In this document: positions 1-64,000 of the stretch, piece by piece
How positions within the stretch are numbered: the stretch's first letter is position 1
Layout of the letters: each line of letters opens with the position of its first letter
From: Escherichia phage HMD-P3
Reading direction: 5' to 3' (one strand)
Sequence record: PQ462667.1
Length of the DNA stretch: 64,000 nt
Notes under the pieces: model-generated
Databases searched by the model: none
Told to the model about the DNA's origin: nothing
Seen by the model: only the letters and a program-made list of their open reading frames with translations
Made by a program: the position numbers and the translations under genes

Positions 1-298
1 AACCCATGCTTATGGCTTGGTCTTCATAATTTGGAGTCCAGATAGTCCACTGTCCTTCGTCACGCCCAAATGTGAATACTCGTAGATCATGGAGATTTGT
101 AGATCCAGATAAAAACCATAGGAGTTCTCCAACTACCGATTTCCAAGCTAGACGTTTAGTGGTTACAGCTGGAAATCCTTCACGTAGATCGAACTTAGCA
201 TAGGAATCGAAAATCGAAACTGTGCCTGTCCCCGTACGATCGTTACGTGGTTCACCTAGTAAAATTACATCTGTTAGAATTTTTAAATATTGTTGCAT
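1..298 (-). CDS. thyA: thymidylate synthase, N-terminal part (gene runs off the left edge of the window)
   Basis: Minus-strand translation from ATG at 298..296 gives MQQYLKILTDVILLGEPRNDRTGTGTVSIF..., matching the conserved ThyA N-terminus as I recall it from E. coli; start overlaps the DHFR stop (TAATG). Confidence 0.8.
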   Translation of the reverse strand, partial: MQQYLKILTDVILLGEPRNDRTGTGTVSIFDSYAKFDLREGFPAVTTKRLAWKSVVGELLWFLSGSTNLHDLRVFTFGRDEGQWTIWTPNYEDQAISMG

Positions 299-831
299 TA
301 ATAAGTAACCAATTCCTGTACAAATCGCAGGCTGTTATCACTGTTTGCGCCAGTTGCGTAAACTAAACGAGTAGATTCATAGTTGTAATCTAGAATCGTA
401 TTATCCAGATGTACATCTGCCTCTAGTTTTTGATTACTAAAGATTGTGGATACGAAAGCACTTTCAATATGACCATGAATATACATTTCGTACAGTAATG
501 TTGCGCCACCTAAAACCACTGTCTGTTGATCTTTTAAGAATGTAGGTAATGTATCCCCAATCTTAGAAATTGGAGTGTAAATACCATGTTTAATATCATC
601 AGGCAGAGGACGATCCGCACGAATAAAGAGGTCAGATTCTCCAATCATACGTTGCCGAACAACTTCTGGAAGTGCTAAATAAGTACCCGCACCAATGATG
701 ATGTTATCTGGGTTCAACACGTCCAGTTGAGAGTAGAAAGCATCTAGTTCTTCTTTGAAGGAACCCCATGGAAGTTTACCTCGGAGGCCGAACTCCCCAT
801 TCGGCCCAACTGCATATAATGCCGTTATCAT
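298..831 (-). CDS. dihydrofolate reductase
   Basis: 177 aa ORF; DHFR-like N-terminal fold motifs (GxxGxLPW, VLGGATL); sits between nrdB and thyA as in T4/T5-type nucleotide operons; start overlaps nrdB stop (ATGA). Confidence 0.75.
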   Translation of the reverse strand: MITALYAVGPNGEFGLRGKLPWGSFKEELDAFYSQLDVLNPDNIIIGAGTYLALPEVVRQRMIGESDLFIRADRPLPDDIKHGIYTPISKIGDTLPTFLKDQQTVVLGGATLLYEMYIHGHIESAFVSTIFSNQKLEADVHLDNTILDYNYESTRLVYATGANSDNSLRFVQELVTY

Positions 832-1973
832 AAGAAATCTCCAAATTCATTGCCCAGATCTTTCAGAGTATCAGTAGAGGTCTCAGTTACCTGACCTACA
901 CGGTATGCTGCACCAATCTGGATTTCTTGTGGAGCAGGCTGTAGAGAAGTAGTATCCAACCAGTTCATGATCCACGGAATAGGGTTTTTGGTAATTACTG
1001 GTAAGTGACTAGGCCATTCTACACCAATGTGCATAAATGCGTTACGTCCCACAAAGTACAAATACTCTTCTAGAAGTTCTGCGTTCAAACCAATCAGGCT
1101 ACGACCTTTGAAAATGAAATGACCCCATTCAATTTCAGTTTTCAGAGTTTTCAGGAGCTGTGCTGGTGCTTTAGCCACTGCTTCATCTACCAGATCTTTG
1201 TCAAATTGCTGAAACATAATCTGGATGATTGCTTTGGACATCTGAGTATGCAGAGCTTCATCTTTAGCGATTAATTGCAGATTTTTAGCAATACCTTGCA
1301 GAATATCGTTCTCTGCTAATGCAAAGGTACATGCAAAGGATGCGTAAAACTGCATTGCTTCCAGACCATAGATCGCAAAGTAAGCGTCTAATAGTTTAGC
1401 CTGAGTTTCACGTTTAACTTCAGGGAACTCAGTTTCTGGGTATGTATTGTCGCCACGATGATCGCGTACTGCGATGAAATACTGACCTAACTGGTACAGT
1501 TCATCGAATAGTTCAACAGAATCAGCGATGCGTGCGAATGCTTCTTGGTTTTTGGTTACAGAATCAATAAATTCTGCTGGATCAGTTAACACATTACGAA
1601 TAATATTGCTATAAGCACGACTATGCAGATCTTCAAAATAGCTCCACTGCTTGAGCATACCTTCCAATTCTGGACGACTTACAAGCGGCATAATAGCTGC
1701 TTCAGGAGCACGACTGATAAAGGAGTCGGTTTGGGTTTGCCATGCTAAGTTCAGGAGTGTAATTTCCTGAATTTCACGCGGAAGGTTAGGCCATTGTTTC
1801 TTATCTGCTTCCAGACTGATTTCAGTTTCAGTCCAAAATTGAGAGCGTTGCAGTAGTGCCAGACGTTCTAGTTCTGGATGTGCTACACGTACGTAATCTG
1901 CGATACCGAGAGAATCTCCCAGGAAAAGGTCAGCGTTAGTATGATCCCAATTCAGGTTTAGTAAAGTAGTCAT
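828..1973 (-). CDS. nrdB: ribonucleotide reductase class Ia beta subunit
   Basis: 381 aa; di-iron ExxH ligand motifs (e.g. KDEALHTQ); immediately downstream of nrdA. Confidence 0.9.
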   Translation of the reverse strand: MTTLLNLNWDHTNADLFLGDSLGIADYVRVAHPELERLALLQRSQFWTETEISLEADKKQWPNLPREIQEITLLNLAWQTQTDSFISRAPEAAIMPLVSRPELEGMLKQWSYFEDLHSRAYSNIIRNVLTDPAEFIDSVTKNQEAFARIADSVELFDELYQLGQYFIAVRDHRGDNTYPETEFPEVKRETQAKLLDAYFAIYGLEAMQFYASFACTFALAENDILQGIAKNLQLIAKDEALHTQMSKAIIQIMFQQFDKDLVDEAVAKAPAQLLKTLKTEIEWGHFIFKGRSLIGLNAELLEEYLYFVGRNAFMHIGVEWPSHLPVITKNPIPWIMNWLDTTSLQPAPQEIQIGAAYRVGQVTETSTDTLKDLGNEFGDFL

Positions 1974-2079
1974 TGATTTTCCTCTTTCTCACTATTTCAG
2001 GAATATTATAGCAAATCTGGTAGAGATTAGCAAGTAAAATTTCAAAGAAAAAGGAGACCCGAAGATCTCCTTGTTTTTA

Positions 2080-4410
2080 TTAAATAGTACAACCACCGGA
2101 TGCACAACCGGCTGCTTCTTCTCCAGCACCTCCACCATTTGCGGTATTGAAGTTAGCATAATACCAAGTTTTCCACCCATACTTAACAGCAGTCATGAAA
2201 TCACGAACTACTACTGGGCCAGGAATGATTTCATTCTCAAACTTGGTGTAGTCATAGTACATATTCGTACTGATAGACTGACTGAAGAATTTCTGCATAG
2301 TTGCTACCCATTTGATCCACTCGATACGATCTACATCATAAGCCAGTTTATAGCTCATTAACGTTTCCCAATCGGTTGCGCCTGGAGCAATTGCAATTAC
2401 TTTATTTACTGCACTACCTTTAATAGATACAATCTTACGGGGTGGTTCGATAGAGTTAGTAACACCTAACAGAACAGAAGAACTTTCCCCTGGCATCTGA
2501 GCAGTCAGAACAGAGTTACGCATACCATATTTCAGAATATCTGCACGCAGAGACTCCCAATCCATTTCTAGACCTACGGATACCAGTTCATCAACAGTTT
2601 TCTTGTACGTGTCGATTACCAGAATTCCTTTAGATGGTTTAGTACGATCAAACCACTCACATGCACCCTGTTCTTTAGCTAGGCGTACAGAGGCTTTATG
2701 CAGGAAGTAAGACAGTTTTTCAGCTTCACGGTGAATCCAGTTACGGGCTTCAATACCTTCATAAGCCAGACCTTCTGCCGCCATTGCACCTGCTGCGTTC
2801 ATCAGGCCAATACCAACATTACGACGTTTCTTAGCCGTATATTCCATAGTTGGGAACGGATAATCCTGAATTTCAATAATTGTATCAACGAATTTCAGGA
2901 GGATGTAGCAAGTTTTTTCCCACTCAGCCAAAGATTCCATGCGCCCAAGTACAACACCACCTAAGTTACACAGAGATACTTCACCAATATCCTCCGGCTT
3001 CATTTGATCAAGCTGCTCTTTTGTCTTGTACAGCTCTGTAATGTGATGGAACGGGCGTGTAGGCTGAGTAATTTCAACACAAAGGTTTGTCATACGGATC
3101 GGATCAAGGAAGTTACCGTGACGATTAGATTCCCCGATGTGATGAGCATACATACGTCCTGTTTCCATTCGGATACGTAGCCAAGTATCTAGGATTTCTT
3201 TTGCAGAGACTTTAGGAGCTGCTGGAACTGTTTTTCCTTCGTGGTCGATCTTTGTAAGAGATGCCACACGTTTCTCCGCTGCCACGTAGATTTCTTCAAA
3301 TTTAGCCTCGTCATCACTATAAAACGCTTCATGAACTTCTGGAGCATAGAAGTATGACATTAGCGTAATATCTTCGTTTTTCAGATAACGTTTTAACAAA
3401 AGATTGTTGAAGCTCAGAGAGTAATCCATCTTATCGATTTTATTCTCATCTGTAGCACGTTGTTGCTTAACCTGCATCAATTGAATGATTTCAGGGTCGA
3501 AGTATGGATAAGACACTGTAGCAGAACCACCACGAGTTTGCTGAGTATTGGCCTTTACTGAGCGGTCAATGTGTCGATAATATGGCAGTTTTCCGGAATG
3601 CGGGAATGCCCCATTTCGCACCGGATCAGCAATTGATCGGCTTTCAAGATGATACCCGATTCCCGCTCTGGCTGCGACCATTTTGAAGACGATGTGCTCG
3701 GCGGTGTCGATTGAATCCAACGTGTCAGTGGAATCCACGAGGCAGCAACTAGCAAATCCACGGTCACTAGAGCGCAGACCAACCAGTGGCGGCGTAGGAA
3801 CGTTAATTTTGTGGAGCGACATTGCGTTGTAGAGGTCGATTGCATCTAGAATTGTCCAGTTAGGTTGAGATAGCATCGCCATTGCCATACCCATGTAGGC
3901 AAACTGCGGAGTTTCATAAATTTCACCAGTGGCTATGTTACGGCGGGAATACTTATCAAAGAACTGCTTCAGCCCACCACTAGTAAAAAGACGGTCACGA
4001 TCATGGTCGATAACCTGATTCAGAGCTTCAAATTGCTCATCGGTAATCCATGCACTCATGTCTTCCCATGCACCTACGCTAACCATATGGTCATGGAAGA
4101 AACGCAGAGAAGGCGGTTCGAAGGAATCATAAAGGCGTTTACGCATTTGCGCAAGACGTAATTCCTTTGCTGGCACATCATATGCTGGATTATCTTTGAT
4201 AAGACTTTCAGCAGCTTTAATTAATGCATCCATCAGAGTGTCGGAATCTACAACCCCTTTAGGCAGAGTTTTTTGAGCAGCCATAGTAATGGCTGACCAA
4301 CTTACATCAACTGTTTTGCAACCATACTCTGCCCAACCATTGATTTTTTCAGGAGCAAAGTCTTCTACAGTACCGTCACGTTTAATTACTTTTTCAATGC
4401 GATGGCTCAT
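2080..4410 (-). CDS. nrdA: ribonucleotide reductase class Ia alpha subunit
   Basis: Large ORF with ATP-cone-like N-terminus (HRIEKVIKRDGTVEDF) and catalytic NLCVEI motif. Start placed at ATG 4410 (RBS AAGGAAAG upstream) rather than the longest ORF start 4515. Confidence 0.88.
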   Translation of the reverse strand: MSHRIEKVIKRDGTVEDFAPEKINGWAEYGCKTVDVSWSAITMAAQKTLPKGVVDSDTLMDALIKAAESLIKDNPAYDVPAKELRLAQMRKRLYDSFEPPSLRFFHDHMVSVGAWEDMSAWITDEQFEALNQVIDHDRDRLFTSGGLKQFFDKYSRRNIATGEIYETPQFAYMGMAMAMLSQPNWTILDAIDLYNAMSLHKINVPTPPLVGLRSSDRGFASCCLVDSTDTLDSIDTAEHIVFKMVAARAGIGYHLESRSIADPVRNGAFPHSGKLPYYRHIDRSVKANTQQTRGGSATVSYPYFDPEIIQLMQVKQQRATDENKIDKMDYSLSFNNLLLKRYLKNEDITLMSYFYAPEVHEAFYSDDEAKFEEIYVAAEKRVASLTKIDHEGKTVPAAPKVSAKEILDTWLRIRMETGRMYAHHIGESNRHGNFLDPIRMTNLCVEITQPTRPFHHITELYKTKEQLDQMKPEDIGEVSLCNLGGVVLGRMESLAEWEKTCYILLKFVDTIIEIQDYPFPTMEYTAKKRRNVGIGLMNAAGAMAAEGLAYEGIEARNWIHREAEKLSYFLHKASVRLAKEQGACEWFDRTKPSKGILVIDTYKKTVDELVSVGLEMDWESLRADILKYGMRNSVLTAQMPGESSSVLLGVTNSIEPPRKIVSIKGSAVNKVIAIAPGATDWETLMSYKLAYDVDRIEWIKWVATMQKFFSQSISTNMYYDYTKFENEIIPGPVVVRDFMTAVKYGWKTWYYANFNTANGGGAGEEAAGCASGGCTI

Positions 4411-4560
4411 TTGGCTTTCCTTTTTATAGTTATCAGGATTTAAGGAATATTCTACTTTATTATCGGTCATTAGGCAAATAAAATTTTCTGATAGAAAAGG
4501 CCCGAGTATTTTCATACCCAGGCCCTATATATTACCAGTCTAGCTTTTTAGCTTATTCAA

Positions 4561-4776
4561 TTACTTTAGCTCTCTAGCTACTTCTTTTAATAGAATATCT
4601 ATGGAGGTGCTCAGCTCGTTATAATTGAATGGTTTATTTGGATTTGAGGTTACAATTTTCCACGCTAGGGTTGTCTTAGGACTTTCTTCCCCTTCCTTAC
4701 GTGTAATCATATTAGCAGCACTCAGTGAAGTACGATGTATTTTAGTTTTACGGCTCAGATGAACGACGTTTCCCAT
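4561..4776 (-). CDS. small hypothetical protein (about 71 aa)
   Basis: ATG one nt after the phoH stop (TAAT-ATG) with GGAAGG RBS; no recognisable motif. Confidence 0.3.
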   Translation of the reverse strand: MGNVVHLSRKTKIHRTSLSAANMITRKEGEESPKTTLAWKIVTSNPNKPFNYNELSTSIDILLKEVARELK

Positions 4777-4777
4777 A

Positions 4778-5530
4778 TTACACCTTCCCCATGTCTTTAA
4801 AAATATCATAGAATGCTTTAGACTCAACAGAACGAACGTTATCAATCAATTCGATCATTGAGAATGGGGCATTTTCGTATTTCTCATAGACTTCCATAAG
4901 GAGCGCTAGACCTGAGTCACCTTTAATGTCTTTCTGAGCTATATCTCCGCAGATAATTAAACGGCAGTCTTGCCCTACACGAGTTAGGAGACAAATCATT
5001 GCCTCAACGGAAATATTCTGAGCTTCATCGACAATTACATAGGAGTTGTTGAAAGTTCTGCCACGAGCATGTTCGATAGCCAAAAATTTAATTTTCTGAC
5101 GTTCGACATATCCTTTATATGCATGATCGCCGATGGCCCATTTCATACCATCAGCTATTGGCTCCAACCAAGGCTCTAGCTTTTCCGCTAGATCACCAGG
5201 AAGCATACCAAGAGACTTACCTAGAGGTTCATTAGGACGTACGAGGATCACTTGCTCAATATCTGAGTGAATGTCTACGAGTTCCTGAGCTGCAAGAACG
5301 GACGGAATAAAGGTTTTACCAGTACCTGGCTCACCTATACCTACAGTCACTGTGTTGTTCTTGATCATATTGATATATGATTTTTGCTCGCGGTTTTTAC
5401 CTACTAGGGATTTAGCAACTGGGTTAGCGTAATCAGTAGAAAAATCAGCCTGAATTACGTTATTCTCATATTTGTTGCCACGCTTTCTTGAACCATTGCG
5501 GTTCTCTCTTTTTTGACGTGCTTTTCCCAT
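4778..5530 (-). CDS. phoH: PhoH-like ATPase
   Basis: Walker A GEPGTGKT and PhoH-like architecture; start placed at ATG 5530 preceded by AGGAG RBS (longest ORF begins at GTG 5539). Confidence 0.85.
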   Translation of the reverse strand: MGKARQKRENRNGSRKRGNKYENNVIQADFSTDYANPVAKSLVGKNREQKSYINMIKNNTVTVGIGEPGTGKTFIPSVLAAQELVDIHSDIEQVILVRPNEPLGKSLGMLPGDLAEKLEPWLEPIADGMKWAIGDHAYKGYVERQKIKFLAIEHARGRTFNNSYVIVDEAQNISVEAMICLLTRVGQDCRLIICGDIAQKDIKGDSGLALLMEVYEKYENAPFSMIELIDNVRSVESKAFYDIFKDMGKV

Positions 5531-5824
5531 AAATAACACTCCTATAGTGTACTTCGCTAACAGAGGATCAACAAAAAGATCTTGTTTATCAACTTACAAA
5601 TATATTATACCAATATATACAGTAAAAAGCAACTACAATTTTAAATAAGCCTATGATATTGCATTTAAATAAAAAATTTGCTTGCTTTTAACGTGAGATG
5701 TGTGATACTAGATAATCATTTTATATCGCGTGCACGAGTGCGTGATTATACAATTTTTAATAGAGATTGGCAAATAAAATTTTTTGACTCAGATCATGTT
5801 ACAGAACTTTATAGTAAAATATTG

Positions 5825-5853
5825 TTGACATCCGCCCTCGAATGAGTTATAAT
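5825..5853 (+). promoter_or_regulatory. sigma70-type promoter with perfect consensus (TTGACA, 17 bp, TATAAT) upstream of nrdD
   Basis: TTGACA at 5825..5830, 17-nt spacer, TATAAT at 5848..5853, AAGGAGAG RBS, ATG at 5883. Confidence 0.7.
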
Positions 5854-5882
5854 AGTAGTCTTAGTTAGAGAAGGAGAGTATA

Positions 5883-7757
5883 ATGAATCGCAATGAAGAA
5901 CTAAAGTATAAAGAAATGCAGGCGTTAATTAGAAACTGCAAAGAGATTATCGAAGGGTCAGCAGATGAAGAGCTGCTGTTTAATAATGCTAATAAACCCT
6001 CAGAACGTTTCCCTACACAAAGGGATATGCTTGCAGGTGAATTGAGTAAGTATCTGATTCTAGAAGAAATGCCAATTCAGATTCGAAATGCTCATATGAT
6101 TGGGGATATTCATTTCCATGATGCTGATTATGCTGCATTAGGCATGACTAACTGTTGTCTGGTAGCTCTGGAAGATATGCTGAAGAATGGTATGAAGGTT
6201 GGTAATGCTGAAATTAGCACTCCAAACTCTATCACTACTGCGGCGGCTATTACTGCTCAGATTATCACTCAGGTTAGCTCTCATCAGTATGGTGGTACTT
6301 CTGTAGATCGCCTTGATGAAGTATTAGCCCCTTATGTTCGTAAATCCTATGACAAAAATCATGCGTTTGCAAAACGTTGGACTAAGGATGAAGCCAAAGC
6401 ATCAGTAATGGCTACGGAGATGACTGAAAAGGAAGTCTATGATGCCTGTCAGGGTCTAGAGTATGAAATCAATACGATGTTCAACTCTAACGGTCAGAGT
6501 CCATTTATTACCTTTGGTTTTGGTCTAGGAACTTCTTGGGAAGCACGTCTAGTACAGAAAGCAATACTGAAAGTACGCATGGATGGTTTAGGTATCAATA
6601 AACGTACAGCTATCTTCCCGAAACTGGTATTTGTACTTCGTGATGGAGTAAATATGAAACCAGGAGATGTTAATTATGACATCAAGAAGTTAGCTATGAA
6701 ATGTACTGCTGAACGTATGTATCCAGACTATATCAGCTATGATAAGGTTGTGGAAGTTACTGGGGACTACAAAGTTTCTATGGGTTGTCGTTCATTCCTA
6801 GCTGCTACAGAAGATGGTGAAACTGCCGGTCGTAATAACTTAGGTGTTGTTTCTGTAAACTTGCCTAGAATTGCTATCGAAGCTGAAGGAAATATTGACC
6901 TATTCTTTGATTTGCTTGAGCTACGTGTAGATACAGCGTTAAAAGCGTTGGAGTGGAGAGTTGATCGCTTAAAATACATTCAAGCTAAAGCTGCACCCAT
7001 CCTGTATATGTCAGGAGCCTTTGGACTGCGCTTGGAGCCTGATGAATATGTATTCGATCATTTCTATAACCGTGCTTCTGTATCTCTAGGGTATATTGGT
7101 TGCCATGAAATGCTACAGTTTATGTTTGGCAAAGATGTAGACACAATGTCCGAGACCTGCATCAAGTTTGTTCAGCGTGTATTGCAGTACATGCGGGATA
7201 GAGTCGATCAGAAGAAGGAAGAAACTAAATTAGGTTATAGCCTGTATGCTACACCATCAGAATCCCTATGTGACCGTTTTTGTCGTCTAGACCGTGAATA
7301 TTTCCCAGAGCATGAAGATATTCTGTCCAAAGGATACTACACTAACTCGCACCACCTTGATGTAGAACGTAAAGTTGCTCCCAATGTGAAATTTGATTAT
7401 GAATCTAACTTTACTCCGATTGCTTCTGGTGGGTGCATTTCCTATGTAGAACTACCGGATATGAAACGATTCCCAGATGCACTGGAATGGGTTATTAATT
7501 ATGCTGCTAGTAAGGTTCATTACTTCGGTATTAATACCCCAGTGGATTCTTGTGGTAAATGTGGATTCTTAGGTGAAACAATAGCATCCGAAGATGGATT
7601 TAAGTGCCCTATCTGTGGTAATCATGACCCCGAAACTCTTGAAGTAACTCGTCGAGTTTGTGGGTATCTTGGAAATCCGGGTGCTCGTCCATTTAACCCC
7701 GGCAAACAGCACGAGGTGATGGGCAGAGTGAAGCATCAGGATATTCGAGCTAAGTAA
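5883..7757 (+). CDS. nrdD: anaerobic ribonucleoside-triphosphate reductase (class III)
   Basis: 624 aa; C-terminal glycyl-radical motif RVCGYLG and zinc ribbon CGKCG...CPICG. Confidence 0.9.
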   Translation: MNRNEELKYKEMQALIRNCKEIIEGSADEELLFNNANKPSERFPTQRDMLAGELSKYLILEEMPIQIRNAHMIGDIHFHDADYAALGMTNCCLVALEDMLKNGMKVGNAEISTPNSITTAAAITAQIITQVSSHQYGGTSVDRLDEVLAPYVRKSYDKNHAFAKRWTKDEAKASVMATEMTEKEVYDACQGLEYEINTMFNSNGQSPFITFGFGLGTSWEARLVQKAILKVRMDGLGINKRTAIFPKLVFVLRDGVNMKPGDVNYDIKKLAMKCTAERMYPDYISYDKVVEVTGDYKVSMGCRSFLAATEDGETAGRNNLGVVSVNLPRIAIEAEGNIDLFFDLLELRVDTALKALEWRVDRLKYIQAKAAPILYMSGAFGLRLEPDEYVFDHFYNRASVSLGYIGCHEMLQFMFGKDVDTMSETCIKFVQRVLQYMRDRVDQKKEETKLGYSLYATPSESLCDRFCRLDREYFPEHEDILSKGYYTNSHHLDVERKVAPNVKFDYESNFTPIASGGCISYVELPDMKRFPDALEWVINYAASKVHYFGINTPVDSCGKCGFLGETIASEDGFKCPICGNHDPETLEVTRRVCGYLGNPGARPFNPGKQHEVMGRVKHQDIRAK

Positions 7758-7764
7758 GCTAATC

Positions 7765-7800
7765 AGCCGGGTTGCTAGTCGACCTGGCTTTTATTTTATT
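7765..7800 (+). terminator. rho-independent terminator after nrdD
   Basis: Hairpin AGCCGGGT / ACCTGGCT (one G-U pair) followed by TTTTATTTTATT. Confidence 0.55.
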
Positions 7801-7828
7801 TGCTTTCAGCCAAAAATTTATATATAAT
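7800..7828 (+). promoter_or_regulatory. T5-type early promoter (TTGCTT, 17 bp, TATAAT)
   Basis: -35 TTGCTT 7800..7805, -10 TATAAT 7823..7828, then conserved AGATTTATAAATTTGAGAGGAG box and ATG 7857. Confidence 0.65.
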
Positions 7829-7856
7829 AGATTTATAAATTTGAGAGGAGAAAGAT

Positions 7857-8237
7857 ATGGAATTAAAGCCCTATATAGTTGAATCTACATGTGGTAGTTT
7901 CCATCTGGGTGTGGATAATATTGCTGAGGCTGTCTTTGCTGCTACAGGTGATTACTCGCATATAGAGGGTGTTGCATACCCTACCATTATTGGCGATTGG
8001 GTGGGAACAAATCTAGATGTATCGCCTTATAACCCATATTGCTTGTTTGATGAAGACAGAGATGAAGTAAAATGTAATCTTGAATTTGTGTATAATAGAG
8101 TGTTAAAAGTGTACCAACGTAGCCCCAATGGGTACGAAGATATTACTTGGAGTATTAAACAGTATCTTAAAGATATATACTCTAGTTTTTCTGACGAAGA
8201 CCTAGAAACAGTTGCAGTGGAGTTTAATAATGACTAA
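7857..8237 (+). CDS. hypothetical early protein (126 aa)
   Basis: ORF directly behind promoter and GAGGAG RBS; no recognisable motif. Confidence 0.6.
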   Translation: MELKPYIVESTCGSFHLGVDNIAEAVFAATGDYSHIEGVAYPTIIGDWVGTNLDVSPYNPYCLFDEDRDEVKCNLEFVYNRVLKVYQRSPNGYEDITWSIKQYLKDIYSSFSDEDLETVAVEFNND

Positions 8238-8436
8238 GAATGTGAAACACCTTAAATATCGCTTAATTTACAACGGACGTATGGAAACAGAAGATCTGGC
8301 CCAGTTAGCTATTAATTCTAATGAGGTTACAGTACGCGCGCTGGCAATTGAAAAGTTGCGTGCCTCTTATGAAAATCGTGTTATGGAACTAGAGGAGAAA
8401 CTTTATGGCATTCTCGAAGCCGATGCTACCAGATAA
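8230..8436 (+). CDS. hypothetical small early protein
   Basis: ATG 8230 overlaps the upstream stop; start uncertain (longest ORF from 8212). Confidence 0.4.
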   Translation: MTKNVKHLKYRLIYNGRMETEDLAQLAINSNEVTVRALAIEKLRASYENRVMELEEKLYGILEADATR

Positions 8437-8626
8437 GGGTTTAAACGCCGCTTTGGAAAACGCATTAATGCAGCGCTGGGAAACTGGCTATAAGGATGGT
8501 GTTGAATCCTGCGCTACTATGCTAGAAGTTATTGCTAATACCTTAATGGAGAAAGGCAATAAAGAATTAGCTGAGCTATTAGACAGTATTGGGCAAAACT
8601 TCAGAGAACAGGTGAAAAATGCGTAG
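8405..8626 (+). CDS. hypothetical small early protein (73 aa)
   Basis: GAGGAG RBS 6 nt upstream of ATG 8405. Confidence 0.5.
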   Translation: MAFSKPMLPDKGLNAALENALMQRWETGYKDGVESCATMLEVIANTLMEKGNKELAELLDSIGQNFREQVKNA

Positions 8627-9434
8627 ATTAATTATTATTAGTGGTGCAGGTTTGAGTGTTGAAAGTGGTGTACGAGCTTTTCGTACTGATACTGCTAGCG
8701 GTAAAGCATTGTGGGATGATTATGATCTAGAAGAAGTATGTAATATTCATGCCTTTCGCGGTAATTTTTATCATAAAACCCATATGTTTTACAACAAGCG
8801 TCGTGAAGAACTAAAAACTGTTGAACCCAATCTTGCGCATTTGCGTATTGGTGAATGGTATAAACAATATCCAGGTCAAATAGTAAACTTGACTACCAAT
8901 GTTGATGACCTTATTGAGCGTGCTGGCGTTCCACATAGTGACATTCTGCACATTCACGGATATTTAAAAGAGGTTGTTGTAGCTGATAACTACAATAGTA
9001 GCAATAAACGGATTATTGATGTAGGATACAATTCTATTGATCCAGATGATTATAAATGGGTTAAACCTAATGTAATCTTCTTTGGAGAGCATGCTCCAGC
9101 ATATGCGGAGATGTACAATGTTTTTGATGGTATTACCAGTCAAGATATGATCATTGTGGTTGGTTGCTCCAACCAAGTAATTAACTTCTACTGGGAATTA
9201 TTTCCTGTTCTTAATTTGACTGCTGCTAAGCTAATGGTTGTTAACTACTATGATAGTGCCCTAGCGGTGGAACCGGGCTATCAAGGTATGACTCGTAGTG
9301 AGATGTATCAACTGGAAGAACGTGGTATCCCTTACTGGAGTAAAGGTGCGGTAGATGCTTTCAGTGATCCTGATTTTATTGCTCGTGTAGAAGCTCATTT
9401 AGGGGGTAGACCTTATGTATCAGGAACTAAGTAA
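8619..9434 (+). CDS. Sir2-family protein lacking a zinc-ribbon module (NAD-dependent deacetylase / NADase-like)
   Basis: Sirtuin NAD-binding motif GAGLSVESGVRAFR near the N-terminus and HIHG catalytic-His motif; no CxxC...CxxC pairs anywhere in the protein. Confidence 0.75.
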   Translation: MRRLIIISGAGLSVESGVRAFRTDTASGKALWDDYDLEEVCNIHAFRGNFYHKTHMFYNKRREELKTVEPNLAHLRIGEWYKQYPGQIVNLTTNVDDLIERAGVPHSDILHIHGYLKEVVVADNYNSSNKRIIDVGYNSIDPDDYKWVKPNVIFFGEHAPAYAEMYNVFDGITSQDMIIVVGCSNQVINFYWELFPVLNLTAAKLMVVNYYDSALAVEPGYQGMTRSEMYQLEERGIPYWSKGAVDAFSDPDFIARVEAHLGGRPYVSGTK

Positions 9435-9927
9435 TACTCCAATTATTTTTCTAGACATTGATGGGGTGCTCAATTCGAGCATCTCCCACCATCATGCACC
9501 TGATAATGAAAAGATTTTCTTTGGAAGTGACTGGGTTTTCAAACCGCTTCTCAAGGCTTTTCAGGACTTTATTCGTCCTTCTCCAATAATGATTGTTGGA
9601 GTATCATCTTGGTTCTCTGTCAGAAATGAGATGGAGAACGTTCAGATTATGACCGGATTAGGTCTTATCGATCGCTTTCTTGGTACAACGGATTTTACTG
9701 GTGGTGGATTATCTAGGGGTAATTCTGTTCTTCGTTTCGTCGAAAAGCATAAGCTCAAACATTGGTGTGTACTTGATGATGCGGGTGCTATGATGTATCA
9801 GTATCCAACGGTTATAGTCAACGGTAGAACTGGGATAAATCTTCAAGATTTAAAAGCTGTTAGCTATATGCTAGAATTTAGCCCAGATCTTGAAATGTGT
9901 AAATCCTTACAACAATTTAAGGTGTAA
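9415..9927 (+). CDS. HAD-superfamily phosphatase-like protein
   Basis: HAD motif I FLDIDGVLN at the N-terminus; 170 aa; overlaps the Sir2-like gene by 20 nt. Confidence 0.6.
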   Translation: MYQELSNTPIIFLDIDGVLNSSISHHHAPDNEKIFFGSDWVFKPLLKAFQDFIRPSPIMIVGVSSWFSVRNEMENVQIMTGLGLIDRFLGTTDFTGGGLSRGNSVLRFVEKHKLKHWCVLDDAGAMMYQYPTVIVNGRTGINLQDLKAVSYMLEFSPDLEMCKSLQQFKV

Positions 9928-9929
9928 AT

Positions 9930-10358
9930 ATGTTCAATAATGTATTCTCTAAAGAAGCTAACCCAATTTTGGTTAACTTTTGGCGTACTCTCCCGGCTAG
10001 CCTGTATAATGAGGCTATTAACTCCTTGAAAATATGGTGTGAGAATAACGAAATCTCTTTTGCTTTTAAAGATGATGTTGATGAGGCCCCTTGTATTGGT
10101 TTAAGTGTGCAGGTAGAGGAGGGTCTTGAAGAGATTGTCGGCTGGAAAGAGTTAGATGAAATGGGCTTAGTTTTTGCGTTAAACTATAAGCTGTTTATGC
10201 CTGCTAAGCATCGCCTCGTTGTTAACTATAAAACTAGTGAATCTCCTGGTTTTCAGGTTAATGAACGTTATGGTTGGTCTTACTCACCGGAAGAAGTAAA
10301 TGAGGGGATTCAGAAACTTCGACGTTTCGGGTATATAATCCCAGGTTTAACTGCTTAA
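9930..10358 (+). CDS. hypothetical protein, paralog A of a tandem pair
   Basis: Shares PCIG ... ELD-x-MGL-x-ALN ... PGL motifs with the next ORF. Confidence 0.6.
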   Translation: MFNNVFSKEANPILVNFWRTLPASLYNEAINSLKIWCENNEISFAFKDDVDEAPCIGLSVQVEEGLEEIVGWKELDEMGLVFALNYKLFMPAKHRLVVNYKTSESPGFQVNERYGWSYSPEEVNEGIQKLRRFGYIIPGLTA

Positions 10359-10367
10359 GGAGGCAGA

Positions 10368-10757
10368 ATGGAACAAGTATATTGGCGTCAGATTGACCCT
10401 AGTTTGGTGAAACGTGCGGAGAAGCTGCTACAACGTTGGTTGGGGGTAAGACAAGCCTCCTTTACTTTTCCGGAACAGCAAATAGATGACCCCTGCATTG
10501 GTGTTTTCCTGTCTGGATATGCCGGGGAATGGGAATTGGATTGGAATGAATTGTCTGCTATGGGCTTGATTGTTGCCCTAAACTTCTCTATATTCCATCC
10601 ACGTGGTTTGGCCATATGTCGTGTGCCGGATGATGGTTGTTCGCCCCATCTTTTACAGGTGGAAGATGATATTTGGGAGTACACTCCAGATATTCTCAAA
10701 GAAGCTAAAGAACAATTAAACCGTGTTGGGATCTATGTTCCGGGGTTAAGTGACTAA
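10368..10757 (+). CDS. hypothetical protein, paralog B of a tandem pair
   Basis: Same conserved blocks as 9930..10358 (DPCIGV, MGLIVALNF, PGLSD); AGGAG RBS upstream. Confidence 0.6.
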   Translation: MEQVYWRQIDPSLVKRAEKLLQRWLGVRQASFTFPEQQIDDPCIGVFLSGYAGEWELDWNELSAMGLIVALNFSIFHPRGLAICRVPDDGCSPHLLQVEDDIWEYTPDILKEAKEQLNRVGIYVPGLSD

Positions 10758-10851
10758 TGATTTTTATTAGCTGAACTCTGATTACCGAGTCATTTTGGCT
10801 CGGTTTTCTCTATGCTCAAGGACACTGATAGCACCTTTGGGAAAATTTTAC

Positions 10852-10880
10852 TTGCAGGATGCCCAAAATCTTGATATAAT
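10852..10880 (+). promoter_or_regulatory. strong sigma70-type promoter with extended -10 (TTGCAG, 17 bp, TGaTATAAT) with no ORF directly behind it
   Basis: -35 10852..10857, -10 10875..10880, followed by the T5-type downstream box ATTGAATTGAGAGA; the next convincing start codon is about 500 nt away. Confidence 0.6.
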
Positions 10881-11378
10881 ATTTATATTGAATTGAGAGA
10901 CATTAGTAAAAATTGATTTTGCTAATTTTTCTTGTTTACAATCCGCGATACGGAACAGTTAGGCTGCCCCATTAAGGGTTGTTTTAACTGTTACGTGTTA
11001 GTTTTTAAACAAATAATTAATAGAATACTTAGCGATCTACATCCCGTAGGAACCCTGGTAAGGCCTCGAAGCAACCTAGTGTGAGGTGGTTGTGAAGTGA
11101 GACGGGAAGAGTGAAAAACTCTGAGAAGTGATGACGTAAGGTATACTGCATCTAGTATGAGCTAGTATATGAAGCATTAGGTGAGCAAATCTGGCTTAGC
11201 GGCCATCCTCAAGGATTTGTGCGGTATAGTGAAGCGGCAGTGTAGCGTGAAAGGGGAAGTTGCCACCCCCCTTCAGTATTTGCGATTAATTGTTGAGAAA
11301 TTGACAGTAACAGTTGTTCTATTCTTTCTGAATAGTCCTAAAGAAAACTTATTTCATTTCCAACACAGGAGTATTGTT

Positions 11379-14168
11379 GTGTTCTCAATCCTACAAGGTC
11401 ATGCAGGATTTCATCGCGATTTAGCCACAGGCAATTGGCGGGAAGTTAAAGCAGAAAACTATCTTTTTGCTAAAAGATTTTCCTCAAAGCATCCTGAAGG
11501 TAAACCAGCTTCAATGCCCTTCAAGTTTGATGTAATTGATGAAGTTGATCCTCAAACCCTAGTAGAAATGCTCCCTCTTATGAGACGTTTAACGTCTGAC
11601 CCTCATATCGTTGCGGTACGAGGTCGATGTCTTGCACCTAAAAATAATGTGCGACGTAAGAAGGGCAACTTTAATGTATCTAACCCAAGTCATATAATTG
11701 CAATGGACGTGGATGGTATTGTAGATACAGGTGGTTGTAACAAGTTTGATCTTGTTGGCATGGCTCGACATATTATTAGAATGTTAAATAGTATTAGTGA
11801 GGATATGTTTCCTCTTGATGCAGGGTTTATCGCTCATGCATCGTCTTCGGCTGGGCTAAAACCAGGTATCCGAATGCACTTAATACTAGAATCTAATGTT
11901 AAAGTAACTCAGGGTCAAATCAAATTCTTATTTACATCTATCAACGAAAGTAGTAGACAAAAGTATGGCTTTGATATTGCCGACTTAGCTTATTACTCTT
12001 CCGTACAGCTCCATTATTTTGCAGATCCGTTATTTACTGATGGTATAGTAGATCCGTTTAAAGCGGAGGGTGCTTCACGTCTGGTATTTGTTAAGGGTTC
12101 TAAGGTAAACTTACCCAATAATCTGGTTGATTATGAAACAACTAGAGGTGAGTTTAAAGAGGAGTTTTACTCTTTACTCGACCAAATTAAGGGTAAAAAA
12201 GCTGCCTCTGATAAAGTAGAGGAAACTATCAGCGAACTAGAAGAAGCTGAGGATGGAGTGTACCTACGTATCATACCTAAACTCTATCACAGAGCTTTAG
12301 AGGATGGTGTTGATTTTGCGTGGCTAGAAAAAGAAATCCGTCCAGCCTTATCAGAATATATTGCAACTAAAGATAATAGTCGTAATATTCAAGATTACTT
12401 TAATAACGGTCGTAAACAGGCTCTGAAAGCGTTTGTTAATAATTCTAAACGCGATATACCTGATGTTTTAAAAGGTATTCCACTTAAAAAGCTAGAAACT
12501 AATTCTTTAGAAACTGATAACTTCTTGAAATTAAATACTGTACCACCAGAAGGTTATATGACTTTTGTAAAAGCAAGTCTAGGTACAGGTAAAACTACGG
12601 CGGTTGTGCGTTGGTTAGATTCAGGAGTTATTAAGGGTAATTTCTTAGCAATTACCAATACTCGAGCACTGGTATCTTCAAATGCTAAGAAATTTAGTGC
12701 AGGACAATATGATAAGTCTGTAGATATGCTTAATTTTAAGCGTGGCGCTATTGACCGTATGTCCACAACTATTCACTCTTTGCATAAGTTCAAGAGTTTT
12801 ATTGGTCAAATCGATGCAATCTTTATCGATGAATGTGATGCTGTAATGAATGACCTATTATTCGCCCCGGTTGTTAAACAACGTCGTGAATGTATTCAGG
12901 TTCTTCGGGATATTCTTGCAACTGCAAAAATCATTATATTATCTGATGGGGATATTAGTGCTGAAACAATTGAAGCATATGGTTCTTTGATTGAGTTTGA
13001 TAAACCGGTTGCATTTTATAATCACCACCGTAAGATGCTGTCAAAAGCTCATGCTTATGAATTCCCTGATGAATCCAGTATTTGGGTTGCACTTCAGACT
13101 TCTCTAGAGATGGGTGAGAAGTCTATCCTAGTATCTGACTGTGGTCCAGATGAACTGAATGAGAAGGGTATGGCATTGCGTCGTAATACGGGTGCGTTAG
13201 TTAAGGAAATCCACTCAAACTCTACGTCTGATGTAGATATTCGACGTATTCTGGATTACACAACTAATGAGCTAATTGACCAACAAATTGATTGCTTATT
13301 ATGTAGTCCATCCGTAACGAGTGGTGTTGACTTTAACTATTTTGATAACGTATTCGTTATCACTAGAACCTCAAACCAAGCGCCAAACATGCGTTTTCAA
13401 GCAATCAGGCGCGACCGTGGCGCTCAGAACATTTATTATTTTATTGATAAATCTACGAGTGGATTCTCCGCAGGTTCTGAACAATATAACATTGATGAAG
13501 GTTGGCTGGAGTTAGCACAGCAATTATACGCACGTCGTAGGGAGCTGGAATCTAGGAACTATACTAGTACTTTACGTTATTACTTGCTTGATCAGGGTGC
13601 AACTATTGATATTTTCAGTGAAAGCTGGGGAACTATCGAAGGTGCAGGAAAAGAGTATACGGAAGAGCGAATCAAAGCTATTTTGTATTCAACTCCTGAT
13701 TATTGTGCTCCACGCCATGCAGATGCGTATGAGGCTAAACTACTTCTTGTTCGCTATTATCATCTTGAGTCTATTAAAGATGTAACAGTTGAGCACGTTG
13801 AACAATATATCAAGGATAAACCGAATGATCGAGCTGCATTCTTCCATAAGATGCACGAGATGTTCTGGGAAGATATTAAGAAGTGTTCAAATGTCACTAT
13901 CAAACCATTCATAGAAGCTCTGAAAGGTAAGAAGAAAGATTTCTTCCTTAAAACAGGTCAGAGTGCTAACCCAAAATATGCAAGAATGTATCTTGGTATG
14001 ATGGGTATTGGTAAGGATATGAACACTGAAAATATTGTAGACTGGTACAGAACCTATTGTAAAATCGAGTGTATGCCAATCCCGTATAAGTTTATGACTG
14101 ATGAGGAGAAACATATGCATGATGAAGCAATGGCAGAGCTAGGTGCTAGAAATGACAGTGAAGAATAA
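11379..14168 (+). CDS. replication ATPase / helicase-like protein (putative origin-binding protein)
   Basis: Walker A SLGTGKTT and Walker B IFIDECD in the middle of a protein of about 930 aa. Start placed at GTG 11379 (AGGAG RBS 7 nt upstream); the longest ORF begins at 11181 but that extension has no RBS. Confidence 0.7.
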   Translation: MFSILQGHAGFHRDLATGNWREVKAENYLFAKRFSSKHPEGKPASMPFKFDVIDEVDPQTLVEMLPLMRRLTSDPHIVAVRGRCLAPKNNVRRKKGNFNVSNPSHIIAMDVDGIVDTGGCNKFDLVGMARHIIRMLNSISEDMFPLDAGFIAHASSSAGLKPGIRMHLILESNVKVTQGQIKFLFTSINESSRQKYGFDIADLAYYSSVQLHYFADPLFTDGIVDPFKAEGASRLVFVKGSKVNLPNNLVDYETTRGEFKEEFYSLLDQIKGKKAASDKVEETISELEEAEDGVYLRIIPKLYHRALEDGVDFAWLEKEIRPALSEYIATKDNSRNIQDYFNNGRKQALKAFVNNSKRDIPDVLKGIPLKKLETNSLETDNFLKLNTVPPEGYMTFVKASLGTGKTTAVVRWLDSGVIKGNFLAITNTRALVSSNAKKFSAGQYDKSVDMLNFKRGAIDRMSTTIHSLHKFKSFIGQIDAIFIDECDAVMNDLLFAPVVKQRRECIQVLRDILATAKIIILSDGDISAETIEAYGSLIEFDKPVAFYNHHRKMLSKAHAYEFPDESSIWVALQTSLEMGEKSILVSDCGPDELNEKGMALRRNTGALVKEIHSNSTSDVDIRRILDYTTNELIDQQIDCLLCSPSVTSGVDFNYFDNVFVITRTSNQAPNMRFQAIRRDRGAQNIYYFIDKSTSGFSAGSEQYNIDEGWLELAQQLYARRRELESRNYTSTLRYYLLDQGATIDIFSESWGTIEGAGKEYTEERIKAILYSTPDYCAPRHADAYEAKLLLVRYYHLESIKDVTVEHVEQYIKDKPNDRAAFFHKMHEMFWEDIKKCSNVTIKPFIEALKGKKKDFFLKTGQSANPKYARMYLGMMGIGKDMNTENIVDWYRTYCKIECMPIPYKFMTDEEKHMHDEAMAELGARNDSEE

Positions 14169-14385
14169 AAAATGGGAAACAAGGAAGTTCCCAGTAAAAG
14201 AACGTAAAGTTCCTGTTTACGACACTTCGGAAAAGCTATGTAGGGTGGTACCGCATAGATTAGTTGGCATCCCTAACATATCCGAGTGGTTACTTAAACA
14301 ACGGAAAACAAACGTGTCTCTTCGCATCGGCTTTGAGTTAGATAAAGTCTATGCTGAACTTGCTTCTTTGCTCAAGGAATCGTAA
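14143..14385 (+). CDS. hypothetical small protein
   Basis: ORF overlapping the end of the helicase-like gene; start uncertain. Confidence 0.4.
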   Translation: MLEMTVKNKKWETRKFPVKERKVPVYDTSEKLCRVVPHRLVGIPNISEWLLKQRKTNVSLRIGFELDKVYAELASLLKES

Positions 14386-14393
14386 AAATTTAT

Positions 14394-14422
14394 TTGCTTT
14401 CAGGAAAATTTTTCTGTATAAT
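14394..14422 (+). promoter_or_regulatory. T5-type early promoter
   Basis: TTGCTT 14394..14399, 17 bp, TATAAT 14417..14422, then AGATTTATAAATTTGAGAGAGGAG and ATG 14454. Confidence 0.65.
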
Positions 14423-14453
14423 AGATTTATAAATTTGAGAGAGGAGTTTAAAT

Positions 14454-15158
14454 ATGGCTGGTTCTCGTAGAAAGAAACACATTCATGAAATCCCGGATGA
14501 AGTCTTTAAAAAGGTTATAGAGCATCTGGAGAACGGTGGTACTAAGAAAGCAGCATGTGAAATGCTCGGCGTATCGTCCAATCCAACTATGGAAAGGATG
14601 ATTGAAGAATGGCAAGACCGCCAGATCCAAGTTGCCGAAATGAAGAAAAAGAAACGTGGCACACTTATTGAAGGCATCGAGTTAGCTAACGTTATTGAGC
14701 AGTATTTATCTGGTGATTCTTTTGAAGAAATTGCCGATCGTAATTATCGCTCTGTAGCAATGGTTAAATCTGTTCTGGAACGATACGGTGCTCTACTTCG
14801 TTTGAATGATATTGTAGATCCATTGAATCCTCCGATTATTCCTGATGATGCTGTAGCAGAAGAATTTGCAGTTGGTGAACTTGTTTGGGTTCCTGGATAC
14901 CAGTGTATCGGTGAAATCAAAAAAGCAATGGATAATCCTGTTGGTTGCTACCGTGTATGGCTTCTATCAGAAGGCAAACAACAGAACGTCCATTATATGA
15001 ATTACGAGCTGGCTTCTGTTAAACATCTGGAAAAGTTAGGGGTAGACGTAAAATCTCTGGGGTATAAATGGACTCGTGAAGAAATTATTACGTTGATTAA
15101 CGAAGCTGTTAAGGCTGCCCTGAAACTTGATAAAGAAAAAGGAAAACGCCGTGAGTAA
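14454..15158 (+). CDS. putative HTH DNA-binding / regulatory protein
   Basis: N-terminal HTH-like segment GGTKKAACEMLGVS and a second EEIADRNYRSVAMVKSVLERYG motif; 234 aa. Confidence 0.55.
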   Translation: MAGSRRKKHIHEIPDEVFKKVIEHLENGGTKKAACEMLGVSSNPTMERMIEEWQDRQIQVAEMKKKKRGTLIEGIELANVIEQYLSGDSFEEIADRNYRSVAMVKSVLERYGALLRLNDIVDPLNPPIIPDDAVAEEFAVGELVWVPGYQCIGEIKKAMDNPVGCYRVWLLSEGKQQNVHYMNYELASVKHLEKLGVDVKSLGYKWTREEIITLINEAVKAALKLDKEKGKRRE

Positions 15159-15381
15159 ACTAACAGATTTGCTTAAAGATGGAGATGTAAAATATCTCCA
15201 GCGTGATAGTTGGGAAAATAATAAATACTTTACAGTGGTTTTAGAATTTAACGTAGGGCAGGGTACAGTGACCGAACATGTGTGGGAGAACGGTATGGAA
15301 TCCCCACTTATCCGTCAAGTAAACCTTACCCTAGACGAGGCTCTGGCCGACGATTGGGAGATCATTGAGCTAGATGTGTAG
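15151..15381 (+). CDS. hypothetical small protein
   Basis: GTG 15151 with AAGGAAAA RBS overlapping the upstream stop; longest ORF from 15127. Confidence 0.45.
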   Translation: MSKLTDLLKDGDVKYLQRDSWENNKYFTVVLEFNVGQGTVTEHVWENGMESPLIRQVNLTLDEALADDWEIIELDV

Positions 15382-15401
15382 CAATTACAGAAAAATTTCA
15401 G

Positions 15402-15430
15402 TTGCTTAATCCTATAATTCTTGATATAAT
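15402..15430 (+). promoter_or_regulatory. T5-type early promoter with extended -10
   Basis: TTGCTT 15402..15407, 17 bp, TGaTATAAT (TATAAT 15425..15430); ATG 15488. Confidence 0.6.
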
Positions 15431-15487
15431 ATTCTCATAGTTTGAAAGAACTATTCTGTTTAATTCTTAATTAAGGAAATATAAAAT

Positions 15488-15898
15488 ATGACTACTCCAA
15501 CTCAGTGGACTGATGAACTGTTCGAAAAAATGTCTTCCGAATACGTTGCTCGTATGGAGCAATTCCCAGAGGATGAACGTCCGGGTGTTAGCATGGAAAT
15601 TGTTAGCGAAATTGCCCAGGAAAATGGTGTAACTCCGAACGGTTTTCGTATGAAGCTGACTAAAGCAGGTTTGTATATCAAGAAAGCTGCTGGCTCTGCT
15701 TCTAAATCTAGCGCATCTACTGGAGAAAAAGCTTCTGGTGGTTCTCGTACTTCCAAAGCCCAGGCGCATGCAGATCTTCGTTCAGCGTTCTCTGATGCTG
15801 GCCTAGCACCAGATTTTCTGGATGATGCAATTATCGACAAACTGACCGGTAAAGCGGCTGCTCATCTGGCAGAAGCAATCCGAGCTATCACTAAGTAA
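15488..15898 (+). CDS. hypothetical protein with strongly host-optimised codon usage and one HTH-like motif
   Basis: 136 aa; codons dominated by CTG, CGT, GCT, GGT; motif VSEIAQENGVTPNGFRMKLTKAGL resembles the repeats of ORF 18803..19570. Confidence 0.6.
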   Translation: MTTPTQWTDELFEKMSSEYVARMEQFPEDERPGVSMEIVSEIAQENGVTPNGFRMKLTKAGLYIKKAAGSASKSSASTGEKASGGSRTSKAQAHADLRSAFSDAGLAPDFLDDAIIDKLTGKAAAHLAEAIRAITK

Positions 15899-15934
15899 TT
15901 TTTAGATAAATCCACCAACAAAAGGAACACAGTT

Positions 15935-16231
15935 ATGACCAAAGCTGAAATTATCGCACAATGTGAAAAATTTGGTGAGTTTTATCTTCATTACGAGAAA
16001 CTTCGTCAGAAAGGAACCACGTACCTTCAGGGTACGATGGAATTTGATCCAGCCCAAGATAAATATCTGGCTGAGCGTATTAAACGTGAACGTATTCGTA
16101 AAGCGAAAGATGATGAAATCCTTGTCTTCTCTCGTACTAATGATAGCTTCCGTTTTATTCCTGTCGAGAAAGTCCGTCGTGTGACTAGCCTCCAATCAGA
16201 GTTAGATCGTGCTTCTCCAGTAGGCCGATAA
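15935..16231 (+). CDS. hypothetical protein (98 aa)
   Basis: AAAGGAAC RBS upstream of the ATG; followed by a terminator. Confidence 0.55.
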   Translation: MTKAEIIAQCEKFGEFYLHYEKLRQKGTTYLQGTMEFDPAQDKYLAERIKRERIRKAKDDEILVFSRTNDSFRFIPVEKVRRVTSLQSELDRASPVGR

Positions 16232-16241
16232 GAAACCAATT

Positions 16242-16265
16242 AGCCCCTATATGGGGCTTTTTGTG
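16242..16265 (+). terminator. rho-independent terminator
   Basis: AGCCCC-TATAT-GGGGCT hairpin followed by TTTTTGTG. Confidence 0.6.
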
Positions 16266-16281
16266 TATTTGGGATATGTAA

Positions 16282-16590
16282 ATGAGCGAACAGGTAAATC
16301 AAAACTATGAAGGACACGTTGATGACCAGTCCATCATACTTTGGGAGAAGGAGGGAGAACAAGTAAGATTAACAGTATCTGAATTTCGTGGGAATCTATA
16401 CATGGGTATTCGTTACTGGCTTCTTGATATTAATGATGAATGGTTTCCAACGAAATCTGGCTTCTCTTTTCCTTACACCCTAGAAACAACATCACAGCTT
16501 TTCTATGCGTTTACACAGATTCTTAGCGAATCTGAGGTTTTACATGAAGTACAGAAACGAGCTGAAGAACTCAAAGCCAAGAATGCCTAG
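16282..16590 (+). CDS. hypothetical protein (102 aa)
   Basis: ORF with start directly after the terminator; no recognisable motif. Confidence 0.55.
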   Translation: MSEQVNQNYEGHVDDQSIILWEKEGEQVRLTVSEFRGNLYMGIRYWLLDINDEWFPTKSGFSFPYTLETTSQLFYAFTQILSESEVLHEVQKRAEELKAKNA

Positions 16591-16605
16591 TTCTTGGCTT
16601 TTTCT
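16574..16605 (+). terminator. rho-independent terminator overlapping the stop codon
   Basis: 10-bp stem AAGCCAAGAA / TTCTTGGCTT with loop TGCCTAG, then TTTTT. Confidence 0.6.
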
Positions 16606-16617
16606 TTATAAATGTAT

Positions 16618-16646
16618 TTGCTTTCAACTCAGTTTTGTTATATAAT
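16618..16646 (+). promoter_or_regulatory. T5-type early promoter
   Basis: TTGCTT 16618..16623, 17 bp, TATAAT 16641..16646, then TTTATATAAATTGATGAGAGGA box. Confidence 0.65.
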
Positions 16647-16675
16647 ATTTATATAAATTGATGAGAGGATCAATT

Positions 16676-16864
16676 ATGAACATAACACTTCCAAAAATTC
16701 AAGCAAAGTTAAACCTAGTATCAACTGCTAGAAATAACTATCTAGATAACTTTGGTGGAATCAACGATAAAGCGTACAAAGATGCGTGGTTGAAAGAAGC
16801 GCAAGAGTTAGCCGATCTCACTACTCAGTATAGTAAAGAACTACAGGTAGAAATGAATGACTAA
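16676..16864 (+). CDS. hypothetical small protein (62 aa)
   Basis: ATG 16676 after GAGAGGA RBS; the upstream ATG at 16658 lies inside the promoter downstream box. Confidence 0.5.
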   Translation: MNITLPKIQAKLNLVSTARNNYLDNFGGINDKAYKDAWLKEAQELADLTTQYSKELQVEMND

Positions 16865-17828
16865 TGTAAAAGACTTTATTAAACGTTGTCAAGAAGCATA
16901 TTACCAGGGAATGTCTTTAATCTCTGACGAAGAATATGATCGTCTGATTAAAAGATTTCCGTTAGAAGAAGAGATCGGGCCTAAGGGTGATATTCCACAT
17001 CTGTATCGTATGTATTCTTTACAGAAAGTTTATTATAATCGTGGAGATAAACCTCCGTTTAACCCATTAGGTCAGGTAGAAACTGATAAGTTAGATGGTT
17101 GTGCGATTTCTCTGTTATATATTAATGGCGAATTTGTTCAAGCACTAACTCGTGGTAATGGTATTCTAGGGAACGATGTCACAAGCAACGTAAGATTGCT
17201 GAACATTCCTAAAAAGATTTCCCAAAAAGTACCTACTCAAATCACTGGTGAAGTTCTAATTACAAAAGAAGTAGAAAATAAACGTAACTTTGCCTCTGGT
17301 GCTATTAACCTCAAAGATAGTGATGATTTCGTACAGCGTATCGGAGAAGGTGGTTTAATCTTCGTTGCATACGGTATCCAGTGTTCTGGTGAATCTGTAG
17401 GTATTACAGAAACGTATTTAAAAGATATGCTTTGGCTAGAGAATGAGAACTTCTTAACAGTTGTTAATGTGCGTTCCTTCTTTAAGTGGATTCCAACGGA
17501 TGGTAAAGTTGTTCGTATTAATGACAACAACAAATTCTTCCGAGAAGGCTGGACTAATAAATTTCCTCGTGGAGCATTCGCTATTAAAGAGGATGAAGAA
17601 GGTGAGATTACTACTCTTACTAAAGTTGAATGGCAGGTAGGGGCTTCTGGTAAAGTAACTCCAGTTGGTTATTTCGAACCGGTAATTATTGATGATGCTA
17701 CAATTGTTAAGGCGACTCTTAATAACGTTGATTATATTAACTCTCTCGATCTAGAGATCGGTTGCCAGATTCGAGTAATTCGTGCTGGTGGTGTAATCCC
17801 GTGCATAGTAGAGCGAGTATACGATTAA
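16857..17828 (+). CDS. NAD-dependent DNA ligase, N-terminal (adenylation/OB) part encoded as a separate ORF
   Basis: Ligase motif I KLDG (ETDKLDGCAISLLY) and adenylation-domain-like sequence; ends in a stop with a 200-bp gap before the C-terminal part. Confidence 0.75.
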   Translation: MTNVKDFIKRCQEAYYQGMSLISDEEYDRLIKRFPLEEEIGPKGDIPHLYRMYSLQKVYYNRGDKPPFNPLGQVETDKLDGCAISLLYINGEFVQALTRGNGILGNDVTSNVRLLNIPKKISQKVPTQITGEVLITKEVENKRNFASGAINLKDSDDFVQRIGEGGLIFVAYGIQCSGESVGITETYLKDMLWLENENFLTVVNVRSFFKWIPTDGKVVRINDNNKFFREGWTNKFPRGAFAIKEDEEGEITTLTKVEWQVGASGKVTPVGYFEPVIIDDATIVKATLNNVDYINSLDLEIGCQIRVIRAGGVIPCIVERVYD

Positions 17829-17878
17829 TACATAACCCTTTGCTACCCATCTACCATATCGGAATTATAAAGTGGTTA

Positions 17879-17907
17879 TTGACATTTTCGCCGCTTAGGT
17901 ATATACT
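17879..17907 (+). promoter_or_regulatory. sigma70-type promoter inside the ligase inter-ORF spacer
   Basis: TTGACA 17879..17884, 17 bp, TATACT 17902..17907. Confidence 0.5.
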
Positions 17908-17971
17908 ATTATCATTCAGTTGAGGGATAGAAAGTTATGGCGAGGGTAAGCAAAGTTAGTTAAAATTGTAG

Positions 17972-18000
17972 TTGCTAAATGCTTAAATACTTGCTATAAT
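17972..18000 (+). promoter_or_regulatory. T5-type early promoter upstream of the ligase C-terminal ORF
   Basis: TTGCTA 17972..17977, 17 bp, TATAAT 17995..18000, then ATTTATATAAATTGATAAGGAAG. Confidence 0.6.
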
Positions 18001-18030
18001 ATTTATATAAATTGATAAGGAAGAAATTTG

Positions 18031-18810
18031 ATGAAAATCGAAATTCCAATACAATGTCCCTCTTGTGGTTCTAAGCTAGATCTTGTCAACGGACAATTAT
18101 TCTGTCGGAATAAGTCCAACTGTCCAGCGCAATCAAGTAAGTTAATTGAGAACTTCTGTACAAAAATGAAGTTAAAGGGCTTTGGCCCAAAAACTATTGA
18201 GAAGCTGGAGCTGACGAAGATTTCAGAACTATTCTACCTAACCGAAGAAGATTTGGTTAGAGCCGTGGGTAGCAAGGTTGCCGCTAAATTAATTAGCGAA
18301 TTAAATACTAAAGTTCGCGGAGACATTGACTTTGGTTCAGTTCTCGGTTCTTTAGGAATCCCTCTAATTGGAGAGGTTGCAGCAAAGAAATTATCCCAAA
18401 ATTGCACTAGCTTCCACGATGTGAAGGCTGACGGCAAGGCTGGAGAAAACTATAAAACCTGGCTAAATTCCCCACAAGGCAAGGATGTTATTGAATTACC
18501 GTGGAAATTCTCAACTGGTATCAGAGGTGCAAAAGCTAATATTATCATTACAGATGAATTAGTTGCCCAGCCAAACGGAATCGCGGTATGTATTACCGGA
18601 TCTTTGCAAGATTTTGCAAATCGAACGGATGCAACAAACTATTTAGAAAGTCTAGGATATACGGTTAAGAAATCCGTTACCAAAGACGTCAAATACCTAA
18701 TCTGTGAGGATGAATCAAAACGTTCTTCCTCATCTTATAAGAAAGCCGAAACGAATGGGATAGAAATCCTGTCGATTAAAGAACTATTGGAGAAAAATAA
18801 TAATGTCTAA
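18031..18810 (+). CDS. NAD-dependent DNA ligase, C-terminal (Zn finger / HhH / BRCT) part
   Basis: Cys4 zinc-finger CPSCGSKL...CRNKSNCPAQ at the N-terminus, HhH-like and BRCT-like C-terminal region; ATG 18031 (longest ORF from TTG 18028). Confidence 0.75.
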   Translation: MKIEIPIQCPSCGSKLDLVNGQLFCRNKSNCPAQSSKLIENFCTKMKLKGFGPKTIEKLELTKISELFYLTEEDLVRAVGSKVAAKLISELNTKVRGDIDFGSVLGSLGIPLIGEVAAKKLSQNCTSFHDVKADGKAGENYKTWLNSPQGKDVIELPWKFSTGIRGAKANIIITDELVAQPNGIAVCITGSLQDFANRTDATNYLESLGYTVKKSVTKDVKYLICEDESKRSSSSYKKAETNGIEILSIKELLEKNNNV

Positions 18811-19570
18811 ACTGAACTGGAACGTAGAAGGTGTAACCGAGTCTCTGAAAGCAAAAGCCACTGCTCTGGGTGTTGCTGTAATCTCTCAAGAACAAGTAGC
18901 TGCTATCGCTGCTGAACTGGCTGCTGAAACTGGCAAAGACGTTACAGCTCGCTCTGTCGGCTCTAAACTGCGTAAAGAAGGTTTTGAAGTACAGAAAGCT
19001 AACGAAGTACAGAAATCCCCGTGGACTCCTGAGCAGGAAGCTGAACTGGTTGATTTCCTGAACGCTCATGCTGGTCAGTACACCTATGCTGAAATCGCTG
19101 CTGCTGTAGCTGGTGGTCAGTTCGGTGCTAAACAGGTACAGGGTAAGATCCTGAGTCTGGAAATGACCGCTTCTGTTAAGCCAACCGAAAAAGCTGCTGC
19201 TGTTCGTTCCTTTACTCCAGATGAAGAAACTGATTTTGTTAATCAGGTTGTTGCTGGTGCTACTATTGAAGCTATCGCTGCTCACTTCGGTCGTAATATC
19301 AAGCAGATCCGTGGTAAAGCTCTGAGCCTGCTTCGTGAAGGTCGTATCGCTGCTATGCCGGTACAGGAAACTTCAAGTGCTAAAACTCGTGAAGATCTGT
19401 TAGAAGGTCTGGATCTGGTTAACATGACTGTTGCTGAGATCGCTGAGAAAACTGGTAAGTCTGAGCGCGGTGTTAAATCTATGCTGTCTCGTCGTGGTCT
19501 GGTTGCTAAGGACTATGATGGTGCCGCTAAGCGTGCTAAACTGGATGCAAAAGCTGCGGCTGCTGAATAA
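18803..19570 (+). CDS. abundant early DNA-binding-like protein with four internal HTH-like repeats (possibly the T5 D5-type protein)
   Basis: 255 aa; strongly host-optimised codons; four repeats of the pattern xAEIAxxxGKxxxxVxSKLRxxG; strong terminator downstream. Confidence 0.55.
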   Translation: MSKLNWNVEGVTESLKAKATALGVAVISQEQVAAIAAELAAETGKDVTARSVGSKLRKEGFEVQKANEVQKSPWTPEQEAELVDFLNAHAGQYTYAEIAAAVAGGQFGAKQVQGKILSLEMTASVKPTEKAAAVRSFTPDEETDFVNQVVAGATIEAIAAHFGRNIKQIRGKALSLLREGRIAAMPVQETSSAKTREDLLEGLDLVNMTVAEIAEKTGKSERGVKSMLSRRGLVAKDYDGAAKRAKLDAKAAAAE

Positions 19571-19588
19571 TCTGGTAAATTAAACCTA

Positions 19589-19620
19589 AGGGGAGGGGGC
19601 TATGCTCCTTCCCCTTTTTG
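19589..19620 (+). terminator. strong rho-independent terminator
   Basis: 11-bp stem AGGGGAGGGGG / CTCCTTCCCCT with loop CTATG, followed by TTTTT. Confidence 0.65.
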
Positions 19621-19652
19621 CATTTAGAAGGCACGAAAGCGTGCAAAGGAGA

Positions 19653-21125
19653 ATGACCTTGTTTAACGTGCAAGCTGTAGTGTTGAAGATGCTTCTCGCT
19701 TCTGAACAGAAGCAAATAGCATTGGAAACATTCTCAAAACTGCATAAAGATCATTTTAATGACGCTTTCTCCTCAATTTACCAAGCCGTCCAGAATTATT
19801 ATAAAAAATATAACACAATGCCGTCCATTGACGCACTTATGCTTGAAGCTAATAGGAACGCCCGCCTTTCTCAAGCTCTAGTCGTCTTAGCTAACACTCA
19901 AATTCCAGAAGTGAGCATGGAACAGGCACTTGAAGTCCTAGAGGCTGAATATACACAGGATTTATTCCTGAAGCTTCTAGAAACAGACGTGCTTCAAGAT
20001 TTAACAATGCTGGATCAGGGAGAAATTCTCAACCGAGTTGCCTCCCTTCACTTAAAATTAGAAGAGAAAGTAACGAATACTGGAAAAGTATTCAACGCAG
20101 ATAACATGCGTATTTTCCAGAGAGAAGAAGATACCAAACTGAACTTAATCGCTCTTGGTATTTGTAATGAGTTCGACGCTCAAATTGGTTTAGCTCGCAC
20201 AGAAACGTTACTGCTTGGTGGTTGGCGTGGTACTGGTAAATCCATTATCTGTTCAAACATACAGGTTCAGCAATATTTGAATGGAGATATTGCTCCATAC
20301 TTCTCAATTGAGATGAAAGAACATGAAGTATTTAGACGTAATCTAGCCATGTTAGCAGGTGTATCAGCACTAGCAATGCGTAATAATACTCTAGAAGGTG
20401 CAGCTCTGTTGAGATTAGCCAGAACTAGAGCTAGAATGTTTAATGGTGGTGAAGAGCTTTTTGATAACTTCGTTAAACAGTACACAATGGCTAAGATGAG
20501 TGATTTCTACGATATGGAGAGTAAGCTAATAGAAGGATATGAGCTACATACTCCTATGATTATTGTTTATGACCCTGAGCTGTCTATTACAACAGTTGAC
20601 GTAGAACTAAATAAATTAGTTGCTAGATATGGAGATAAAGTTACAGTAGCTTTACTGGACTATATTAACCAAACCCGACTTCCAGATTCTAAAACCATTG
20701 ATATGTATGACTGGAAAGAACAGATGGTTGTTAGCTCGTCTTTCAAATCTATCTGCCAGAAACATAACGTGGCTGGTGTAGCTCCTTACCAGATCGATCA
20801 AGATGGTAGAACACGTATGTCAAAGGGGATTCTTGATTCCGCGGATATGGCTGCTAATCTTAATGCTGCAAAAGCTGATAATGGTCAAGGTGCTATTATG
20901 TTTGACTTCGTTAAGACTCGTTCTTCTGATAGCGTGAAGTTTATGCCTAAGATGAACTGGGAAACTCTGCGAATGGATAACACTACCAACCTAGCAATGG
21001 AAGACATATCTCAAATGGAAGCTGAGTTCGTTATCCCTATTGAGAAGGATAAGCCGGCTCAACCTAAACGTGCTAAGAAAGACAAAGCTGAAAATTCAAC
21101 AGGTGAACAGGCCAGCGATATATGA
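19653..21125 (+). CDS. DnaB-like replicative helicase
   Basis: Walker A GGWRGTGKS; sits directly upstream of the primase with overlapping stop/start. Start uncertain: ATG 19602 is in the terminator loop, ATG 19653 follows AAGGAG. Confidence 0.7.
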   Translation: MTLFNVQAVVLKMLLASEQKQIALETFSKLHKDHFNDAFSSIYQAVQNYYKKYNTMPSIDALMLEANRNARLSQALVVLANTQIPEVSMEQALEVLEAEYTQDLFLKLLETDVLQDLTMLDQGEILNRVASLHLKLEEKVTNTGKVFNADNMRIFQREEDTKLNLIALGICNEFDAQIGLARTETLLLGGWRGTGKSIICSNIQVQQYLNGDIAPYFSIEMKEHEVFRRNLAMLAGVSALAMRNNTLEGAALLRLARTRARMFNGGEELFDNFVKQYTMAKMSDFYDMESKLIEGYELHTPMIIVYDPELSITTVDVELNKLVARYGDKVTVALLDYINQTRLPDSKTIDMYDWKEQMVVSSSFKSICQKHNVAGVAPYQIDQDGRTRMSKGILDSADMAANLNAAKADNGQGAIMFDFVKTRSSDSVKFMPKMNWETLRMDNTTNLAMEDISQMEAEFVIPIEKDKPAQPKRAKKDKAENSTGEQASDI

Positions 21126-22012
21126 GTAGAATAACAGAACTACTTGATCTGAAAGGCATTGAATATAAAGACACAGGTGGGGACATCCTCATCTGTTGTC
21201 TCAATCCAGATCATGACGATAAACACCCAAGTTTGCGTATTGATCCTGAAACAGGTATTATGCACTGCTTGAGTTGTGGCTTCGGTAAAGGTATACCGAG
21301 CATTTACCATTATTTTAATGAGACTCAGTACCGACAGTCCCCAAGGCTATCGCAAGTACGCAAAAAGATTTCAGAGATTAGGAATGGATCAACGAATCTT
21401 GCAATTCCTGAATCTGCTTACCTTTTCGAAGGTGATTTCCGAGGTATAAGTTCTAAGACCTTGAAGAAATATTTTGCTTTCCAACACCAAGCAGACTGGG
21501 AAGGCAGAATTGTATTCCCAATCACAGATGCTGTTGGACGCAATATCCTATTTTTGGGTCGTTCTATAAACAGTTCTGCCCCTCCTAAATACTTAGTAAA
21601 ACCAAAACAAGTTTCACCACCGATTTTCCCTGTACGATATAATACTCCAGTTCTTATTCTAGTTGAAGGTATCTTTGATATGCTGAACCTAGAGGATAAT
21701 GGTATAGACTATGCTTCTTGCTGCTTTGGTACACATCAGTTTACTTCGGATAACATTGCAGATAAGTTCAGTCCTTATATTATTGCGGGTGTAAAAGTTG
21801 TTGTTATCTTACTAGATAATGATGCTTCTGGTAATAAGGCTGCACAAGCATTGGCCAAATTAATTCGTACAAAAACGCGTTTAACACCTGTAGTGGCTAA
21901 CTTTCTTCTGCCTGAGGGTAAAGATCCTGGTGAGTTAAACAAAGATGAAATTGATATGTTAGCAAAACGTATTGAAATTTTAGTTGCTGAATCGCTTAAA
22001 GATTTGGTATAA
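21122..22012 (+). CDS. DNA primase (DnaG-like zinc finger plus TOPRIM)
   Basis: Zinc-binding CLNPDHDDKHP...HCLSCGFG and TOPRIM motifs LVEGIFD / LLDNDASG. Confidence 0.8.
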   Translation: MSRITELLDLKGIEYKDTGGDILICCLNPDHDDKHPSLRIDPETGIMHCLSCGFGKGIPSIYHYFNETQYRQSPRLSQVRKKISEIRNGSTNLAIPESAYLFEGDFRGISSKTLKKYFAFQHQADWEGRIVFPITDAVGRNILFLGRSINSSAPPKYLVKPKQVSPPIFPVRYNTPVLILVEGIFDMLNLEDNGIDYASCCFGTHQFTSDNIADKFSPYIIAGVKVVVILLDNDASGNKAAQALAKLIRTKTRLTPVVANFLLPEGKDPGELNKDEIDMLAKRIEILVAESLKDLV

Positions 22013-22074
22013 TATATTGGTAAGTTAGAGAAGAAACACTGAAGTTATACTTACTTACCAAGAGGAGATTAAAT

Positions 22075-24642
22075 TTGAAAATCGCAGTAGTTGATAAAGC
22101 TCTAAATAACACTCGTTACGATAAACATTTCCAGCTATACGGCGAGGAAGTTGATGTATTCCATATGTGTAACGAGAAGTTATCTGGTCGTTTGCTTAAA
22201 AAGCATATTACTATTGGAACACCAGAAAACCCATTCGATCCGAATGATTATGATTTTGTTATACTAGTAGGTGCTGAACCTTTCCTGTACTTTGCAGGTA
22301 AGAAAGGTATTGGTGACTATACTGGTAAACGTGTAGAGTATAATGGATATGCTAACTGGATTGCGAGTATCAGCCCAGCCCAGTTACACTTTAAGCCCGA
22401 AATGAAACCAGTTTTTGATGCAACAGTAGATAATATCCACGATATTATCAATGGTCGTGAGAAGATTGCAAAAGCTGGTGATTACCGTCCTATTACTGAC
22501 CCTGACGAGGCGGAAGAATATATCAAGATGGTGTATAATATGGTTATCGGACCTGTCGCATTCGACTCCGAAACCTCAGCACTATACTGTCGAGATGGTT
22601 ATCTGCTTGGTGTTTCTATGTCTCACCAAGAGTATCAGGGTGTATATATCGATTCTGATTGTCTCACAGAGGTTGCAGTATATTATCTCCAGAAAATTCT
22701 GGATAGTGAAAACCACACTATTGTTTTTCACAACCTGAAGTTTGATATGCACTTTTATAAGTACCATCTGGGACTTACTTTTGATAAAGCACATAAAGAA
22801 CGCAGGCTCCATGATACTATGTTGCAGCATTATGTCCTAGATGAGCGTCGTGGTACTCATGGCTTGAAATCTCTAGCAATGAAGTATACCGATATGGGTG
22901 ACTATGACTTTGAACTAGATAAGTTCAAGGAGGATTACTGCAAAGCACATAAAATCAAGAAAGAAGATTTCACCTATGATTTAATTCCGTTTGATATTAT
23001 GTGGCCTTACGCTGCAAAAGATACCGATGCCACCATACGTTTACACAACTTCTTCTTACCAAAAATTGAGAAGAACGAAAAGCTTTGCAGTCTGTATTAT
23101 GATGTTTTGATGCCTGGTTGTGTATTTCTCCAGCGTGTTGAGGATCGTGGTGTACCTATTTCTATTGATCGTTTAAAAGAAGCTCAGTACCAGTTAACTC
23201 ATAATCTGAATAAAGCTCGTGAAAAGCTGTATACTTATCCAGAAGTAGTTCAGCTAGAGAAAGATCAGAATGAAGCGTTTAACCCAAACTCTGTTAAACA
23301 ACTCCGTGTTCTTCTGTTTGACTATGTTGGCTTAACTCCAACAGGTAAATTGACGGATACTGGAGCAGACTCTACAGATGCAGAAGCTCTGAACGAATTG
23401 TCTACGCAGCATCCAATTGCTAAGACTCTACTAGAGATTCGTAAGCTGACTAAGCTGATCTCTACTTACGTTGAAAAAATTCTTCTGAGTATTGATGCAG
23501 ATGGTTGCATTCGTACTGGTTTCCACGAACATATGACTACTTCTGGTCGTCTGAGTTCTTCTGGTAAACTGAACCTGCAACAGTTACCTCGTGATGAATC
23601 TATTATCAAGGGCTGTGTAGTAGCTCCTCCTGGGTATCGTGTAATTGCTTGGGACTTAACAACTGCGGAAGTTTATTATGCTGCTGTTCTATCTGGGGAT
23701 AGAAATATGCAACAAGTATTTATCAACATGAGAAATGAACCTGATAAATACCCTGACTTCCACTCTAACATCGCACACATGGTATTTAAGCTCCAATGCG
23801 AGCCTCGTGATGTTAAAAAGTTATTCCCAGCTCTGCGTCAAGCAGCTAAAGCAATCACCTTTGGTATTCTGTATGGTTCTGGCCCAGCTAAAGTAGCTCA
23901 TTCTGTTAACGAAGCTCTTCTGGAACAGGCTGGTAAGACAGGCGAACCGTTTGTAGAGTGTACTGTTGCAGATGCTAAAGAGTACATTGAAACTTACTTC
24001 GGTCAGTTCCCACAGCTTAAGCGTTGGATTGATAAGTGTCACGACCAGATCAAGAACCATGGATTTATCTATAGTCACTTTGGTCGTAAACGTCGTCTGC
24101 ATAATATCCACTCCGAAGACCGTGGTGTTCAGGGTGAAGAAATCCGTTCTGGATTTAACGCAATCATTCAGTCTGCTTCTTCTGATAGTCTCCTTTTAGG
24201 TGCTGTAGATGCAGATAATGAGATCATTTCTCTTGGCCTAGAACAAGAGATGAAGATTGTTATGCTGGTTCATGACTCCGTAGTTGCTATTGTTCGTGAA
24301 GACTTGATCGACCAATACAATGAAATCCTGATTCGTAATATCCAAAAAGACCGTGGTATCAGTATTCCTGGCTGTCCGATTGGTATTGATTCTGATTCTG
24401 AAGCTGGAGGTTCTCGTGACTACTCTTGTGGTAAGATGAAGAAGCAACATCCATCAATCGCTTGTATTGATGATGATGAATATACTCGTTATGTTAAGGG
24501 TGTATTACTTGACGCAGAGTTCGAGTATAAGAAACTAGCTGCAATGGATAAAGAGCATCCAGATCATAGCAAATACAAGGATGATAAGTTTATTGCTGTA
24601 TGTAAAGATTTGGATAACGTGAAAAGGATTCTCGGTGCTTGA
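22075..24642 (+). CDS. DNA polymerase, family A, with 3-5 exonuclease domain (T5 DNA polymerase-like)
   Basis: 855 aa; exo motif FDSET, Pol A motif B RQAAKAITFGILYG, motif C VHDS; TTG start 6 nt after GAGGAG; size matches my recollection of T5 DNA polymerase. Confidence 0.92.
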   Translation: MKIAVVDKALNNTRYDKHFQLYGEEVDVFHMCNEKLSGRLLKKHITIGTPENPFDPNDYDFVILVGAEPFLYFAGKKGIGDYTGKRVEYNGYANWIASISPAQLHFKPEMKPVFDATVDNIHDIINGREKIAKAGDYRPITDPDEAEEYIKMVYNMVIGPVAFDSETSALYCRDGYLLGVSMSHQEYQGVYIDSDCLTEVAVYYLQKILDSENHTIVFHNLKFDMHFYKYHLGLTFDKAHKERRLHDTMLQHYVLDERRGTHGLKSLAMKYTDMGDYDFELDKFKEDYCKAHKIKKEDFTYDLIPFDIMWPYAAKDTDATIRLHNFFLPKIEKNEKLCSLYYDVLMPGCVFLQRVEDRGVPISIDRLKEAQYQLTHNLNKAREKLYTYPEVVQLEKDQNEAFNPNSVKQLRVLLFDYVGLTPTGKLTDTGADSTDAEALNELSTQHPIAKTLLEIRKLTKLISTYVEKILLSIDADGCIRTGFHEHMTTSGRLSSSGKLNLQQLPRDESIIKGCVVAPPGYRVIAWDLTTAEVYYAAVLSGDRNMQQVFINMRNEPDKYPDFHSNIAHMVFKLQCEPRDVKKLFPALRQAAKAITFGILYGSGPAKVAHSVNEALLEQAGKTGEPFVECTVADAKEYIETYFGQFPQLKRWIDKCHDQIKNHGFIYSHFGRKRRLHNIHSEDRGVQGEEIRSGFNAIIQSASSDSLLLGAVDADNEIISLGLEQEMKIVMLVHDSVVAIVREDLIDQYNEILIRNIQKDRGISIPGCPIGIDSDSEAGGSRDYSCGKMKKQHPSIACIDDDEYTRYVKGVLLDAEFEYKKLAAMDKEHPDHSKYKDDKFIAVCKDLDNVKRILGA

Positions 24643-25132
24643 TTTCAAATTGCCCGTATATGCTTTACGGGCGTTTGTATCAATTGAGCAGGAAGGTGAT
24701 TATTCCGTAATTACAACAAGATATAATAAATATGTGCTAGATAACAGGAAGTTGCCTGGCACTTTTTCTCAACGTAGACTTATTCTATTTGAGAAACGGA
24801 AAGAATTACCGTACAAGCTCTACCCTATTAGAGGTAGAATATCAATGTTGTCTCAATTAGTTGGGTCAAAGCGTAGCCAATTTATAGATTCTGATGGAAA
24901 TCTTATTAACTGGAAGAAAACTACGTTCTATGATGTTGTCACCTCTAAAGTTTTGCATTCAGCTAGAATTTATAACGGAAAATACCAATGCTATGTAGCT
25001 AAAGTTCCATATCCATTTGTATTATCCTATGTTCCAGCTTATATAAGCTATATTCTGGTAAATAATAGCCCTGTTATTTATCAAGTCCATCAAGAGGAGC
25101 CTGAAATTCCTAGACTTAGAATAAAATTATGA
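24635..25132 (+). CDS. hypothetical protein (165 aa), AT-rich codon usage
   Basis: ORF between polymerase and helicase overlapping both neighbours; no recognisable catalytic motif. Confidence 0.5.
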   Translation: MLDFKLPVYALRAFVSIEQEGDYSVITTRYNKYVLDNRKLPGTFSQRRLILFEKRKELPYKLYPIRGRISMLSQLVGSKRSQFIDSDGNLINWKKTTFYDVVTSKVLHSARIYNGKYQCYVAKVPYPFVLSYVPAYISYILVNNSPVIYQVHQEEPEIPRLRIKL

Positions 25133-26481
25133 AGGTTGTTATATCTAATAAAGCCTATTTCAAGCCCGATGATGAACTTTGGGATTATTGTAGTAAACAA
25201 ACCACTTATCACATAGAGACAATGACTAGTAAATACCCTATTATGTATAAGAATAGTGGTGTTGTTGCCAAAGAGATTAAGTGGATTCCTATTACGCGTC
25301 TGGATTTACTAGATGCTAAAGGAGTAAAATACGAATTAGTCGATAAACGTACATTAGCTCCTGTAGATATACCAAAACCTAAGTTCAAGCTGCGTGAAGA
25401 AGATCAGCTTCCAATATACGAAGAATGCGATGATACCTGTATTATTAATGGTAAGCCTGGATTTGGTAAAACTATCCTAGCCCTTGCACTTGCGTATAAA
25501 TTTGGCCAGAAAACTTTGGTAATTTGTACCAACACATCTATTCGTGAAATGTGGGCTGCAGAAGTTCGTAAATGGTTTGGGTTTGAACCGGGTATCATAG
25601 GTTCTGGGAAATACAATATTGATCCACCAATTGTGGTCAGTAATATTCAAACAGTGAATAAACATGCGAATAATCTGTCTAAAGTATTCGGTACTGTTAT
25701 AGTTGATGAAGTTCACCATTGTGTGGCCACAACTTTCACTAACTTCCTAGAAATATCATGTGCTCGCTATAAGATTGGACTATCTGGAACATTAAAACGT
25801 AAAGATGGTCTACAAGTTATGTTCAAAGATTTCTTTGGATATAAGGTCTTTAGCCCACCGGTTAATAATACTGTTGCACCTACAATCCATAGGTACTCCG
25901 TGCCTGTTGAGTTATCAGGAAACCAAAACGTACCGTGGGCATTACGTGCTAATGATGTGTACAACCATCCTGAATATCGAGAGACTATTATAAATCTAGC
26001 ACATTTATACGTGAACATGGGACATAAAGTACTCATTGTAAGTGACAGAACAGAGTTAATCCAAACAGTACTAGAAGCTCTTGCACAGCGTGGTGTTACA
26101 ACATATGAAATTATAGGGGCAACCCACTTAGATGACCGATTAAAAATTCAGGAAGATATAGCAAAAGGTGGACCTTGTGTACTTGCAGCAGCTCAAAGTA
26201 TCTTCTCTGAGGGTATTTCTCTAAATGAGTTGTCTTGTTTAATAATGGGAAGTCTCATTAATAATGAATCTCTCATTGAACAGCTTGCAGGACGTGTTCA
26301 ACGTATTGTCGATGGTAAACTCGACCCTATTGTTGTAGATTTAATTATGAAAGGCGGCACTGGACTAAGACAGGCTTCTGGACGTATGGCAGTATATCGT
26401 AATAACGGGTGGAAAACTATTACTATGACTCCGGAGAAAGCAGTTCAATTAGCTAAAATTGCATTTGGCAACAGCTCATAA
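25129..26481 (+). CDS. SF2 DNA helicase (T5 D10-like)
   Basis: Helicase motif I GKPGFGKT and motif II VDEVHH; 450 aa. Confidence 0.8.
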   Translation: MKVVISNKAYFKPDDELWDYCSKQTTYHIETMTSKYPIMYKNSGVVAKEIKWIPITRLDLLDAKGVKYELVDKRTLAPVDIPKPKFKLREEDQLPIYEECDDTCIINGKPGFGKTILALALAYKFGQKTLVICTNTSIREMWAAEVRKWFGFEPGIIGSGKYNIDPPIVVSNIQTVNKHANNLSKVFGTVIVDEVHHCVATTFTNFLEISCARYKIGLSGTLKRKDGLQVMFKDFFGYKVFSPPVNNTVAPTIHRYSVPVELSGNQNVPWALRANDVYNHPEYRETIINLAHLYVNMGHKVLIVSDRTELIQTVLEALAQRGVTTYEIIGATHLDDRLKIQEDIAKGGPCVLAAAQSIFSEGISLNELSCLIMGSLINNESLIEQLAGRVQRIVDGKLDPIVVDLIMKGGTGLRQASGRMAVYRNNGWKTITMTPEKAVQLAKIAFGNSS

Positions 26482-26493
26482 ATGATGTATAAT
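26465..26493 (+). promoter_or_regulatory. T5-type promoter overlapping the 3-prime end of the helicase gene
   Basis: TTGGCA 26465..26470, 17 bp, TATAAT 26488..26493, then ATATACATAAATTTGAGAGAGAAAG. Confidence 0.55.
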
Positions 26494-26564
26494 ATATACA
26501 TAAATTTGAGAGAGAAAGTTTCGGATTGATAAGAAAGTCCGAAGCAGAAAAATAAAAATTTTAG

Positions 26565-26594
26565 TTGCTAAATTCTCTCGAAATCTAGTATAAT
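26565..26594 (+). promoter_or_regulatory. T5-type promoter
   Basis: TTGCTA 26565..26570, 18 bp, TATAAT 26589..26594, then ATATACATAAATTCGAGGAG. Confidence 0.55.
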
Positions 26595-26701
26595 ATATAC
26601 ATAAATTCGAGGAGAAAACAAAAATTAAATTCTTCGATTATGAAAAGCTATACTTACTAGCTAGAGGAAATTCCGACCTAATTATTAAGCTATTCAAAAG
26701 A

Positions 26702-26986
26702 ATGCTTACAGAGCCTGATGCTCACCAATTATTGGTCGGTTCCTCATTCATTTTGAATGAATCAACAATAGTTGATAATCCAAATAAATTGTCTAATAGA
26801 CAACTGGCAGAATATCTAGGAATTTTAAGTCTACGAAATTATGCCGAATACAAGTTTACAAACGATCCTAGTTTGGACATACAATATGTTCCAGTATGGA
26901 TACCACGTTTAGTAATCGACACTAACCCACTAATCGCAATTAACAAATCGAAATTAATCTTTAAAGAGGAAATAAAATATGGCTAA
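26702..26986 (+). CDS. hypothetical protein (94 aa)
   Basis: ORF only; no canonical RBS; start uncertain. Confidence 0.35.
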   Translation: MLTEPDAHQLLVGSSFILNESTIVDNPNKLSNRQLAEYLGILSLRNYAEYKFTNDPSLDIQYVPVWIPRLVIDTNPLIAINKSKLIFKEEIKYG

Positions 26987-27752
26987 GTCTTGGGGCGAAA
27001 CTACTGGCGGTTCTAACGATAAAATCGAATTCCTGAAGTTCAACAACGGTATCACTCGTGTTCGTATCGTTTCTGGTGTTCTTCCACGTTATGTCTATTG
27101 GCTGACTAATAAAGATGGTAACGCAGCTCCTTTCGAATGTCTCCGTTTTAACCGTGACAAAGAGAGTTTTGTTCGTGGTAAAGCTGATCCGGTTCATGAG
27201 ATGGGCTTCTTCGAGAAAGAGCTGGATAAAGATGGTAATCGTGTTCCGCTGAAACCGAAGAAAAACTATATAGCTTTTGTTATCGACCGTTCTGATAACA
27301 AACTGAAAGTAATGGAAGTCAAGGCTACTATTCTGAAAGGCATCCAGTCTATCATGAAGCAGTTGAATCTGGCAACTCCGTTTGATATTGATATTTCTAT
27401 CGAGAAAAAAGGTAAAGGTTTCGATACTGAGTATGATGTACAGCAGATTGCTGCTATGCAGTTCCAGATTAAGCTGCAAGATCCTAACAGTGCGGAATCT
27501 AAGCAATATGCTGCGGATGTAGATCTGATCGGTGAAGCTATGTGTGACGAAGATGGCGACATCATTAAGTTCGAAAAAGTTCCTTCTCTGGAACAAACCT
27601 ATCCGGTTCCTACCTATGAAGAGCAGAAAGAAGCAATTCAAGCCTTCATGGAGGGGCGTGAGAATAAAGATGATGATGCCAAATCTGGTAATAGCAATGC
27701 AGGTTCCCAGAAAGGTATTGACTCAGAAGCTGCAAGCGATCTGGACGACTAA
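26979..27752 (+). CDS. hypothetical protein with acidic C-terminal tail (candidate ssDNA-binding protein)
   Basis: 257 aa; host-optimised codons; C-terminus DSEAASDLDD resembles the acidic tails of SSB proteins; function not established. Confidence 0.45.
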   Translation: MAKSWGETTGGSNDKIEFLKFNNGITRVRIVSGVLPRYVYWLTNKDGNAAPFECLRFNRDKESFVRGKADPVHEMGFFEKELDKDGNRVPLKPKKNYIAFVIDRSDNKLKVMEVKATILKGIQSIMKQLNLATPFDIDISIEKKGKGFDTEYDVQQIAAMQFQIKLQDPNSAESKQYAADVDLIGEAMCDEDGDIIKFEKVPSLEQTYPVPTYEEQKEAIQAFMEGRENKDDDAKSGNSNAGSQKGIDSEAASDLDD

Positions 27753-27759
27753 TAAATAG

Positions 27760-27783
27760 AGGGGCTTCGGCCCCTTTCTTTTT
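27760..27783 (+). terminator. rho-independent terminator with UUCG tetraloop
   Basis: AGGGGC-TTCG-GCCCCT followed by TTTCTTTTT. Confidence 0.65.
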
Positions 27784-27788
27784 AACCA

Positions 27789-28766
27789 ATGAGAATATTA
27801 TTTAGTGCTGATCATCATATCAAACTAGGACAAGATAAGGTTCCAAAGGAATGGCAGAAGCGTCGCTTCCTGATGCTAGGAGAACGGTTAAATGATATAT
27901 TCCATAATCATAACTGTGATCTTCATATTGCTGGTGGTGATATACTTGATATTGCCGACCCGTCGTCAGAAGAAATAGAACTGCTTGAACAGTTCATGTC
28001 AAGACTTGACCATCCAGGCAAAATCTTTACTGGAAATCATGAAATGTTAACTAAAACCATTTCATGCCTATATCATTATGCAGGAGTTATTAATAAAGTA
28101 ACGAGCGGGAAGTGGGAAGTAATTACCAAACCATATCGTTCCCCTGAATTTGATATTGTTCCGTATGATGAGATCCATAAGTCTAAGTGGAAACCATCTG
28201 AATCAAAACTATGTTTCACGCATGTTCGTGGTGAAATCCCTCCACATGTAAAACCAGAAATTGATCTAACTAAGTACAACTGTTATGATACTGTAATTGC
28301 TGGCGATTTACATTCTTATACTAATAGCCAGACTATCGGATCTACTAGACTCCTCTACCCAGGCTCTCCATTAACTACATCGTTCCATAGAGAACGCACA
28401 AAAGGTACAAATGGTTGCTTTATCATTGATACCGATACATTAAAAGTAGAATGGATTGAACTTGGTGATTTGCCACAACTGATTCGTAAAACAATCGGAG
28501 CTGGTGAAGAGATGGAACCTAGCGATTATGATCGTGTAGTCTATGAAGTTACTGGTGACGTTGTTCAATTAAAGTCTATCAAAGACTCTGATTTATTAGA
28601 TAAGAAGATTAACCATCGAGTTACTAAAGACGCTAAGTTAAATCTTGTTGATCTTGATATGTTAGGTGAACTTGAACTTTACTTCCGTGAAGTCGAGAAG
28701 CTATCTCAAGGCGACATTGATAGAATCTTGGCTAGAGCTGCGAAATATGTCAAAGATTACAATTAA
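27789..28766 (+). CDS. SbcD/Mre11-like nuclease (T5 D12-like)
   Basis: Calcineurin-like phosphoesterase motifs: DHH near the N-terminus, GGDILD, GNHE. Confidence 0.8.
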   Translation: MRILFSADHHIKLGQDKVPKEWQKRRFLMLGERLNDIFHNHNCDLHIAGGDILDIADPSSEEIELLEQFMSRLDHPGKIFTGNHEMLTKTISCLYHYAGVINKVTSGKWEVITKPYRSPEFDIVPYDEIHKSKWKPSESKLCFTHVRGEIPPHVKPEIDLTKYNCYDTVIAGDLHSYTNSQTIGSTRLLYPGSPLTTSFHRERTKGTNGCFIIDTDTLKVEWIELGDLPQLIRKTIGAGEEMEPSDYDRVVYEVTGDVVQLKSIKDSDLLDKKINHRVTKDAKLNLVDLDMLGELELYFREVEKLSQGDIDRILARAAKYVKDYN

Positions 28767-30585
28767 GACACTAAAATTTAGTAACGTTATGTCTTACGGT
28801 AAGGACATCGTAATTCATTTCGATAAGAATCCAGTTACTCAACTAATTGGTGGCAATGGGCTAGGGAAATCCACTATTGCTACTGTTATTGAAGAACTAT
28901 TCTATAATAAGAACTCACGCGGTATTAAGAAGGATGCCCTGTTCTCTTGGTCTTCTCCGAAGAAAGAGTATGATATGCATGCTTACTTCTCAAAAGATGA
29001 AGATGAGTATGAATTGCATAAAGTAGTTAAATCAACTGCTAAAGTAACTCTTATTAAGAATGGAGAAGATATTAGTGGCCACACGGCAACTCAAACATAC
29101 AAGATGATTGAAGAGATTATGGGTGGTGACTTCCAAACATTCACCAAACTGATTTATCAATCAGTGGGTTCCAATCTAGACTTTCTAAAAGCAACAGACG
29201 CAACACGTAAGGCTTTTCTTGTTAACTTGTTCAATCAAGAACAGTACAAAGAAATGTCAGAAACTATTAAGGCTGACCGTAAAGAAATAGCAAATACCTT
29301 AAATAATTTGCAGGGCCAAATGGCTGTAATTACGAAAATCCTTAATGGAAAGAATAACCTGGGAACTTTGCAAGAACCAGTCGAAGTGCCTGAGTTTGAT
29401 GAAGAGCCATTAGCACAAGAACTTACTGAATCGAAAATTAAGGCGGCATTAGCCAAGTCTCAAGAGGCTAATATTACTAAATTGCGTAATTTGGACAAAG
29501 CTGTACAAGTTGCCGAACAATCTTTCGAGCCTTTCAAAAATTTACCCGCGCCCACTGACCAAAATGAAGAGATCTCGAGTGTTACGCGTGACCTAACGAT
29601 TGTGACCTCACGTGCGGGCGAAGTCAAGAAACGTTATCAGAAGTTCAAGCAAGAAGCTTCAAATACTAAATGTCCTACTTGTGGTACTCATCTGGATACA
29701 ACTGCTGCTCAAAAAGCAATGGATATGGCCAGAATAGAATATGACCCACTGTTCAAAGAGAAGCAATCTCTTGAAGCTAAGCTAGAACAGTTGAAGAAAG
29801 AACAACTTGAGTACGTTGCGTATACTAGAGCAAAGGATGCTTTGGATAAAGCAGTAGCAGCTAGAGATGAGTTCAAAAACTCAATGAGTGATGCTTCTTT
29901 TGAAGAACTCAATGTGCAAATCCTACAGGTGCAAATCCGACAATTAGAACAGGAAATCGCTGATGGCCGTTCTAAAGTTGCAATTGCCAAAGAGCATAAT
30001 GCAAATGTCGAATTAGCCAATGCAAAATATAAAGCGAAACTAGAACAGATTGAGAAAGCTGAGGCAGAAATGTCTGAGATTACTTCCAAACTGGATGGAG
30101 TATCAGAAGCTGTTGCTGATCTCGATATTCTGATCGCCGCATTGAAAAATCTGGTAGGGTATAAACTAGAACATAGTGTGAAAGTATTTGAAGAACTAAT
30201 TAATAAATACCTTTCTATTATGACTGGTGGTAAGTTCGCACTTGGATTTGAACTTGATGAAACGAAATTACAAGTAGTAATCTTCAATGATGGAAACCGT
30301 ACTAGTATGGAGAACTGCTCTACTGGTCAGCAAAGTCGAATTAATCTAGCAACTCTGTTAGCTATTCGGATGCTACTAACATCTATTAGTAAAGTTAATA
30401 TTAATCTTCTATTCCTTGATGAAGTAATTAGCTTTATTGATACGAAAGGACTTGACACTCTTGTTGAATTATTAAATGAGGAAGAAAGTCTAAATTCTAT
30501 CATTGTTTCTCATGGGCATACGCATCCATTGGCCCATAAGATTACTGTCAAAAAAGATGCAGAAGGATTTTCCTACTTAGAATAA
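28747..30585 (+). CDS. SbcC/Rad50-like ATPase (T5 D13-like)
   Basis: Walker A GGNGLGKST, long coiled-coil with CPTCG zinc hook, Walker B/D-loop LLFLDEVISFID. Start set at ATG 28747 (MSKITIKTLKFSN), overlapping sbcD by 20 nt. Confidence 0.8.
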   Translation: MSKITIKTLKFSNVMSYGKDIVIHFDKNPVTQLIGGNGLGKSTIATVIEELFYNKNSRGIKKDALFSWSSPKKEYDMHAYFSKDEDEYELHKVVKSTAKVTLIKNGEDISGHTATQTYKMIEEIMGGDFQTFTKLIYQSVGSNLDFLKATDATRKAFLVNLFNQEQYKEMSETIKADRKEIANTLNNLQGQMAVITKILNGKNNLGTLQEPVEVPEFDEEPLAQELTESKIKAALAKSQEANITKLRNLDKAVQVAEQSFEPFKNLPAPTDQNEEISSVTRDLTIVTSRAGEVKKRYQKFKQEASNTKCPTCGTHLDTTAAQKAMDMARIEYDPLFKEKQSLEAKLEQLKKEQLEYVAYTRAKDALDKAVAARDEFKNSMSDASFEELNVQILQVQIRQLEQEIADGRSKVAIAKEHNANVELANAKYKAKLEQIEKAEAEMSEITSKLDGVSEAVADLDILIAALKNLVGYKLEHSVKVFEELINKYLSIMTGGKFALGFELDETKLQVVIFNDGNRTSMENCSTGQQSRINLATLLAIRMLLTSISKVNINLLFLDEVISFIDTKGLDTLVELLNEEESLNSIIVSHGHTHPLAHKITVKKDAEGFSYLE

Positions 30586-30588
30586 AAC

Positions 30589-31071
30589 ATGGCTGTAGAT
30601 AGTAGAGAGAAAGGTAAACGCGGTGAATATCAGGTAAGAGATATTCTACGTGAGCGTACAGGTCTTGAGTGGGAACGTGTTCCTGGCTCTGGTGCTTTTG
30701 GCCAGAGCCACGGACTGAAAGGTGACATCTACCTTCCACCACAAAGCGGACACATTAGTAAATACTGCTTCGAAGTTAAGTGGTATAAAGATGATAATAT
30801 ATCAAGTAATTTATTTAATGTTGGTGAATCCACTCTAGAGAAGTGGTGGCAGCAGTGCTCACGTGAAGGTGAGCAGATGAACTCCAAACCTGCATTAATA
30901 TTCAAAAAAGACAGAGGACAGTGGTTAATAGCTTTGGATAGCTCAGACCCGATGGTTGACAACTTAATGAGTCGTACCCATATGGTGTTAAATAAGAAAG
31001 ACATGGAAATCGTAATTGGTTTATTTGAGCCGTGGCTACATCATGCATCTGTTGAGGACTTAATTAAATAA
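30589..31071 (+). CDS. putative PD-(D/E)xK nuclease / Holliday-junction-resolvase-like protein (T5 D14 position)
   Basis: 160 aa; GDIY...FEVKWYK resembles a D...E-x-K nuclease motif; located between sbcC-like and FEN genes. Confidence 0.4.
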   Translation: MAVDSREKGKRGEYQVRDILRERTGLEWERVPGSGAFGQSHGLKGDIYLPPQSGHISKYCFEVKWYKDDNISSNLFNVGESTLEKWWQQCSREGEQMNSKPALIFKKDRGQWLIALDSSDPMVDNLMSRTHMVLNKKDMEIVIGLFEPWLHHASVEDLIK

Positions 31072-31946
31072 TGAGTAAATCCTGGGGAAAATTTATTGAA
31101 GAAGAGGAAGCTGAAATGGCTTCCCGTCGTAACCTAATGATTGTTGATGGAACTAACTTAGGCTTTCGCTTCAAGCATAATAACAGTAAAAAACCATTTG
31201 CCTCAAGTTATGTTTCCACTATTCAGTCTCTAGCAAAATCTTATTCCGCTAGAACTACAATAGTTTTAGGAGATAAAGGGAAGTCTGCATTCCGCTTAGA
31301 GCATCTCCCTGAGTATAAAGGGAATCGAGATGAGAAATACTCGCAGCGTACGGAAGAGGAGAAAGCGTTAGATGAGCAGTTCTTCGAGTATTTGAAAGAT
31401 GCTTTCGAACTATGTGAAACTACATTCCCAACATTCACTATTCGTGGTGTAGAAGCAGATGATATGGCGGCTTATATCGTTAAACTCATTGGACATCTTT
31501 ATGATCATGTTTGGCTAATTTCTACCGATGGTGACTGGGATACTTTATTAACTGATAAAGTTTCTCGCTTCTCTTTCACAACACGTCGTGAATATCATCT
31601 TCGTGATATGTATGAGCATCATAATGTTGACGATGTAGAGCAGTTTATCTCTCTGAAAGCAATTATGGGTGATTTAGGAGATAATATCCGAGGTGTTGAA
31701 GGTATTGGGGCAAAACGCGGATATAATATTATTCGTGAATTTGGTAATGTTCTGGATATTATTGATCAGCTTCCATTGCCTGGAAAACAGAAATATATAC
31801 AGAATTTAAATGCTTCGGAAGAATTGCTTTATCGAAACCTAATTCTGGTTGATTTACCTACCTACTGTGTGGATGCTATTGCTGCTGTAGGTCAAGATGT
31901 ATTAGATAAGTTTACAAAAGATATTTTGGAGATTGCAGAACAATGA
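31071..31946 (+). CDS. flap endonuclease / 5-3 exonuclease (T5 D15-like)
   Basis: 291 aa; N-terminus MSKSWGKFIEEEEAEMASRRNLMIVDGTNLGFRF and acidic metal-binding residues typical of FEN; very close to my recollection of the T5 enzyme. Confidence 0.9.
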   Translation: MSKSWGKFIEEEEAEMASRRNLMIVDGTNLGFRFKHNNSKKPFASSYVSTIQSLAKSYSARTTIVLGDKGKSAFRLEHLPEYKGNRDEKYSQRTEEEKALDEQFFEYLKDAFELCETTFPTFTIRGVEADDMAAYIVKLIGHLYDHVWLISTDGDWDTLLTDKVSRFSFTTRREYHLRDMYEHHNVDDVEQFISLKAIMGDLGDNIRGVEGIGAKRGYNIIREFGNVLDIIDQLPLPGKQKYIQNLNASEELLYRNLILVDLPTYCVDAIAAVGQDVLDKFTKDILEIAEQ

Positions 31947-32389
31947 TTAAAATTAAATTAACTCATCCAGATTGTATGCCTAAGATTGGTTCCGAAGACG
32001 CCGCAGGTATGGATCTGCGTGCATTCTTTGGTACTAACCCTGCTGCAGATTTACGTGCTATTGCACCAGGTAAATCCCTAATGATTGACACCGGTGTCGC
32101 GGTGGAAATTCCGCGAGGTTGGTTCGGTTTGGTAGTTCCTCGCAGCTCTCTAGGTAAGCGTCATCTGATGATCGCAAATACCGCAGGAGTGATCGACTCA
32201 GACTATCGTGGAACTATTAAGATGAACCTTTATAACTACGGTTCTGAAATTCAAACTCTGGAAAATTTTGAAAGACTTTGCCAGTTGGTAGTAGTACCAC
32301 ACTACTCAACACATAATTTTGAAATTGTTGATGAACTAGGAGAAACTGATCGTGGAGAAGGTGGATTTGGAAGTTCAGGAAGTAAATAA
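31943..32389 (+). CDS. dut: dUTPase
   Basis: 148 aa; dUTPase motifs VPRSSLG and IDSDYRG. Confidence 0.9.
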   Translation: MIKIKLTHPDCMPKIGSEDAAGMDLRAFFGTNPAADLRAIAPGKSLMIDTGVAVEIPRGWFGLVVPRSSLGKRHLMIANTAGVIDSDYRGTIKMNLYNYGSEIQTLENFERLCQLVVVPHYSTHNFEIVDELGETDRGEGGFGSSGSK

Positions 32390-32414
32390 TCTACATATCA
32401 AATAAATAATAAAC

Positions 32415-32449
32415 CCCAATGGACAAAATCCATTGGGGTTTTCTTTTAT
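32415..32449. terminator. bidirectional rho-independent terminator between convergent early (+) and late (-) units
   Basis: 10-bp stem CCCCAATGGA / TCCATTGGGG with loop CAAAA, A-run upstream and T-run downstream. Confidence 0.75.
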
Positions 32450-34602
32450 TGTGATACTAGTTGTACCTTTAATTGCTCAAGCTCTTTCTCCAGATCTTCA
32501 ATCCTTTTAATAAGATCTTGCACAACATGCATAGTGTCAAGAAGCATTGGAGTTGTATCTAATTCCTTTTGTTCCTGCTCTACTCCGTCATCATTATAGA
32601 ATCTTCTGGTCTTTACATAGAGGGGCTCTATAGTCTCTACTTGCTGCGCAATAACCCCACGTCGGATACGAGATTTTTCATCGTTATTATATATAAAGGA
32701 CTGGAATTCTAATCCTTTTAATACCTCGATGGACTTAGTTGCATCTATAGCTTTAATATCATGCTTTAAACGAGAATCAGATATAGCATTTAACTGCAGA
32801 GTATACGTTGCTGCGCCATTGGGCCACCAAGAATAGAAATAAATACTATTATTGTTTGGCTGAATTTTTAAACGTACACCATATTTGTTATCCGCGTCTC
32901 CCGATACGTGCCAGCAAGAATCAGCAAAGGAACCCAAGTCATTATGAATTAATCCAAAATGTGCAGATGTTTTATACCCCGCAGTAGAATACTGGGAACC
33001 ACTCAAAATACTATTAAAATTAAATGTACTGCCTATATTCGCTTCGCTCTGAGAAAAAGTACCTTGTACCCAGCCTGTCTGAGACCACGCCATACCAGTT
33101 ACTAGTCTAGCTTCAAAACGATCCGCTACAAAATTCCCAGTATCTACAAGCTGGGCGGAACTCGATTTACCAGTAGATTTATTTTCTATTAGTAGCTCAG
33201 TAGAGTAGTTGCCATCAATAGTAGCTTTAGCACGTAATGTACTTACAGCTTCACTACTAGTACCTACTTTATACTCAGATAGTACACTCCCGCCATAAAC
33301 AGTAGTACTAGCAGAAGGTTTGACAGCATCGCCATTAATGACACTCCACGAGGTATTCGCAGCCACGAATCCACCAGAAGCACGGATTACCCATACACCG
33401 ACAAAGTTTCGTGTAAGGATTTCGTCCTGTGCTGCACCGTAGATAGGGCTTGAGTGTGAGGCGTCAAAATTTAATGTATTATAGCGCCCAGTTAATGCAA
33501 TATTTCCTGTACTGGGGATCGCATCCCCATCCCCATTAGGAAAAATCCCATTATTAACAAAGAATGCACCGGCAGCAGCAGACCCAAATACCTGAGCGTA
33601 GCTAGTACTTGAGTAGCTAGGAACAGTACCTGTTATATTAGGCGCAGCTGATTCAAATAGCTGACCATTTGCACTACTATTCCCACCATCACCACGACCG
33701 TAAAGAGCACGTATTGATCCTTGTTGCACACCGTTCCGATCTGGCACACGGAAAGTAGTTGTGCCATCACCCAAGGAGTATCTGCCACGCTGAAATTTAT
33801 CTGCTAACCAAACTGAATCATCTATGGCCCCAACCATTTGTGCATATGCCCAAAGTTCAGGCCAATCAGCCCTATTAAGGAGCTGTCCGTCAGAAACGAC
33901 TTCGTATGGCTGAATATACGCACGACTATCTCGGAGGTGAAAATCACCAACACCGTAGTTCATAACACCATTCATGGTAGGTCCAACTGTACCAGTGTTA
34001 ATCTTATTCTCTACCCAACGCTTAGTAACAGCATCATAATCATTAACGGGATCTCCAGCAAGTGGAGTAGACCCAATAGGGCGTACATTTAGCCACGCAG
34101 CGGCTCGGTCTGCTAAATCTGATAAATTATTTTCAGATAATAGACTTTCGTCTTTTGTTGGCACATTATAACTTTGTCTAAAAGCTTCTTTTGATACTAC
34201 TCCAGTACCTCCTTGTTCTATAGAAAGTGCAGTGGTTAAACCTGTTAAAGATTTAATAGTTGAGTTGGCACCATCCATGTCTATACTAGCAAATCTTGAC
34301 CATGCAGTCCATGAATTGTAAAAAGATCTACTATATATCTCATTACTATTATAAGGTAAGTAAATTTGAGTACAAGAAGTTGATAAACTGCTTGCATTAT
34401 TTTTTAAGACTAGTAATGTACCTGCAGCTGCAACAGGATAGTTAAGAGAAGTAGGAGAGTTAGCATTTCCAGATTGCCAGTACTTTCCATACACCCTTCC
34501 ATCAAGTGTATTTAAATCTGTTCCTGCAGTAATTAAACCATATACAGGTAATGCGGCTACATCAGTAGCCTTTAAGTTAATTTTATCAATTCTAAGAGCC
34601 AT
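32446..34602 (-). CDS. tail fibre protein with C-terminal intramolecular chaperone (peptidase S74-like) domain
   Basis: 718 aa, Gly/Ser/Thr-rich beta-structure-like body; C-terminal SDSRLKHDIKAID...GVIAQQVE block typical of auto-cleaving chaperone domains of phage fibres. Confidence 0.75.
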   Translation of the reverse strand: MALRIDKINLKATDVAALPVYGLITAGTDLNTLDGRVYGKYWQSGNANSPTSLNYPVAAAGTLLVLKNNASSLSTSCTQIYLPYNSNEIYSRSFYNSWTAWSRFASIDMDGANSTIKSLTGLTTALSIEQGGTGVVSKEAFRQSYNVPTKDESLLSENNLSDLADRAAAWLNVRPIGSTPLAGDPVNDYDAVTKRWVENKINTGTVGPTMNGVMNYGVGDFHLRDSRAYIQPYEVVSDGQLLNRADWPELWAYAQMVGAIDDSVWLADKFQRGRYSLGDGTTTFRVPDRNGVQQGSIRALYGRGDGGNSSANGQLFESAAPNITGTVPSYSSTSYAQVFGSAAAGAFFVNNGIFPNGDGDAIPSTGNIALTGRYNTLNFDASHSSPIYGAAQDEILTRNFVGVWVIRASGGFVAANTSWSVINGDAVKPSASTTVYGGSVLSEYKVGTSSEAVSTLRAKATIDGNYSTELLIENKSTGKSSSAQLVDTGNFVADRFEARLVTGMAWSQTGWVQGTFSQSEANIGSTFNFNSILSGSQYSTAGYKTSAHFGLIHNDLGSFADSCWHVSGDADNKYGVRLKIQPNNNSIYFYSWWPNGAATYTLQLNAISDSRLKHDIKAIDATKSIEVLKGLEFQSFIYNNDEKSRIRRGVIAQQVETIEPLYVKTRRFYNDDGVEQEQKELDTTPMLLDTMHVVQDLIKRIEDLEKELEQLKVQLVSQ

Positions 34603-34611
34603 TTTAATTCC

Positions 34612-34917
34612 TCATGCCCACATGCGAACAGGTGTTTCTGGGTTTACTATAAACTTATCTAGTATAGAGAGATCAAAATCATCAATATTCATAATACGCA
34701 GATTAACGTGATATCCTTCTTGCACTACATACTCAATATCTTCTATATTTTGATACTCTGTTAAGGGTTTTACAGGCTGACTAATAATACCTATAAAATC
34801 AATACTAACATTTTCACAGTATAAACTACCTGTTTCTTCATCTAAACTAAAGCCAAATTTTATCAAATTAATTTTCATTTCATCAGCATTAGTAAATTTT
34901 AGATATAAATCTTTCAT
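34612..34917 (-). CDS. hypothetical protein between the two fibre genes (101 aa)
   Basis: AAGGA RBS; preceded on the minus strand by a GGAGCAT/ATGCTCC hairpin. Confidence 0.5.
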   Translation of the reverse strand: MKDLYLKFTNADEMKINLIKFGFSLDEETGSLYCENVSIDFIGIISQPVKPLTEYQNIEDIEYVVQEGYHVNLRIMNIDDFDLSILDKFIVNPETPVRMWA

Positions 34918-34962
34918 TATAGGATCCTTAATTTATGGGAGCATTATATAATGCTCCTGTAC

Positions 34963-36168
34963 TTACCGTAAGCCATTAATCTGATCATTATTTAAGGCCC
35001 TATACCATACTCGGAAATTCTTAATATGATATACAAATTTAGAAACGGTATAAGGTGGTGGTGTACCTAACCTAGACGGAGTACCTGTCAAACTCACGGG
35101 AGTACTAGTAGATTTAGCAGTTTTACCATTAAAATAGTTGCTTATTTCATCTCCAACTATTTTTTGGACATAGGTCATAGGAGGTAAACTTTCTATATCT
35201 GGAATAGATAAGGTTGGCCCACCACTAGATCTATATGTTATTATAGTGGCACTATCACTGCTATTACAGCGGCAGATAATGTCATTCCTAGAGCCTCTTA
35301 CTTGCATAACTTCTACATAACTAGTATAAGGCCGTACTTTACAATTAAATTCAAAAGATACTGTACGCTCAAAGTAGTCCGCTAGGGTTCTATAGCCGGC
35401 ATTATCTGGTATACACCACCATTCATCTGCTGTTCTAGTAGTAGTGGTATCAGTGCTATTACGGATGTAAGAAGTTGGAGCTATGCCTTCCTCAACCTGT
35501 ATACCCCAGATGTAGAAACCAGAAACACCATCCCCCGGATAGACGGTAACACCAGTAGTTTTAGCCATCTGGAGTCTAAATATAGTATCTTTACTTGTAG
35601 TGGCAGCAAAAGAAAGCCAAATTCTATATATACCTCCAGTTAGTCTCTCATATCCCCCTCTAATATTACTAGCAGAACCACTTGTAGTAACAGTTTCATT
35701 TTTAATATCAAAAAACATGCCCGCTGTTGTACCGGAAGCTACACGTAGGTATACTAAACGATTTGCAGTATCATCTTTAACATAAGCAGAATAGCAATAA
35801 AAAGTATCAGCAGTCAAAGATATAAATTTATCTTTGGAATAATGCTCGCTGTCATTGGTATTCTCGGTAAACTTAGTCATTAACATTTCGCCAGTCGGAC
35901 AAGCCGAAGCATTAGGAGTTGTAATAACTGTACTACTTCCAGTAATTTCTTCTGAATTAGTATATAAATTAGTGCACTGGGACTCCATTAATAAACCTTG
36001 CTTTTCAAATCTAGGTTCATTAATATCTGCAAAACACATTTTACCACTTTTATCTATATAACTGGCGGTAGTTGAGCGAGTAAAATTTGCAGATTTTGTT
36101 GGTAATTCCAGAGTTACATCATTAATTGTTGCTAAATCGTAAGGGGCCATACCAGATAATAATCTCAT
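34963..36168 (-). CDS. lateral tail fibre protein, C-terminal (distal, probably receptor-binding) segment; ORF artificially separated from 36390..37058
   Basis: The reading frame is actually open upstream to 36384 without a start codon and continues the Ala-rich heptad repeats of the upstream ORF. Confidence 0.6.
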   Translation of the reverse strand: MRLLSGMAPYDLATINDVTLELPTKSANFTRSTTASYIDKSGKMCFADINEPRFEKQGLLMESQCTNLYTNSEEITGSSTVITTPNASACPTGEMLMTKFTENTNDSEHYSKDKFISLTADTFYCYSAYVKDDTANRLVYLRVASGTTAGMFFDIKNETVTTSGSASNIRGGYERLTGGIYRIWLSFAATTSKDTIFRLQMAKTTGVTVYPGDGVSGFYIWGIQVEEGIAPTSYIRNSTDTTTTRTADEWWCIPDNAGYRTLADYFERTVSFEFNCKVRPYTSYVEVMQVRGSRNDIICRCNSSDSATIITYRSSGGPTLSIPDIESLPPMTYVQKIVGDEISNYFNGKTAKSTSTPVSLTGTPSRLGTPPPYTVSKFVYHIKNFRVWYRALNNDQINGLR

Positions 36169-36389
36169 ATCATCAGTTAAAGGTACCCAAACATCCGGAT
36201 AGGGGACAGGTTCATATATAATAATACTAGCAGCAGAGGCAGCAGCAGCGGCTTCAGAAGCTTTAGCATTAATTTCAGAAGCTTTAGCATTAGTCTCTGA
36301 AGCTTTAGCATTAGTCTCAGAAGTTTTTGCTGCTGTTTGTGAAGCTGCTGCTGCATTTTTACTTGCTAATGCATCAGCGGCACTTCAAT

Positions 36390-37058
36390 TTAATGATACG
36401 GCGACCACCGAGATCTACACCTGAGGAAACACTCTTTCCCTACACGACGCTCTTCCGATCTAGCTGCCGCTAATTCGGAAGCTTTAGCATTAGTTTCAGA
36501 AGTCTTAGCATTAGTCTCAGAAGTTTTTGCTGCTGTTTGTGAAGCTGCTGCTGCATTTTTACTTGCTAATGCATTAGTCTCACTAGTTTTAGCATTAGTC
36601 TCGGAGGCTTTAGCTTTTGTTTCACTAGTCTTAGCATTAGTTTCTGATACTTTTGCATTAGTCTCTGAGGTTTTAGCCTTAGTTTCACTAGCTTTCGCAT
36701 TAGTCTCAGATACTTTAGCTGCTGCGGCTGATTCTGCAGATCTATCCGCTGATGCAGCAGATTGAGTAGCAGATGTAGCGGACTGAGTAGCAGAAGTTTC
36801 AGAAGCTCCAGCAGAAATAGCTGCTTCCTGTTCAGAGTTCTTAGCGTTAAGCTCCGAAGTTTTAGCCGCTATCTCAGAATCTTTTGCAGCTGCAGCAGAC
36901 TTAGCTGCTGCTTCAATAGAAGATACTAACTCACTTGCAGTAATAGAGCTAATAGAATTACCTAGAGTTACTGTATATCTAGGAAACTTACTAGCAGTAG
37001 CTTTAGTATCATCAATATTTAATATTTGTTGTACAATAATTTTAGTAGTTACTGCCAT
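36390..37058 (-). CDS. lateral tail fibre protein, N-terminal segment; C-terminal 20-odd residues are translated adapter
   Basis: Ala-rich repeats (SETNAKTSETKAK...); ORF ends ...SEERRVGKECFLRCRSRWSPYH, which is the reverse-complement translation of the adapter at 36392..36461. Confidence 0.6.
   Translation of the reverse strand: MAVTTKIIVQQILNIDDTKATASKFPRYTVTLGNSISSITASELVSSIEAAAKSAAAAKDSEIAAKTSELNAKNSEQEAAISAGASETSATQSATSATQSAASADRSAESAAAAKVSETNAKASETKAKTSETNAKVSETNAKTSETKAKASETNAKTSETNALASKNAAAASQTAAKTSETNAKTSETNAKASELAAARSEERRVGKECFLRCRSRWSPYH
36392..36461. other. embedded Illumina universal (P5) adapter sequence - assembly/library artefact
   Basis: AATGATACGGCGACCACCGAGATCTACAC + 8-nt index CTGAGGAA + ACACTCTTTCCCTACACGACGCTCTTCCGATCT, read directly from the sequence. 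Confidence 0.97.
36470..36760. repeat. tandem 21-bp coding repeats (heptad repeats of the fibre shaft)
   Basis: Successive 21-nt units of the form GCTTTAGCATTAGTCTCAGAA encoding (S/T)ETNAK(A/T) repeats on the minus strand. Confidence 0.7.
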
Positions 37059-37480
37059 TATTTAGTTACCCCATCACTGATAAATACTTTACCCTCCATT
37101 ATACGAAAGGAGCTAATTGCAGATCCTATAATATCTCTAGTCATAATTATATCATAGTATCCCGCAAATCTCTGACGAGGATTATATTTATCTCTATCTT
37201 TAGATGCCTTAGCTCCTATATTTTCCACAGATTCTACTGGCAAACTTATAGCTACAGCCCCCTGAGCAGCATCAATAATATTAGTAGTAAAGGATGCTAA
37301 TATCTCCGCATTCTCATCTAGGCTATTTTTTATAGTACCCCTTAGAGAGTACCCAGTTAAGTTAACAGGGGTATTTGTAGGTGGATAAGTACTATCATCA
37401 ACATCTAAGAACTGCATCATTAAACCATAAGGTACTTTTTCATCTATTACTAAGTCTATAACTCTATTTTCAGTACTCAT
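37058..37480 (-). CDS. collar / fibre-attachment protein (T5 p132-like)
   Basis: 140 aa ORF directly upstream of the fibre genes and downstream of the pb4-like gene; assignment by size and synteny only. Confidence 0.55.
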
Positions 37481-37483
37481 TAT

Positions 37484-39556
37484 TTACCTTATATGAATGT
37501 ACCCGTTTTGCAGGTCTATCTTCATTCTGTAATAGGCTTCCGGGTTAGATGATAGTGCGGCCGCACGATCATATATAATATTCACACCAATTTGAGATAA
37601 GAAAGCATTACCAGCAACTATTTTACTAGCGGTTACAGTACCATTAACTATCATATCTCCGTGTAAGACCATAGCAGGACTAACCCATGCCGAACCATTC
37701 CATTGTCTAGTAAATGCTGTTTGCGGAGCATTACTATTAAACTCAGTTAATACATCGTATTTAACAGGTGGGGAACCAAAATTACTTTGGAAGAAGGAGT
37801 TAGCACGACTATCGTCCCATCCTCCTAATCCGGCCACTCCAAGAGAATACATGCCCGGGCCTCTCTGGCCATCCGCACCAATAGTACCTTCAGTACCACT
37901 CCACTGAACAACGTCTGCCCAGCTAGTACCTTCTAGTAACTTATTAGTAACAGGGTCTAGAGTACCAGTTGTAGCATAAATATTCTGAGTCATATCAGTA
38001 CGGTTAGGCGGTGTTTTAGACCAGCCAGGTGGTGGGTAATCCTGCTCCAATGGTTTTGCTGGTAAACTTTTACCAAGTTTATAAACAAATACTGTTTGTT
38101 TACCTTGCATACCAGTTCCAATATCTACGTCACCATTAGGAGTTCCAATAACAACCCCGCTAGAAATACGAAGAGTATCCCCATCATAACGTATCCACTG
38201 AGTAGCATTACCTATATCTAACTTTGGCTTAGCAGAAGTGTTATCCATTCCCATCCAGATACCAGATTTTGTATCTCCCCAAGTTTTACCTTGAGTATAG
38301 ATTGCCGGATTATCTTGGCCAGTTAGATTAGTCATTACAAAGTTAGCAGCATTGATAGTTTTAGTTATAACACTACCATCAACGTTAACTATCTTTTTAA
38401 TAGGATCGAAAGATATTGGTGCTTTTCCTTCGGCATCTAGGAGGCCTATATTAATAGCACCAGTAGTAGCATCGATTAAAAATGTTTGCTTCCACGTGGA
38501 GCCATCTTTAATCTTACCTTTAATATACGCATAGTTTACTTCTATACCAGTTTCATTAACAAAACTATTGTCAAGAGGGGTATCCTCATTTAGTATAAAA
38601 GTCTGTACTACAGAATCTGTTACATCTTGAGCATTTGGCCCCCACGCTATAGAGGAGACTTTAAATTTATGCTCAATTTTCCACGGGAACGATATAATAG
38701 TTGCCGCTTGTGCAGCACCTACGTTAATTTTTTGGGCCTTAGTCCATCCAGTTCTTGCAAATTCTGCGGAGTCTATATAAGACACGACAAATTCACGAAC
38801 ATTTGCTCCAGATCCCTTATTCCAATCCCATTGCACACGTAAATCATAACGTTCTTTACCATCTGCAATTCTTGCAGCCTTGAAGGTAATATTGCTAGGA
38901 GCAGTGGGTGGTACAAAGTTATATTCTACAGTAAGAAATTTAGAAAACTCAAAGTATCCAGAGGAATCTACAGTTACACCATCAGGCATAGTAACTTGCC
39001 CTGATATACGTACTTTATAATCTCCAATAGGAACACCACCAAATCTAATAGTCGGAGATAGTGGGCCTATATAATACTTTATCCATGGGCTATTTGAAGG
39101 TTGAGTACTTTTTAACTCAATAGTACAATAACTAGCTTCTCCTGTAGTTTCTATAACTACTATAGGAGCACCTACGCCCACATCTACTGGATCAGCTTCT
39201 GATCTAGCGGCAGTAATAATAGGTTTTCTCTTAGTACTAAAGGTAGTTTTATTGGATAAGTTTATACCAATTTTAGCCTCTAGTAATTCAGAATCTATAA
39301 TAGAATCATAAAAAGCCCCTTGAACTTCATAAGAGGTTGAAGGGGTTAGATTATTAATCATTACGAAGAAAGTATCTATACCAGTATAATCACGTCTATC
39401 TATACTTTCTCCTAACTTTAGCCAAAAAGATCTACCAATAACATCATAGTCAGTATATATAGAGTGCTGGACATACGCCATTGTATATCCAGTCATTATA
39501 CTATTTAAGACCATTTTGGCTGGTGCATTATTCGAAATCATTAAATGGATGCCCAC
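37484..39556 (-). CDS. baseplate / central fibre protein (T5 pb4-like)
   Basis: 690 aa, beta-rich; position after the pb3-like gene; T5 pb4 is about 688 aa as I recall. Confidence 0.6.
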   Translation of the reverse strand: MGIHLMISNNAPAKMVLNSIMTGYTMAYVQHSIYTDYDVIGRSFWLKLGESIDRRDYTGIDTFFVMINNLTPSTSYEVQGAFYDSIIDSELLEAKIGINLSNKTTFSTKRKPIITAARSEADPVDVGVGAPIVVIETTGEASYCTIELKSTQPSNSPWIKYYIGPLSPTIRFGGVPIGDYKVRISGQVTMPDGVTVDSSGYFEFSKFLTVEYNFVPPTAPSNITFKAARIADGKERYDLRVQWDWNKGSGANVREFVVSYIDSAEFARTGWTKAQKINVGAAQAATIISFPWKIEHKFKVSSIAWGPNAQDVTDSVVQTFILNEDTPLDNSFVNETGIEVNYAYIKGKIKDGSTWKQTFLIDATTGAINIGLLDAEGKAPISFDPIKKIVNVDGSVITKTINAANFVMTNLTGQDNPAIYTQGKTWGDTKSGIWMGMDNTSAKPKLDIGNATQWIRYDGDTLRISSGVVIGTPNGDVDIGTGMQGKQTVFVYKLGKSLPAKPLEQDYPPPGWSKTPPNRTDMTQNIYATTGTLDPVTNKLLEGTSWADVVQWSGTEGTIGADGQRGPGMYSLGVAGLGGWDDSRANSFFQSNFGSPPVKYDVLTEFNSNAPQTAFTRQWNGSAWVSPAMVLHGDMIVNGTVTASKIVAGNAFLSQIGVNIIYDRAAALSSNPEAYYRMKIDLQNGYIHIR

Positions 39557-42390
39557 TCCACAGACTGTTCTCCATCATCTCCTTCTGCTCTAATACGAAA
39601 ATATAGTTTTCTATTGATCCCTAGAGCACCACTGTTATGAAGAGCAAAATCTGCCTTATTATACATTAATAAATAGTCATAAGTATACTGATTTTCAATA
39701 CGTACACTTCTTAGCATTCTATTCTGAGAATCATAGATCTCCAGAGTATAGAATATACTTTCTATTATATCTTCTTCTGGTATCCTATCCCAAGCTAGTC
39801 TTACATCTGGGCCTACAAACTCAGTTACATCCCCAGAAGCCATATTAGTTACCCTAAAATTAGATACTACACTTAGGTTTTTAGCAGAGTTAAGTTCTAT
39901 AGATAATGTTACTGGAGAACTTCTTCTACCGTTTATATCCACGGCCCTTATTTCAAATATTGCTAAACCTGCAGGCTCTCCAATTATCTCTTGGACCATG
40001 CGTTCATTGGGATTTGTTTCTAGTTGCTGCACGATATAGGGTTCAGCATGACCTGAATGCACGATAGAGTAATAAACTACGTTATTAGTTAAACTTGGAA
40101 GCCAAGATAGCTCACCATTTTTTCCTATAGAGCCAACTAAACCACCGGGTGTAGGGGTATATTTAAAATCTCTAGGAGGAAGAACATTGTTACTAATATC
40201 TGGTATATCATTACCACTATTATCTACTTGATCAGAGTTGATAAATACATCTTCCCCATACTCTTGTAGAGTAACATTTATCTTTCCTTCCCTAGAGTTT
40301 TCGACTTCATCTACTAAAAAGTATTTCTTATCCCATCCGTAACGGTCGTATGTAAATGCAATGGCATCGTTAGGTTCAATACCAATGAATTGATATGGTA
40401 AAGAAAAAGAAAGGGTTCTAGAATACCTAGATTTCTTAAGTTCTCTGTCTGCAAAACTTCTAGCAGTATAGTAGTTAGTTATATTTGCAAAAGATAATTG
40501 TAATTTTTTGTCTAAATTTTTATCTTGCTCTTTATATCTAGAGTTATAAAAGGTAATAGAGTTAGTTTTCCAGCTAAGAGCTGGGTCTACGATGGATGCT
40601 TGAACTGAGTTGAACTTATTTCTACCAGTAGTATCTGATAGCTCTAAATCACCATAAGTATCCAGAAAATTAATCTCTAATGGAGTATTAGAATACTTTT
40701 CCACAGTAATTCTATACTGACCAGATAAGTTGTTAATAGCTCCACCATAGGACTCTAGCAAACCTTGCACATTTTTGAATACTGATTCAGATGTATCTAG
40801 AATAGTATTCATTTGTACTATTTGTCTATTTTCTGCTAATGGATCAGTCCACCCAATGTACCTCCAGTACGGCTGCCAGGATACTTGGTAAGATTCATCT
40901 ATAATATCTAGGATAGCAGCTTCCTGTATCAATTGTTGAAGAGGGAATTGATCAATAGTAATATTAGCACCGTATCTATCTGAAGTTAAGTAATCAAGTG
41001 TTTGCCAGATACCATTTAAACTAGTGCTATTAGCAGTTACTCTACCATCAGAGTGGTAGATTTTTACCTTCTTACCCTGAATCTCAGCACTAACTTCTGG
41101 AATCTCAGTTCTATTTTCATTAATAGTAAAGCGCACTACCGCATAAGCAGTATCTAATAGTTTATATCTAGCATCCCAGTACTCAGGCCCATTACCGTTC
41201 ATACTTTGAAGATAGAACCCACGCTCCTTCGCTATATTTACTAATACTTCAGAAGCCGTTTGATCGGCTTTTCCATGATAAGTCCAAATCCTTATATCAC
41301 CATTACCATCGTTATATTTATATTCCTGGCCATGCACAGAAGGACTACTAGAAGATATTCCTGATGCTATTCTTTGCATGGTGTCTCCTGCTACTTTTTT
41401 AACACCGAAGCAGGTTCTAGCAGAGCTATCATTAGAGTCCATACAAATCATAGGATTATCACCAAAGGAAAAGTCAAGAAAACCGTCTATCTCTCCTTCA
41501 GCAAAAGCATATACTACATAAACTATATTAGGATTGTGTAATTCCGTATCCGCAAAAATAGGTATTCCCGGTATTTTCTGTACACCATAAACTACTGGTA
41601 TATACTTAGCAGCAAGGTTAAAATCTATATCTACTTCTTTAGTAACAGTCTCATAATACTTTTTAAGACTATAACTTCTAGATAGTCCAAATAGCTTTTT
41701 CTTAGATTTTAGCTTGTATCTTTCTTCCTGTACCTGATACTTTGCTAGAATAGAGATACTTTTATTGGCATGAAAGAAACCGTAATCTTCTTGGTACTCA
41801 AGTCTTTTAGCCCCGTTAGATGGAAGTAATTGCCCTGCTACAACTTCAAGCCCTCTATGAGAAGCATCATCAGTAAATCTACCATTAACCCTATCAAAAT
41901 CATAGAATTGGTTAGAACAATTCCAAGTAATTGTGGAGGTTCCAACTCCCGAAGTACTAATATTATCCTTAATACCTCCACCAGTAATTCTACCTCTAAA
42001 GTATAATAAAGGCCCGTTTGTGTCTGGGTCTACAGGTAAAATAGAACCATCCTCTGTAATAATTGCTTGGTGGATTGATACTGTTCTATCTAAAAAGGAC
42101 ACACCATTCTGCACTAATTTCAGTACTTCATCCTGCGCTGTACCCGTAATAGTAAAAGATAGACTGCCAATAGATAAATCTCTGTTTTGTTTATGTGCGC
42201 TAATAGATTTAACTTTACCAGCCTGATACAAAATACCATTATATAGTACATCTCTAAAATAATCAGTTAAATAAATAAAAGCAGTACTAGTACCAGTAGA
42301 GCTAGGCAACTCTAGAGAAATTAGACTAGCAGTTTTTATTCTGCTATTATTTTTTAAGTAGTTTCTAGCACTATCTAATATTTTTTTCAT
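39541..42390 (-). CDS. baseplate hub protein (T5 pb3-like)
   Basis: 949 aa, matching the recalled size of T5 pb3; follows the Dit-like gene. Confidence 0.65.
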   Translation of the reverse strand: MKKILDSARNYLKNNSRIKTASLISLELPSSTGTSTAFIYLTDYFRDVLYNGILYQAGKVKSISAHKQNRDLSIGSLSFTITGTAQDEVLKLVQNGVSFLDRTVSIHQAIITEDGSILPVDPDTNGPLLYFRGRITGGGIKDNISTSGVGTSTITWNCSNQFYDFDRVNGRFTDDASHRGLEVVAGQLLPSNGAKRLEYQEDYGFFHANKSISILAKYQVQEERYKLKSKKKLFGLSRSYSLKKYYETVTKEVDIDFNLAAKYIPVVYGVQKIPGIPIFADTELHNPNIVYVVYAFAEGEIDGFLDFSFGDNPMICMDSNDSSARTCFGVKKVAGDTMQRIASGISSSSPSVHGQEYKYNDGNGDIRIWTYHGKADQTASEVLVNIAKERGFYLQSMNGNGPEYWDARYKLLDTAYAVVRFTINENRTEIPEVSAEIQGKKVKIYHSDGRVTANSTSLNGIWQTLDYLTSDRYGANITIDQFPLQQLIQEAAILDIIDESYQVSWQPYWRYIGWTDPLAENRQIVQMNTILDTSESVFKNVQGLLESYGGAINNLSGQYRITVEKYSNTPLEINFLDTYGDLELSDTTGRNKFNSVQASIVDPALSWKTNSITFYNSRYKEQDKNLDKKLQLSFANITNYYTARSFADRELKKSRYSRTLSFSLPYQFIGIEPNDAIAFTYDRYGWDKKYFLVDEVENSREGKINVTLQEYGEDVFINSDQVDNSGNDIPDISNNVLPPRDFKYTPTPGGLVGSIGKNGELSWLPSLTNNVVYYSIVHSGHAEPYIVQQLETNPNERMVQEIIGEPAGLAIFEIRAVDINGRRSSPVTLSIELNSAKNLSVVSNFRVTNMASGDVTEFVGPDVRLAWDRIPEEDIIESIFYTLEIYDSQNRMLRSVRIENQYTYDYLLMYNKADFALHNSGALGINRKLYFRIRAEGDDGEQSVEWASI

Positions 42391-43001
42391 AGACTTTCCC
42401 GTAAATTTAATGAGATGTTGGAATATGTTCCGTTATTATTTAGTGTAGACCCAAAAGCATCACCATTCATGAGTTTTGTTCTAAATAGTATTCCATTAAA
42501 TACTGGCTTCTCCGCTCCAGTAGTAGTTATAAATAAATCAGGGTATAAGTTTATAGACCATGTATTACCTGATTTGTTAAATGATGTTATTTTATATACT
42601 TTTGGGTGGTTAGACAGCTTAAATAGATCCCCCGGTTTTGGAGTACCTGTAAGAAGTCCTTTTGTATCCATAGTTATATTAGAACCCTTCTGTCCAGCGG
42701 GTATACTTACTAGACTAGTATTACCTCTAACTCTAAAAGCTTCGTATTGTGGTAGTATAACATCAATATAACCACCAGTCCTTTTGTATTCTAGAATAAA
42801 AGCATCTAGAACACTATATTCATCTGGAAATAATTCTGGATAAGAAATATTTATACCCCAGTATTGAGCAGATACCTTAACTTCGTTAACTTTACCATTT
42901 GGTAACTCATCACGAATTACTGGGTCATTATCAATCAGGTTAACACTTTCGAATCCTAAGCCTGAAAGTTCTGGATTCGTGTATGGGTCTGGTAATCTCA
43001 T
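42387..43001 (-). CDS. distal tail protein (Dit; T5 pb9-like)
   Basis: 204 aa, directly downstream of the tape measure gene. Confidence 0.65.
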   Translation of the reverse strand: MRLPDPYTNPELSGLGFESVNLIDNDPVIRDELPNGKVNEVKVSAQYWGINISYPELFPDEYSVLDAFILEYKRTGGYIDVILPQYEAFRVRGNTSLVSIPAGQKGSNITMDTKGLLTGTPKPGDLFKLSNHPKVYKITSFNKSGNTWSINLYPDLFITTTGAEKPVFNGILFRTKLMNGDAFGSTLNNNGTYSNISLNLRESL

Positions 43002-43028
43002 AGTTAATTTCTCCTCTTTAATAACAAT

Positions 43029-43057
43029 ATTATAATAGTATTAGAAAATTTTATCAA
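43029..43057 (-). promoter_or_regulatory. sigma70-type promoter (minus strand) upstream of the Dit/baseplate genes
   Basis: On the minus strand TTGATA, 17 bp, TATAAT, then AAAGAGGAG RBS and ATG 43001. Confidence 0.5.
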
Positions 43058-43074
43058 GAAATTTTTATTTTTCC

Positions 43075-43103
43075 ATAAAGAAAAGGAGGACTCAAAGTCC
43101 TCC
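43075..43103 (-). terminator. rho-independent terminator after the tape measure gene (minus strand)
   Basis: Hairpin GGAGGAC-TTTGA-GTCCTCC followed by TTTTCTTTAT on the minus strand. Confidence 0.55.
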
Positions 43104-43110
43104 TCCAGTT

Positions 43111-46100
43111 TTAAGAATTTCCTAATGTTTTCAGACTAGCACCGTTCTCATTCAGAGCTAATTCTACTGCGTCTCTCAGAGCACCACTATTACTAGAAGC
43201 AAACTCTCTAAAACTTGCAGCATCCATAGCACTAATATTCAGGATGATAGGTCTTCCTGAAGTTGAGTTAGATGAAGTTTTTAGCTCATCATTAGGTGTA
43301 GATTTCATAGGAACCATAGGGGTAACTACTTCTGTACCATGTTCACCCATTTGATAACTAACCCCAGGGTACATATTACCACCCTCAGCACGAGGAACGA
43401 AAGAATTAGCACCACCTATACCTTTATCGCCTCTGATATAAGATAATTCACCAGCATTAGCAGACATAGACACATCTATATTCTTCTGACGCTCTCCTAA
43501 GGTTAGGTAACTAGTTGTATTTGCTCCAGAATCCACAGAGGGTATAGAGGATGCACCAGAAGCAGCGGCTAAGGATAGTGCGCCTGCAGCAGCCGCAGTG
43601 GCCATCATCGTTAACCCTAATGGTAAGAACGGACGGGTAGCTGCAGCGTTCATCATAGCTACGGCTGTAGATATGATTATTTGCTTTTTAGCTTCTCGCT
43701 GTTGTATCTTAGTCTTTTCTGCCTCCAACTTCTTGATTTTAGCTTTAGATTCCTCAGACTTACCATCACGCTTCTGTTCTGCTGCAATAGCCTGGTCTAT
43801 TGCACTTATTTGCTGGTTAGCGGAATATGCCATCATCTGTCCCACCATCTGCATACCTGCAGATATGGTTGTTATACTATCCAAGCTATCTTGTGCATTA
43901 GCCACCACTGCTAAGGAGAAATTACCTATGCTGTTAGCCAATGCTGTAGAAGCAGAATCCACTTCTGACATCTTAGCTATAGCCTGATCATACATAGACA
44001 TTCTATTCTCAAAATCAGCAAACTCCTTATCAGCACCAGATAATCCATAGGTAGGAGTGAAGGTACCCCCTAGTGAGGATACGACTGATTTGTACTTTTG
44101 ATCCTCTCTTTGCTTTTTAAGCTGTTCTAAGGCTGCTGAAGTTTTATAAATCTCATTACGATATTTAATTTCTTCTTCAGTATTATCTTTAGACAGCTCC
44201 AGCTGCTGCTGCAGAATAGATAACCTTTCAGTGAGAATCTGTGACTGACCAGTGACATTTCTCTGCGTTTGGCTAACCTCTAAGGCATCCATAAGGGCGG
44301 ATACATGAGTAGCAGTAGCTTGCTTTTCTGCTTCCCACTTCTCTCTCTCTAGCTGTGCCTGTGCACGTCTAGATTGTTCCAGTTTAACCTGGCTATCAGC
44401 CTGTTTAGCGTATAGCTTAGTTTTTTTCCCCTCTAACTCTAGTTCAAGATCTAACTGTGCTAGACGATACTGAGTATCAGTCATAGTACGGTTATTTAAA
44501 AGGGCTATTTCTTCGTCAATGCCAAGAATTTTATCTGTTTGATCCTTAACCTTTTTAGCGGTTTCAAATCCTTGAGCTTTAGTGTTGAGAATTTCCGTTT
44601 CTATTTTAGCTACTTGTTTTAATGCTTCAGGATCATTTGGATTTATAGCTAATAGTGTTTTTGCTGCACTAAGCTGTTCCTGTTGTTGACGCAGTAATAC
44701 TTCCCTAGCTGCTGCCTCTGCCTTAGCCTTGTCCTTAGTCTGAGCGTAAACCTCATCCTTACGTTTAGCTACCTCTAGTGCATTCTGCTCAGTTTTATCC
44801 ATAGCAGTTACATATTCTGCTAGGCCTTTCTGAGCATTCTTAATTTGATCTAGGCTTGTGAAACCTAGATTTAGATCCTTAACTAGAGTATCTGCACTTT
44901 GCCCAGTTATTTTAGAAGTATCTTCTATTGCCTTTACAACACTGTTTAGGTCACTAGAGGCTTTCTTAGCGTTAGTAATACTACTTGCCGCCATTTTTAT
45001 GTTATTTGCAGTATCACTAGAACTTTTCTTCAGGAAGTCAAAGTTCTTCTGTATCTCTGCGGCAGCTTTGAGGTTCTTAGGATCAATTTCGAATACTCCT
45101 TTTTCTCCCGGGATAGCAGTGGCAGCATACTTCATTTTAGCTCCTAACTGCTCAGCCAGATTGCCATTACGTAACAGAGCTTCCCCGGTATCCTGTACCG
45201 CCTGTCTTAGAACCTTCTCGGTTTTGGCTCGTTCTTCTATTTCTTTGTTTTGACGAGCCAACTCATTAGTAAGCTGTACTACTAACAGATTACTCTCATC
45301 TGTAGGAAGACCACCAAAAGCAGTCAATGCATTGACAAAAGGAGCAGTAAATGATTGTTTTGCTTTAATATCATCCAATTGCTGTTTAATCTCTTGAGCT
45401 TTCTTAATACGTTCTTCACTTTCTTTAAGATATGTATCTAGGTCTTCTTGAGCCCCTACAGCATTCCCTATTAAAGCTGTAACGTTTTCAGATGGAGTAA
45501 TTTTAGCGGATGCACTACGTGCCATTGCAGAAACTCTTGATTGAGAAGCCTTAGTTTGGTATAAGAAAGTATTAAGTGTATCCATAACAGGATTTAAGTA
45601 TGTAGCAGCACTTTGTTGTAAACTTCTTAGAGCTGAGTTAGCATTGGCAGCAAATTGTTCCCAAGAGGTTGCCTTAAGAGCATCATCCAGGTATCCAAAT
45701 CTACGAGTAGACTCTGCAATAACCTCATTTGCATATGCTTGTTGTCTCTGGTAGGTAGTCAGGCTATCTACAGTATATTTAATGCCGGTACTAGTAGCAT
45801 TTAACTGTTTAACATAATTTGCATACGCATCGTTAAGACGAATAGTAACACCAAGTTCATCCAGAAGTTCAATTTCTTGTTTTGATACACCCTTAATTAC
45901 ACGGTTAAGTGCATCAGTCATATCAACACCAAGAACAGCAGCAGCACGACGTGCTACTAAACCAAACTGCTCCAATTGTTCACTGTCAAATCCATAAGCG
46001 GAAGCAGTAGATGCTTGGCGCATAGCTTCTTCAAAGGATATAGCACCATTAGTAGCGTTTTGTAGTGATAAAGCTAGTGTCTGTACAGGTGTACCTGTTA

Positions 46101-46773
46101 TGGTACCAACAATAGTGCCAAACTGCTCTAACCTGTTTAGCTGATCACCTACTTTTAGGTTCTCAAAAGCAGTCTGTAGGACGTATACGTTAGAAGCAAA
46201 GGCTGCGTATAGTATAGGTAGACGACCACCGATCTTAGCCATTGCCGCAAAATCACGAGTAGCTCCGCGTGCTGAACCGGAAGTATTACCTAAAGCTCTA
46301 GAAGCCCTACCAGCAGCACCAGCAGTATCATTAAAACCTCTAGATGTACCACCTAAAGCTCTATTAGTATCGTATAGCCTATCTTGAACTTTCTCTGTTG
46401 CAGCTGCAACATCATTACCCATTGCTTTAACAGATCTAGAGACTCCATTAAACCCAACCTCTAGTTTATCCGCTACTTCGATCATTGCAATAGCTAGATC
46501 ATCTAACTTAACACCAATACTATCAATGGATTTAGTGATACCAGCCATACCCCTACTAGCTTGCATTTTAGTAAGACTTTTTGCTGCTCTATCCGCTGCC
46601 CTCTCAATGGAGTAAAGGGTTTTGGGCATTTTACCTAACTGCTCGTTTGTCAGTTCGGAAGCAGCAGCAGCGTTTTCTAACGCATCAGATACGTTTTCAA
46701 TAGACTTTGCAGTACGAGTTGCCCCCTTCTGCTTAACGTCTATTAGTAATTCTCGTATTAGCTTATCAGTCAT
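43111..46773 (-). CDS. tail tape measure protein (T5 pb2-like)
   Basis: 1220 aa, extended alpha-helical/coiled-coil sequence with Ala/Gly-rich hydrophobic segment; size matches T5 pb2 (about 1219 aa). Confidence 0.85.
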   Translation of the reverse strand: MTDKLIRELLIDVKQKGATRTAKSIENVSDALENAAAASELTNEQLGKMPKTLYSIERAADRAAKSLTKMQASRGMAGITKSIDSIGVKLDDLAIAMIEVADKLEVGFNGVSRSVKAMGNDVAAATEKVQDRLYDTNRALGGTSRGFNDTAGAAGRASRALGNTSGSARGATRDFAAMAKIGGRLPILYAAFASNVYVLQTAFENLKVGDQLNRLEQFGTIVGTITGTPVQTLALSLQNATNGAISFEEAMRQASTASAYGFDSEQLEQFGLVARRAAAVLGVDMTDALNRVIKGVSKQEIELLDELGVTIRLNDAYANYVKQLNATSTGIKYTVDSLTTYQRQQAYANEVIAESTRRFGYLDDALKATSWEQFAANANSALRSLQQSAATYLNPVMDTLNTFLYQTKASQSRVSAMARSASAKITPSENVTALIGNAVGAQEDLDTYLKESEERIKKAQEIKQQLDDIKAKQSFTAPFVNALTAFGGLPTDESNLLVVQLTNELARQNKEIEERAKTEKVLRQAVQDTGEALLRNGNLAEQLGAKMKYAATAIPGEKGVFEIDPKNLKAAAEIQKNFDFLKKSSSDTANNIKMAASSITNAKKASSDLNSVVKAIEDTSKITGQSADTLVKDLNLGFTSLDQIKNAQKGLAEYVTAMDKTEQNALEVAKRKDEVYAQTKDKAKAEAAAREVLLRQQQEQLSAAKTLLAINPNDPEALKQVAKIETEILNTKAQGFETAKKVKDQTDKILGIDEEIALLNNRTMTDTQYRLAQLDLELELEGKKTKLYAKQADSQVKLEQSRRAQAQLEREKWEAEKQATATHVSALMDALEVSQTQRNVTGQSQILTERLSILQQQLELSKDNTEEEIKYRNEIYKTSAALEQLKKQREDQKYKSVVSSLGGTFTPTYGLSGADKEFADFENRMSMYDQAIAKMSEVDSASTALANSIGNFSLAVVANAQDSLDSITTISAGMQMVGQMMAYSANQQISAIDQAIAAEQKRDGKSEESKAKIKKLEAEKTKIQQREAKKQIIISTAVAMMNAAATRPFLPLGLTMMATAAAAGALSLAAASGASSIPSVDSGANTTSYLTLGERQKNIDVSMSANAGELSYIRGDKGIGGANSFVPRAEGGNMYPGVSYQMGEHGTEVVTPMVPMKSTPNDELKTSSNSTSGRPIILNISAMDAASFREFASSNSGALRDAVELALNENGASLKTLGNS

Positions 46774-46787
46774 ATTTTATTTTTCCC

Positions 46788-46821
46788 AATAAAAAAGGCT
46801 CTGGGCAAATCACCCAGAGCC
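46788..46821 (-). terminator. terminator plus RBS module upstream of the tape measure gene (minus strand)
   Basis: 9-bp stem GGCTCTGGG / CCCAGAGCC followed on the minus strand by TTTTTTATTGGGAAAAATAAAATATG. Confidence 0.55.
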
Positions 46822-46856
46822 AAGCCTCATCGTGGAACGCCCATTGGAGGAAACTT

Positions 46857-47225
46857 TTACCGTGCTCGAGATCTAGCATGTGGCTTAACGTTAGGAATCC
46901 TTCCGTTTTGCGGTTTATGCTTCTCAGCACGTTTACGTGCAGCATCTACAGCTTTAGCATCAAATATATTGATAATGTGTAGAACAAATTCTTTTTCTAT
47001 AGGATCAGTAATCCCATAAATATCAAATAAAACACCTAATGCAGCCTTATCCTTACCTATAAAAATAGGAAAGTCACCTGGTATAAAGCAGTCAATTAGA
47101 CTGTTATAAATATTCATACTAACAGATACAATAGGCGGAAAATCTTCGAGTTCAACGGGCATAGCCTTAGGATCAGGTTCTATACCCATGGACTCGCAAA
47201 GTATTAAATATTGTTGTTTAGTCAT
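46857..47225 (-). CDS. putative tail assembly chaperone (122 aa)
   Basis: Small ORF immediately upstream of the tape measure gene; assignment by position only. Confidence 0.4.
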   Translation of the reverse strand: MTKQQYLILCESMGIEPDPKAMPVELEDFPPIVSVSMNIYNSLIDCFIPGDFPIFIGKDKAALGVLFDIYGITDPIEKEFVLHIINIFDAKAVDAARKRAEKHKPQNGRIPNVKPHARSRAR

Positions 47226-47286
47226 TTTAGATGCTGAGCTTTTAATGCACTTATCAGCAAAGTCAGCAACAGCATCTAGGAGTTCT

Positions 47287-47691
47287 TTACGCTTTTGGGC
47301 TACGAAAAGTGTCTAAGTGGAACACTGTCTGGTTGATCCAAGAATCAAACGCAGCAGAGTTCTGCATAAGCATTACAGCATTATCACGACTGAATGGAAC
47401 TTCAGTAGCAGGATCAGCATCTGTTTCAATCAGCATCAGTTTTTCAACGTCACCTACAGTCAAACCAGTCCAACCTTTAATAGCTGCATCAACAAAGGCT
47501 TCAATGAACTTATCATCATCCTGTACCTGAACCAAAGTACCGTTAACCCATTCATCGCGTTTAGCAGAAGAAATAACACGTTTAGAGGTAGCACGAGACA
47601 TATAGTTAAGTTCTAGTTTAAAGTTCGGCATACCTGGGTAGGAAAGAGTAATAGTACGAGTATCAAGAGTAATATCTTTTAAATTAATCAT
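47287..47691 (-). CDS. putative tail assembly protein (134 aa)
   Basis: Small ORF between the collar-like and chaperone-like genes; assignment by position only. Confidence 0.4.
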   Translation of the reverse strand: MINLKDITLDTRTITLSYPGMPNFKLELNYMSRATSKRVISSAKRDEWVNGTLVQVQDDDKFIEAFVDAAIKGWTGLTVGDVEKLMLIETDADPATEVPFSRDNAVMLMQNSAAFDSWINQTVFHLDTFRSPKA

Positions 47692-48587
47692 TTTTTAATT
47701 TCTCCAAAGAAATCTATTCTCACTGGGTCTGAAGAAGCAGTAGGTATAATATCCCACTCAACTCTATACACATCTGAGAACTCTAGGCGTTTTGTAATAC
47801 GTGCTGAAGGAAAATCTATAGAAATATTATTATTTCTTATCGTTAAAGGTACATCTATCTCCGGTTCTATATTATAAACCATATCTCCTGCAAAACGTTT
47901 TAAGTAGTACAGAGAAATGGTTGCCGAAGCATTCATTTCAGTTACATAGGCTCTTTTATTATTATAAATTTTATTTATATCAAAAACACTCTTATCCTCT
48001 CTCCAGGAGCACTGCTGTTGGAAAGATAAAGAGGCAGAAATAAGACCGGGTAAGATGCTGCCATTAGTAGAAGCTATTACTGGGCTGTAAGACATTACTT
48101 CACCCTGTATAATAGAAGCTGCTTCTCTATACGTAGATACTTCTGAGAATTTCCCAGACTCAATACCAACATTAAGAATTGGTATATTCTTATCTAAAGA
48201 AAAATCTACCGTAGATACATAGCAGTTTTCAAAATATACACAGTTATTATCTTTATTTACTATATAGATATTGAACATAATAGGTTCAATATTACTACTA
48301 TATAGTGGTAGTAAGAAAGTATTACCTTTTCTATCAAAACCTAACCATTCAAAGAAGTTAGCCTCAGTAAGAGTATTACTGAAATTTACTGCTAGAGAGA
48401 TAGAAGAGGGGGTTTGAGCATTTATAATAGAGTCTGCATAGTTAGTTCTACGATGAACAGTCCTACGAAGAGTCTTGAATTCCTCGTAGGAAGTCTGTAT
48501 ATCATAGTTTGATAGGGCATCAAAATGAAATGCCCTACCATCATACTCAACTATAACTTTTGACTCTCTCATTAGAGAGTAATACAT
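47688..48587 (-). CDS. tail collar protein (T5 p140-like)
   Basis: 299 aa ORF directly downstream of the tail tube gene; by synteny. Confidence 0.5.
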   Translation of the reverse strand: MYYSLMRESKVIVEYDGRAFHFDALSNYDIQTSYEEFKTLRRTVHRRTNYADSIINAQTPSSISLAVNFSNTLTEANFFEWLGFDRKGNTFLLPLYSSNIEPIMFNIYIVNKDNNCVYFENCYVSTVDFSLDKNIPILNVGIESGKFSEVSTYREAASIIQGEVMSYSPVIASTNGSILPGLISASLSFQQQCSWREDKSVFDINKIYNNKRAYVTEMNASATISLYYLKRFAGDMVYNIEPEIDVPLTIRNNNISIDFPSARITKRLEFSDVYRVEWDIIPTASSDPVRIDFFGEIKK

Positions 48588-48591
48588 TTAA

Positions 48592-50001
48592 TTAGCCACC
48601 AGAACCGGTAACTGTAATGCTCTTAGTACCTTCTACACCAGAACCGTCTTTAGCTACAGCTTTAACAGTAACTTCTCCAGTCTTAGTAGTGTCCGCAGTT
48701 AATAGACCAGATTCTGGATCAATTGTAGCTGCATCACCACTAGAAATAGACCAAGTTACAGCACTATTAGTAGCATCTGAAGGAGTTACTTCAACAGACA
48801 TTTGTAGAGTATTGCTATTCTCCACTGAAGCTGCATCACCAGCAGATTTAACTGTGATTGATTCAACTAGTTTTGGTGGAGTTTTAGCGCCATCTCCTGT
48901 AGCAATCAGATTAGCCACAGTGGTTTTAGTATACTTGTTAGAGAAACCAAGATAACCCTCATCACCAGTATCCAAATCTGTAGGAATAGCTTTAAACTCT
49001 ACTGAAGTACCAAGTACATCATCAGTCTCAATAGTAGGAATGTTAACGTGTGCCTGTTTAGCAACCAACACAGCTGCCGGGCGTTCATCATCATACTCAC
49101 CACCAAGGATAAGTGCAATTTCAAACTTGTTAACTACCTTCAAGGTTTTGATAAGATCTTTATACAGTTCCATAGAACCAAGAGATTTATCATTTAGATA
49201 GGCAGTTAGTGAACCAGTTAATTCAAATGCACCCGTAAATGAACCAATCGGAATATTTACACGGGACATAATATTCGGGGTTAGGTACGTGATGTTGTTA
49301 TTAATGGTGAAAGTACCGCCAGTAATAGGGATATCATATGCCTTATCAGAATCCATATCCTTAATCTTCAGGATAGTCAGTTTGTTCTTAATATAAGAAC
49401 TCTGAATAGTCATATAAGTTTCATCATCAATACCTACAGTATCAGGATCAAATGGTTGCTCATCCAGAGGAATAAGCTGAGTACCATTACCAGACCAAGT
49501 TACACGACCAATATCCTCAATATCAACGTTAACTTCTGCCTGATTAATCTGACAGGAATCGATATAACTCCATGCTTTGTCAGTCAGGATGTAGATATGC
49601 AGCATTGCCAGCTCGTGGTACGCATTATCTTTAAAGTTAACCATAAAATTGGTTTCGTTATTATGTGCTCCTGTATCACCTTCCAGGTTCAGAGCTTTAC
49701 CACTAGAAAGAGCGTGCCATAACATATAGTCAGGAACAATCTGTTTATTAGTAGTTTTATCTTTGTATGGCAGGATATAAGTAGAGAAACTCCACTCAGC
49801 CGCGTTTAAAGAGTCATTAAAACGTTTAGAACCACGAGTTGGACGCGGACCAGCTTCATTAACAGTAATATCTGTTGAGTTACTGTCCTGACCCCAAGAA
49901 ATATCATCCTGAACTAGAATCTCTTGCGTGTTGGTCTTATTATGACCAGTCTTAACCGTAGACACGAAGATTCGAGTATTACGTAATAGTTGTAAAGACA
50001 T
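48592..50001 (-). CDS. tail tube protein with C-terminal Ig-like domain (T5 pb6-like)
   Basis: 469 aa; C-terminal Ig-like (Big_2-type) sequence ...VTWSISSGDAATIDPESGLLTA...VTVKAVAKDGSG. Confidence 0.8.
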   Translation of the reverse strand: MSLQLLRNTRIFVSTVKTGHNKTNTQEILVQDDISWGQDSNSTDITVNEAGPRPTRGSKRFNDSLNAAEWSFSTYILPYKDKTTNKQIVPDYMLWHALSSGKALNLEGDTGAHNNETNFMVNFKDNAYHELAMLHIYILTDKAWSYIDSCQINQAEVNVDIEDIGRVTWSGNGTQLIPLDEQPFDPDTVGIDDETYMTIQSSYIKNKLTILKIKDMDSDKAYDIPITGGTFTINNNITYLTPNIMSRVNIPIGSFTGAFELTGSLTAYLNDKSLGSMELYKDLIKTLKVVNKFEIALILGGEYDDERPAAVLVAKQAHVNIPTIETDDVLGTSVEFKAIPTDLDTGDEGYLGFSNKYTKTTVANLIATGDGAKTPPKLVESITVKSAGDAASVENSNTLQMSVEVTPSDATNSAVTWSISSGDAATIDPESGLLTADTTKTGEVTVKAVAKDGSGVEGTKSITVTGSGG

Positions 50002-50027
50002 TTAATTATTTTCTCCTAATCTGTAAC

Positions 50028-50513
50028 TTATCTGCGAAGTGACCTACGTGGAGGCTGATACCTCACTGTTACATTTATTTCTGCTAAACCATATGGGGCC
50101 AGTAGACCCTCATCTGTACTAACTGATGTAATGATCATATCAGTTGCCTCACATGGGAAGGTCGATCCATTAGGTTTACTAACAGTATATTCTAAATTTC
50201 CACCTGTGTCAATAACGGTTTTTATATCCGCTACGAGTTTTTCAAGTTGCTCTTGAATGTCTGTTTTCTCTTTATCGTACACCAGGATTGGAAGTTCTAA
50301 AAACATCCACTGTTGGCCCGAAGGAAGATACTGCCCAGTTTCAGTTCCGATATGAACTGCCACATAAGGAAACTCTCGTATTTCCTCAAATTTATAAGTT
50401 TGACGAGAAACGTTTCCATATAGGTTATTAAAATATTCGTCAGGTTGAGAACCATCCAACTGTTTAGATATACGGTCAACCAGAGCTTGTGCAATACTTG
50501 TTCTATGATCCAT
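50028..50513 (-). CDS. tail terminator protein (T5 p142-like)
   Basis: 161 aa ORF immediately upstream of the tail tube gene. Confidence 0.5.
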   Translation of the reverse strand: MDHRTSIAQALVDRISKQLDGSQPDEYFNNLYGNVSRQTYKFEEIREFPYVAVHIGTETGQYLPSGQQWMFLELPILVYDKEKTDIQEQLEKLVADIKTVIDTGGNLEYTVSKPNGSTFPCEATDMIITSVSTDEGLLAPYGLAEINVTVRYQPPRRSLRR

Positions 50514-50516
50514 TTA

Positions 50517-51284
50517 TTATGTTCCTTGATTAACCTTGATTTTATATCTAGAGTGAATCAGGTCTCTTGCAGCTTTTGCTATAGCCTCTCCAATAAGTTT
50601 TTGGGGGTTTCTAGCACCAGGATAAGGTCGTAGAGATAGTCTCCTGTAGGTAGATACTGCAGGGTTGAACACAGAATATGGACGAGTCATATAATTATAT
50701 GTTACGTTCAATTCAGGGGAGCCTTTACTAGCATCAGAATCGCGGAGCATAACATCCTTAATTTTTAAAGAGTTTGCAAAGCGACCAGTTCTATATTTTA
50801 GTGGTGCTCCTGTCTTCTTCATATCCTTTATTAAGTACTCTTTAGCAACTATCTCTAATATAGCCTTCATATTGCTATTAGACACAAAACGTCCGGAAGC
50901 ACCTGTTATTGCACCTGAGTATCCATCCTCTACGTCTCTAGGATCACCAAAGTTTACATCTACTCTGCCTGTAGAACGTTTTTTACCTACCGCAGATTTT
51001 TTGCCAGCAGTTGCCTGTATAAGATTTTCTAGAGCACCTAAATCTCCCGAAAGATCTAAACTAGAGGATACAGCTTTTAGTATAGAGGCTGTTCTAACAT
51101 CAAGAAGGTTTTGGGATACAGGTTTTGAAAACTTAAAAGATACTTGAGCAACAGTACCATCTCTGGTAGGATCTTTTAGCCCTGTTTCAACAGAGTATAC
51201 AACAGTATTCTTATTATTTTCAGATCGTCCTGCAGTATCTAGCTGCTCTTTAATAATTTGTTTAGCTAGATCGGAAAGAGACAT
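50517..51284 (-). CDS. head-tail joining / tail completion protein
   Basis: 255 aa ORF in the neck gene block; by position. Confidence 0.45.
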   Translation of the reverse strand: MSLSDLAKQIIKEQLDTAGRSENNKNTVVYSVETGLKDPTRDGTVAQVSFKFSKPVSQNLLDVRTASILKAVSSSLDLSGDLGALENLIQATAGKKSAVGKKRSTGRVDVNFGDPRDVEDGYSGAITGASGRFVSNSNMKAILEIVAKEYLIKDMKKTGAPLKYRTGRFANSLKIKDVMLRDSDASKGSPELNVTYNYMTRPYSVFNPAVSTYRRLSLRPYPGARNPQKLIGEAIAKAARDLIHSRYKIKVNQGT

Positions 51285-51796
51285 TATACTCTCCTATATA
51301 CTTCAATAATAGTACGAATATGCTCTGGGATACCAGATTTAGTGCTATTGAAGGTTACTGTTTCACCACCAATTGTTTTAGCTTGGCGGTAATCTTGTTT
51401 GTGCCAATGATCTACTAGCATACACGCTGCAAGTTTGAGATCTTCAGGTATTGGATTGAACCCACCTTGTGTATATGCTACATCCATATAACCTTCTGGA
51501 GGATTAAATTTGAGAAGGATAATACCATCAGAGTATAGCTTATACTGCTCTGGGTCAATCTCAGTATCATTAATCGTCACTTTAGTTACGGAGGTAGCAG
51601 ATGGTGAACTCAGAAAATATTTCCTACGTGTAGGTTTTGTATTGATTAACTGGTCTACCGCATCAGCATCATCCATGCCTAGAAGGCTCGTAATCAGCGC
51701 ATTGGCAGCAGTAATCATCATTTCTACACCAGACTCTAATTCAGGTCGTTTTAAACTACCGTATAATCTATAATCTTCGGCTGTGATGATTTGCAT
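51284..51796 (-). CDS. head completion / connector protein
   Basis: 170 aa ORF downstream of the capsid gene; by position. Confidence 0.45.
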   Translation of the reverse strand: MQIITAEDYRLYGSLKRPELESGVEMMITAANALITSLLGMDDADAVDQLINTKPTRRKYFLSSPSATSVTKVTINDTEIDPEQYKLYSDGIILLKFNPPEGYMDVAYTQGGFNPIPEDLKLAACMLVDHWHKQDYRQAKTIGGETVTFNSTKSGIPEHIRTIIEVYRRV

Positions 51797-51803
51797 TTAT
51801 TTT

Positions 51804-51834
51804 TCCCAATAAAAAAGGAGAGCCGAAGCTCTCC
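51804..51834 (-). terminator. terminator plus RBS module after the major capsid gene (minus strand)
   Basis: GGAGAGC-TTCG-GCTCTCC hairpin (UUCG tetraloop on the minus strand) then TTTTTTATTGGGAAAAATAAATG. Confidence 0.6.
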
Positions 51835-51855
51835 TTATCGGCTGAAAAGCCTGTA

Positions 51856-53232
51856 TTAAGATGCAGCGTAAGTACCAGATACAACGCCATTTGCAAAGTA
51901 ACGTTGCAGGTTAACACGCTGAGTAACGTAGTATGCATCACGCTGTTTACCAGCCTGGCGCTCACGTTCAACAGTAACAGCACGCTGACGCGGCATTACG
52001 AAGTTATCTTTATAAACAATAACTGCGAACTCTGCATTAACAGCTTTAGCTGGGAAGTATTCGGAAACTACAACCGGCAGACCATAAATACGACCAACCT
52101 GACCTTGCAGCTTAACAGCATCGTTACCAACCTGTGCAACATCTTGCCATTCTTCATCTTCCAGCAGATCATAGTAAGCATCCATAGATACGATCAGTAC
52201 CAGTTTGCTCAGTTTCAGACCGTGACGGCCCAGTTTACGACGCAGTTTAGAAATAGTTTTAGCAGTTACCAGAACAGTACCATCAGCTTTAGCTTCTGTG
52301 GTAACTTTAGCACCATCTTCGCTAGCAAGAGTCAGCAGACCTTTCGGCTTACCAGAACCATCACCAGTCATGAAAGCTTCTTCGATAGAAACAGCGTGTG
52401 CTTCAATCAGACGCTTACGAAGCAGAGGCAGCAGAGAGAAGATTGCATCTTCTTCAGTTTCATCAGTAATGAAGGACTTAGCAGCCAGTTTGTAAGTACT
52501 GAAGTGAATTTCTTTAAGAGCACCTTTAACTTCATCACCAGTAGTAGTGTCAGTACCATAGGTAGAAGCAGCAACCCAAGTAGCTTTACCAGCATCCGGT
52601 TCAACCAACATAGTAAGAATCTTACTAGACATTGGCAGTTCTTCGAACAGTGCACCAACTACCAGTTCCTTCTGCAGGTCACGGATAATGCGCTGAGAGA
52701 AAATAGTTTCATAGCTTTCACTAGAAACTTCTACAGAGGAAGACTGATTCACTGCTTTCAGGTGTCTCTGACCGTGCTCGGTCTCGAATACGCCTTTTTC
52801 CATTACATAAGATAACAGAACCAGTTTTTCAACTTCATCTTCAAAGTTTTCCTGAGTACCGTACAGTGCTTTAGCTACGCTATCACCGACGAAGGAACGT
52901 CCTTCACGAGCTGCCAGCAGAGATTTAATTTCATCCTGGAGACCAACAATAGTTTCCTGCTGTTTTTCTACAGTCTGTGCAAACAGTTCTGCACTCTTCT
53001 TGGATTTCTCGTCCAGAGACTTAACCAGAGTCAGAGCTTCTTCCAGTTTCTGACGATCTTCGCCAACTGCTTTAGAAACCAGGTCATTCATACGAGCCAG
53101 TTCTTTTTCTTCCTGCTCTTTACGCATACGTTCAGCTTCAGCAGCTTTCTGAGCAGCGGTAAGACCTTCCAGAGATTTAGCCAGATCACCCAGACCAAGT
53201 TCTTCTTTCAGCTTATTAATATCAATAGTCAT
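51856..53232 (-). CDS. major capsid protein with N-terminal scaffolding-like domain (T5 pb8-like)
   Basis: 458 aa (T5 pb8 size); N-terminal coiled-coil region then HK97-fold-like body; host-optimised codons. Confidence 0.85.
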   Translation of the reverse strand: MTIDINKLKEELGLGDLAKSLEGLTAAQKAAEAERMRKEQEEKELARMNDLVSKAVGEDRQKLEEALTLVKSLDEKSKKSAELFAQTVEKQQETIVGLQDEIKSLLAAREGRSFVGDSVAKALYGTQENFEDEVEKLVLLSYVMEKGVFETEHGQRHLKAVNQSSSVEVSSESYETIFSQRIIRDLQKELVVGALFEELPMSSKILTMLVEPDAGKATWVAASTYGTDTTTGDEVKGALKEIHFSTYKLAAKSFITDETEEDAIFSLLPLLRKRLIEAHAVSIEEAFMTGDGSGKPKGLLTLASEDGAKVTTEAKADGTVLVTAKTISKLRRKLGRHGLKLSKLVLIVSMDAYYDLLEDEEWQDVAQVGNDAVKLQGQVGRIYGLPVVVSEYFPAKAVNAEFAVIVYKDNFVMPRQRAVTVERERQAGKQRDAYYVTQRVNLQRYFANGVVSGTYAAS

Positions 53233-53249
53233 TTTTAAATAATTCTCCG

Positions 53250-53882
53250 TTATTCTTTAACGTAGCCTAAAGCTATCGCAAGTTTTTCTAGTTCAGAAAG
53301 ATTACGTTCTTGAGCTGGGACAGCTTTAGAACTTATTGCAGTAAAAGATTTGCGCCATTCAGTGTAATCATGACCATTCATGCTCTTAGCGAGATTGAAT
53401 GTTGAGTCCTGATTACAAGGTACAGAAACTACCGAAACTTCGTATAGTTCTAAATCTTTAATAATAAATATATCAGTAGCTTCATCCCACTCTGCATCTA
53501 GGCAGCGGAATCCGATACTAAAAGTTTTCAGTACACCGTTTTTAATTAGTGAAAAGATAGCCGGATCAGAACTTTCATAGATCTCGCATTCGATTTCGAG
53601 ACCCATTTCAGTAGGGTTAAGATCAATACACTTGCCGATTGGGCGACGATGGTCGTGTCCAAAAAGAATAATCGGGTTTTTCATGTAGTTAGCAAGTGCA
53701 TTAGATGTTTTCCATGCCGAAGCAGGAATTACATCACCAGCACGATCTTTACTAATTGTATTAGCAAATCCACGGATTTTTACAACACCCTCTTTGGATT
53801 CGCTATCAATAGATTTAATATAAGCATCTAAATGAACCGGTGCTGATTTTAACTTGTTATAGTCAATAGCAGCTTGTGTCAT
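53250..53882 (-). CDS. prohead protease (T5 pb11-like)
   Basis: 210 aa, between decoration and capsid genes; candidate catalytic His (GHDHRRP) and Ser. Confidence 0.7.
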   Translation of the reverse strand: MTQAAIDYNKLKSAPVHLDAYIKSIDSESKEGVVKIRGFANTISKDRAGDVIPASAWKTSNALANYMKNPIILFGHDHRRPIGKCIDLNPTEMGLEIECEIYESSDPAIFSLIKNGVLKTFSIGFRCLDAEWDEATDIFIIKDLELYEVSVVSVPCNQDSTFNLAKSMNGHDYTEWRKSFTAISSKAVPAQERNLSELEKLAIALGYVKE

Positions 53883-53885
53883 TTA

Positions 53886-54377
53886 TTAGCCTCCAACACC
53901 GGGATTAACTGTCACAGCACATGTAGCAGAGTCCTTGCTTACTTGCTTACTATCTGTTACAGTTACTTTATAGGCTCCAGAATCCTCTGTAGCTGCTGCA
54001 GGCTTAGTATAGGTAGCTCCTGAAGCACCAGGAATAGGAGAACCATCTTTAGTCCATGCGTAAGTATAAGGACCAGTGCCGCCGGTTGCAGTAACAGAAA
54101 GTGTTAATGCTACTCCCTCTTCAACGGACATGCTAGCAGCTAAATCTTTAGAAAGAGTTAAGGGCGGAGCAGGCGGAGCAGGAGGAACTGCTTTACCATA
54201 TGCCTCTACAAATTTCTTCCATACTTTACGGTTAGTATGCGCAGATGAAAGTCCTAGTTCTCTACGCAGAAAAGCATAGCTAGGAACATATTTATGCGCA
54301 GCAACCGTAGCAAAGAAGATATGAGATTCTGGTAGTTTTTCACCAAAAATGGTCTTTAGACCATTATAATCAATCAT
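53886..54377 (-). CDS. capsid decoration protein with Ig-like domain (T5 pb10-like)
   Basis: 163 aa; C-terminal Ig-like sequence ...YTYAWTKDGSPIPGASGATYTKP...YKVTVTD...AVTVNPG. Confidence 0.7.
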   Translation of the reverse strand: MIDYNGLKTIFGEKLPESHIFFATVAAHKYVPSYAFLRRELGLSSAHTNRKVWKKFVEAYGKAVPPAPPAPPLTLSKDLAASMSVEEGVALTLSVTATGGTGPYTYAWTKDGSPIPGASGATYTKPAAATEDSGAYKVTVTDSKQVSKDSATCAVTVNPGVGG

Positions 54378-55591
54378 TCTTTATCTCCCTCGGTGGAACC
54401 TTGAGGTCTACCACCTTCTTGACCCGATACACCTGTTGCAGAACCAGCAACGTTAGCAGGAATACGAATCTTATTCATCTGCTCATCATCTAAAGGTTCA
54501 AGGTTCAGCTCTAAACGAGCTTCGTTACCAGTCATAATACCATTATTAACCAATGAGGTTAAATGTTTAGCCTCAGCTTCTTTATCTGGTGTTAATGCAG
54601 CTACTTCCTTAGTATTAGGAGTAATCTTATAACCAAAAAAGAAAGTAAGAGAACTAGTCAGTTTGTTCAGCATAGGAATGATAGTCATATAATAGAACAG
54701 TTCGATGTTTGGTCGAATGTTCGCATTATTACCACCATCAAGTAGCACTTGCGGAACACCAAAGGCTAGACAGATGGATTTATTAAATCCTTCGATGTCT
54801 TCCTTAAAGTCTAGATCTTTAAAAGAGGATATTTGGGAGTACGGTTTAGCTTTCATACCACCATCTAGAATCAGGACAGAGGACTGACCAGTACTAGGAT
54901 TATAATCTAGTTGTAATTCTTCTTGTTTACGCTCACGCAATTTCTTGTTCAGGATTTCATCCGTCTCAAGAATAAGACCAATCACGGTTCCATTATCGAG
55001 GAACTTCTCTTTAAAGTTAAGCATCTTAGAACGCTTCTCAAGAGAATCAATAACAGTAGCAACACGAGATTGTCCAGAAATTTGGGAATTTGTGCCACAC
55101 ACGTAACTGTTATCCTTTATAAAGATAATCTCATCTACGCGATAGTCTATCTGATTATTAAATATAAATTTTTTGATAAACTTATTGGCATCTGCCTCTA
55201 CTTGCATTAGTGCAGCAGGGACATGATAAAGTGCTGTGCCATCCCAATAGATGTATGCACAACCTTCAAAAAGTAGGTCAGTGACTACAAGTCTACGGAA
55301 TGTGCTTATATCCATGAATGGATTAGGTCGTACATTTAAGAGAGTGTCTAGAGTCTTTGTCTTGATGCCATTAGCATACGTGACAATATTATATTTATCT
55401 CCGACAGTATAAGAACACTCCGCCGCACTATCTATAACCATATTAGCAGTTCTATTGAGAATCTCAATTTTACTGTAGGCTTGTCCAGTGGTAAAAGGCT
55501 TACGGTTAGTGCGATGACTAACTGGTTCCATGTCTCTTATAATACGTTGACCCGGATTTAGCTTTTCAGTAATCCAGCTTTTAAAACCCAT
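54374..55591 (-). CDS. portal protein (T5 pb7-like)
   Basis: 405 aa ORF in the portal position of the head module; size matches the recalled T5 portal (about 403 aa). Confidence 0.65.
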   Translation of the reverse strand: MGFKSWITEKLNPGQRIIRDMEPVSHRTNRKPFTTGQAYSKIEILNRTANMVIDSAAECSYTVGDKYNIVTYANGIKTKTLDTLLNVRPNPFMDISTFRRLVVTDLLFEGCAYIYWDGTALYHVPAALMQVEADANKFIKKFIFNNQIDYRVDEIIFIKDNSYVCGTNSQISGQSRVATVIDSLEKRSKMLNFKEKFLDNGTVIGLILETDEILNKKLRERKQEELQLDYNPSTGQSSVLILDGGMKAKPYSQISSFKDLDFKEDIEGFNKSICLAFGVPQVLLDGGNNANIRPNIELFYYMTIIPMLNKLTSSLTFFFGYKITPNTKEVAALTPDKEAEAKHLTSLVNNGIMTGNEARLELNLEPLDDEQMNKIRIPANVAGSATGVSGQEGGRPQGSTEGDKE

Positions 55592-56028
55592 TATAAGAAC
55601 CTTGCGAATCCTGATTTTGTTTCAGTCTTGACTTGTGTCTTTTCTTGAGGATTCTGTAATTTGTCTTTCTGCTTTTGAACCCACACTTTTTGCTTATTAG
55701 CAGAAAATAAAGGAGGTTCTTTTGTGTAAACCTTATGTAATAATTGGTGATGGTGTACACAAAGGGTAACAGTGTCTTCTACTAGCTCATGCCTATATCG
55801 ATCATAGAATGCCGTCCTATTTGAGAGGACTGTTTCTTCGTCAGTGAAATCCAATTGGAGTTCTTTAGCAAATTTTTTAACTAGTAGAGACACCGTATGG
55901 TAATGATGAAGCTCTAATTCTTCAGCACAACCGCAGATAGCACATTGAGAGTCTTTTTTATATTGACTTTTTATTCCGTCTCTCATAAGGGATATAGCAT
56001 CGCGTTTATATTTTACATTGCTTGCCAT
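55591..56028 (-). CDS. HNH endonuclease-like protein
   Basis: CAICGC ... ELHHYH ... N ... CVHHHQLLH pattern fits the HNH zinc-finger nuclease motif; start set at ATG 56028 (GAGGAG RBS); own promoter upstream. Confidence 0.55.
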   Translation of the reverse strand: MASNVKYKRDAISLMRDGIKSQYKKDSQCAICGCAEELELHHYHTVSLLVKKFAKELQLDFTDEETVLSNRTAFYDRYRHELVEDTVTLCVHHHQLLHKVYTKEPPLFSANKQKVWVQKQKDKLQNPQEKTQVKTETKSGFARFL

Positions 56029-56054
56029 AGTGTTCTCCTCAACTGTATGAATAT

Positions 56055-56083
56055 AGTATACATAATCGTATCGAATTTGTAAA
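56055..56083 (-). promoter_or_regulatory. sigma70-type promoter (minus strand) for the HNH gene
   Basis: On the minus strand TTTACA, 17 bp, TATACT. Confidence 0.45.
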
Positions 56084-56142
56084 GGGGATTTTAAAATGCA
56101 GGAATGGGATACCAACTGAGTAGTATCCCTTCCTATACTTAT

Positions 56143-57459
56143 TTATTTACCACGGGAAATAGAGTAAATTCCATAGCGCAGCGCATCACAAAGGTGAGAG
56201 TTAGCATCATGACGCGGTTTTTCACGTGATAATTTTTCTTCACCTTCTTGGAAATCCCACTTATAGTTCTGCAATGCATGAATTAATGAGGAACATGAAG
56301 CGTCTACAATAATCTTGCCCTGCTGGAATAGTGCTTGTAAGCATGCTAGACCGTCTAGGACAGACTTTTTAGCTGGAGCTGATGCAATTTCATGTTCATA
56401 AGCTAAGTCCTGGCGGAACTGAGCTGCGGCAGAGTCAACAAAAACACGATCAACTTTATAACGATCTATACAGTGCTGAATATAAGCCGCATGCTGAGCT
56501 GTGGTTTTCTCCGCTTGCTGGTACTCTTCTAATACATAGTAAGTATCCGTATCATAATGATATTTAATAGTAAGAACTGCGGTAGGATCACGATAACCAA
56601 CGTCAATACCGAGCAACGTTTCGAATGCTTCATCATCTTTAAAGAAGTGACGCATACCTTTGAGGTCTTTAACATGATCGATAGCATTAAAGGTATCAAA
56701 GATCTGACCTTCGAATACGGAGAAGTCAGCCTCATATTCCTGGCGGAAGTAGTTTTTACTAACTGTACGACGTGCTTCTTCGATGTCATTCAGATCAGCA
56801 CGTGGATTATCACGGTATGTACCATGAATAGATACCCAGTTAGGTAATGTATCATCAAACCCATAGGCATAAAACTCTTTAAACCAGTTACCACCACGAG
56901 GAGTGGAAATAAATAGAGCCTTAGAATTAGGTTTATCTAGGGTAGGACGCAACTGAACCCTGAAGGCATCCCCACCCACATCAGAAATTGCAGCCTCATC
57001 AAAGATGATAAAATCATATGAACGTCCAACTGCGGAGTCGGCCTGAGCCGCGGAAGCTAGTTTAAATAGAGAACCATTAGCTAACTCAATCTCTTTATCT
57101 TTAGCGTTCTCACGTTCGGTTTGTAGGCCATACTTCTTAATGAGACCACGAATCTGAGACCATCCAATGTTGGCCAGTGAGTAGTTAGGGGCAACTACTA
57201 GCACCTTCACATTAGGTTCCAGCAATTTTAGGAACCCAAGTGTGTATGCGATGAAAGATTTACCTACACGGCGTGATACACACGCCGTTACAAAACGATG
57301 TCTAGGGTCTTCTAGCGCATTGATAATCGCTATTTGAGGACCGTTAGGTGTAATACCTTCTTGCGCCAATATTCCCGAAACAGGTAGACGAAAGAAACGT
57401 TTGTCTATTCCGAAATCAATAACATCAACTGTGTTAACGTAGGGTCTTGATACTTCCAT
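56143..57459 (-). CDS. terminase large subunit
   Basis: 438 aa; N-terminal ATPase Walker A VSRRVGKS and C-terminal nuclease-like region; overlaps small subunit stop. Confidence 0.85.
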   Translation of the reverse strand: MEVSRPYVNTVDVIDFGIDKRFFRLPVSGILAQEGITPNGPQIAIINALEDPRHRFVTACVSRRVGKSFIAYTLGFLKLLEPNVKVLVVAPNYSLANIGWSQIRGLIKKYGLQTERENAKDKEIELANGSLFKLASAAQADSAVGRSYDFIIFDEAAISDVGGDAFRVQLRPTLDKPNSKALFISTPRGGNWFKEFYAYGFDDTLPNWVSIHGTYRDNPRADLNDIEEARRTVSKNYFRQEYEADFSVFEGQIFDTFNAIDHVKDLKGMRHFFKDDEAFETLLGIDVGYRDPTAVLTIKYHYDTDTYYVLEEYQQAEKTTAQHAAYIQHCIDRYKVDRVFVDSAAAQFRQDLAYEHEIASAPAKKSVLDGLACLQALFQQGKIIVDASCSSLIHALQNYKWDFQEGEEKLSREKPRHDANSHLCDALRYGIYSISRGK

Positions 57460-57941
57460 TACTTCTTACCTCCAGTAGCTAGGGAAGTAATTAAGTCCAT
57501 GTAGTTTTGGTCCCCAGCTCCAGCAATAATATTATTCTGGATGTTGGTCTGGTTAGCTGGAGTACGGGCTGCTGCCTTCACTTTCTCCAATTCTACCATC
57601 ATTTTCATCTCTTCCATCTTCATCTTGTGTGCCTTCCAGAGAATATCCATAATATCCTGGTCAGAACCCATACCAGTTTCTTCTAGTTCCTCTAGTTTAC
57701 GTTTAATAACTTCATCTAGAACACCAAACAAACGATCTCTGTTACGGAATCCACTCTCCATAAAAATATCATTTAAGTAGTTCTTAACTTCACTACGATT
57801 CATAATATCTCGGAAAGCAATTTCGGACATCCCAAGACTACGTGCGGCAGAAGGCACATCGCTACCGCACTGTAAATAAGCTTCAATCACATCCATCCCT
57901 TCAGGGGACATAAGATCTGGTACTAATACATCATTTGCCAT
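57459..57941 (-). CDS. putative terminase small subunit
   Basis: 160 aa ORF immediately upstream of terL with HTH-like N-terminal region ([16 protein letters not shown]). Confidence 0.5.
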
Positions 57942-57951
57942 ATTTCCTCCT

Positions 57952-59739
57952 TTAGGTAAGGCGTTGAACTGTTACTCTTAATCTCGGTAGGAAAATAGCT
58001 GCAGCCTCATCAGCGTGAATAATTACGCCCAATTCAGCATTACCATTTCCTAGATTTTTAATAGTATAAATATATCCGTTTCTTCTAAATGTTAACTCAT
58101 CAGGTCTACTTGCCCAAGTTTGAGTATAACTGTATGCAGTAGTGGAGTGATAAGGGACTAAGTATCCAGGAGGTAAGGTTAATATTTGATGGAATATTCC
58201 ATCACCTTCCGTGTAACTATGCTGTCTTCTTCCTTGTACTTGCCAAGCAGTACCACCGTATGTGCGTATGGCTCCTCCAGCCGTATTAATATTACCCATA
58301 ATAACTTCCGTAGTTAATATTACCGTTGCGTTAGCATTAGGTAATCCTAGTCCTATGGTAGCTAGAGCCGTATAATAGTTTCCTGCTCCAGGATACGCTG
58401 GGGTTATATCATCACCAACGTAGGTACTAGCAACATTATTAGGAAATAGTCTTAAAGGTACAGTACTAGGACTCCACACAGCTCCATGCTCATTACCGAT
58501 AGTGTTATTACTTGAGTTTACGTACCATTGCTTACCAGCTCCGAACTTGTAAATACTAATCTGAGACTTAGCCCCTCCATAATCTACAGGAGACCATAAA
58601 GATCCATTACTAGAGCCTACAATTTCACAACGCGCAGTGGTATCTCCAAAGGCTCCAGTGTACGCTGCGTTATTTCCAATGTACTCCATATCTGGTCTAT
58701 AGCCTAAATTACCAAAAGCATTTTGGTTGATAAACTTATATCCAGTATTTGGTAAACTAACCCCTTTTACAGTAAAATTAGATGGAGTTATAAGTATATC
58801 TGATCCGGTAAATGGGTTACCAGATACACCCATATTACCATTAGAATATCTCAAATTAAGTACATACCAAATAACCTTAGTAGGAGTTATGTTATACCAA
58901 TCCTGCACATACACTTTCTTAGCGGCCTGTGCTGCTAGATTAGATGTTGAACCTTTACATATATAAACCTTATCAGGATACGTAGGAGATTGGTATAATA
59001 AGTTAACATTAGCTGGTACTGTGCCCTTTTTACCTACGTAACCTCGTATATTAGAGTTACAAACGTAAAACCAATTATGCCCTCTATGGGCGGCCCCTAT
59101 AGGAGCTTGCCAGTTAGGATGCCAGTAGTCAGCATTACCACCATCTATAGGTACTGTAGACGCTCCTGCTGGAAATCCTGCTAAAGTCCATGCCCTTCCA
59201 ATAGCCTCGCCAGCATATGCACCACCAGGCCTATATAAATTAAATCCAGAGGCTTGAGATATAGTACCTCCTGTACCCTGCCTAGCAATTGACTCTTCAT
59301 GCCCTAAACCAGAGTTATAAATATAAGTGCCATGTGCTAAGCTGTTACCTGATGCAAAAGCTGACGTAAGACCTACTTCTGCACCTGCCCTACCAATAGG
59401 CGGATCTTCAAAAAATGCAGTAAATTGACCAACTTGAGACTGAGTACCATTAAGAAAAGCCCTATGAGTACCATTAATCTCAACGGCAGTTAGTATAACT
59501 CTACCAGGGTCGTTGGATTTAATATTTATTATGTCAGAGGGCATCTGACATACAAAAAACCCATTTCCAGCATTTCCTAACCCAGCCTCATAAGTACCAT
59601 CAACTAGGACAAATGGCATATCACTATGAAAAATACTATTGGCATTTGGACTATAGTGACGATTAATGTCACCACCAGATTCAGTATTTAAAGATAGTAC
59701 GGTCTTACCATCGCTATATTTTCCAGCGAAAAAACCCAT
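57952..59739 (-). CDS. receptor-binding tail protein (T5 pb5-like)
   Basis: 595 aa, Gly/Asn/Tyr-rich beta protein; located at the distal end of the late region, divergent from a lipoprotein gene exactly as oad/llp in T5. Confidence 0.6.
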
Positions 59740-59764
59740 ATAATCTCCTATTATAAAAATGTAT

Positions 59765-59793
59765 TTGCTTTCATCCCTCTATTTTGCTATAAT
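59765..59793 (+). promoter_or_regulatory. T5-type promoter with extended -10 upstream of the lipoprotein gene
   Basis: TTGCTT 59765..59770, 17 bp, TGcTATAAT (TATAAT 59788..59793), then AGATTCATAAATTAGAAATGGAGAG and ATG 59825. Confidence 0.65.
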
Positions 59794-59824
59794 AGATTCA
59801 TAAATTAGAAATGGAGAGATAAAT

Positions 59825-60091
59825 ATGAAAAAGTTTGTGATTGCACTAGTTGCCGCAGTTATGTTATCTGGTTGTGCACCTGCTCCCAAACCATTTTGTA
59901 CTGGATTTGTAAAATCTTTTGGTGGTGCGGGAGAAGAACATTACGGCCTCAAGATTCAAAAAGTTCGTATTAAGGGAGATCGCTTCCCAGTAGTACAGCT
60001 CCGTACTAAGTTTGGGTGGTGGGATCTCAGTCAGTTTGATCTTAAATATGGGGATTGTAAATTTAAACTAGAGCAATCTAACTACCTGTAA
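59825..60091 (+). CDS. llp: Llp-like lipoprotein (receptor-blocking superinfection-exclusion protein)
   Basis: 88 aa; signal peptide MKKFVIALVAAVMLSGC with lipobox LSGC; divergent from the RBP gene. Confidence 0.7.
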   Translation: MKKFVIALVAAVMLSGCAPAPKPFCTGFVKSFGGAGEEHYGLKIQKVRIKGDRFPVVQLRTKFGWWDLSQFDLKYGDCKFKLEQSNYL

Positions 60092-60204
60092 TTAGTATAA
60101 AGCAAAAAGACATCCAAGTAAACTAAATTTTTTATTTTTTGGATGGTATATTGGTAGAAACCACTATGTAAGAAAAGTAGAAGTCCTTCTAGGAAGTCAC
60201 AAGC

Positions 60205-60396
60205 ATGGTTGGTTATGCACAAACTATAAAATATTCCAAATACAACATTTACAGGAGCATGAAAGATATGTCAAATAAAAGAAAGAACAGACGCGGAGAA
60301 GTGTACGAAAGTTGGATAAATAGTTTCGGATTTGGTTTTGTATTATTCCTAATCTTCGTAGGCTTTTGGTTAGCAGCTATGGCGGGGTGGATATAA
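60205..60396 (+). CDS. small membrane protein (63 aa, C-terminal TM helix)
   Basis: Basic N-terminal half then hydrophobic GFGFVLFLIFVGFWLAAMAGW; AGGAAG RBS. Confidence 0.45.
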   Translation: MVGYAQTIKYSKYNIYRSMKDMSNKRKNRRGEVYESWINSFGFGFVLFLIFVGFWLAAMAGWI

Positions 60397-60500
60397 TGGG
60401 AGTAATAATTATTATTTTATTAGTTGTGATAATTCTAGGGCAGTGTGTCTTGGATAACCACTTAGCTCGTATTGAACGTAAGCTACGGGAATATAAATAA
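60396..60500 (+). CDS. small membrane peptide (34 aa), not in the supplied ORF track
   Basis: ATG overlaps the upstream stop (TAATG); translates to MGVIIIILLVVIILGQCVLDNHLARIERKLREYK; its stop overlaps the next ATG (TAATG). Confidence 0.4.
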   Translation: MGVIIIILLVVIILGQCVLDNHLARIERKLREYK

Positions 60501-60745
60501 TGTTTAGTATTGTAATTGCTTTTATTATCGGGATACTCGCGGGAGTTTTCGGGACGACTGCGGTAATCAACAAGCATCGTAAATATATTGCGGGGGTGAC
60601 GCGGGAGATTGCGGAAAGGGAGCGGAAGTTTGACGAGAAACGTGCGGAGTTTGAGCGGGAGTGGTCAGATGGATCTCGGGCGTCGCGGAAGAGATTCCGT
60701 GAGTTTAGACCAGAACACAGGTTTGATGACCCTTCTATGCGCTAA
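60500..60745 (+). CDS. small membrane protein (81 aa, N-terminal TM helix, charged C-terminus), GC-rich codons
   Basis: MFSIVIAFIIGILAGVFGTTAV then Arg/Glu-rich tail; G/C-ending codons unlike the rest of the window. Confidence 0.45.
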   Translation: MFSIVIAFIIGILAGVFGTTAVINKHRKYIAGVTREIAERERKFDEKRAEFEREWSDGSRASRKRFREFRPEHRFDDPSMR

Positions 60746-60896
60746 TTTGACTTTTGCCAAATTTCATAAGATTACACATGGAGGTGTGTCCAGTGGCCTC
60801 CCAGATGAGAATGAGTCTCGTTACCGCCCGGTACTTAGCAGACTAATAGTCACGGCATGTTATCATTGCACACCGTGACTATTTCAATTTTAATTA

Positions 60897-61631
60897 TTAC
60901 GCAACTTTTAATTTCTCAATATATTGTTGCGGGCTGCAACTATATTCTGCGCGTTCTTCTTCGGTCATACTTTCCCAACATAATTTTAAGCGATCGGCTA
61001 GGAACTGATAATCATTATCATCCTCGAGAGATTCATCAATAAAGGTTCCGCCTATCAATGCCGCGCCGATCGATAGAATATCATTAACGGCTTGCGCATC
61101 TAGCGTTTTAAATCCATATGATGCCGCTGCTGATAATACACCTTTATGATCATCAATCATCGTAAAATCAGCATTCGGATATAACTGTTTAAATAATTCA
61201 AAATAATAACTTTTATATACTGCGTCCTTGCTGTGGTATATTTCGCTAACCTTATCAGCCTCAAAATATTTATGCAGTGTATCACGGGAAAATACACGGA
61301 TATTACTATCCCCACGCCCGCGCAATCCTTGTTTACGCAAATAATAATAATCCGACTTGCTCATCAGTCGAGCGGTACAAATAATGTTTAAAGTATTTGC
61401 GTCATTCATGCATTGGCGCATATATTCAACTAATGGTAATAAAGTATCTTGCATAATTAAATCATGTTTGCAAGCCTCATTTTTATACTTATTTAAATCT
61501 AAATTCCCATCGCTATCAAAGCAAGGTGCTACACGATGGAATGAGTTAACGATAGTGCCATCCAGATCCCAGATCATGACGCGGGAAATATGCGGGAAAT
61601 TACGGGAAATATTCGTTTTAACTTGATTCAT
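60897..61631 (-). CDS. HAD-type 5-prime-deoxyribonucleotidase-like phosphatase (T5 dmp-like pre-early gene)
   Basis: HAD motif I MIWDLDGTIVNSF; start set at ATG 61631 (GGAGA RBS), giving 244 aa; longest ORF from 61673. Confidence 0.65.
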   Translation of the reverse strand: MNQVKTNISRNFPHISRVMIWDLDGTIVNSFHRVAPCFDSDGNLDLNKYKNEACKHDLIMQDTLLPLVEYMRQCMNDANTLNIICTARLMSKSDYYYLRKQGLRGRGDSNIRVFSRDTLHKYFEADKVSEIYHSKDAVYKSYYFELFKQLYPNADFTMIDDHKGVLSAAASYGFKTLDAQAVNDILSIGAALIGGTFIDESLEDDNDYQFLADRLKLCWESMTEEERAEYSCSPQQYIEKLKVA

Positions 61632-61711
61632 TTTGTTACGTTCTCCATTAAAGGGATGTAGTTTATCCAGCATTGCCCGCTATTTATAAGCGGGCAATAA
61701 TAAATCAACTA

Positions 61712-62104
61712 TTAAAGACCATAAGCCAACGCATCAGCGATAAAACTAATATCTTCGCCGGATACGTGGGAACGAATGCCCGCGCATGTAAATACCTTCG
61801 CGCTCATTAGTTGATCATCAAGACAAGCCGGACAAGGCGCGACAACTGCAAACGCTAGGCCGGATTTTACGGCGTCGATGATAATCGTTTCCTGCTTCAC
61901 CGTGTCAACATAAACGCCTGCGGCCTTGATGTGACTACTAGCGCGGCCTTGCGTATATGCGAAGGTAGTAACCTGCAAAGCCTCATTGAAATCTAATAGA
62001 TCATCAATAACGTGCCCCGCCTCTACGTGGTAACGTTCGCCGTTAGAATAAACCAGAACGATTGAGGATTGAGCGCGATCGAATGGGATATTTTGCTTTT
62101 TCAT
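61712..62104 (-). CDS. hypothetical pre-early protein (130 aa)
   Basis: GGAG RBS 9 nt upstream; contains HVE ... PCPAC residues. Confidence 0.55.
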   Translation of the reverse strand: MKKQNIPFDRAQSSIVLVYSNGERYHVEAGHVIDDLLDFNEALQVTTFAYTQGRASSHIKAAGVYVDTVKQETIIIDAVKSGLAFAVVAPCPACLDDQLMSAKVFTCAGIRSHVSGEDISFIADALAYGL

Positions 62105-62168
62105 GTTTATAACTCCAATTAATTTAATAAGGGTATAAGCTGGGAATATTCCCAGCTTATAAATTTAA

Positions 62169-63833
62169 TTATGCGAAAAATTTGCCGTTTTTAAAGTCAA
62201 TCAAAGTGCGCTGGCCGTTCGCATAGGTAATTAAATGCGTTTGCGTCCAGCTTGACGCGCCAACGTTATAGCCCATATCTAGGGAACCAGCGACGCCCGC
62301 CGTATATACGCCGCCGTATATGCTGGCGGTGTGGGTGTGCCCCGTGTTTAATTTGCCTAGTTTCTTAAATTGTTTTGGATTGCCACGGCTGCCGTTAATG
62401 CCGTTGTGACCGTGTACACCGCACTCAATGCCTGCAATCTTGAAAGATTGATCAGTCGTTAGGAAAATCGCGTTAAACTCACAACCTGCGACGTCACGCA
62501 GCGCATAATCTAGCACGTTAAAAGTATCATCCTGCTTTGCAATAGCTGCATAGATAGCGGCATTCAGGCGGTGATACAGTTCCGCGTTTGCTGGATCATC
62601 TTTAATGTTAGCATTACGATCATCAAGCCAACGAGATAGCGCCAAATCGTGGTTTGATTCCACGATGATTGTTTGACTAAAATCACGTTCCATTGATTCC
62701 AGCACGCGCCCGGTGTCGATCAAATCATCCATAACCTTATCGCGTCCGGCTGCATACTGTTTCGCTAGAAATACACCGGAAGCGCGGTTATGGTGATTGC
62801 GTGATGTAAAATCGTGAACGTCATGGATAAACTGATATTTTGGCTTGAGAATATCAAGCAAACTGTTTTCGCCAGCCCATGACGCTGCGGCGCACTCCTC
62901 ATCTAATTTTTCAGCGTGCACGTCGCCATACTGCAAGCCTAAAACATGCCCCGACGTTTCAAAACATCCGGCGGGGGTCGCGCAAACATTCAGATCATAA
63001 AACATGCCGCTTTCGTCCATCGTTTCAAGCTGGCGCACAAAAAACTCACCGTCTTCGTCGAACTCAACAATCAGCGCACCGTAATTATGCAGCGCCTCCG
63101 CTTTCTGTCCTGCTTTTTGCTGAATGTAGTTTTTGAGCGTTGCCGTTCCGGTTGAGTACATGCGGCGCACCACTTCACCTTTTAAAGCTGGGACACTTTC
63201 GGCGGTGATTTTAGCGTGACCAATTGCCAGACCTTCCAGATTAAGCGCCGTTGCAGTTTCTGCAAATCCAGACAGTGGATAGTCTGCGGTCGGTAGCACG
63301 TTAATCTCTGCCATGAAAGCAAAACGGCGGTTATTTAAAAACACGTTTTTGCTGCAAATATATTTATCAAATGCGGAATCATATTTTACACCGTCTGCGC
63401 CTTCACCATTTTGAAAGCCGTTTTTGTTATAAATATACTTAGAAACGAGCAAATCAGCGCCGCAAAATTTAGCATATTGTTCAAGTGAGGCTAAAAAGTT
63501 TTTATGAGGGAAAGTATTGTTCTGAATCGATGTAATAATAAAGCGTTTTCCCTGTTTTACTTCCCACTGTTCCACCGTGCTAGAAATAATTCCAGCCGCT
63601 TCGGGGCGCTCGTCGTTTTTGATAGCTTTTACAGCTTTCGCCGCTTTTGGTTTTGCTGGTTTATTTTCTTCTAACCAATCACAAATAGCGGTCGAGTGTT
63701 TCGTTGTATCGTAGACCGCTTTTGATATATAGTCGCAGACTTCCAGCTTAGTAGCGCGCAGACGTTTACCGTAGAAATTAAAATCAGCGGCCATCTTCAG
63801 GATAACGGTTTGTTTTTCTGCGGAAAAAATCAT
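62169..63833 (-). CDS. calcineurin-like metallophosphoesterase (T5 A1-like pre-early protein)
   Basis: 554 aa; phosphoesterase-like motifs GDVHA, ESNHD, GVHGHNG, GHTHT; size and position match T5 A1 as I recall it. Confidence 0.6.
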   Translation of the reverse strand: MIFSAEKQTVILKMAADFNFYGKRLRATKLEVCDYISKAVYDTTKHSTAICDWLEENKPAKPKAAKAVKAIKNDERPEAAGIISSTVEQWEVKQGKRFIITSIQNNTFPHKNFLASLEQYAKFCGADLLVSKYIYNKNGFQNGEGADGVKYDSAFDKYICSKNVFLNNRRFAFMAEINVLPTADYPLSGFAETATALNLEGLAIGHAKITAESVPALKGEVVRRMYSTGTATLKNYIQQKAGQKAEALHNYGALIVEFDEDGEFFVRQLETMDESGMFYDLNVCATPAGCFETSGHVLGLQYGDVHAEKLDEECAAASWAGENSLLDILKPKYQFIHDVHDFTSRNHHNRASGVFLAKQYAAGRDKVMDDLIDTGRVLESMERDFSQTIIVESNHDLALSRWLDDRNANIKDDPANAELYHRLNAAIYAAIAKQDDTFNVLDYALRDVAGCEFNAIFLTTDQSFKIAGIECGVHGHNGINGSRGNPKQFKKLGKLNTGHTHTASIYGGVYTAGVAGSLDMGYNVGASSWTQTHLITYANGQRTLIDFKNGKFFA

Positions 63834-63936
63834 AATAATAAAACACCATTAAAGAGATTAAAAAACGTTTGTTATTGGCAATATAGCAAAATATAACGCC
63901 TCGAATAAAAGGAGTAATAATTTGCAACATTAAGAA

Positions 63937-63980
63937 CGGAAGAGCACACGTCTGAACTCCAGTCACAGGACAGACTCTCG
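63937..63980. other. Illumina index-adapter remnant at the right edge - artefact
   Basis: CGGAAGAGCACACGTCTGAACTCCAGTCAC followed by an 8-nt index-like AGGACAGA and CTCTCG; ORF 63784..63966 (MTGVQTCALPF...) is its translation. Confidence 0.9.
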
Positions 63981-64000
63981 GAAACCCTCGAATTCGATAA

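Follow-up and report, generated by a model that had tools for sequence, protein, structure and literature searches.

Within the 64-kb stretch of Tequintavirus DNA analysed in this study (the window, meaning this whole stretch), an NAD+-dependent DNA ligase is encoded by two ORFs, ligA and ligB, which lie in different reading frames and are separated by a 202-bp gap. The initial annotation had described the ligase as two separate ORFs, and this description was borne out by the coordinates, by the Pfam domains and by recurrence of the layout across genera; all locus coordinates were reproduced from the ORF list and a sequence check. The features of the locus are:

16573..16601, plus strand: intrinsic terminator (12-pair hairpin, then a T run) at the end of the preceding transcription unit, behind the PC4-like gene
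16618..16646, plus strand: predicted promoter of the ligA unit, TTGCTT-17-TATAAT, read from the sequence; its equivalent position in the T5 record is T5P35
16641..16665, plus strand: 'repeat b' cassette (-10 to leader), copy of the ligA unit, 24/25 identical to 17995-18019
16676..16864, plus strand: small ORF, phrog_8267, function unknown, 62 aa from the ATG at 16676, with an upstream TTG start at 16658
16857..17828, plus strand: ligA (subunit A), 323 aa, with domain Ia-like N-terminus, adenylation domain and OB fold
17829..17870, plus strand: variable 5′ part of the spacer (15/42 columns vary among 33 Markadamsvirinae sequences), where the GIY-YIG gene of phage SP3 is inserted
17879..17907, plus strand: predicted promoter P1 (T5P36), TTGACA-17-TATACT, from the consensus scan (11/12) and the T5 annotation
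17937..17963, plus strand: 8-codon ORF (MARVSKVS-stop), probably not a gene
17972..18000, plus strand: predicted promoter P2 (T5P37), TTGCTA-17-TATAAT, with an extended -10 TG at 17992-17993, from the consensus scan and the T5 annotation
17995..18019, plus strand: 'repeat b' cassette (-10 to leader), ligB copy, from repeat comparison and the T5 annotation
18017..18023, plus strand: AAGGAAG as Shine-Dalgarno sequence, spaced 7 nt from the ATG of ligB, read from the sequence
18031..18810, plus strand: ligB (subunit B), 259 aa from ATG, with Cys4 Zn finger, HhH, flexible linker and BRCT
18803..19570, plus strand: D5 DNA-binding protein gene, annotated as D5 in relatives
19588..19616, plus strand: strong intrinsic terminator at the end of the ligB-D5 unit, a 13-pair hairpin with 8 GC pairs followed by a T run

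The 3′ end of the phrog_8267 ORF overlaps the start of ligA by 8 nt, and an overlap of 8 nt is also formed by the ligB stop and the D5 start (ATGTCTAA); D5 adjoins ligB in every genus examined. Just before the ligB ATG, an in-frame TTG is located at 18028, and in phage Seafire an RBS is annotated at the place matching 18017..18023. Terminators were predicted at 16573-16601 and 19588-19616 only. From these sequence signals we infer a transcript layout in which, since no terminator follows ligA, transcripts from the ligA promoter would continue into ligB-D5, which would also be served by its own two promoters, all of them running to the terminator at 19588-19616.

The split two-gene NAD-dependent ligase of T5-like phages is already known, in the case of T5 from literature since 2005, and the arrangement in the window is real but ordinary. 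In the T5 record (AY587007; AAU05253/AAU05254), dnlj1 and dnlj2 are found in the same order (94.7% nucleotide identity to ligA and 95.8% to ligB), the spacer is identical to that of the window at 201 of 202 positions, and the promoters T5P36 and T5P37 as well as 'repeat b' are the same. The initial annotation was thus right in expecting a split ligase in T5. Also, a rho-independent terminator is annotated in T5 at the place matching 16573..16601. The sole meaningful difference is the extra 62-aa phrog_8267 ORF between promoter and ligA, which is missing ahead of ligA in T5, while PS3-1 has a different ORF there. Other phage records name the two genes ligA/ligB or subunit A/B.

Domain composition and position of the break

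The ligA product matched the Pfam families PF01653 (adenylation; E 7.8e-24, above its cut-off) and PF03120 (OB; E 3.8e-22, residues 252-321). Its KxDG motif reads TDKLDG with lysine K78 and aligns with the motif of fused, single-chain relatives, with which the N-terminus also has the pattern YY..ISDxEYDxL in common. For domain Ia, residues 4-42 aligned weakly to residues 13-52 of Thermus filiformis LigA. The assignment of essential residues in this domain follows E. coli LigA mutagenesis and is tentative. In the ligB product, Pfam detected BRCT (E 5.9e-8) and, by weak matches, HhH; the Zn-finger cysteines C9, C12, C25, and C31 were invariant in 61 homologues. An AlphaFold2 model of LigB reached a pLDDT of 91, with 9hu3_B, 2owo, and 1dgs as Foldseek matches. 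ORF calls, Pfam domains and cysteines agree with the earlier placement of the end of the KLDG adenylation part at 17828 and the start of the Zn/HhH/BRCT part at 18031.

Bacterial LigA (E. coli 2owo, T. filiformis 1dgs) corresponds to the phage enzyme in its succession of domains (Ia, putative in the phage, then NTase, OB, Zn finger, HhH and BRCT) and shares the KxDG motif and the Cys4 finger with it. Bacterial LigA measures about 670 aa in one chain; the phage enzyme is more compact, its two polypeptides totalling 582 aa. A single chain with all domains characterises the NAD+-dependent LigA family; the phage enzyme departs from this, and the trait defines the split subfamily. LigA residues 214-320 align to residues 284-390 of E. 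coli LigA (2owo) and LigB residues 3-122 to residues 402-529, and with these borders at 390 and 402 only about 6 linker residues are unaccounted for between LigA and LigB. LigA stops 2 residues after the end of its OB domain, and in LigB the Zn finger begins at residue 9. In the comparison with bacterial LigA, which had been proposed as a check, A and B were thus colinear; judged by these alignments, the break falls exactly in the flexible OB-to-Zn-finger linker, and each product is made up of whole domains with none missing or duplicated.

An orthologous two-chain enzyme with the same domain split is the ligase of Providencia phage vB_PreS_PR1 (PDB 9hu3, 9i5i; released January 2026), the entry 9hu3 bearing the title 'PR1 phage heterodimeric DNA ligase in complex with 21-mer nicked DNA'. 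Chain B of 9hu3 is 100% identical to LigB of the Providencia phages PR1 and PSTCR5. LigA of the window matched chain A with an E-value of 1.9e-104 and LigB matched chain B with 6.5e-80, roughly half of the aligned residues being identical (chain B 53%, Foldseek). PR1 belongs to another genus (Priunavirus) of the same family, and its 192-bp spacer shares only the promoter cores with that of the window. No paper on 9hu3 or the PR1 ligase was found in the literature searched, and these sources contained no structure or assay of the Tequintavirus ligase itself. By analogy, NMN binding (domain Ia), adenylyl transfer and the OB fold would come from LigA, and the Zn finger, the DNA-clamping HhH domain and BRCT from LigB; the two chains would associate non-covalently on nicked DNA, thereby rebuilding the LigA-type clamp. 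For the PR1 orthologue the evidence for this assembly is direct (9hu3, by entry title), and for the window phage it is expected from homology.

The split was found in 429 of 514 matching phage records, in 14/14 loci compared from about a dozen genera, and in every Demerecviridae genus examined; in every locus examined, both genes were present with ligA followed by ligB. The initial annotation had named a sequencing frameshift or stop error in a single ligase gene as what would refute the split. Only the unusual two-ORF layout speaks for such a sequencing or assembly error, and it is refuted by the recurrence of the split across genomes. The same 202-bp spacer is common to T5 and hundreds of independently sequenced phages, it contains stop codons in all three frames between ORFs that lie in different frames, and the orthologue was crystallised as two chains, so that an artefact is virtually excluded.

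Some phage genes contain introns or inteins, or a gap that ribosomes bypass, td and gene 60 of phage T4 being examples, and in principle intron splicing, a split intein or ribosomal bypassing could unite the products of the two ORFs in a single chain. This is extremely improbable for the ligase. A search of 16500-19000 against Rfam (E ≤ 1) matched no family, group I and II introns included, and the LigA and LigB termini described above carry no extra residues and therefore leave no room for intein halves. Moreover, whole genes of 0.4-1.4 kb occupy the gap in Vibrio phages and Serratia phage Kamaji, predicted promoters and an RBS are conserved in the spacer, and the PR1 entry describes a heterodimer.

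Predicted promoters and leader of ligB

The spacer (17829..18030) comprises 202 bp with 31% GC and showed neither a skew switch nor a composition anomaly when checked for foreign DNA or a replication origin. Of the promoter-like elements that the initial annotation had placed at 17879..17907 and 17972..18000, the consensus scan returned exactly both, and T5 annotates them as promoters. Although promoter-like matches were not enriched overall in the 4-kb region (11 vs 9.1 expected), P1 and P2 were the best plus-strand matches in it, and they are unlike chance matches because their positions are conserved across 12 phage genera. The ligA-unit promoter at 16618..16646 was missing from the scan output because its -35 matches only 3/6. 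In all 12 cultured genera, the P1 -35 lies 145-155 nt upstream of ligB; the P2 -35 is located at -58 to -60 relative to ligB. Across the 12 genera the core elements of the module do not vary, or hardly do so in the case of TTGC and TTGnTATAnTAT of P2. Between Tequintavirus and Epseptimavirus, the 160 nt before ligB are identical at 160/160 positions, as against 10-26% divergence at the third codon positions of the genes on either side. Among the 33 sequences, variable columns amounted to 10/160 in the promoter module versus 109/260 at ligB third positions, and the module is conserved more strongly than even ligB codon positions 1-2. By consensus and conservation, the spacer is a conserved tandem module of predicted sigma-70 early promoters heading the ligB-D5 operon. 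The comparison among T5-like phages suggested earlier thus revealed a module kept at a fixed position before ligB, which fits the claim that ligB would have promoters of its own.

An ATATT motif at or after the -10 is reported for T5 early promoters (PMC7472727); as a plain string, ATATT occurs in P2 (TATAATATT), overlapping the -10, and not in P1 (TATACTATT). The 'repeat b' cassette occurs in two copies only in the 64-kb window (chance expectation none) and is within it unique to the ligA unit and ligB, ahead of both; the T5 record annotates the same two cassettes as repeat b copies 4 and 5. A role of 'repeat b' as a ligase-specific promoter cassette was considered and not adopted, as the near-identity is confined to Markadamsvirinae and T5 numbers at least three further copies elsewhere.

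The 8-codon ORF pointed out at 17937 in the initial annotation is present, and it shows no sign of being a gene. A leader peptide was rejected, since its ATG is absent outside Markadamsvirinae and the substitutions are all non-synonymous, the variable sites 17949, 17952, and 17959 falling in codon position 1 or 2. Also, a conserved leader RNA was not adopted: the P1 leader of the window folds with z = -3.7 and those of other genera only with z = -0.3 to -2.2, and RNAalifold gave no consensus pairs. The inter-promoter segment alone had a mean z of -2.0 ± 0.4, and perfect 10-12-bp inverted repeats were found in it in 3/10 genera, being lost between close relatives.

Two dedicated predicted promoters besides read-through, and translational coupling of ligB to D5 and not to ligA, could reflect a function of LigB of its own, e.g. 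in sensing nicks or DNA ends or in acting together with D5 or the replisome, hence its separate, stronger transcription. Stand-alone LigB-like proteins of about 250 aa, which dominate the best 150 representative clusters, point in the same direction. However, at the loci examined ligB was always accompanied by ligA, in unchanged order, no LigB-only genome was among those seen in a non-exhaustive search, and the only experimental entry (9hu3) treats both as one heterodimeric enzyme; a separate function is therefore quite improbable. Likewise speculative and improbable is that the promoter module actively maintains the split by driving high, separately regulated expression of ligB-D5, whereby the inter-promoter segment with its inverted repeats in several genera might act as operator or leader RNA and an excess of LigB might serve a second role, e.g. 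recognising the phage's site-specific nicks.

Fused relatives, gap genes and the probable history of the split

Uncultured T5-like phages (P0029, P0051, P0106, and others) encode a single fused ligase of 555-578 aa. Concatenated LigA and LigB are colinear with these fused ligases (36-40% identity over 535-557 residues), and the LigA/LigB junction falls in a short, variable linker. The fused gene occupies the same slot as in split phages, with the gene order PC4-like gene, ligase, D5 homologue (38-43% identity), DnaB and primase. In contrast to the split genes, the fused ligases are made as one polypeptide and have no intergenic promoter module at the junction. Promoter presence and split are imperfectly coupled, because in one fused relative (L050) a site resembling a promoter lies within the gene, about 55 nt past the junction; at L048, a distant split locus, there is a single promoter instead of two.

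In some lineages, the gap holds additional genes. Salmonella phage SP3 and one other phage carry a GIY-YIG endonuclease gene there, beside which the ligA 3′ end is divergent, and DprA-like and unknown genes are found in the gap of Vibrio phages and Serratia phage Kamaji. Searches of the gap genes with Pfam and PHROGs identified only the DprA-like and GIY-YIG genes, not the 204-aa gene of Kamaji or the small ORFs of Vibrio phages. These occupants of the gap, the divergent ligA end and a conserved SD-like GAGGG after P1 that is followed by no conserved ORF would suit the idea, raised by the initial annotation, that the spacer is the remnant of an inserted element, i.e. a decayed mobile element such as a homing-endonuclease gene that split the ligase and left promoters and mini-ORF behind. 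While relatives do carry inserted genes at the site, no sequence trace of an insertion was detected in the spacer itself, which has no detectable similarity to an endonuclease or other gene and no anomalous composition. The GIY-YIG gene is rare (3 of about 50,000 records). Furthermore, the gap genes are located upstream of an intact P1-P2 module in every lineage having them; the module therefore predates the insertions, and it is subject to strong purifying selection. We consider a remnant unlikely.

The preferred history is the fission of a fused ancestor: an ancestral ligase of about 560 aa would have been split at the linker by gaining a promoter-bearing intergenic region, which in some lineages may later have taken up accessory and mobile genes. 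Fission is most likely, rather than fusion of split genes, by parsimony, bacterial LigA being a single chain. By the domain and promoter analyses, the locus very probably represents a heterodimeric NAD+-dependent DNA ligase of T5-like (Demerecviridae) type with a promoter-module spacer.

As a discovery, the split carries little weight, the T5 case being known for so long and the orthologous heterodimer having been solved in 2026. The additions made here are modest and concern the conservation of the ligB promoter module, the fused relatives, the gap genes and the non-conservation of the mini-ORF. Fused and split versions of a compact ligase in syntenic T5-like replication modules lend themselves to work on the tolerance of multidomain enzymes to fission, and the family-wide promoter module defines a testable ligB-D5 transcription unit. 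As a side observation on database entries, several records mislabel the GIY-YIG endonuclease gene as "ligase subunit A".

Domain distribution over ligA and ligB

The NAD-dependent DNA ligase of Escherichia phage HMD-P3 is encoded by two separate ORFs in different reading frames, at the positions given in the initial annotation. The locus contains the following features:

16618-16646, upstream promoter, equivalent of T5P35
16857-17828, ORF A (ligA), 323 aa
17879-17907, promoter-like site P1 (T5P36 in T5), TTGACA-17-TATACT, from a consensus scan
17937-17963, 8-codon ORF in the short interval between P1 and P2
17972-18000, promoter-like site P2 (T5P37 in T5), TTGCTA-17-TG-n-TATAAT, from a consensus scan
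18031-18810, ORF B (ligB), 259 aa counted from the ATG, with an in-frame TTG 3 bases upstream

In ORF A, Pfam detected the adenylation domain of NAD ligases (E 7.8e-24) and a ligase OB fold (E 3.8e-22); ORF B gave a BRCT domain (E 5.9e-8) and weaker HhH matches. Compared with E. coli LigA (2owo), residues 214-320 of LigA align with 284-390 and residues 3-122 of LigB with 402-529, leaving about six linker residues alone unaccounted for between the subunits. The ligase domains are split over both proteins, with none missing and none duplicated. In an AlphaFold2 model (pLDDT 91), LigB begins with a Zn ribbon and an HhH domain spanning roughly residues 32-155; a disordered linker (167-177) leads from there to a BRCT domain at 185-257. 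The best structural matches of the model are chain B of PDB 9hu3 and bacterial LigA structures. All four Zn-finger cysteines are invariant among 61 LigB homologues.

An intron, a split intein or bypass at the break is excluded: no Rfam match was obtained, no spare residues are present at the break, and some relatives carry whole genes in the ligA-ligB gap.

The region shares 98% identity with tequintaviruses of Salmonella, Shigella and Escherichia and 95.7% with T5 itself, whose ligase is, as initially suggested, likewise annotated as split (AY587007; dnlj1 and dnlj2). Within the spacer, the T5 record also marks T5P36 and T5P37 as 'putative early promoters' and places a 'repeat b' element inside T5P37. 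Both ligA and ligB are listed by Wong et al. (PMC3632103). In PDB 9hu3/9i5i, chain A matches LigA (E 1.9e-104) and chain B matches LigB (E 6.5e-80). Entry 9hu3, released on 2026-01-14, is titled 'PR1 phage heterodimeric DNA ligase in complex with 21-mer nicked DNA containing phage nick sequence'; no publication on it was found in the literature searched. Its chain B is identical to LigB from Providencia phages vB_PreS_PR1 and PSTCR5, two members of the family to which HMD-P3 belongs. The split ligase is already known; the initial observation is confirmed and its interpretation supported. Homology establishes the domain content, the position of the break and the orthology to an enzyme that was deposited as a heterodimer bound to nicked DNA. 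NAD+ would adenylylate LigA, LigB would contribute its BRCT domain and a DNA clamp formed by the Zn finger and HhH domain, and both subunits would join non-covalently, encircling the nick like single-chain LigA.

Split and fused ligases among relatives

Separate ligA and ligB genes were found in all Demerecviridae lineages sampled. The gap is non-coding and 182-206 bp long in Tequintavirus, Epseptimavirus, Sugarlandvirus, Priunavirus, Hongcheonvirus and Shenzhenvirus, and measures 344 bp with a small ORF in Novosibvirus. LigB was also searched in a representative library of 1.84 billion proteins; the best 150 matched clusters were mostly stand-alone proteins of ~250 aa, and about a dozen contained a compact fused form. 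Concatenated LigA and LigB are colinear with compact single-chain metagenomic ligases of 555-578 aa (36-40% identity over 535-557 residues); relative to these, the break lies in a short, length-variable linker that connects '...GGVIP.IV...' to the Zn finger '..I.IP..CP.C'. Three examples of the fused ligase show the synteny of the window (PC4-like gene, ligase, D5 homologue with 38-43% identity, DnaB helicase, primase), and therefore both states coexist within the wider T5-like lineage. A compact fused ancestor probably underwent fission at the linker on acquiring the promoter-bearing intergenic region.

The metagenomic contigs L049, L050 and L051, from uncultured T5-like phages, carry a single-chain compact NAD ligase of 557-568 aa at this position, between the PC4-like gene and D5. 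Inside the ligase gene of L050, a strong promoter-like sequence, TTGACA-17-(TG)CATAAT, lies at 6992, ~55 nt past the split-equivalent position.

Spacer promoters and predicted transcription layout

The spacer (202 bp, 31% GC) has stops in all three frames, and both of its initially reported promoter-like elements were recovered. Comparison among T5-like phages revealed the same promoter module in every cultured genus, occupying the ~155 nt before ligB, with the −35 of P1 at −145 to −155 and that of P2 at −58 to −60 relative to ligB, including in phages with other genes between ligA and ligB. Invariant columns across 12 genera are essentially the promoter cores, TTGAC ... TATAnT (P1) and TTGC ... 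TTGnTATAnTAT (P2). In Markadamsvirinae, the window and two epseptimaviruses agree at every one of the 160 positions preceding ligB (160/160), against a divergence of 10-26% at the third codon positions of the flanking genes. Among 33 sequences, only 10 of the 160 module columns show variation, almost always in a single sequence; ligB varies at 109 of its 260 third codon positions and at 27-37 of 260 for the first and second. The first 42 nt make up the variable part of the spacer, and Salmonella phage SP3 carries its insertion there. A distant uncultured split locus (L048) has one perfect-consensus promoter 36 nt upstream of ligB.

The tiny spacer ORF is present, but as a gene it finds no support in the sequence comparison: its ATG is not conserved beyond Markadamsvirinae, and all three variable sites fall at codon position 1 or 2.

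On average, the segment from P1 to the P2 −10 has a more stable fold than its shuffled controls (mean z −2.0 ± 0.4 over 10 genera; z −3.7 in the window); it lies at 17914-18000, with equivalents in comparison loci L004, L008, L009 and L012. Perfect inverted repeats of 10-12 bp, partly overlapping the P2 core, occur in three genera (PM135, Kamaji, Cilsick) and are lost in pVp-1 and Shiner, and close relatives differ; no alignable consensus structure was found across the genera compared. The segment could act as an operator or form a leader hairpin, or be of no significance.

The DNA-binding protein gene D5 adjoins ligB in all genera and overlaps it by 8 nt, and no terminator-like hairpins were predicted other than those at 16573-16601 and 19588-19616. 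The predicted order is T5P35-equivalent promoter, small ORF, ligA, P1, P2, ligB, D5 and terminator. With this layout, ligB-D5 would be transcribed both by read-through and from two dedicated promoters. For the proposed independent transcription of the ligB half, the promoter sites are present, and early promoters of its own would drive ligB together with D5. The P2 −10-to-leader cassette ('repeat b' of T5) occurs twice in the 64-kb window, the other copy lying in the promoter before the ligA unit; near-identity is confined to Markadamsvirinae, and T5 has more copies elsewhere.

Two further strong early-type promoters (26465-26493 and 26565-26594, + strand) form a second tandem pair ~100 nt apart, each followed by TATAATATATACATAAATT, so that this arrangement recurs in the early region. 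Another promoter (43057-43029, − strand), TTGATA-17-TATAAT followed by ATTGTTATTAAAGAGGAGAAATTAACTATG, resembles the classical strong T5 promoter PD/E20. The strong terminator hairpin at 19588-19616 after D5 overlaps the longest-ORF start (19602) of the DnaB-like helicase, a start also annotated in T5 (ORF110); the true start is probably a downstream methionine.

Variable genes in or beside the locus

In Serratia phage Kamaji, the ligA-ligB gap holds a 204-aa gene of unknown function; in Vibrio phages Cilsick, pVp-1 and D50, it holds a DprA-like gene (phrog_768) and small ORFs. This recombination-mediator gene lies between ligA and ligB in Vibrio phage loci L004 (2784-3344) and L006 (2817-3344) and immediately upstream of ligA in Pectobacterium phage DU_PP_V (L007, 783-1346); its position relative to the ligase genes has therefore shifted. 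In SP3 (L002, MG387042.1, 2222-2863) and one other phage (PQ002169.1), a GIY-YIG homing-endonuclease gene of 213 aa lies between the ligA stop and P1 (Pfam E 1.1e-5, above the cut-off); the records mislabel it as 'ligase subunit A'. Next to it, ligA is unusually divergent at its 3′ end, as would be expected of a co-conversion tract. A second variable site adjoining the ligase lies between the upstream promoter and ligA, where a 62-aa ORF of unknown function (phrog_8267, 16676-16864) shares 8 nt with the start of ligA. T5 lacks this ORF, and phage PS3-1 has a different one of 90 aa in its place.

Follow-up and report, generated by a model that had tools for sequence, protein, structure and literature searches.

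The record of Escherichia phage HMD-P3 (PQ462667.1) carries an Illumina sequencing adapter inside a tail fibre gene and presents that gene as two separate open reading frames. We analyzed a stretch of 64,000 nt from this record, referred to here as the window, and hold with high confidence that it contains a short-read assembly artefact in a Tequintavirus gene for a lateral tail fibre of the LtfA type, in which the adapter and five further nucleotides have taken the place of approximately 169 nt of real sequence. This reading is carried by the identity of the adapter, the collinearity of both flanks with intact homologs, a deficit of 169 nt at the junction, and a native triple repeat, each of which was observed directly. 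The finding brings no biological novelty; its value is that of a quality-control flag and of a warning against an intuitive, incorrect repair.

A sequencing adapter within a split fibre gene

The damaged gene is made up of the following segments.

34963..36386, minus strand: genuine 3' part of the fibre gene, 1424 nt including the stop codon (ungapped blastn, frame analysis)
36387..36391, strand n/a: AATTT, neither phage nor adapter sequence, where homologs carry CAGCT (alignments and junction coordinates)
36392..36461, plus strand: complete Illumina TruSeq P5/universal adapter, comprising the 29-nt P5 sequence, an 8-nt index (CTGAGGAA) and the 33-nt Read-1 primer site
36462..37058, minus strand: genuine 5' part of the same gene, 597 nt or 199 codons, ending ...SELAAA at a codon boundary (ungapped blastn; phrog_5481 and phrog_1419 tail fibre N-terminus)

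On the plus strand, positions 36392..36461 read AATGATACGGCGACCACCGAGATCTACAC followed by CTGAGGAA and ACACTCTTTCCCTACACGACGCTCTTCCGATCT, an exact match over 70 of 70 nt to the TruSeq P5/universal adapter, just as the original prediction had proposed for an adapter with an 8-nt index at this site. A match of this kind is expected approximately 6e-33 times by chance in the window and arose in none of 100 shuffles. The insert side lies to the right of the adapter, which in the sense of the gene reads as Read-2 read-through (AGATCGGAAGAGCGTCGTGTAGGGAAAGAGTGT...), and the AATTT to its left is possibly post-adapter read junk. As the adapter is synthetic, the junction is the product of mis-assembly, and a real biological feature is ruled out. 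Mismatch-tolerant scans of the window revealed no adapter copies beyond this one and a second site at 63933. A 13-nt Nextera-like match at 47765, returned by an exact 12-mer scan, was judged to be due to chance, approximately two such 12-mer matches being expected.

Reading of the frames on either side accounts for the two ORFs that are found at this locus. The minus-strand ORF at 36390..37058 encodes 222 aa and runs through ...SELAAA into RSEERRVGKECFLRCRSRWSPYH*, so that its final 23 aa are encoded by the adapter; the expectation that this upstream ORF would end in translated adapter was thus correct. The first two nucleotides of the 3' part complete a Gly codon and precede SAADALASKN..., and frame analysis found the frame of this part to be free of stops up to 36384, again as anticipated; the TGA that closes this frame is composed of two genuine bases (36385-36386) and one base of junk. 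The called ORF at 34963..36168 (401 aa) is simply a fragment of the 3' part that starts at an internal ATG. Because both pieces match phrog_1419 at consecutive profile positions (58-267 for the 5' piece and 347-790 for the 3' piece), each ORF represents part of a single LtfA-type gene, as had been suggested; the homologs are single proteins of 729 aa. Excision of just the 75 nt of adapter and junk was tried and rejected, for the gene stays out of frame with 27 stops, and sequence must therefore be missing at the junction.

Deficit at the junction and the native repeat units

In order to establish what is missing, we relied on three independent intact genes, each of 2190 nt (729 aa): that of Escherichia phage IME178, a Tequintavirus (QYC97257), and those of two metagenomic homologs, P0001 and P0002, which were found by protein search and whose DNA comes from independent MEGAHIT metagenome contigs. 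IME178 carries the gene uninterrupted at the damaged locus. The 5' part of the gene in the window (36462..37058) aligns by blastn, without gaps, to gene positions 1-597 of P0001, P0002, and IME178 (96.1%, 94.6%, and 90.6% identity, respectively), and the 3' part (34963..36386) aligns, again without gaps, to positions 767-2190 (95.2%, 94.7%, and 92.5%). Since the flanks map in this way, the 70 nt of adapter and 5 nt of junk stand in for 169 nt of real sequence, namely gene positions 598-766, which are absent from the window; the lengths sum exactly (597 + 169 + 1424 = 2190). The window and the three references share the order of the locus (pb4, LtfC-like, fibre gene, 101-aa ORF, 718-aa S74 fibre, dUTPase), 91-96% nucleotide identity, collinearity of both flanks, and the same repeat architecture, and differ in that the window lacks positions 598-766 and has an adapter there.

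Whole-window synteny leads to the same deficit. The window is collinear with IME178 from 36,003 to 100,614, and it is IME178 positions 72163-72331 that are missing at the junction, again 169 nt; the synteny offset changes by 95 nt across the junction, close to the net loss of 94 nt (169-75). Four stretches of the otherwise collinear window (7859-8236, 32697-33333, 44059-45544, and 60413-60757) have no IME178 alignment of at least 300 nt. These are presumably indels or mosaic cassettes, and a search for adapter sequence within the four found none.

The reading frames demand a gap whose length is 3n+1, which 169 satisfies, and filling the gap with the corresponding segment of either P0001 or P0002 yields a stop-free ORF of 729 aa that, outside the fill, is identical to P0001 at 641 of 672 residues and to P0002 at 632 of 672. 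In addition, the phage AZ21, a relative that is 95% identical in this stretch, has 70 nt of genuine sequence past the junction, matching IME178. Judged from these alignments, the restored fibre protein most likely has 729 aa rather than approximately 630 aa. In the homolog P0008 (666 aa) the landmarks on either side of the gap are just 64 nt apart, and on that pattern the gap in this phage could be 64 nt instead of 169 nt.

The junction falls within a repetitive part of the gene, the relevant features of which are these.

36253..36719, minus strand: 21-nt (7-aa, SETNAK[A/T]-type) tandem repeat array in the Ala-rich shaft (TRF period 21, 3.6 + 11.7 copies)
36305..36374, minus strand: native repeat unit copy 3, gene positions 779-848, identical at 70/70 nt to the P0002 unit at 779
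36505..36574, minus strand: native repeat unit copy 1, gene positions 485-554, encoding ..ALASKNAAAASQTAAKTSETNAK, identical at 70/70 nt to the P0002 unit at 485

The original prediction had described two exact copies of a 64-nt sequence offset by 200 nt. An exact repeat at that offset is real, though it spans 70 nt and not 64 (36305..36374 = 36505..36574) and lies inside a 111-nt stretch of 92% identity. TRF reported periods of 42 and 63 for the array in addition to 21. In intact genes the 70-nt unit recurs three times in near-identical form, once every 147 nt, so that units 1 and 3 are normally separated by 294 nt: P0002 has them at positions 485 (70/70), 632 (67/70), and 779 (70/70), P0001 has them at the same positions (68, 62, and 67 of 70), and in IME178 units 1 and 2 pass a threshold of 60/70, the third being more diverged. 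The window retains units 1 and 3, and the middle unit lies within the missing segment. Unit 1 is flanked by TSETN before and TSETNAKASELAAA after, whereas unit 3 has GSAAD before, as in all 729-aa homologs, and ASETNAKASEINAK after. As the flanks of each copy match different positions in intact homologs, the copies are not an artefactual duplication, and the claim of a 200-bp duplication does not stand: both copies, together with their distinct flanks, have counterparts at 485 and 779 of P0002, and a third unit is present at 632.

Origin of the artefact and competing explanations

How the record came to have this structure can be read in part from the position of the adapter relative to the repeat units, and we infer from it the order of the assembler events and the manner in which the ends were fused. 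Short-read assembly fails at 36253..36719 on account of the 21-nt tandem repeat array located there, and the assembler would have been unable to cross the three near-identical 70-nt units of the heptad-repeat shaft. A contig approaching from the 5' side of the gene would have extended 43 nt past unit 1, at which point Read-2 of a short insert would have led into untrimmed P5 adapter; the contig from the 3' side begins 12 nt before unit 3. The two contig ends would then have been fused with neither trimming nor Ns, which is why the adapter stands inside the record; that the contigs are correctly ordered and oriented follows from the synteny with IME178, which continues through both junctions. 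The join introduces a frameshift and stops, leading gene callers to report a 222-aa protein and a 401-aa fragment with an internal start instead of one fibre of approximately 729 aa. One observation speaks against so tidy an account: AATTT alone separates the left contig from the 5' end of the adapter, an arrangement that corresponds to no normal read structure.

The second adapter lies at the end of the window.

63933..63966, plus strand: TruSeq Read-2 read-through AGATCGGAAGAGCACACGTCTGAACTCCAGTCAC (33/34), followed by an index-like octamer (AGGACAGA) and a degenerate P7-like tail to 64000

Homology to all T5-like relatives (395 records) ends at 63931-63933, where this adapter sits, and the adapter marks another contig end or join. 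Neither CTGAGGAA nor AGGACAGA corresponded to the index of any kit in the sources consulted. The breakpoint is in unique sequence, with no repeat there to account for a contig end. A less probable reading is that the adapter marks a fixed physical end of the DNA, such as a site-specific nick of the T5 type. In the terminal-repeat/first-step-transfer region, where the break falls, its neighbours are the gene for A1 (DNA transfer protein) on one side and a gene for a small membrane protein on the other. With outward-facing P5 and P7 adapters at its ends, the segment 36392..63966 would approximate a single contig of ~27.6 kb built from untrimmed reads. The presence of the second adapter means that untrimmed reads went into the assembly of the entire record, which needs to be assembled anew.

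Under the interpretation advanced in the original prediction, the phage truly has a single unit, the assembler made a second copy of ~200 nt around a read containing adapter, and the true gene encodes 631 aa. We consider this very improbable for the phage at hand, even though deletion of 200 nt does create a stop-free ORF of 631 aa and single-unit homologs of 630 and 631 aa exist (P0005 and P0007), the former on a continuous Logan contig of 111,864 nt, which makes a short natural form plausible in other phages. What decides the matter is the sequence that adjoins the adapter. The 43 nt at 36462-36504, which encode TSETNAKASELAAA, and the 12 nt at 36375-36386, which encode (G)SAAD, are both genuine and correspond to 555-597 and 767-778 of the gene, respectively, positions that are found in long forms only; because the SELAAA- and GSAAD-coding sequences both adjoin the adapter, a single-unit genome is excluded for the window. 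Moreover, the offset of 200 nt equals 294 - 169 + 75 exactly and is a coincidence. Restoration of the frame by removal of 200 nt is non-discriminating, the frame being restored because both units share a codon phase. Of the repair that had been put forward, the promise of one stop-free ORF holds, but the repair deletes 55 nt (43 + 12) of genuine sequence beside the adapter, that is, the segments encoding ...TSETNAKASELAAA- and GSAAD, and the predicted length of ~630 aa is not supported. We rejected it on the grounds that, although in frame, it removes genuine flanking sequence. Deletion of the supposed duplicate would give a plausible, wrong protein of 631 aa, short of ~98 aa of shaft.

A chimeric library molecule (insert-adapter-insert), or a population of mixed fibre lengths merged during assembly, might also be envisaged, in which case the dominant genome perhaps encodes neither a 729-aa nor a 631-aa fibre. 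Variants in fibre gene length are indeed common in databases (729, 680, 666, 631, 630, 520, and 519 aa among homologs P0001-P0011), in-frame recombination and changes in repeat copy at ltf loci arise during laboratory passage (PMC4728585), and the phage DNA meets the 5' end of the adapter with just five odd bases between. However, both flanks are ordered, oriented, and in register as they would be in one 2190-nt gene, and the second adapter-marked break suggests a general problem of untrimmed reads and not one chimeric molecule. We give this possibility slightly less weight still than the single-unit interpretation, and favor an assembly artefact in which the adapter and 5 nt replace a segment of an otherwise collinear gene.

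Contamination of microbial assemblies and genome databases with adapter sequence has been documented (PMC11536531), and we found the same P5 adapter in 24 of 50,697 deposited phage genomes, mostly less than 100 nt from the end of the record, which is the signature of a contig end. A few internal copies were also seen, for example in Acinetobacter phage TAC1 (22631), Paenibacillus phage Pd_22F (49355), and Escherichia phage vB_EcoM_01 (101933). The case described here resembles TruSeq contamination at contig ends (PMC11536531) in that the adapter is exact and faces outward, as for short-insert read-through, with an adapter of the opposite type 27.6 kb away; it differs in that the adapter is internal, replaces coding sequence, and generates two false ORFs.

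Nor is this the only record that is damaged at the repeat array. The RefSeq genome of fp01 (NC_048731) has an N-run and a split gene at the same array (4279-4321 region), and the 'complete' records of AZ21 (LC788708) and AZ23 (LC788707) stop inside it, within ~90 nt of the junction in the window (AZ23 16 nt before it and AZ21 70 nt after it). As at least three other Tequintavirus genomes are damaged in this way (fp01, AZ21, and AZ23), comparisons of fibre length within the clade should not rest solely on short-read assemblies.

Reading the sequences of the homologs places their length differences in the Ala-rich heptad-repeat block. These differences could reflect natural in-frame recombination, assembly collapse, or both. 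Experiments have documented both altered repeat copy and in-frame deletions by recombination at ltf loci (PMC4728585), and because of this, and because the gene for P0005 is on a continuous contig, some of the short forms may be natural. A tentative extension of this idea, to which we assign somewhat less than an even chance, is that the array is a natural hotspot of in-frame recombination at which the shaft changes in steps of 49 aa, such that the forms in databases are real and tune the reach of the fibre.

Identity of the damaged gene and its locus

The genes that surround the damaged one were assigned as follows.

32446..34602, strand n/a: second fibre of 718 aa with a Peptidase_S74 chaperone domain (PF13884)
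37058..37480, strand n/a: LtfC-like collar protein (PF23926 LtfC)
37484..39556, strand n/a: pb4 straight fibre, a single 690-aa ORF with four PB4 Pfam domains (PF24168, Fn3_PB4)

The genes are thus arranged in the order pb4, LtfC-like, damaged fibre gene, 101-aa ORF, and 718-aa fibre. The N-terminal piece of the fibre matches phrog_5481 (6.5e-77) and phrog_24369 (4e-54, aa 1-196), and at the nucleotide level positions 36571-37100 of the window are at least 90% identical to the 5' ends of many Tequintavirus genes annotated as encoding an 'L-shaped tail fiber protein'. Its C-terminal part (34966..36384, minus strand) matches the NF048003 'phage head spike fiber' domain and, weakly, a LamG-like one. 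When Peptidase_S74 was sought in this 473-aa piece there was no match, only NF048003 and the weak LamG. The locus position and N-terminus mark the damaged gene as that of an LtfA-type Tequintavirus lateral tail fibre, and as S74 has no match in its C-terminal piece, it would not be an orthologue of DT57C LtfA.

An arrangement of two genes, ltfA and ltfB, has been described in DT57C, DT571/2, SPC35, and others (PMC4728585). Like the branched LtfA/LtfB fibres of DT57C and DT571/2 (PMC4728585; structure in PMC10713586), the locus in the window has two fibre genes downstream of an LtfC-like collar protein, the first with an N-terminal attachment region common to T5 Ltf/pb1 and the second with Peptidase_S74. 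In contrast, DT57C LtfA carries a C-terminal Peptidase_S74 autocleaving chaperone (PMC4728585), a comparison made here by description, whereas the first gene in the window is without S74, has NF048003 and the weak LamG match in its C-terminal part, and is separated from the second fibre gene by a 101-aa ORF.

Homology and annotation point to the damaged gene as a putative host-range determinant. The record mis-annotates it as two proteins, and the 23-aa tail encoded by the adapter will spread into protein databases.

Outside the T5-like phages, the nearest relatives of the C-terminal part of the fibre are Leclercia proteins of ~555 aa, with ~50% identity, a likeness that suggests modular exchange of the receptor-binding part. 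Upstream of the fibre gene, pb4 is annotated in IME178 (5681-7739) as a pair of overlapping CDS, in contrast to the one 690-aa ORF of the window (37484..39556); the split in IME178 is probably a frameshift error in that record.

Follow-up and report, generated by a model that had tools for sequence, protein, structure and literature searches.

The 64,000-nucleotide stretch of Escherichia phage HMD-P3 that we analysed (PQ462667.1; the window) carries, between positions 57,952 and 60,091, what we read as a BF23-type host-recognition module: a receptor-binding protein (RBP) that would bind the vitamin-B12 transporter BtuB, and a lipoprotein (Llp) that would block BtuB. We assign this explanation as a whole a probability of about 0.93. 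Identities, the pb5 fold, the lipobox, the promoter elements and synteny were computed here, while the BtuB dependence of SPC35, BF23 and Bas34 and the exclusion by cloned llp of BF23 and DT57C are published results on near-identical proteins.

Layout of the locus

The window includes the right-hand terminus of the unique part of the genome of an SPC35-like Tequintavirus, a relative of T5. In the synteny comparison the RBP gene was directly upstream of terS and terL and divergent from the lipoprotein gene. The order runs terL, terS and RBP leftward, llp and small membrane proteins rightward, and then the terminal repeat, and it is common to T5, BF23 and SPC35 (Table 1). The first-pass annotation had described a 595-aa RBP frame and an 88-aa lipoprotein frame with lipobox LSGC, lying divergently in an arrangement like oad (pb5)/llp. 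Both frames match the ORF list at exact coordinates, and the gene order is the same as in the three reference phages. Since homologs are present in hundreds of phage records (n = 537 for RBP, n = 401 for the lipoprotein), neither gene is a chance open reading frame. Shine-Dalgarno sequences lie 5 nt ahead of the RBP start codon (AGGAG) and 6 nt ahead of that of llp (GGAGAG). The membrane-protein frames downstream of llp have counterparts in BF23 Orf1-4 and T5.159-162, and about 40 bp past them the terminal repeat would begin, a boundary placed by analogy with the SPC35 annotation. A homolog of the straight fibre protein pb4 is encoded at about 37484-39556.

Table 1. Coordinates of features at the RBP/llp locus, numbered from the first letter of the window.
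Feature	Position	Strand	Remarks
terminase small subunit (terS)	57459..57941	-	phrog_3802, E 6.5e-91; directly downstream of RBP gene
RBP gene (BF23 Hrs / SPC35 type, T5 pb5 (Oad) homolog)	57952..59739	-	595 aa, ATG; ORF list, phrog_4815
T5 loop L4 equivalent (T5 570-590), RBP residues 533-548	58096..58143	-	MAFFT mapping; putatively receptor-inserting
T5 loop L2 equivalent (tip Phe170), RBP residues 161-179	59203..59259	-	MAFFT mapping; putatively receptor-inserting
T5 loop L1 equivalent (tip Gln115), RBP residues 104-120	59380..59430	-	MAFFT mapping; putatively receptor-inserting
divergent intergenic region, 85 bp	59740..59824	.	llp promoter and both ribosome-binding sites
llp promoter -35, TTGCTT	59765..59770	+	offset from ATG as BF23 DQ097178 'minus_35_signal'
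llp promoter extended -10, TGcTATAAT	59785..59793	+	TATAAT 59788-59793; offset as BF23 'minus_10_signal'
llp, lipoprotein precursor gene	59825..60091	+	88 aa, ATG; ORF list, phrog_1119, LPAM_1
ORFs for small single-pass membrane proteins, following llp	60205..60745	+	phrog_8596, phrog_6447 'membrane protein'
membrane ORF, 63 aa	60205-60396	+	
membrane ORF, 44 aa	60366-60500	+	
membrane ORF, 81 aa	60500-60745	+	

The lipoprotein, its promoter and its possible mode of action

Llp begins with MKKFVIALVAAVMLSGC, and its signal peptide and lipobox read MKKFVIALVAAVMLSG/CAPA, with the signal peptide spanning residues 1-16 and the predicted lipidated residue, Cys17, encoded at 59873-59875. The protein matched the Pfam lipoprotein lipid attachment site LPAM_1 (23.9 bits, cut-off 20). 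The mature chain has 72 residues and contains Cys25 and Cys78. Its residue +2 is Ala, and by the +2 rule of the Lol pathway a residue other than Asp at this position means sorting to the outer membrane. Llp was assigned to phrog_1119 (E 2e-26); it is identical to the SPC35 blocker at 88 of 88 residues and to BF23 Llp at 87 of 88. Cloned BF23 llp lowered BF23 plating by more than 10^6-fold, and DT57C llp, one residue away from that of BF23, lowered the plating of both BF23 and DT57C by more than 100-fold and left T5 unaffected (PMC4728585). Judged by its sequence, the 88-aa lipoprotein is a BF23-type receptor blocker, acting in superinfection exclusion or lytic conversion. The earlier claim that it blocks the receptor used by the adjoining RBP draws support from these near-identical alleles and their published exclusion.

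The putative llp promoter joins TTGCTT through a 17-nt spacer to a perfect TATAAT with a TGn extension. Both elements match the annotated signals of the BF23 record base for base, and T5 llp has the same arrangement of TTGCTT, 17 nt and TATAAT. The intergenic region is identical to that of SPC35 and differs from that of BF23 at three positions, none of them in the -35 or -10 element. A strict sigma-70 consensus scan (59600-60300) did not list this promoter because its -35 element fits the consensus at only three of six positions. The earlier claim that the lipoprotein has a strong promoter of its own is borne out only at the level of sequence elements, which stand at the annotated BF23 positions. 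A terminator scan (59600-60300) found no terminator after llp, and an inverted-repeat search returned nothing beyond two facing TATAAT boxes. On the minus strand no convincing sigma-70 promoter for RBP was found; the lone TATAAT there, 10 nt before the RBP start codon, is too close to serve this gene.

In the mechanism that we propose, llp would be transcribed early in infection from its own sigma-70 promoter, and Llp would be exported, lipidated on Cys17 and, with Ala at +2, delivered to the outer membrane, where it would sit in the inner leaflet. Llp would then inactivate BtuB, and as a result infected cells and lysis debris would stop adsorbing this and other BtuB-dependent phages. By analogy with Llp and FhuA, it may bind the BtuB plug from the periplasm, upon which the extracellular loops would fold inward ('reverse allostery'). 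The T5 mechanism, both for pb5-FhuA and for Llp-FhuA, is described in PMC9586334, where van den Berg et al. proposed that the Llp-FhuA mechanism generalises. We infer the structural mechanism by extrapolating it from FhuA to BtuB, and the step to the same mechanism is the least secure because kinship with T5 Llp is weak.

That kinship was probed by sequence, profile and structure comparisons. In the BF23 literature, the BF23 and T5 lipoproteins are called non-homologous. T5 Llp also belongs to phrog_1119 (E 1e-19); pairwise, the two proteins agree at 20 of 67 positions, mostly in the signal peptide, and hhalign of the Llp family against T5 Llp covered only 28 columns. Against Cor of phage grams (Drexlerviridae, Hanrivervirus), the nearest Drexlerviridae Cor to this Llp, hhalign gave the Llp family a probability of 97.7% over 73 columns, and lambdoid Cor proteins are matched by grams Cor. 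Members of Hanrivervirus in BASEL use BtuB or FhuA as receptor. The NCBIfam Cor equivalog NF047972 scored Llp at 16.1 bits, under its cut-off of 31. An exhaustive HMMER search with the Llp family profile showed the family as isolated at this level, with three hits among 1.84 billion representatives; those beyond the family were one 86-aa lipoprotein (E 6e-4) and one spurious repetitive protein, and the search provided no bridge to Cor or T5 Llp. In the alignments, Cys17 falls on the lipid cysteine of T5 Llp and Cor, and Cys25 and Cys78, invariant in the Llp family, fall on cysteines of T5 Llp and grams Cor. In T5 Llp, Cys11 and Cys58 form a disulfide (PMC9586334). Residues P21, K22, Y40, G51, W65 and F71 are also common to Llp and T5 Llp.

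The AF2 model of Llp (pLDDT 83) has a predicted C-terminal helix. Foldseek found nothing significant for it in the PDB and did not retrieve the solved T5 Llp, so that kinship at fold level with that structure is not established; phmmer against PDB sequences likewise gave only noise. AF2 is known to mispredict free T5 Llp (PMC9586334). Among BFVD models the Llp model matched the phiR2-01 blocker (TM 0.79) and a Drexlerviridae exclusion protein (probability 1.0, TM 0.52), and the T5-type lipoprotein of slur09 only at E 0.058. Taken together, the profile evidence suggests that BF23 and T5 Llp belong to one Cor-like lipoprotein superfamily, with HMMER and equivalog scores falling short. In a fuller reading the BF23-type Llp is homologous to T5 Llp and Cor, though divergent, and jams BtuB from the periplasm by plug-binding reverse allostery, an ancient fold retargeted among TonB-dependent transporters. 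A blocker on the periplasmic face would be free to combine, through recombination, with RBP alleles as divergent as 71%. We hold this fuller reading at even odds.

If Llp instead blocked BtuB in a manner unlike T5 Llp, then it might work from the extracellular side, cover the receptor while its loops stay in place, or interfere with BtuB assembly or TonB coupling. The marginal likeness to T5 Llp beyond the signal peptide and the failure of the model to retrieve it from the PDB speak for such a difference, as does a mature chain 11 residues longer (72 against 61) with a predicted C-terminal helix. Neither a BtuB-Llp nor a BtuB-RBP structure was among the PDB matches (phmmer, Foldseek), and blockers vary from phage to phage, given that the FepA-cluster phage S124 uses an unrelated one of 103 aa. 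Such a difference nonetheless appears unlikely in view of the shared phrog, the lipid cysteine with a cysteine pair at the Cys11-Cys58 positions and the six further common residues, the full-length hhalign match to Drexlerviridae Cor with its link to lambdoid Cor, and the Ala at +2, which, as in T5 Llp, predicts a periplasm-facing outer-membrane protein. Both receptors, FhuA and BtuB, are moreover TonB-dependent transporters with plug domains, and van den Berg et al. proposed that the mechanism is a general one.

The receptor-binding protein and its receptor

RBP matched phrog_4815, 'receptor binding tail protein', over residues 1-595 (E 6e-282), and T5 pb5 over its full length with 30% identity (BLASTP, E 2e-55); phmmer returned the pb5 chains 8b14_B and 8a8c_B (E 3e-47). 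All RBP homologs carry PF26860 in a precomputed table, and RBP itself had no match in a local copy of Pfam-A or in NCBIfam. Its AF2 model (pLDDT 88, pTM 0.89) is nearly all beta, and Foldseek gave T5 pb5 as the sole significant PDB match (8b14_B, E 9e-31, TM 0.64/0.69; 8a8c_B, E 2e-27). By this model RBP shares the elongated pb5 fold with its large central beta-sheet. The first-pass annotation had noted that RBP is shorter than T5 pb5, as it is (595 aa against 640 aa), and had proposed a receptor other than the FhuA of T5, perhaps BtuB or FepA, a proposal to be dropped if RBP proved essentially identical to T5 pb5. Because RBP differs widely from T5 pb5, the proposal stands on this point, and the RBP identities and the BF23-type blocker favour BtuB.

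Identity was highest with the RBP of SPC35, at 592 of 595 residues (99.5%; substitutions V86I, W281G and V324I, either conservative or at variable sites), followed by Bas34 SelmaRatti of the BASEL collection (96%), BF23 Hrs (499 of 595, 84%, no gaps), Bas33 (79%), Bas27 (78%) and phiR2-01 (59%). The RBP of S124, which we chose to represent the FepA cluster, shared 27%. The RBP genes of this phage and SPC35 differ at 76 nucleotides, 72 of them synonymous, and the excess of synonymous changes over the three non-synonymous codon differences indicates purifying selection. BtuB dependence has been reported for SPC35, BF23, EPS7, DT57C and phiR2-01 (PMC8624392; PMC4728585; PMC10644984), the SPC35 result at second hand, and the BASEL S5 table lists BtuB as the receptor of Bas27, Bas33 and Bas34. 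In Markadamsvirinae the receptor is predicted by which of three clusters an RBP belongs to (PMC8594841), and the RBPs of 23 BtuB-binding Demerecviridae are about 30% identical to pb5 (bioRxiv 10.64898/2026.04.02.716166), the same value as for the RBP here. In the identity comparison, RBP groups with RBPs of BtuB-dependent phages and is distant from the clusters that use FhuA and FepA. The receptor of RBP, as read from these identities, is almost certainly BtuB.

We then considered which parts of RBP would make contact. With T5 pb5 mapped by MAFFT onto the RBP family, column entropy among 23 BtuB-type RBPs was 1.35 over residues 104-120, 1.26-1.42 over residues 161-200 and 1.28 over residues 541-560, as compared with about 0.5 in the core. 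These most variable segments coincide with those aligned to the T5 loops L1, L2 and L4 (loop definitions from PMC9586334), of which T5 L4 is 12 residues longer than its equivalent here (T5 insertion 562-573). By analogy with T5 we infer that these equivalents are the receptor-inserting loops. The N-terminal 60 residues and the C-terminal strand of RBP, on the other hand, are kept across receptor classes (against T5 pb5 and S124), which would fit a common docking end for pb4. In the proposed mechanism the conserved ends would most likely dock on pb4, and the variable loops at the opposite end would insert into the extracellular lumen of BtuB, a TonB-dependent transporter, as pb5 does with FhuA. 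Engagement of BtuB would lead to irreversible adsorption, tail opening and DNA ejection.

Could RBP recognise another outer-membrane protein, such as FhuA or FepA, despite its likeness to BtuB binders? The loop regions are the most variable within the RBP family, three residues differ from SPC35, and receptor switches are known across the pb5 family as a whole. We judge this highly improbable, since the two closest RBPs come from BtuB phages, BtuB is still used by RBPs at 59-84% identity, likeness to the FhuA and FepA-cluster types is far lower, and the adjoining blocker is the BtuB-specific allele. That Llp has some other role, as a lysis protein of o-spanin type or as a generic moron of the membrane, only incidentally adjacent to RBP, can be dismissed as next to impossible: like o-spanins it is a short lipoprotein of the outer membrane, PADLOC matched neither it nor RBP, and the curated Cor model scored it below cut-off, but it is nearly identical to BF23 Llp and of the DT57C type, both of which excluded specifically when cloned, some 400 phage records have it conserved beside an RBP of the BtuB type, and its gene has its own early-type promoter and is not embedded in a lysis cassette.

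If the module works through BtuB, then the phage should need BtuB as terminal receptor, hosts should become resistant through btuB mutations, and there should be cross-exclusion with other BtuB phages. In cocktails, the phage would complement phages that target FhuA, FepA or LPS. The module also touches a general question that is not particular to this sequence, namely the structural basis on which BtuB is engaged by RBPs of its type and by Llp.

Comparison with known systems

The module is already known: it has been sequenced, named and functionally characterised, and the phage is about 95% identical to Tequintaviruses of the SPC35 group. A near-exact copy was sequenced in 2011 in Salmonella phage SPC35 (SPC35_0143, RBP; SPC35_0144, blocker), and the module was genetically dissected in BF23 and DT57C. 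SPC35 has the same neighbours (terS, terL, membrane proteins and terminal repeat), and its surrounding genome has about 94.5% nucleotide identity to this phage.

The hrs/llp pair of BF23 (DQ097178; Mondigler et al. 2006) is equal in protein lengths (595 and 88 aa), arrangement and llp promoter; its receptor is BtuB, and blocking by its Llp has been demonstrated (PMC4728585). At the nucleotide level the RBP gene is 67-83% identical to that of BF23, whereas llp is 96.7% identical. Read from the sequences, this high divergence beside near-identity is a mosaic produced by recombination, its breakpoint lying close to the intergenic region, as has been described for DT57C (PMC4728585).

T5 has oad (pb5) and llp in the same position and divergent orientation, with a homologous RBP fold (8A8C, 8B14, FhuA-Llp). 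Its receptor is FhuA, and pb5 is 45 aa longer than RBP, the insertions lying mainly at T5 residues 174-182, 256-268, 282-291 and 562-573. T5 Llp has the cysteine pattern of this Llp, yet is barely alignable past the first cysteine. The Cor proteins of Drexlerviridae and lambdoid phages resemble this Llp in being small lipoproteins of the outer membrane that are encoded beside the RBP locus and have a lipobox, two cysteines besides the lipidated one and a central GW/W motif; classical Cor acts on FhuA, unlike this lipoprotein, which is of the BtuB type.

Module layout and flanking genes

The first-pass annotation had placed a receptor-binding protein (RBP) gene beside a lipoprotein gene (llp) as a host-range and exclusion module like oad/llp of T5, and the ORFs found agreed exactly with the positions claimed for both. 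The two genes diverge from an 85-bp spacer, each is preceded by a Shine-Dalgarno sequence, and they are not chance ORFs. PHROGs placed the RBP in phrog_4815 'receptor binding tail protein' (E 6e-282); for the lipoprotein, Llp, it gave phrog_1119 'Cor superinfection exclusion protein' (E 2e-26). It also identified the terminase small subunit in the ORF downstream of the RBP gene. Leftward, the genes run pb4, pb3, tape measure, tail and head genes, portal, terL, terS and RBP; rightward, llp is followed by small membrane proteins and then the terminal repeat. This is the gene order of SPC35, BF23 and T5, and together with the homology of both proteins it supports the module reading. Near-identical copies of this module were already known. 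The 3.1 kb around the module in the window are 95-97% identical in nucleotide sequence to ~40 Salmonella/Escherichia T5-like phages, including SPC35, ABTNLsp4, HMD-P5 and Th1, and the final 24.5 kb of the window are 94-96% identical to this same group.

Features of the RBP/llp module and its flanks, in window coordinates
Feature	Position	Strand	Description
ORF of up to 174 aa between portal and terL	55591-56115	-	CxxC...HHxH...CxHHH motifs
RBP gene, 595 aa	57952-59739	-	ORF call
Inverted repeat, first arm	59748-59755		CTATTATA
llp -35, TTGCTT	59765-59770	+	coincides with -35 annotated in BF23 record
llp extended -10, TGcTATAAT	59785-59793	+	17 nt from -35; coincides with BF23-annotated -10
Inverted repeat, second arm	59788-59795		TATAATAG
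llp, 88 aa	59825-60091	+	ORF call; N-terminus MKKFVIALVAAVMLSGC
Small ORFs 3' of llp: 63, 44 and 81 aa	60205-60745	+	ORF call
258-aa ORF	60897-61673	-	positional counterpart of 5'-deoxyribonucleotidase gene; DxDGT motif
554-aa ORF	62169-63833	-	matched records: 'A1 protein' or 'DNA transfer protein'

The closest relative of the window was vB_SenS_S124 (OK108607; 95.7% nucleotide identity), which is distinct from S124 (NC_048013), the Epseptimavirus of the receptor literature. Of the small ORFs past llp, the 63-aa one matched a PHROG of unknown function, phrog_8596; the 81-aa one matched phrog_6447 'membrane protein' and, weakly, LapA_dom. The counterparts in T5, T5.159-162, carry annotations as single-transmembrane proteins; in BF23 the position is taken by Orf1-4. 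The small ORFs are 87-91% identical to SPC35, below llp (100%). Judging by the SPC35 annotation, the start of the long terminal repeat would lie ~40 bp past the 81-aa ORF, and in ~60790-64000 the window runs on into pre-early genes of the minus strand. The motifs in the ORF between portal and terL are suggestive of an HNH endonuclease. At this position T5 has an annotated endonuclease (T5.154) and SPC35 a shorter hypothetical protein.

A receptor-binding protein of the BtuB class

As had been claimed, the RBP differs in length from T5 pb5 (595 versus 640 aa), to which it is 30% identical over the full length (E 2e-55). It matches the RBPs of SPC35 at 592 of 595 residues and of ABTNLsp4 at 99.5%, followed by those of the BASEL collection phage Bas34 SelmaRatti (96%), BF23 (Hrs; 499 of 595, gapless), Bas33 HildyBeyeler (79%), Bas27 TrudiGerster (78%) and Yersinia phage phiR2-01 (59%). 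The RBP of S124, which represents the FepA cluster, shares 27%. BtuB, the vitamin-B12 transporter, is the receptor of BF23, SPC35, EPS7, DT57C and phiR2-01 (PMC8624392; PMC4728585; PMC10644984) and is listed for Bas27, Bas33 and Bas34 (BASEL S5 table). Markadamsvirinae RBPs form three clusters, BtuB, FepA and FhuA, that are predictive of the receptor (BASEL, PMC8594841), and in a 2026 preprint that draws on genome-wide screens, the RBPs of 23 BtuB-binding Demerecviridae are ~30% identical to pb5 (bioRxiv 10.64898/2026.04.02.716166), the same value that we obtained for the RBP here. Near-identity to the RBPs of BtuB phages, combined with 30% identity to pb5, almost certainly means a receptor unlike that of T5, namely BtuB among the options previously proposed.

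The sole matches to the RBP sequence in the PDB were the two T5 pb5 entries, 8b14_B and 8a8c_B (E 3e-47). An AlphaFold2 model built with 28 homologs was confident (pLDDT 88, pTM 0.89), and a Foldseek search of the PDB with this model returned only the same two entries (E 9e-31 and 2e-27; TM 0.61-0.69). Neither PDB search matched a BtuB-class RBP. We accordingly assigned the RBP as a pb5-fold protein of the BtuB class. PF26860 is the precomputed Pfam accession for all of the RBP homologs; a Pfam-A search with the window RBP returned no family, probably because the release searched predates or lacks this model.

In T5 pb5, the tips of loops L1 and L2 are Gln115 and Phe170, L4 comprises residues 570-590, and the end opposite these loops is the probable pb4 contact (PMC9586334). 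Mapped onto the RBP family, L1, L2 and L4 correspond to RBP residues 104-120, 161-179 and 533-548, and by homology with pb5 these loops would insert into the receptor. Across 23 BtuB-type RBPs, variability in 20-residue windows was highest at 101-120, 161-200, 241-260 and 541-560 (entropy 1.3-1.8, versus ~0.5 in the core), and three of these four regions overlap residues aligned to the T5 loops. The 45-aa shortfall relative to pb5 is made up of several indels, the largest T5 insertions being 174-182, 256-268, 282-291 and 562-573. The first ~60 residues and the C-terminal strand are conserved across all three receptor classes, which agrees with a docking end that they share; in T5, BF23 Hrs is able to take over the function of pb5 (PMC10644984). 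The RBP genes of the window and SPC35 differ at 76 nucleotides; of the codon changes, 72 are synonymous and 3 non-synonymous, a pattern that indicates strong purifying selection. Selection of this strength contrasts with the usual view of the RBP as fast-evolving.

The lipoprotein, its promoter and its kin

By the established sorting rule of the Lol pathway, the Ala at +2 of Llp predicts an outer-membrane location. The lipid-attachment site was recognized by Pfam LPAM_1 (23.9 bits, cut-off 20). Llp and the SPC35 'receptor-blocking protein' agree at 88 of 88 residues, and only I44V separates Llp from BF23 Llp. When the DT57C llp allele, itself one residue from that of BF23, was cloned and expressed at leaky levels, BF23 and DT57C plated more than 100-fold less efficiently, with no effect on T5 (PMC4728585).

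The promoter that the first-pass annotation had attributed to llp itself is present, judging by elements at the positions annotated in BF23, and T5 llp likewise has TTGCTT, 17 nt and TATAAT; that it is strong is a sequence-based expectation. The spacer is identical to that of SPC35 and differs from that of BF23 at three positions, none of them in the hexamers. A strict consensus promoter scanner did not list the llp promoter because its -35 matches just 3 of 6 positions. A perfect 8-nt inverted repeat puts two outward-facing TATAAT boxes in the spacer; the one on the plus strand is the llp -10. The other, on the minus strand, was ruled out as an RBP promoter, since it lies only 10 nt from the RBP start codon, which is too close.

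The BF23 literature describes the BF23 and T5 Llp proteins as non-homologous (PMC4728585; PMC10644984). Against kinship, pairwise similarity of Llp to T5 Llp was marginal (20/67, for the most part signal peptide), hhalign of the Llp family against T5 Llp covered just 28 columns, and the curated NCBIfam Cor model scored 16.1 bits, under its cut-off of 31. Foldseek against the PDB with the Llp model did not retrieve the solved T5 Llp; AF2 mispredicts free Llp according to the T5 authors (PMC9586334). Only 11 clusters make up the family, none below 59% identity, and its HMMER profile, run exhaustively against 1.84 billion representatives, found only one further lipoprotein of 86 aa (E 6e-4), which shares the Cys and GW pattern. 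In favour of kinship, T5 Llp likewise falls in phrog_1119 (E 1e-19). The Llp family aligned over its full length with the Drexlerviridae Cor of phage grams (hhalign, 97.7% probability, 73 columns), which in turn matched lambdoid Cor proteins at E ~4e-10. Cys17, Cys25 and Cys78, together with P21, K22, Y40, G51, W65 and F71, align across the Llp family, T5 Llp and Cor, and Cys25 and Cys78 sit where T5 Llp has its Cys11-Cys58 disulfide. Among predicted viral structures, the Llp model matched the phiR2-01 blocker (TM 0.79) and a Drexlerviridae exclusion protein (prob 1.0, TM 0.52), and a T5-type lipoprotein marginally. We place Llp in the Cor/Llp superfamily as a probable, divergent member, as PHROG-based RefSeq annotations already do.

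By hhalign, the BF23-type Llp family is closer to the Cor of grams, a T1-like phage (at 3001-3228 of locus L004), than to T5 Llp. Hanrivervirus members in BASEL use BtuB or FhuA. Were BtuB the receptor of grams, blocker type would follow the receptor from one phage family to another.

Receptor blocking and the RBP/llp mosaic

T5 Llp is periplasmic, binds the FhuA plug in a non-native conformation and causes an inward folding of extracellular loops EL7 and EL8 that covers the pb5 site, and its authors suggest an extension to other TonB-dependent transporters (PMC9586334). By analogy, Llp would most likely jam BtuB from the periplasm as T5 Llp does FhuA, a reading to which we assign a probability of about 0.6. 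Blockers are not all of one kind, as S124 of the FepA cluster has an unrelated 103-aa blocker; a mechanism other than T5-like periplasmic jamming is less likely for Llp.

Nucleotide identity to BF23 is 67-83% in the RBP gene, 89% in the spacer and 96.7% in llp, with the shift near 59680-59830, and on these values the RBP/llp pair is a recombination mosaic relative to BF23. In the phage database, the Llp allele of the window (at least 95% identical) has as neighbours RBPs with 99%, 84% and 71-72% identity to the window RBP, and a second allele (~69%) adjoins RBPs that are 78-83% identical to it. Such a mosaic would be expected were Llp to act on BtuB at a face out of contact with the RBP. A 2026 study stated that the RBP of Citrobacter phage Cit2 is 96.9% identical to T5 pb5, and FhuA use and RBP/Llp 'decoupling' were inferred (PMC12980165). 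We found this RBP (OP745948.1; 601-2355 of locus L006) to be 30% identical to T5 pb5 and 71.6% identical to the BtuB-type RBP of the window, with a BF23-type Llp. Most likely Cit2 uses BtuB, and the decoupling inferred for it is probably mistaken. A recombination point between hrs and llp has been described in DT57C (PMC4728585), and the RBP/llp mosaic of the window repeats it.

Follow-up and report, generated by a model that had tools for sequence, protein, structure and literature searches.

Introduction

In the genome of phage T5 (NC_005859), the genes T5.159, T5.160, T5.161 and T5.162, each annotated as 'contains single transmembrane domain', are found just before the right terminal repeat, whose annotated start follows T5.162 by 42 nt. 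The gene cassette that they form is already known, in that it is annotated in T5 and PHROG families exist for it, and the locus tags T5.159 to T5.162 are named in no paper of the literature library that we searched. Small, non-essential membrane proteins are also made by other phages, as exemplified by T4 Imm and Sp, HK97 gp15 and P22 SieA, and some of these are encoded near tail or host-range genes. They are single genes, whereas the T5-type cassette is a coupled chain of three to five, and no sequence relationship of the cassette to exclusion proteins of the Imm/Sp/gp15/SieA type was found in PHROG, Pfam or PADLOC. On its other side, the cassette is flanked by llp. Llp/Cor is a receptor-blocking lipoprotein responsible for lytic conversion (Decker et al. 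1994; PMC9586334).

We have analyzed a stretch of 64,000 nt from Escherichia phage HMD-P3 (PQ462667.1), hereafter the window, which covers the right-hand portion of a genome of T5-like (Tequintavirus) type. Three consecutive plus-strand ORFs, ending at 60396, 60500 and 60745, had attracted attention in an earlier sequence-only reading as putative genes for tiny membrane proteins. These ORFs, here called genes A, B and D, are the HMD-P3 version of the T5.159/T5.160/T5.162 cassette, which is conserved in the Markadamsvirinae. They are orthologous to the T5 genes and share with them order, orientation, position, lengths (42, 34-35 and 81 aa) and one transmembrane (TM) segment each, the difference being that T5 has a T5.161-type gene and HMD-P3 does not. 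What the present analysis adds to the existing annotation is a corrected start of gene A, at 60268, and the removal of the cassette from the pre-early programme.

Results

Gene content and gene starts

The region described here begins on the left with the receptor-binding protein (RBP) gene (57952-59739, minus strand). The three ORFs adjoin an llp-like gene, as the sequence-only reading had stated: the gene upstream of them (59825-60091, plus strand) encodes an 88-aa llp/Cor-type receptor-blocking lipoprotein (PHROG 1119, E 1.7e-26) with an LPAM_1 lipobox, LSGC, and the gene at this position is annotated in relatives as encoding a receptor-blocking or Cor protein. Genes A (60268-60396), B (60396-60500) and D (60500-60745) follow on the plus strand. 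They are convergent with dmp (5'-deoxyribonucleotidase; 60897-61673, minus strand), which is the first gene of the terminal repeat, is pre-early and is annotated in relatives; an A2-region gene and A1 lie further to the right, likewise on the minus strand.

The first of the three ORFs had been taken to encode 63 aa from position 60205, but this start lies too far upstream. In only 4 of 26 distinct loci does the open frame extend back to an ATG at 60205, and many aligned relatives have ACG in its place. By contrast, all the relatives compared preserve the ATG at 60268 and, 10 nt before it, the GGAG of the Shine-Dalgarno (SD) sequence AGGAG (60253-60257), and PHROG 8596 (E 5.4e-31, profile 1-42 of 42) matches only residues 22-63 of the 63-aa reading. 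On these grounds, gene A is placed at 60268-60396 and encodes 42 aa, matching both T5.159 and the PHROG 8596 profile in length.

Gene B, which was said to be missing from the ORF track, is listed there as a 44-aa ORF with a TTG start (60366-60500); its conserved start is the ATG at 60396, which gives 34 aa, and PHROG 6369 matches the product with E 1e-16 over profile positions 1-34 of 35. The product of gene D matches PHROG 6447 over the full profile (E 1.2e-46, 1-81 of 81) and is 85% identical to the T5 protein. The TAATG stop-start overlaps reported at the two junctions are indeed present, with TAA at 60394-60396 overlapping ATG at 60396-60398, and TAA at 60498-60500 overlapping ATG at 60500-60502.

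Conservation across T5-like phages

The cassette occurs in about 435-445 T5-like phage records, all of Markadamsvirinae type (434 phage records carry gene A, and 443 carry gene D). Its setting, on the plus strand from llp to the right terminal repeat and convergent with dmp, recurs in T5, chee24, KPP2018, L6jm, Bas31 and 24 viral contigs. Among the 26 distinct loci, the architecture is A-B-C-D in 15, A-B-D in 9 and A-B'-B-C-D in 2. Here, C denotes the T5.161-type gene (64 aa, located between B and D in T5), which is absent from HMD-P3 as it is from 9 of the 26 loci, and B' is a 51-aa paralogue of B found in some relatives (hhalign probability 95%). Comparisons of the same kind gave no paralogy between B and C (probability 32%) or between C and D (0.3%). 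More distant T5-like Klebsiella phages have unrelated proteins of 74 and 151 aa at this place, each with an N-terminal TM segment followed by a helical region, and C is unrelated to the 74-aa protein (probability 10%); a Proteus relative has no such protein at the cassette position. Natural deletions occur in D, and gene content differs between phages.

The junction overlaps of 1, 1 and 8 nt are conserved in all 26 loci, and the 1-nt TAATG overlap of A and B is kept in 24 of the 24 loci in which these two genes are adjacent. This conservation fits translational coupling, as had been proposed from the HMD-P3 sequence. Starts, SD sequence and overlaps are maintained in all loci compared and the genes are present in more than 430 genomes, as expected if the earlier call of genuine genes was right, and pooled Nei-Gojobori pN/pS is 0.17 for A, 0.31 for B, 0.43 for C and 0.40 for D (comparison genes: llp, 0.19; dmp, 0.09). 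A, B and D are protein-coding genes under purifying selection. It could be argued instead that these frames stand open by chance in intergenic DNA rich in A and T, and that no protein is made from them; at 34-81 aa they are very short, T-rich sequence readily yields hydrophobic ORFs, and A and B have RNA-seq counts of approximately zero in the relative Bas33 (see below). Such counts are, however, shared by every checked gene that is shorter than the reads, and the cassette genes on either side do give transcripts; moreover, pN/pS values well below 1, together with starts, SD sequence and overlaps conserved in all loci and the presence of the genes in more than 430 genomes, speak against chance frames, which we consider exceedingly improbable.

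FhuA-type loci (T5, L014 and L020) are totally divergent until approximately 35 nt before the SD sequence of A and are homologous from there on. RBP and llp constitute a receptor-specific module that is exchanged between phages, with its right breakpoint approximately 35 nt upstream of the SD sequence of A, and the cassette is conserved whatever the receptor type.

Position relative to the terminal repeat and timing of expression

The sequence-only reading had placed the three genes in the terminal-repeat-type region and, consequently, among the first genes to enter the cell. Alignment with T5 leads to a different placement. The T5 repeat boundary (T5 111532) aligns to position 60787 of the window, 41 nt after the D stop at 60745, and hence gene D ends to the left of the repeat rather than inside it. 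With the start of the repeat set at 60787 by this homology, the cassette adjoins the terminal repeat from the outside, in unique DNA. A conserved block of 34 nt at 60759-60792, which reads AAATTTCATAAGATTACACATGGAGGTG and then TGTCCA, spans the left boundary of the right terminal repeat. This block is nearly invariant in most of 29 aligned loci, with a divergent allele in five and no convincing match in one (L027), and it stays beside the repeat despite the insertion of 218 or approximately 490-540 bp after D in relatives. One viral contig terminates 4 nt beyond the mapped boundary, and other records put the boundary even nearer to dmp. According to the notes of the T5 record, the left end of the genome enters first and the left repeat is the first-step-transfer (FST) DNA; because the cassette lies at approximately 91% of the T5 map, it is the last unique DNA to enter the cell.

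Expression data are available for Bas33, a Tequintavirus that was subjected to RNA-seq at 20 min with and without daunorubicin, with two untreated replicates (PMC13250531 Dataset S01); daunorubicin arrests infection after first-step transfer (PMC13250531). We assigned the Bas33 genes from their order and exact lengths and checked the assignments against the Bas31 annotation. The data, which are unstranded and cover one time point in a relative of HMD-P3, gave TPM values in the two untreated replicates of 219 and 127 for llp (0192), 162 and 137 for B' (0190), 462 and 408 for C (0188) and 22 and 13 for D (0187), with 0 for all four under daunorubicin (PMC13250531). An extra gene (0186) with untreated values of 525 and 444 fell to about 0.2-0.3 (log2FC -11). 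Conversely, dmp (0185) and the pre-early genes 0184 and 0183, all expressed in untreated cells, had log2FC values of +0.67, +1.04 and +0.8, respectively, under daunorubicin (PMC13250531). A (129 nt) and B (108 nt) of Bas33 had counts near zero, like other checked genes shorter than the 150-nt reads.

B', C and D of Bas33 are therefore transcribed at 20 min and not from first-step-transfer DNA. When only this DNA was in the cell, the countable Bas33 orthologues were silent, and dmp, 0184 and 0183 were on. Together with a repeat boundary that falls to the right of D, this silence overturns the view that the cassette belongs to the terminal repeat and is among the first DNA to enter, and an accessory role in injection, exerted from the incoming genome, is incompatible with such timing.

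We infer that the cassette is transcribed rightward together with llp, since the genes lie on the same strand and no terminator-like element was found between llp and A (60092-60268). A probable llp promoter, read from the sequence at 59765-59793 on the plus strand, consists of TTGCTT, a 17-nt spacer and TGcTATAAT (an extended -10 element), and T5 has an annotated promoter at the same place upstream of llp. A consensus promoter scan omits this site because its -35 element matches at only 3 of 6 positions. The scan also returned no dedicated promoter for the cassette, and the sequence TGgTATATT at 60144-60152, upstream of A, is not conserved in FhuA-type loci; the llp promoter likely drives the cassette as well. 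In the llp-A spacer, RNA folding gave no signal of structure (z -0.18). At the other end, a hairpin with an 11-bp outer stem, followed by a U-rich stretch (60847-60881, plus strand), was found by RNA folding inside the terminal repeat and probably terminates the cassette transcript; T5 has a different hairpin at this position. Simple co-transcription is at odds with the D mRNA signal in Bas33, which is 20-30 times weaker than the signals of the neighbouring genes.

Predicted membrane topology and homology

Hydropathy analysis (Kyte-Doolittle, 19-residue means) detected a single hydrophobic segment in each of A, B and D, with means of 2.35-3.11, in agreement with the one TM helix per protein predicted earlier. 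None of the cassette proteins has a lipobox or a signal peptide. The A protein starts with the basic sequence MSNKRKNRRG and ends in a TM helix (hydrophobic residues 19-42) that reaches the last residue. The B protein consists of an N-terminal TM helix (hydrophobic residues 1-19) and a short, basic, amphipathic tail, DNHLARIERKLREYK. In the D protein, an N-terminal TM helix (hydrophobic residues 1-23) leads into a long, highly charged E/R/K-rich helix and a variable C-terminal tail; the AlphaFold2 model is one helix comprising residues 2-69, with a mean pLDDT of 75.

Counts of K plus R in the flanks of the TM segments are high at the N-terminus of A and after the TM helix in B and D. From this distribution and the positive-inside rule, applied here to very small proteins, all charged soluble parts are predicted to be cytoplasmic, with A oriented N-in and tail-anchored, and B and D oriented N-out and C-in. 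The D protein would accordingly project a charged helix of approximately 45 residues from the membrane. This orientation counts against a role in exclusion, since cytoplasm-facing domains are not the first expectation for proteins that block an incoming tail tip or the channel formed by the TMP.

Searches of Pfam, NCBIfam and PADLOC returned nothing above threshold for the cassette, and no cassette protein could be linked to any function by homology at that level. For D, a word-indexed search of 5.8 billion proteins yielded 82 clusters and a profile search of 1.84 billion representatives yielded 5 representatives; the named sources were T5-like phages or Salmonella in both cases, and neither search revealed a homologue outside T5-like phages. 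Below threshold, D matched LapA_dom (PF06305) with E 3.5e-4 and 20.8 bits, against a Pfam gathering cut-off of 28, and it also matched ZapG/YhcB-like and FtsL families. LapA (PF06305) and YhcB/ZapG (PF06295) have the same architecture as D, namely, an N-terminal TM segment and a cytoplasmic charged helix. Membership of D in the LapA-domain family was rejected, given that the match lies below the cut-off and that the search of 1.84 billion representatives found no such relatives.

Many bacterial small membrane proteins act by binding inner-membrane proteins. The phage proteins might similarly be modulators of host takeover, each inhibiting or redirecting a host inner-membrane protein, such as a transporter, a protease such as FtsH, a factor of division or envelope biogenesis, or a membrane-bound defence effector. 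Their size and architecture resemble those of the bacterial small-protein regulators, their soluble parts are predicted to be cytoplasmic, the weak matches of D to LapA_dom and to the ZapG/YhcB-like and FtsL families point in this direction, and PHROG 6447 is categorized as 'moron, auxiliary metabolic gene and host takeover'. All of these matches, however, fall short of the curated thresholds and are of the kind that helices of biased composition typically give; we can name no target, and the chaining and constant co-occurrence of the genes would be left unexplained. We therefore regard separate host-directed roles as unlikely.

A role in lysis, raised in the sequence-only reading as holin/antiholin-like control, has also been weakened. 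The T4 antiholins RI and RIII are small proteins of a size similar to that of the cassette proteins, and, like holins and i-spanins, they share with the latter the combination of an N-terminal TM helix and a helical extension. The cassette proteins might be antiholin-like regulators of lysis timing that, as RI and RIII do in T4, adjust or postpone hole formation, here by binding the T4-T-like class III holin of T5-like phages. We know of no description of lysis inhibition in T5. T5-like phages do have a T4-like set composed of a class III holin and PseT.2/PseT.3-type spanins (PMC6813398); binding to the holin is plausible for small TM proteins that have charged helices, and variable gene content is as expected of an accessory function. 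The T5 lysis genes, however, are encoded elsewhere, with the endolysin T5.040, the holin T5.041 and the Rz-like spanins T5.044/.045 at 20-23 kb (PMC4342426, PMC6813398), which is approximately 90 kb from the cassette on the T5 map. T5.041 and T5.040 themselves lie at 20-21 kb. The cassette has no lysis gene on either side, stands outside the lysis cluster and shows no similarity to any holin or antiholin family. Furthermore, the predicted C-in topology is opposite to that of i-spanins and of RI, which acts in the periplasm. The cassette does not qualify as a two-component spanin either: B and D are predicted to be C-in, T5 has its own spanins in T5.044 and T5.045, and the lipoprotein adjacent to the cassette is Llp, with a proven role different from that of an o-spanin. 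Overall, we consider control of lysis timing to be distinctly unlikely.

The G-rich core of gene D

The codons of the third gene had been described as GC-rich and unlike those of the rest of the phage, and the measurements bear this out. The GC content of D is 0.50, versus 0.39 for the window, and third-position G reaches 0.41 in D and 0.57 in its codons 25-66, compared with 0.157 +/- 0.032 in 42 proxy genes. CGG accounts for 5 of the 13 Arg codons of D, versus 1.6%, and GCG for 6 of the 7 Ala codons, versus 9.7%. No other 150 nt of the window are as rich in G as the core of the gene (60539-60688, plus strand), which contains nine GCGG motifs. These are spaced at 21, 30, 11, 10, 11, 22, 11 and 30 nt, roughly multiples of 10.5 nt. 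The motifs are built from GCG-G and G-CGG codon pairs, that is, in two codon registers. Nine GCGG in 171 nt compares with 2 per kb overall, and the cluster is unique, the next best in the window or in T5 1-50 kb holding 4-5. In a sample of 29 loci, all closely related, the 4-fold degenerate sites that form GCGG have a diversity of 0.051, versus 0.257 at the remaining 4-fold sites of the gene (Mann-Whitney p 0.003); the G-ending sites of dmp are not conserved.

Several candidate origins or uses of the core were examined and rejected. TRF found no tandem repeat; visual inspection shows no more than a loose heptad pattern of 21 nt. A phage tRNA that reads CGG was considered, and the T5 tRNA-Arg has the anticodon UCU. 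As for an overlapping gene, every locus has an open +1 frame through the core, but this frame is simply poor in T and differs in its ends between loci, from 202 to 376 nt; a database 'protein', P0080, is a frameshift fusion.

These features raise the possibility that D serves additionally, or even mainly, as a cis-acting nucleic-acid element. In one version, the array would bind a packaging, end-processing or replication protein near the genome-end junction; in another, SD-like GGAG sequences and rare CGG codons would pause ribosomes after the N-terminal TM segment emerges. The uniqueness of the cluster, the formation of the same 4-mer from two codon registers, the spacing and the 5-fold lower variability of the GCGG-forming synonymous sites, set beside the unconserved G-ending sites of dmp, are all consistent with such an element, and the GCG and CGG codons are very rare in the phage, CGG being unserved by its tRNA-Arg. 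Nevertheless, the phasing of approximately 10.5 nt coincides with the 3.5-residue heptad in the helix that D encodes (IAGVTRE / IAERERK / FDEKRAE / FEREWSD) and is therefore no proof of a role at the DNA level. We also rejected the array as a terminase site with constant spacing to the cut, since insertions of 218 to approximately 540 bp between D and the boundary block leave no fixed geometry with the cut site. There is also no matching array at the other repeat boundary of T5, no second GCGG array in T5 1-50 kb and, apart from the terminal hairpin, no signal of RNA structure in D and downstream of it (z -1.07). Considering both sides, including the close relatedness of the 29 loci, we judge a nucleic-acid function of D to be rather improbable.

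Discussion

The explanation that we consider the most satisfactory, and on the whole probable, is that genes A, B and D are the conserved T5.159/160/162 cassette, linked to llp and encoding a candidate accessory complex of the inner membrane. Coupled translation would give fixed ratios of the three proteins, which would most likely assemble into a small hetero-oligomeric complex in the inner membrane; coupling and co-occurrence are the two observations that suggest complex formation. Such a complex would be accessory and not essential, as the variable gene content and the natural deletions in D suggest.

Comparison with Llp indicates what the accessory complex might do. Llp and the cassette proteins are encoded adjacently, on the same strand and probably on the same transcript, and both count among the small envelope proteins that are produced once second-step transfer has taken place. 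Unlike the cassette, which is conserved across receptor types, Llp is a secreted outer-membrane lipoprotein that acts on one receptor and is exchanged with the RBP. In evolutionary terms, the cassette would stay unchanged while the adjacent receptor-specific RBP-llp module is swapped. Superinfection exclusion was among the roles put forward in the sequence-only reading, and we tentatively suggest, as a possibility to be held with reserve, that the complex shares the lytic-conversion function of Llp, through receptor-independent exclusion or attenuation of the DNA entry of other T5-like phages at the inner membrane or through some other protection of the converted envelope. A more specific proposal, in which a receptor-independent exclusion complex acts at the DNA-transfer step as a second layer behind Llp, and/or the GCGG array acts in cis, appears doubtful to us. 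If the array does act, it might serve as a protein-binding array near the concatemer junction or as a pause that aids co-translational insertion.

Independently of the function of the putative inner-membrane complex, the GCGG/rare-codon core, conserved at synonymous sites, offers a small and clean test case for nucleotide-level selection inside a phage gene. The cassette itself consists of near-core genes of a model phage and lies beside the only known exclusion gene of T5. If a role in exclusion or in conversion of the envelope is true, it would matter for the design of T5-like phage cocktails.

Results and discussion

The exchangeable RBP-llp module, which encodes the receptor-binding protein and the receptor-blocking lipoprotein and determines receptor specificity, has its right breakpoint at approximately 60230, about 35 nt 5' of the Shine-Dalgarno sequence of gene A (the T5.159 homologue, 60268-60396, plus strand). 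Phages of the FhuA type and those carrying the 88-aa llp type are homologous to the right of this breakpoint and unalignable to its left (loci L005, L014 and L020). In the distant T5-like Klebsiella phage vB_Kpn_K7_rec7, no llp-type lipoprotein lies between RBP and dmp, the first gene inside the terminal repeat; this interval (L032 4353-5036) encodes two unrelated proteins of 74 and 151 aa, each with a TM helix at the N-terminus and a helical region after it. The pair is a positional analogue of the cassette.

The length of gene D (the T5.162 homologue, 60500-60745, plus strand) varies naturally through in-frame indels of 12, 21 and 51 nt (L029 2546-2713; proteins P0068, P0072, P0075 and P0079), and in some phages D tolerates the loss of half of its TM helix. 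The end points of the L029 indel fall between direct GCGGG repeats, equivalent to 60539 and 60590 in the window, and these repeats are therefore deletion-prone. D is overlapped in the +1 frame by an 89-codon open frame (60609-60878) that spans the repeat boundary, and one metagenomic "protein", P0080, joins D to this frame by way of a frameshift. Every locus keeps the frame open, yet it is probably non-coding, because its ends vary and its composition is T-poor. The sole GCGC near the cassette (60736-60741) overlaps the last codons of D (ATGCGCTAA) and, when read on the minus strand, matches the T5 nick consensus 5'-N-Pu-pGCGC-N, as quoted in the T5 record; this fit may be due to chance, since GCGC is common in the window (73 occurrences).

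The interval from the D stop (60745) to the conserved block at the repeat boundary is a hot spot of gene insertion: relatives carry an additional 218 bp or approximately 490-540 bp here (L003, L017, L018, L020, L021, L023, L025 and L029). One of these inserts, that of phage SP01, bears an HNH/homing endonuclease annotation, and bas33_0186 of Bas33 is 540 nt long. The C-terminal tail of D varies with the insert (EFRPEHRFDDPSMR, MSESGDKPVDRRSS, AKVSDEE or KIDGKS). In published Bas33 RNA-seq data (PMC13250531 Dataset S01), the D orthologue 0187 reached a TPM of 22/13, 20-30 times below both flanking genes, namely C (the T5.161-type gene; 462/408) and 0186 (525/444). Such a gap is odd for a single transcript; attenuation, processing or a bias in sequencing the G-rich core of D might account for the low signal.

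A 34-nt block (60759-60792) straddles the left edge of the terminal repeat and shows almost no variation in most T5-like loci; five loci carry an alternative allele, AATTTCTTTGGATTACGTACGCGTGGGTGTGTCCA. This block is likely a recognition or cut site in the formation of the genome end.
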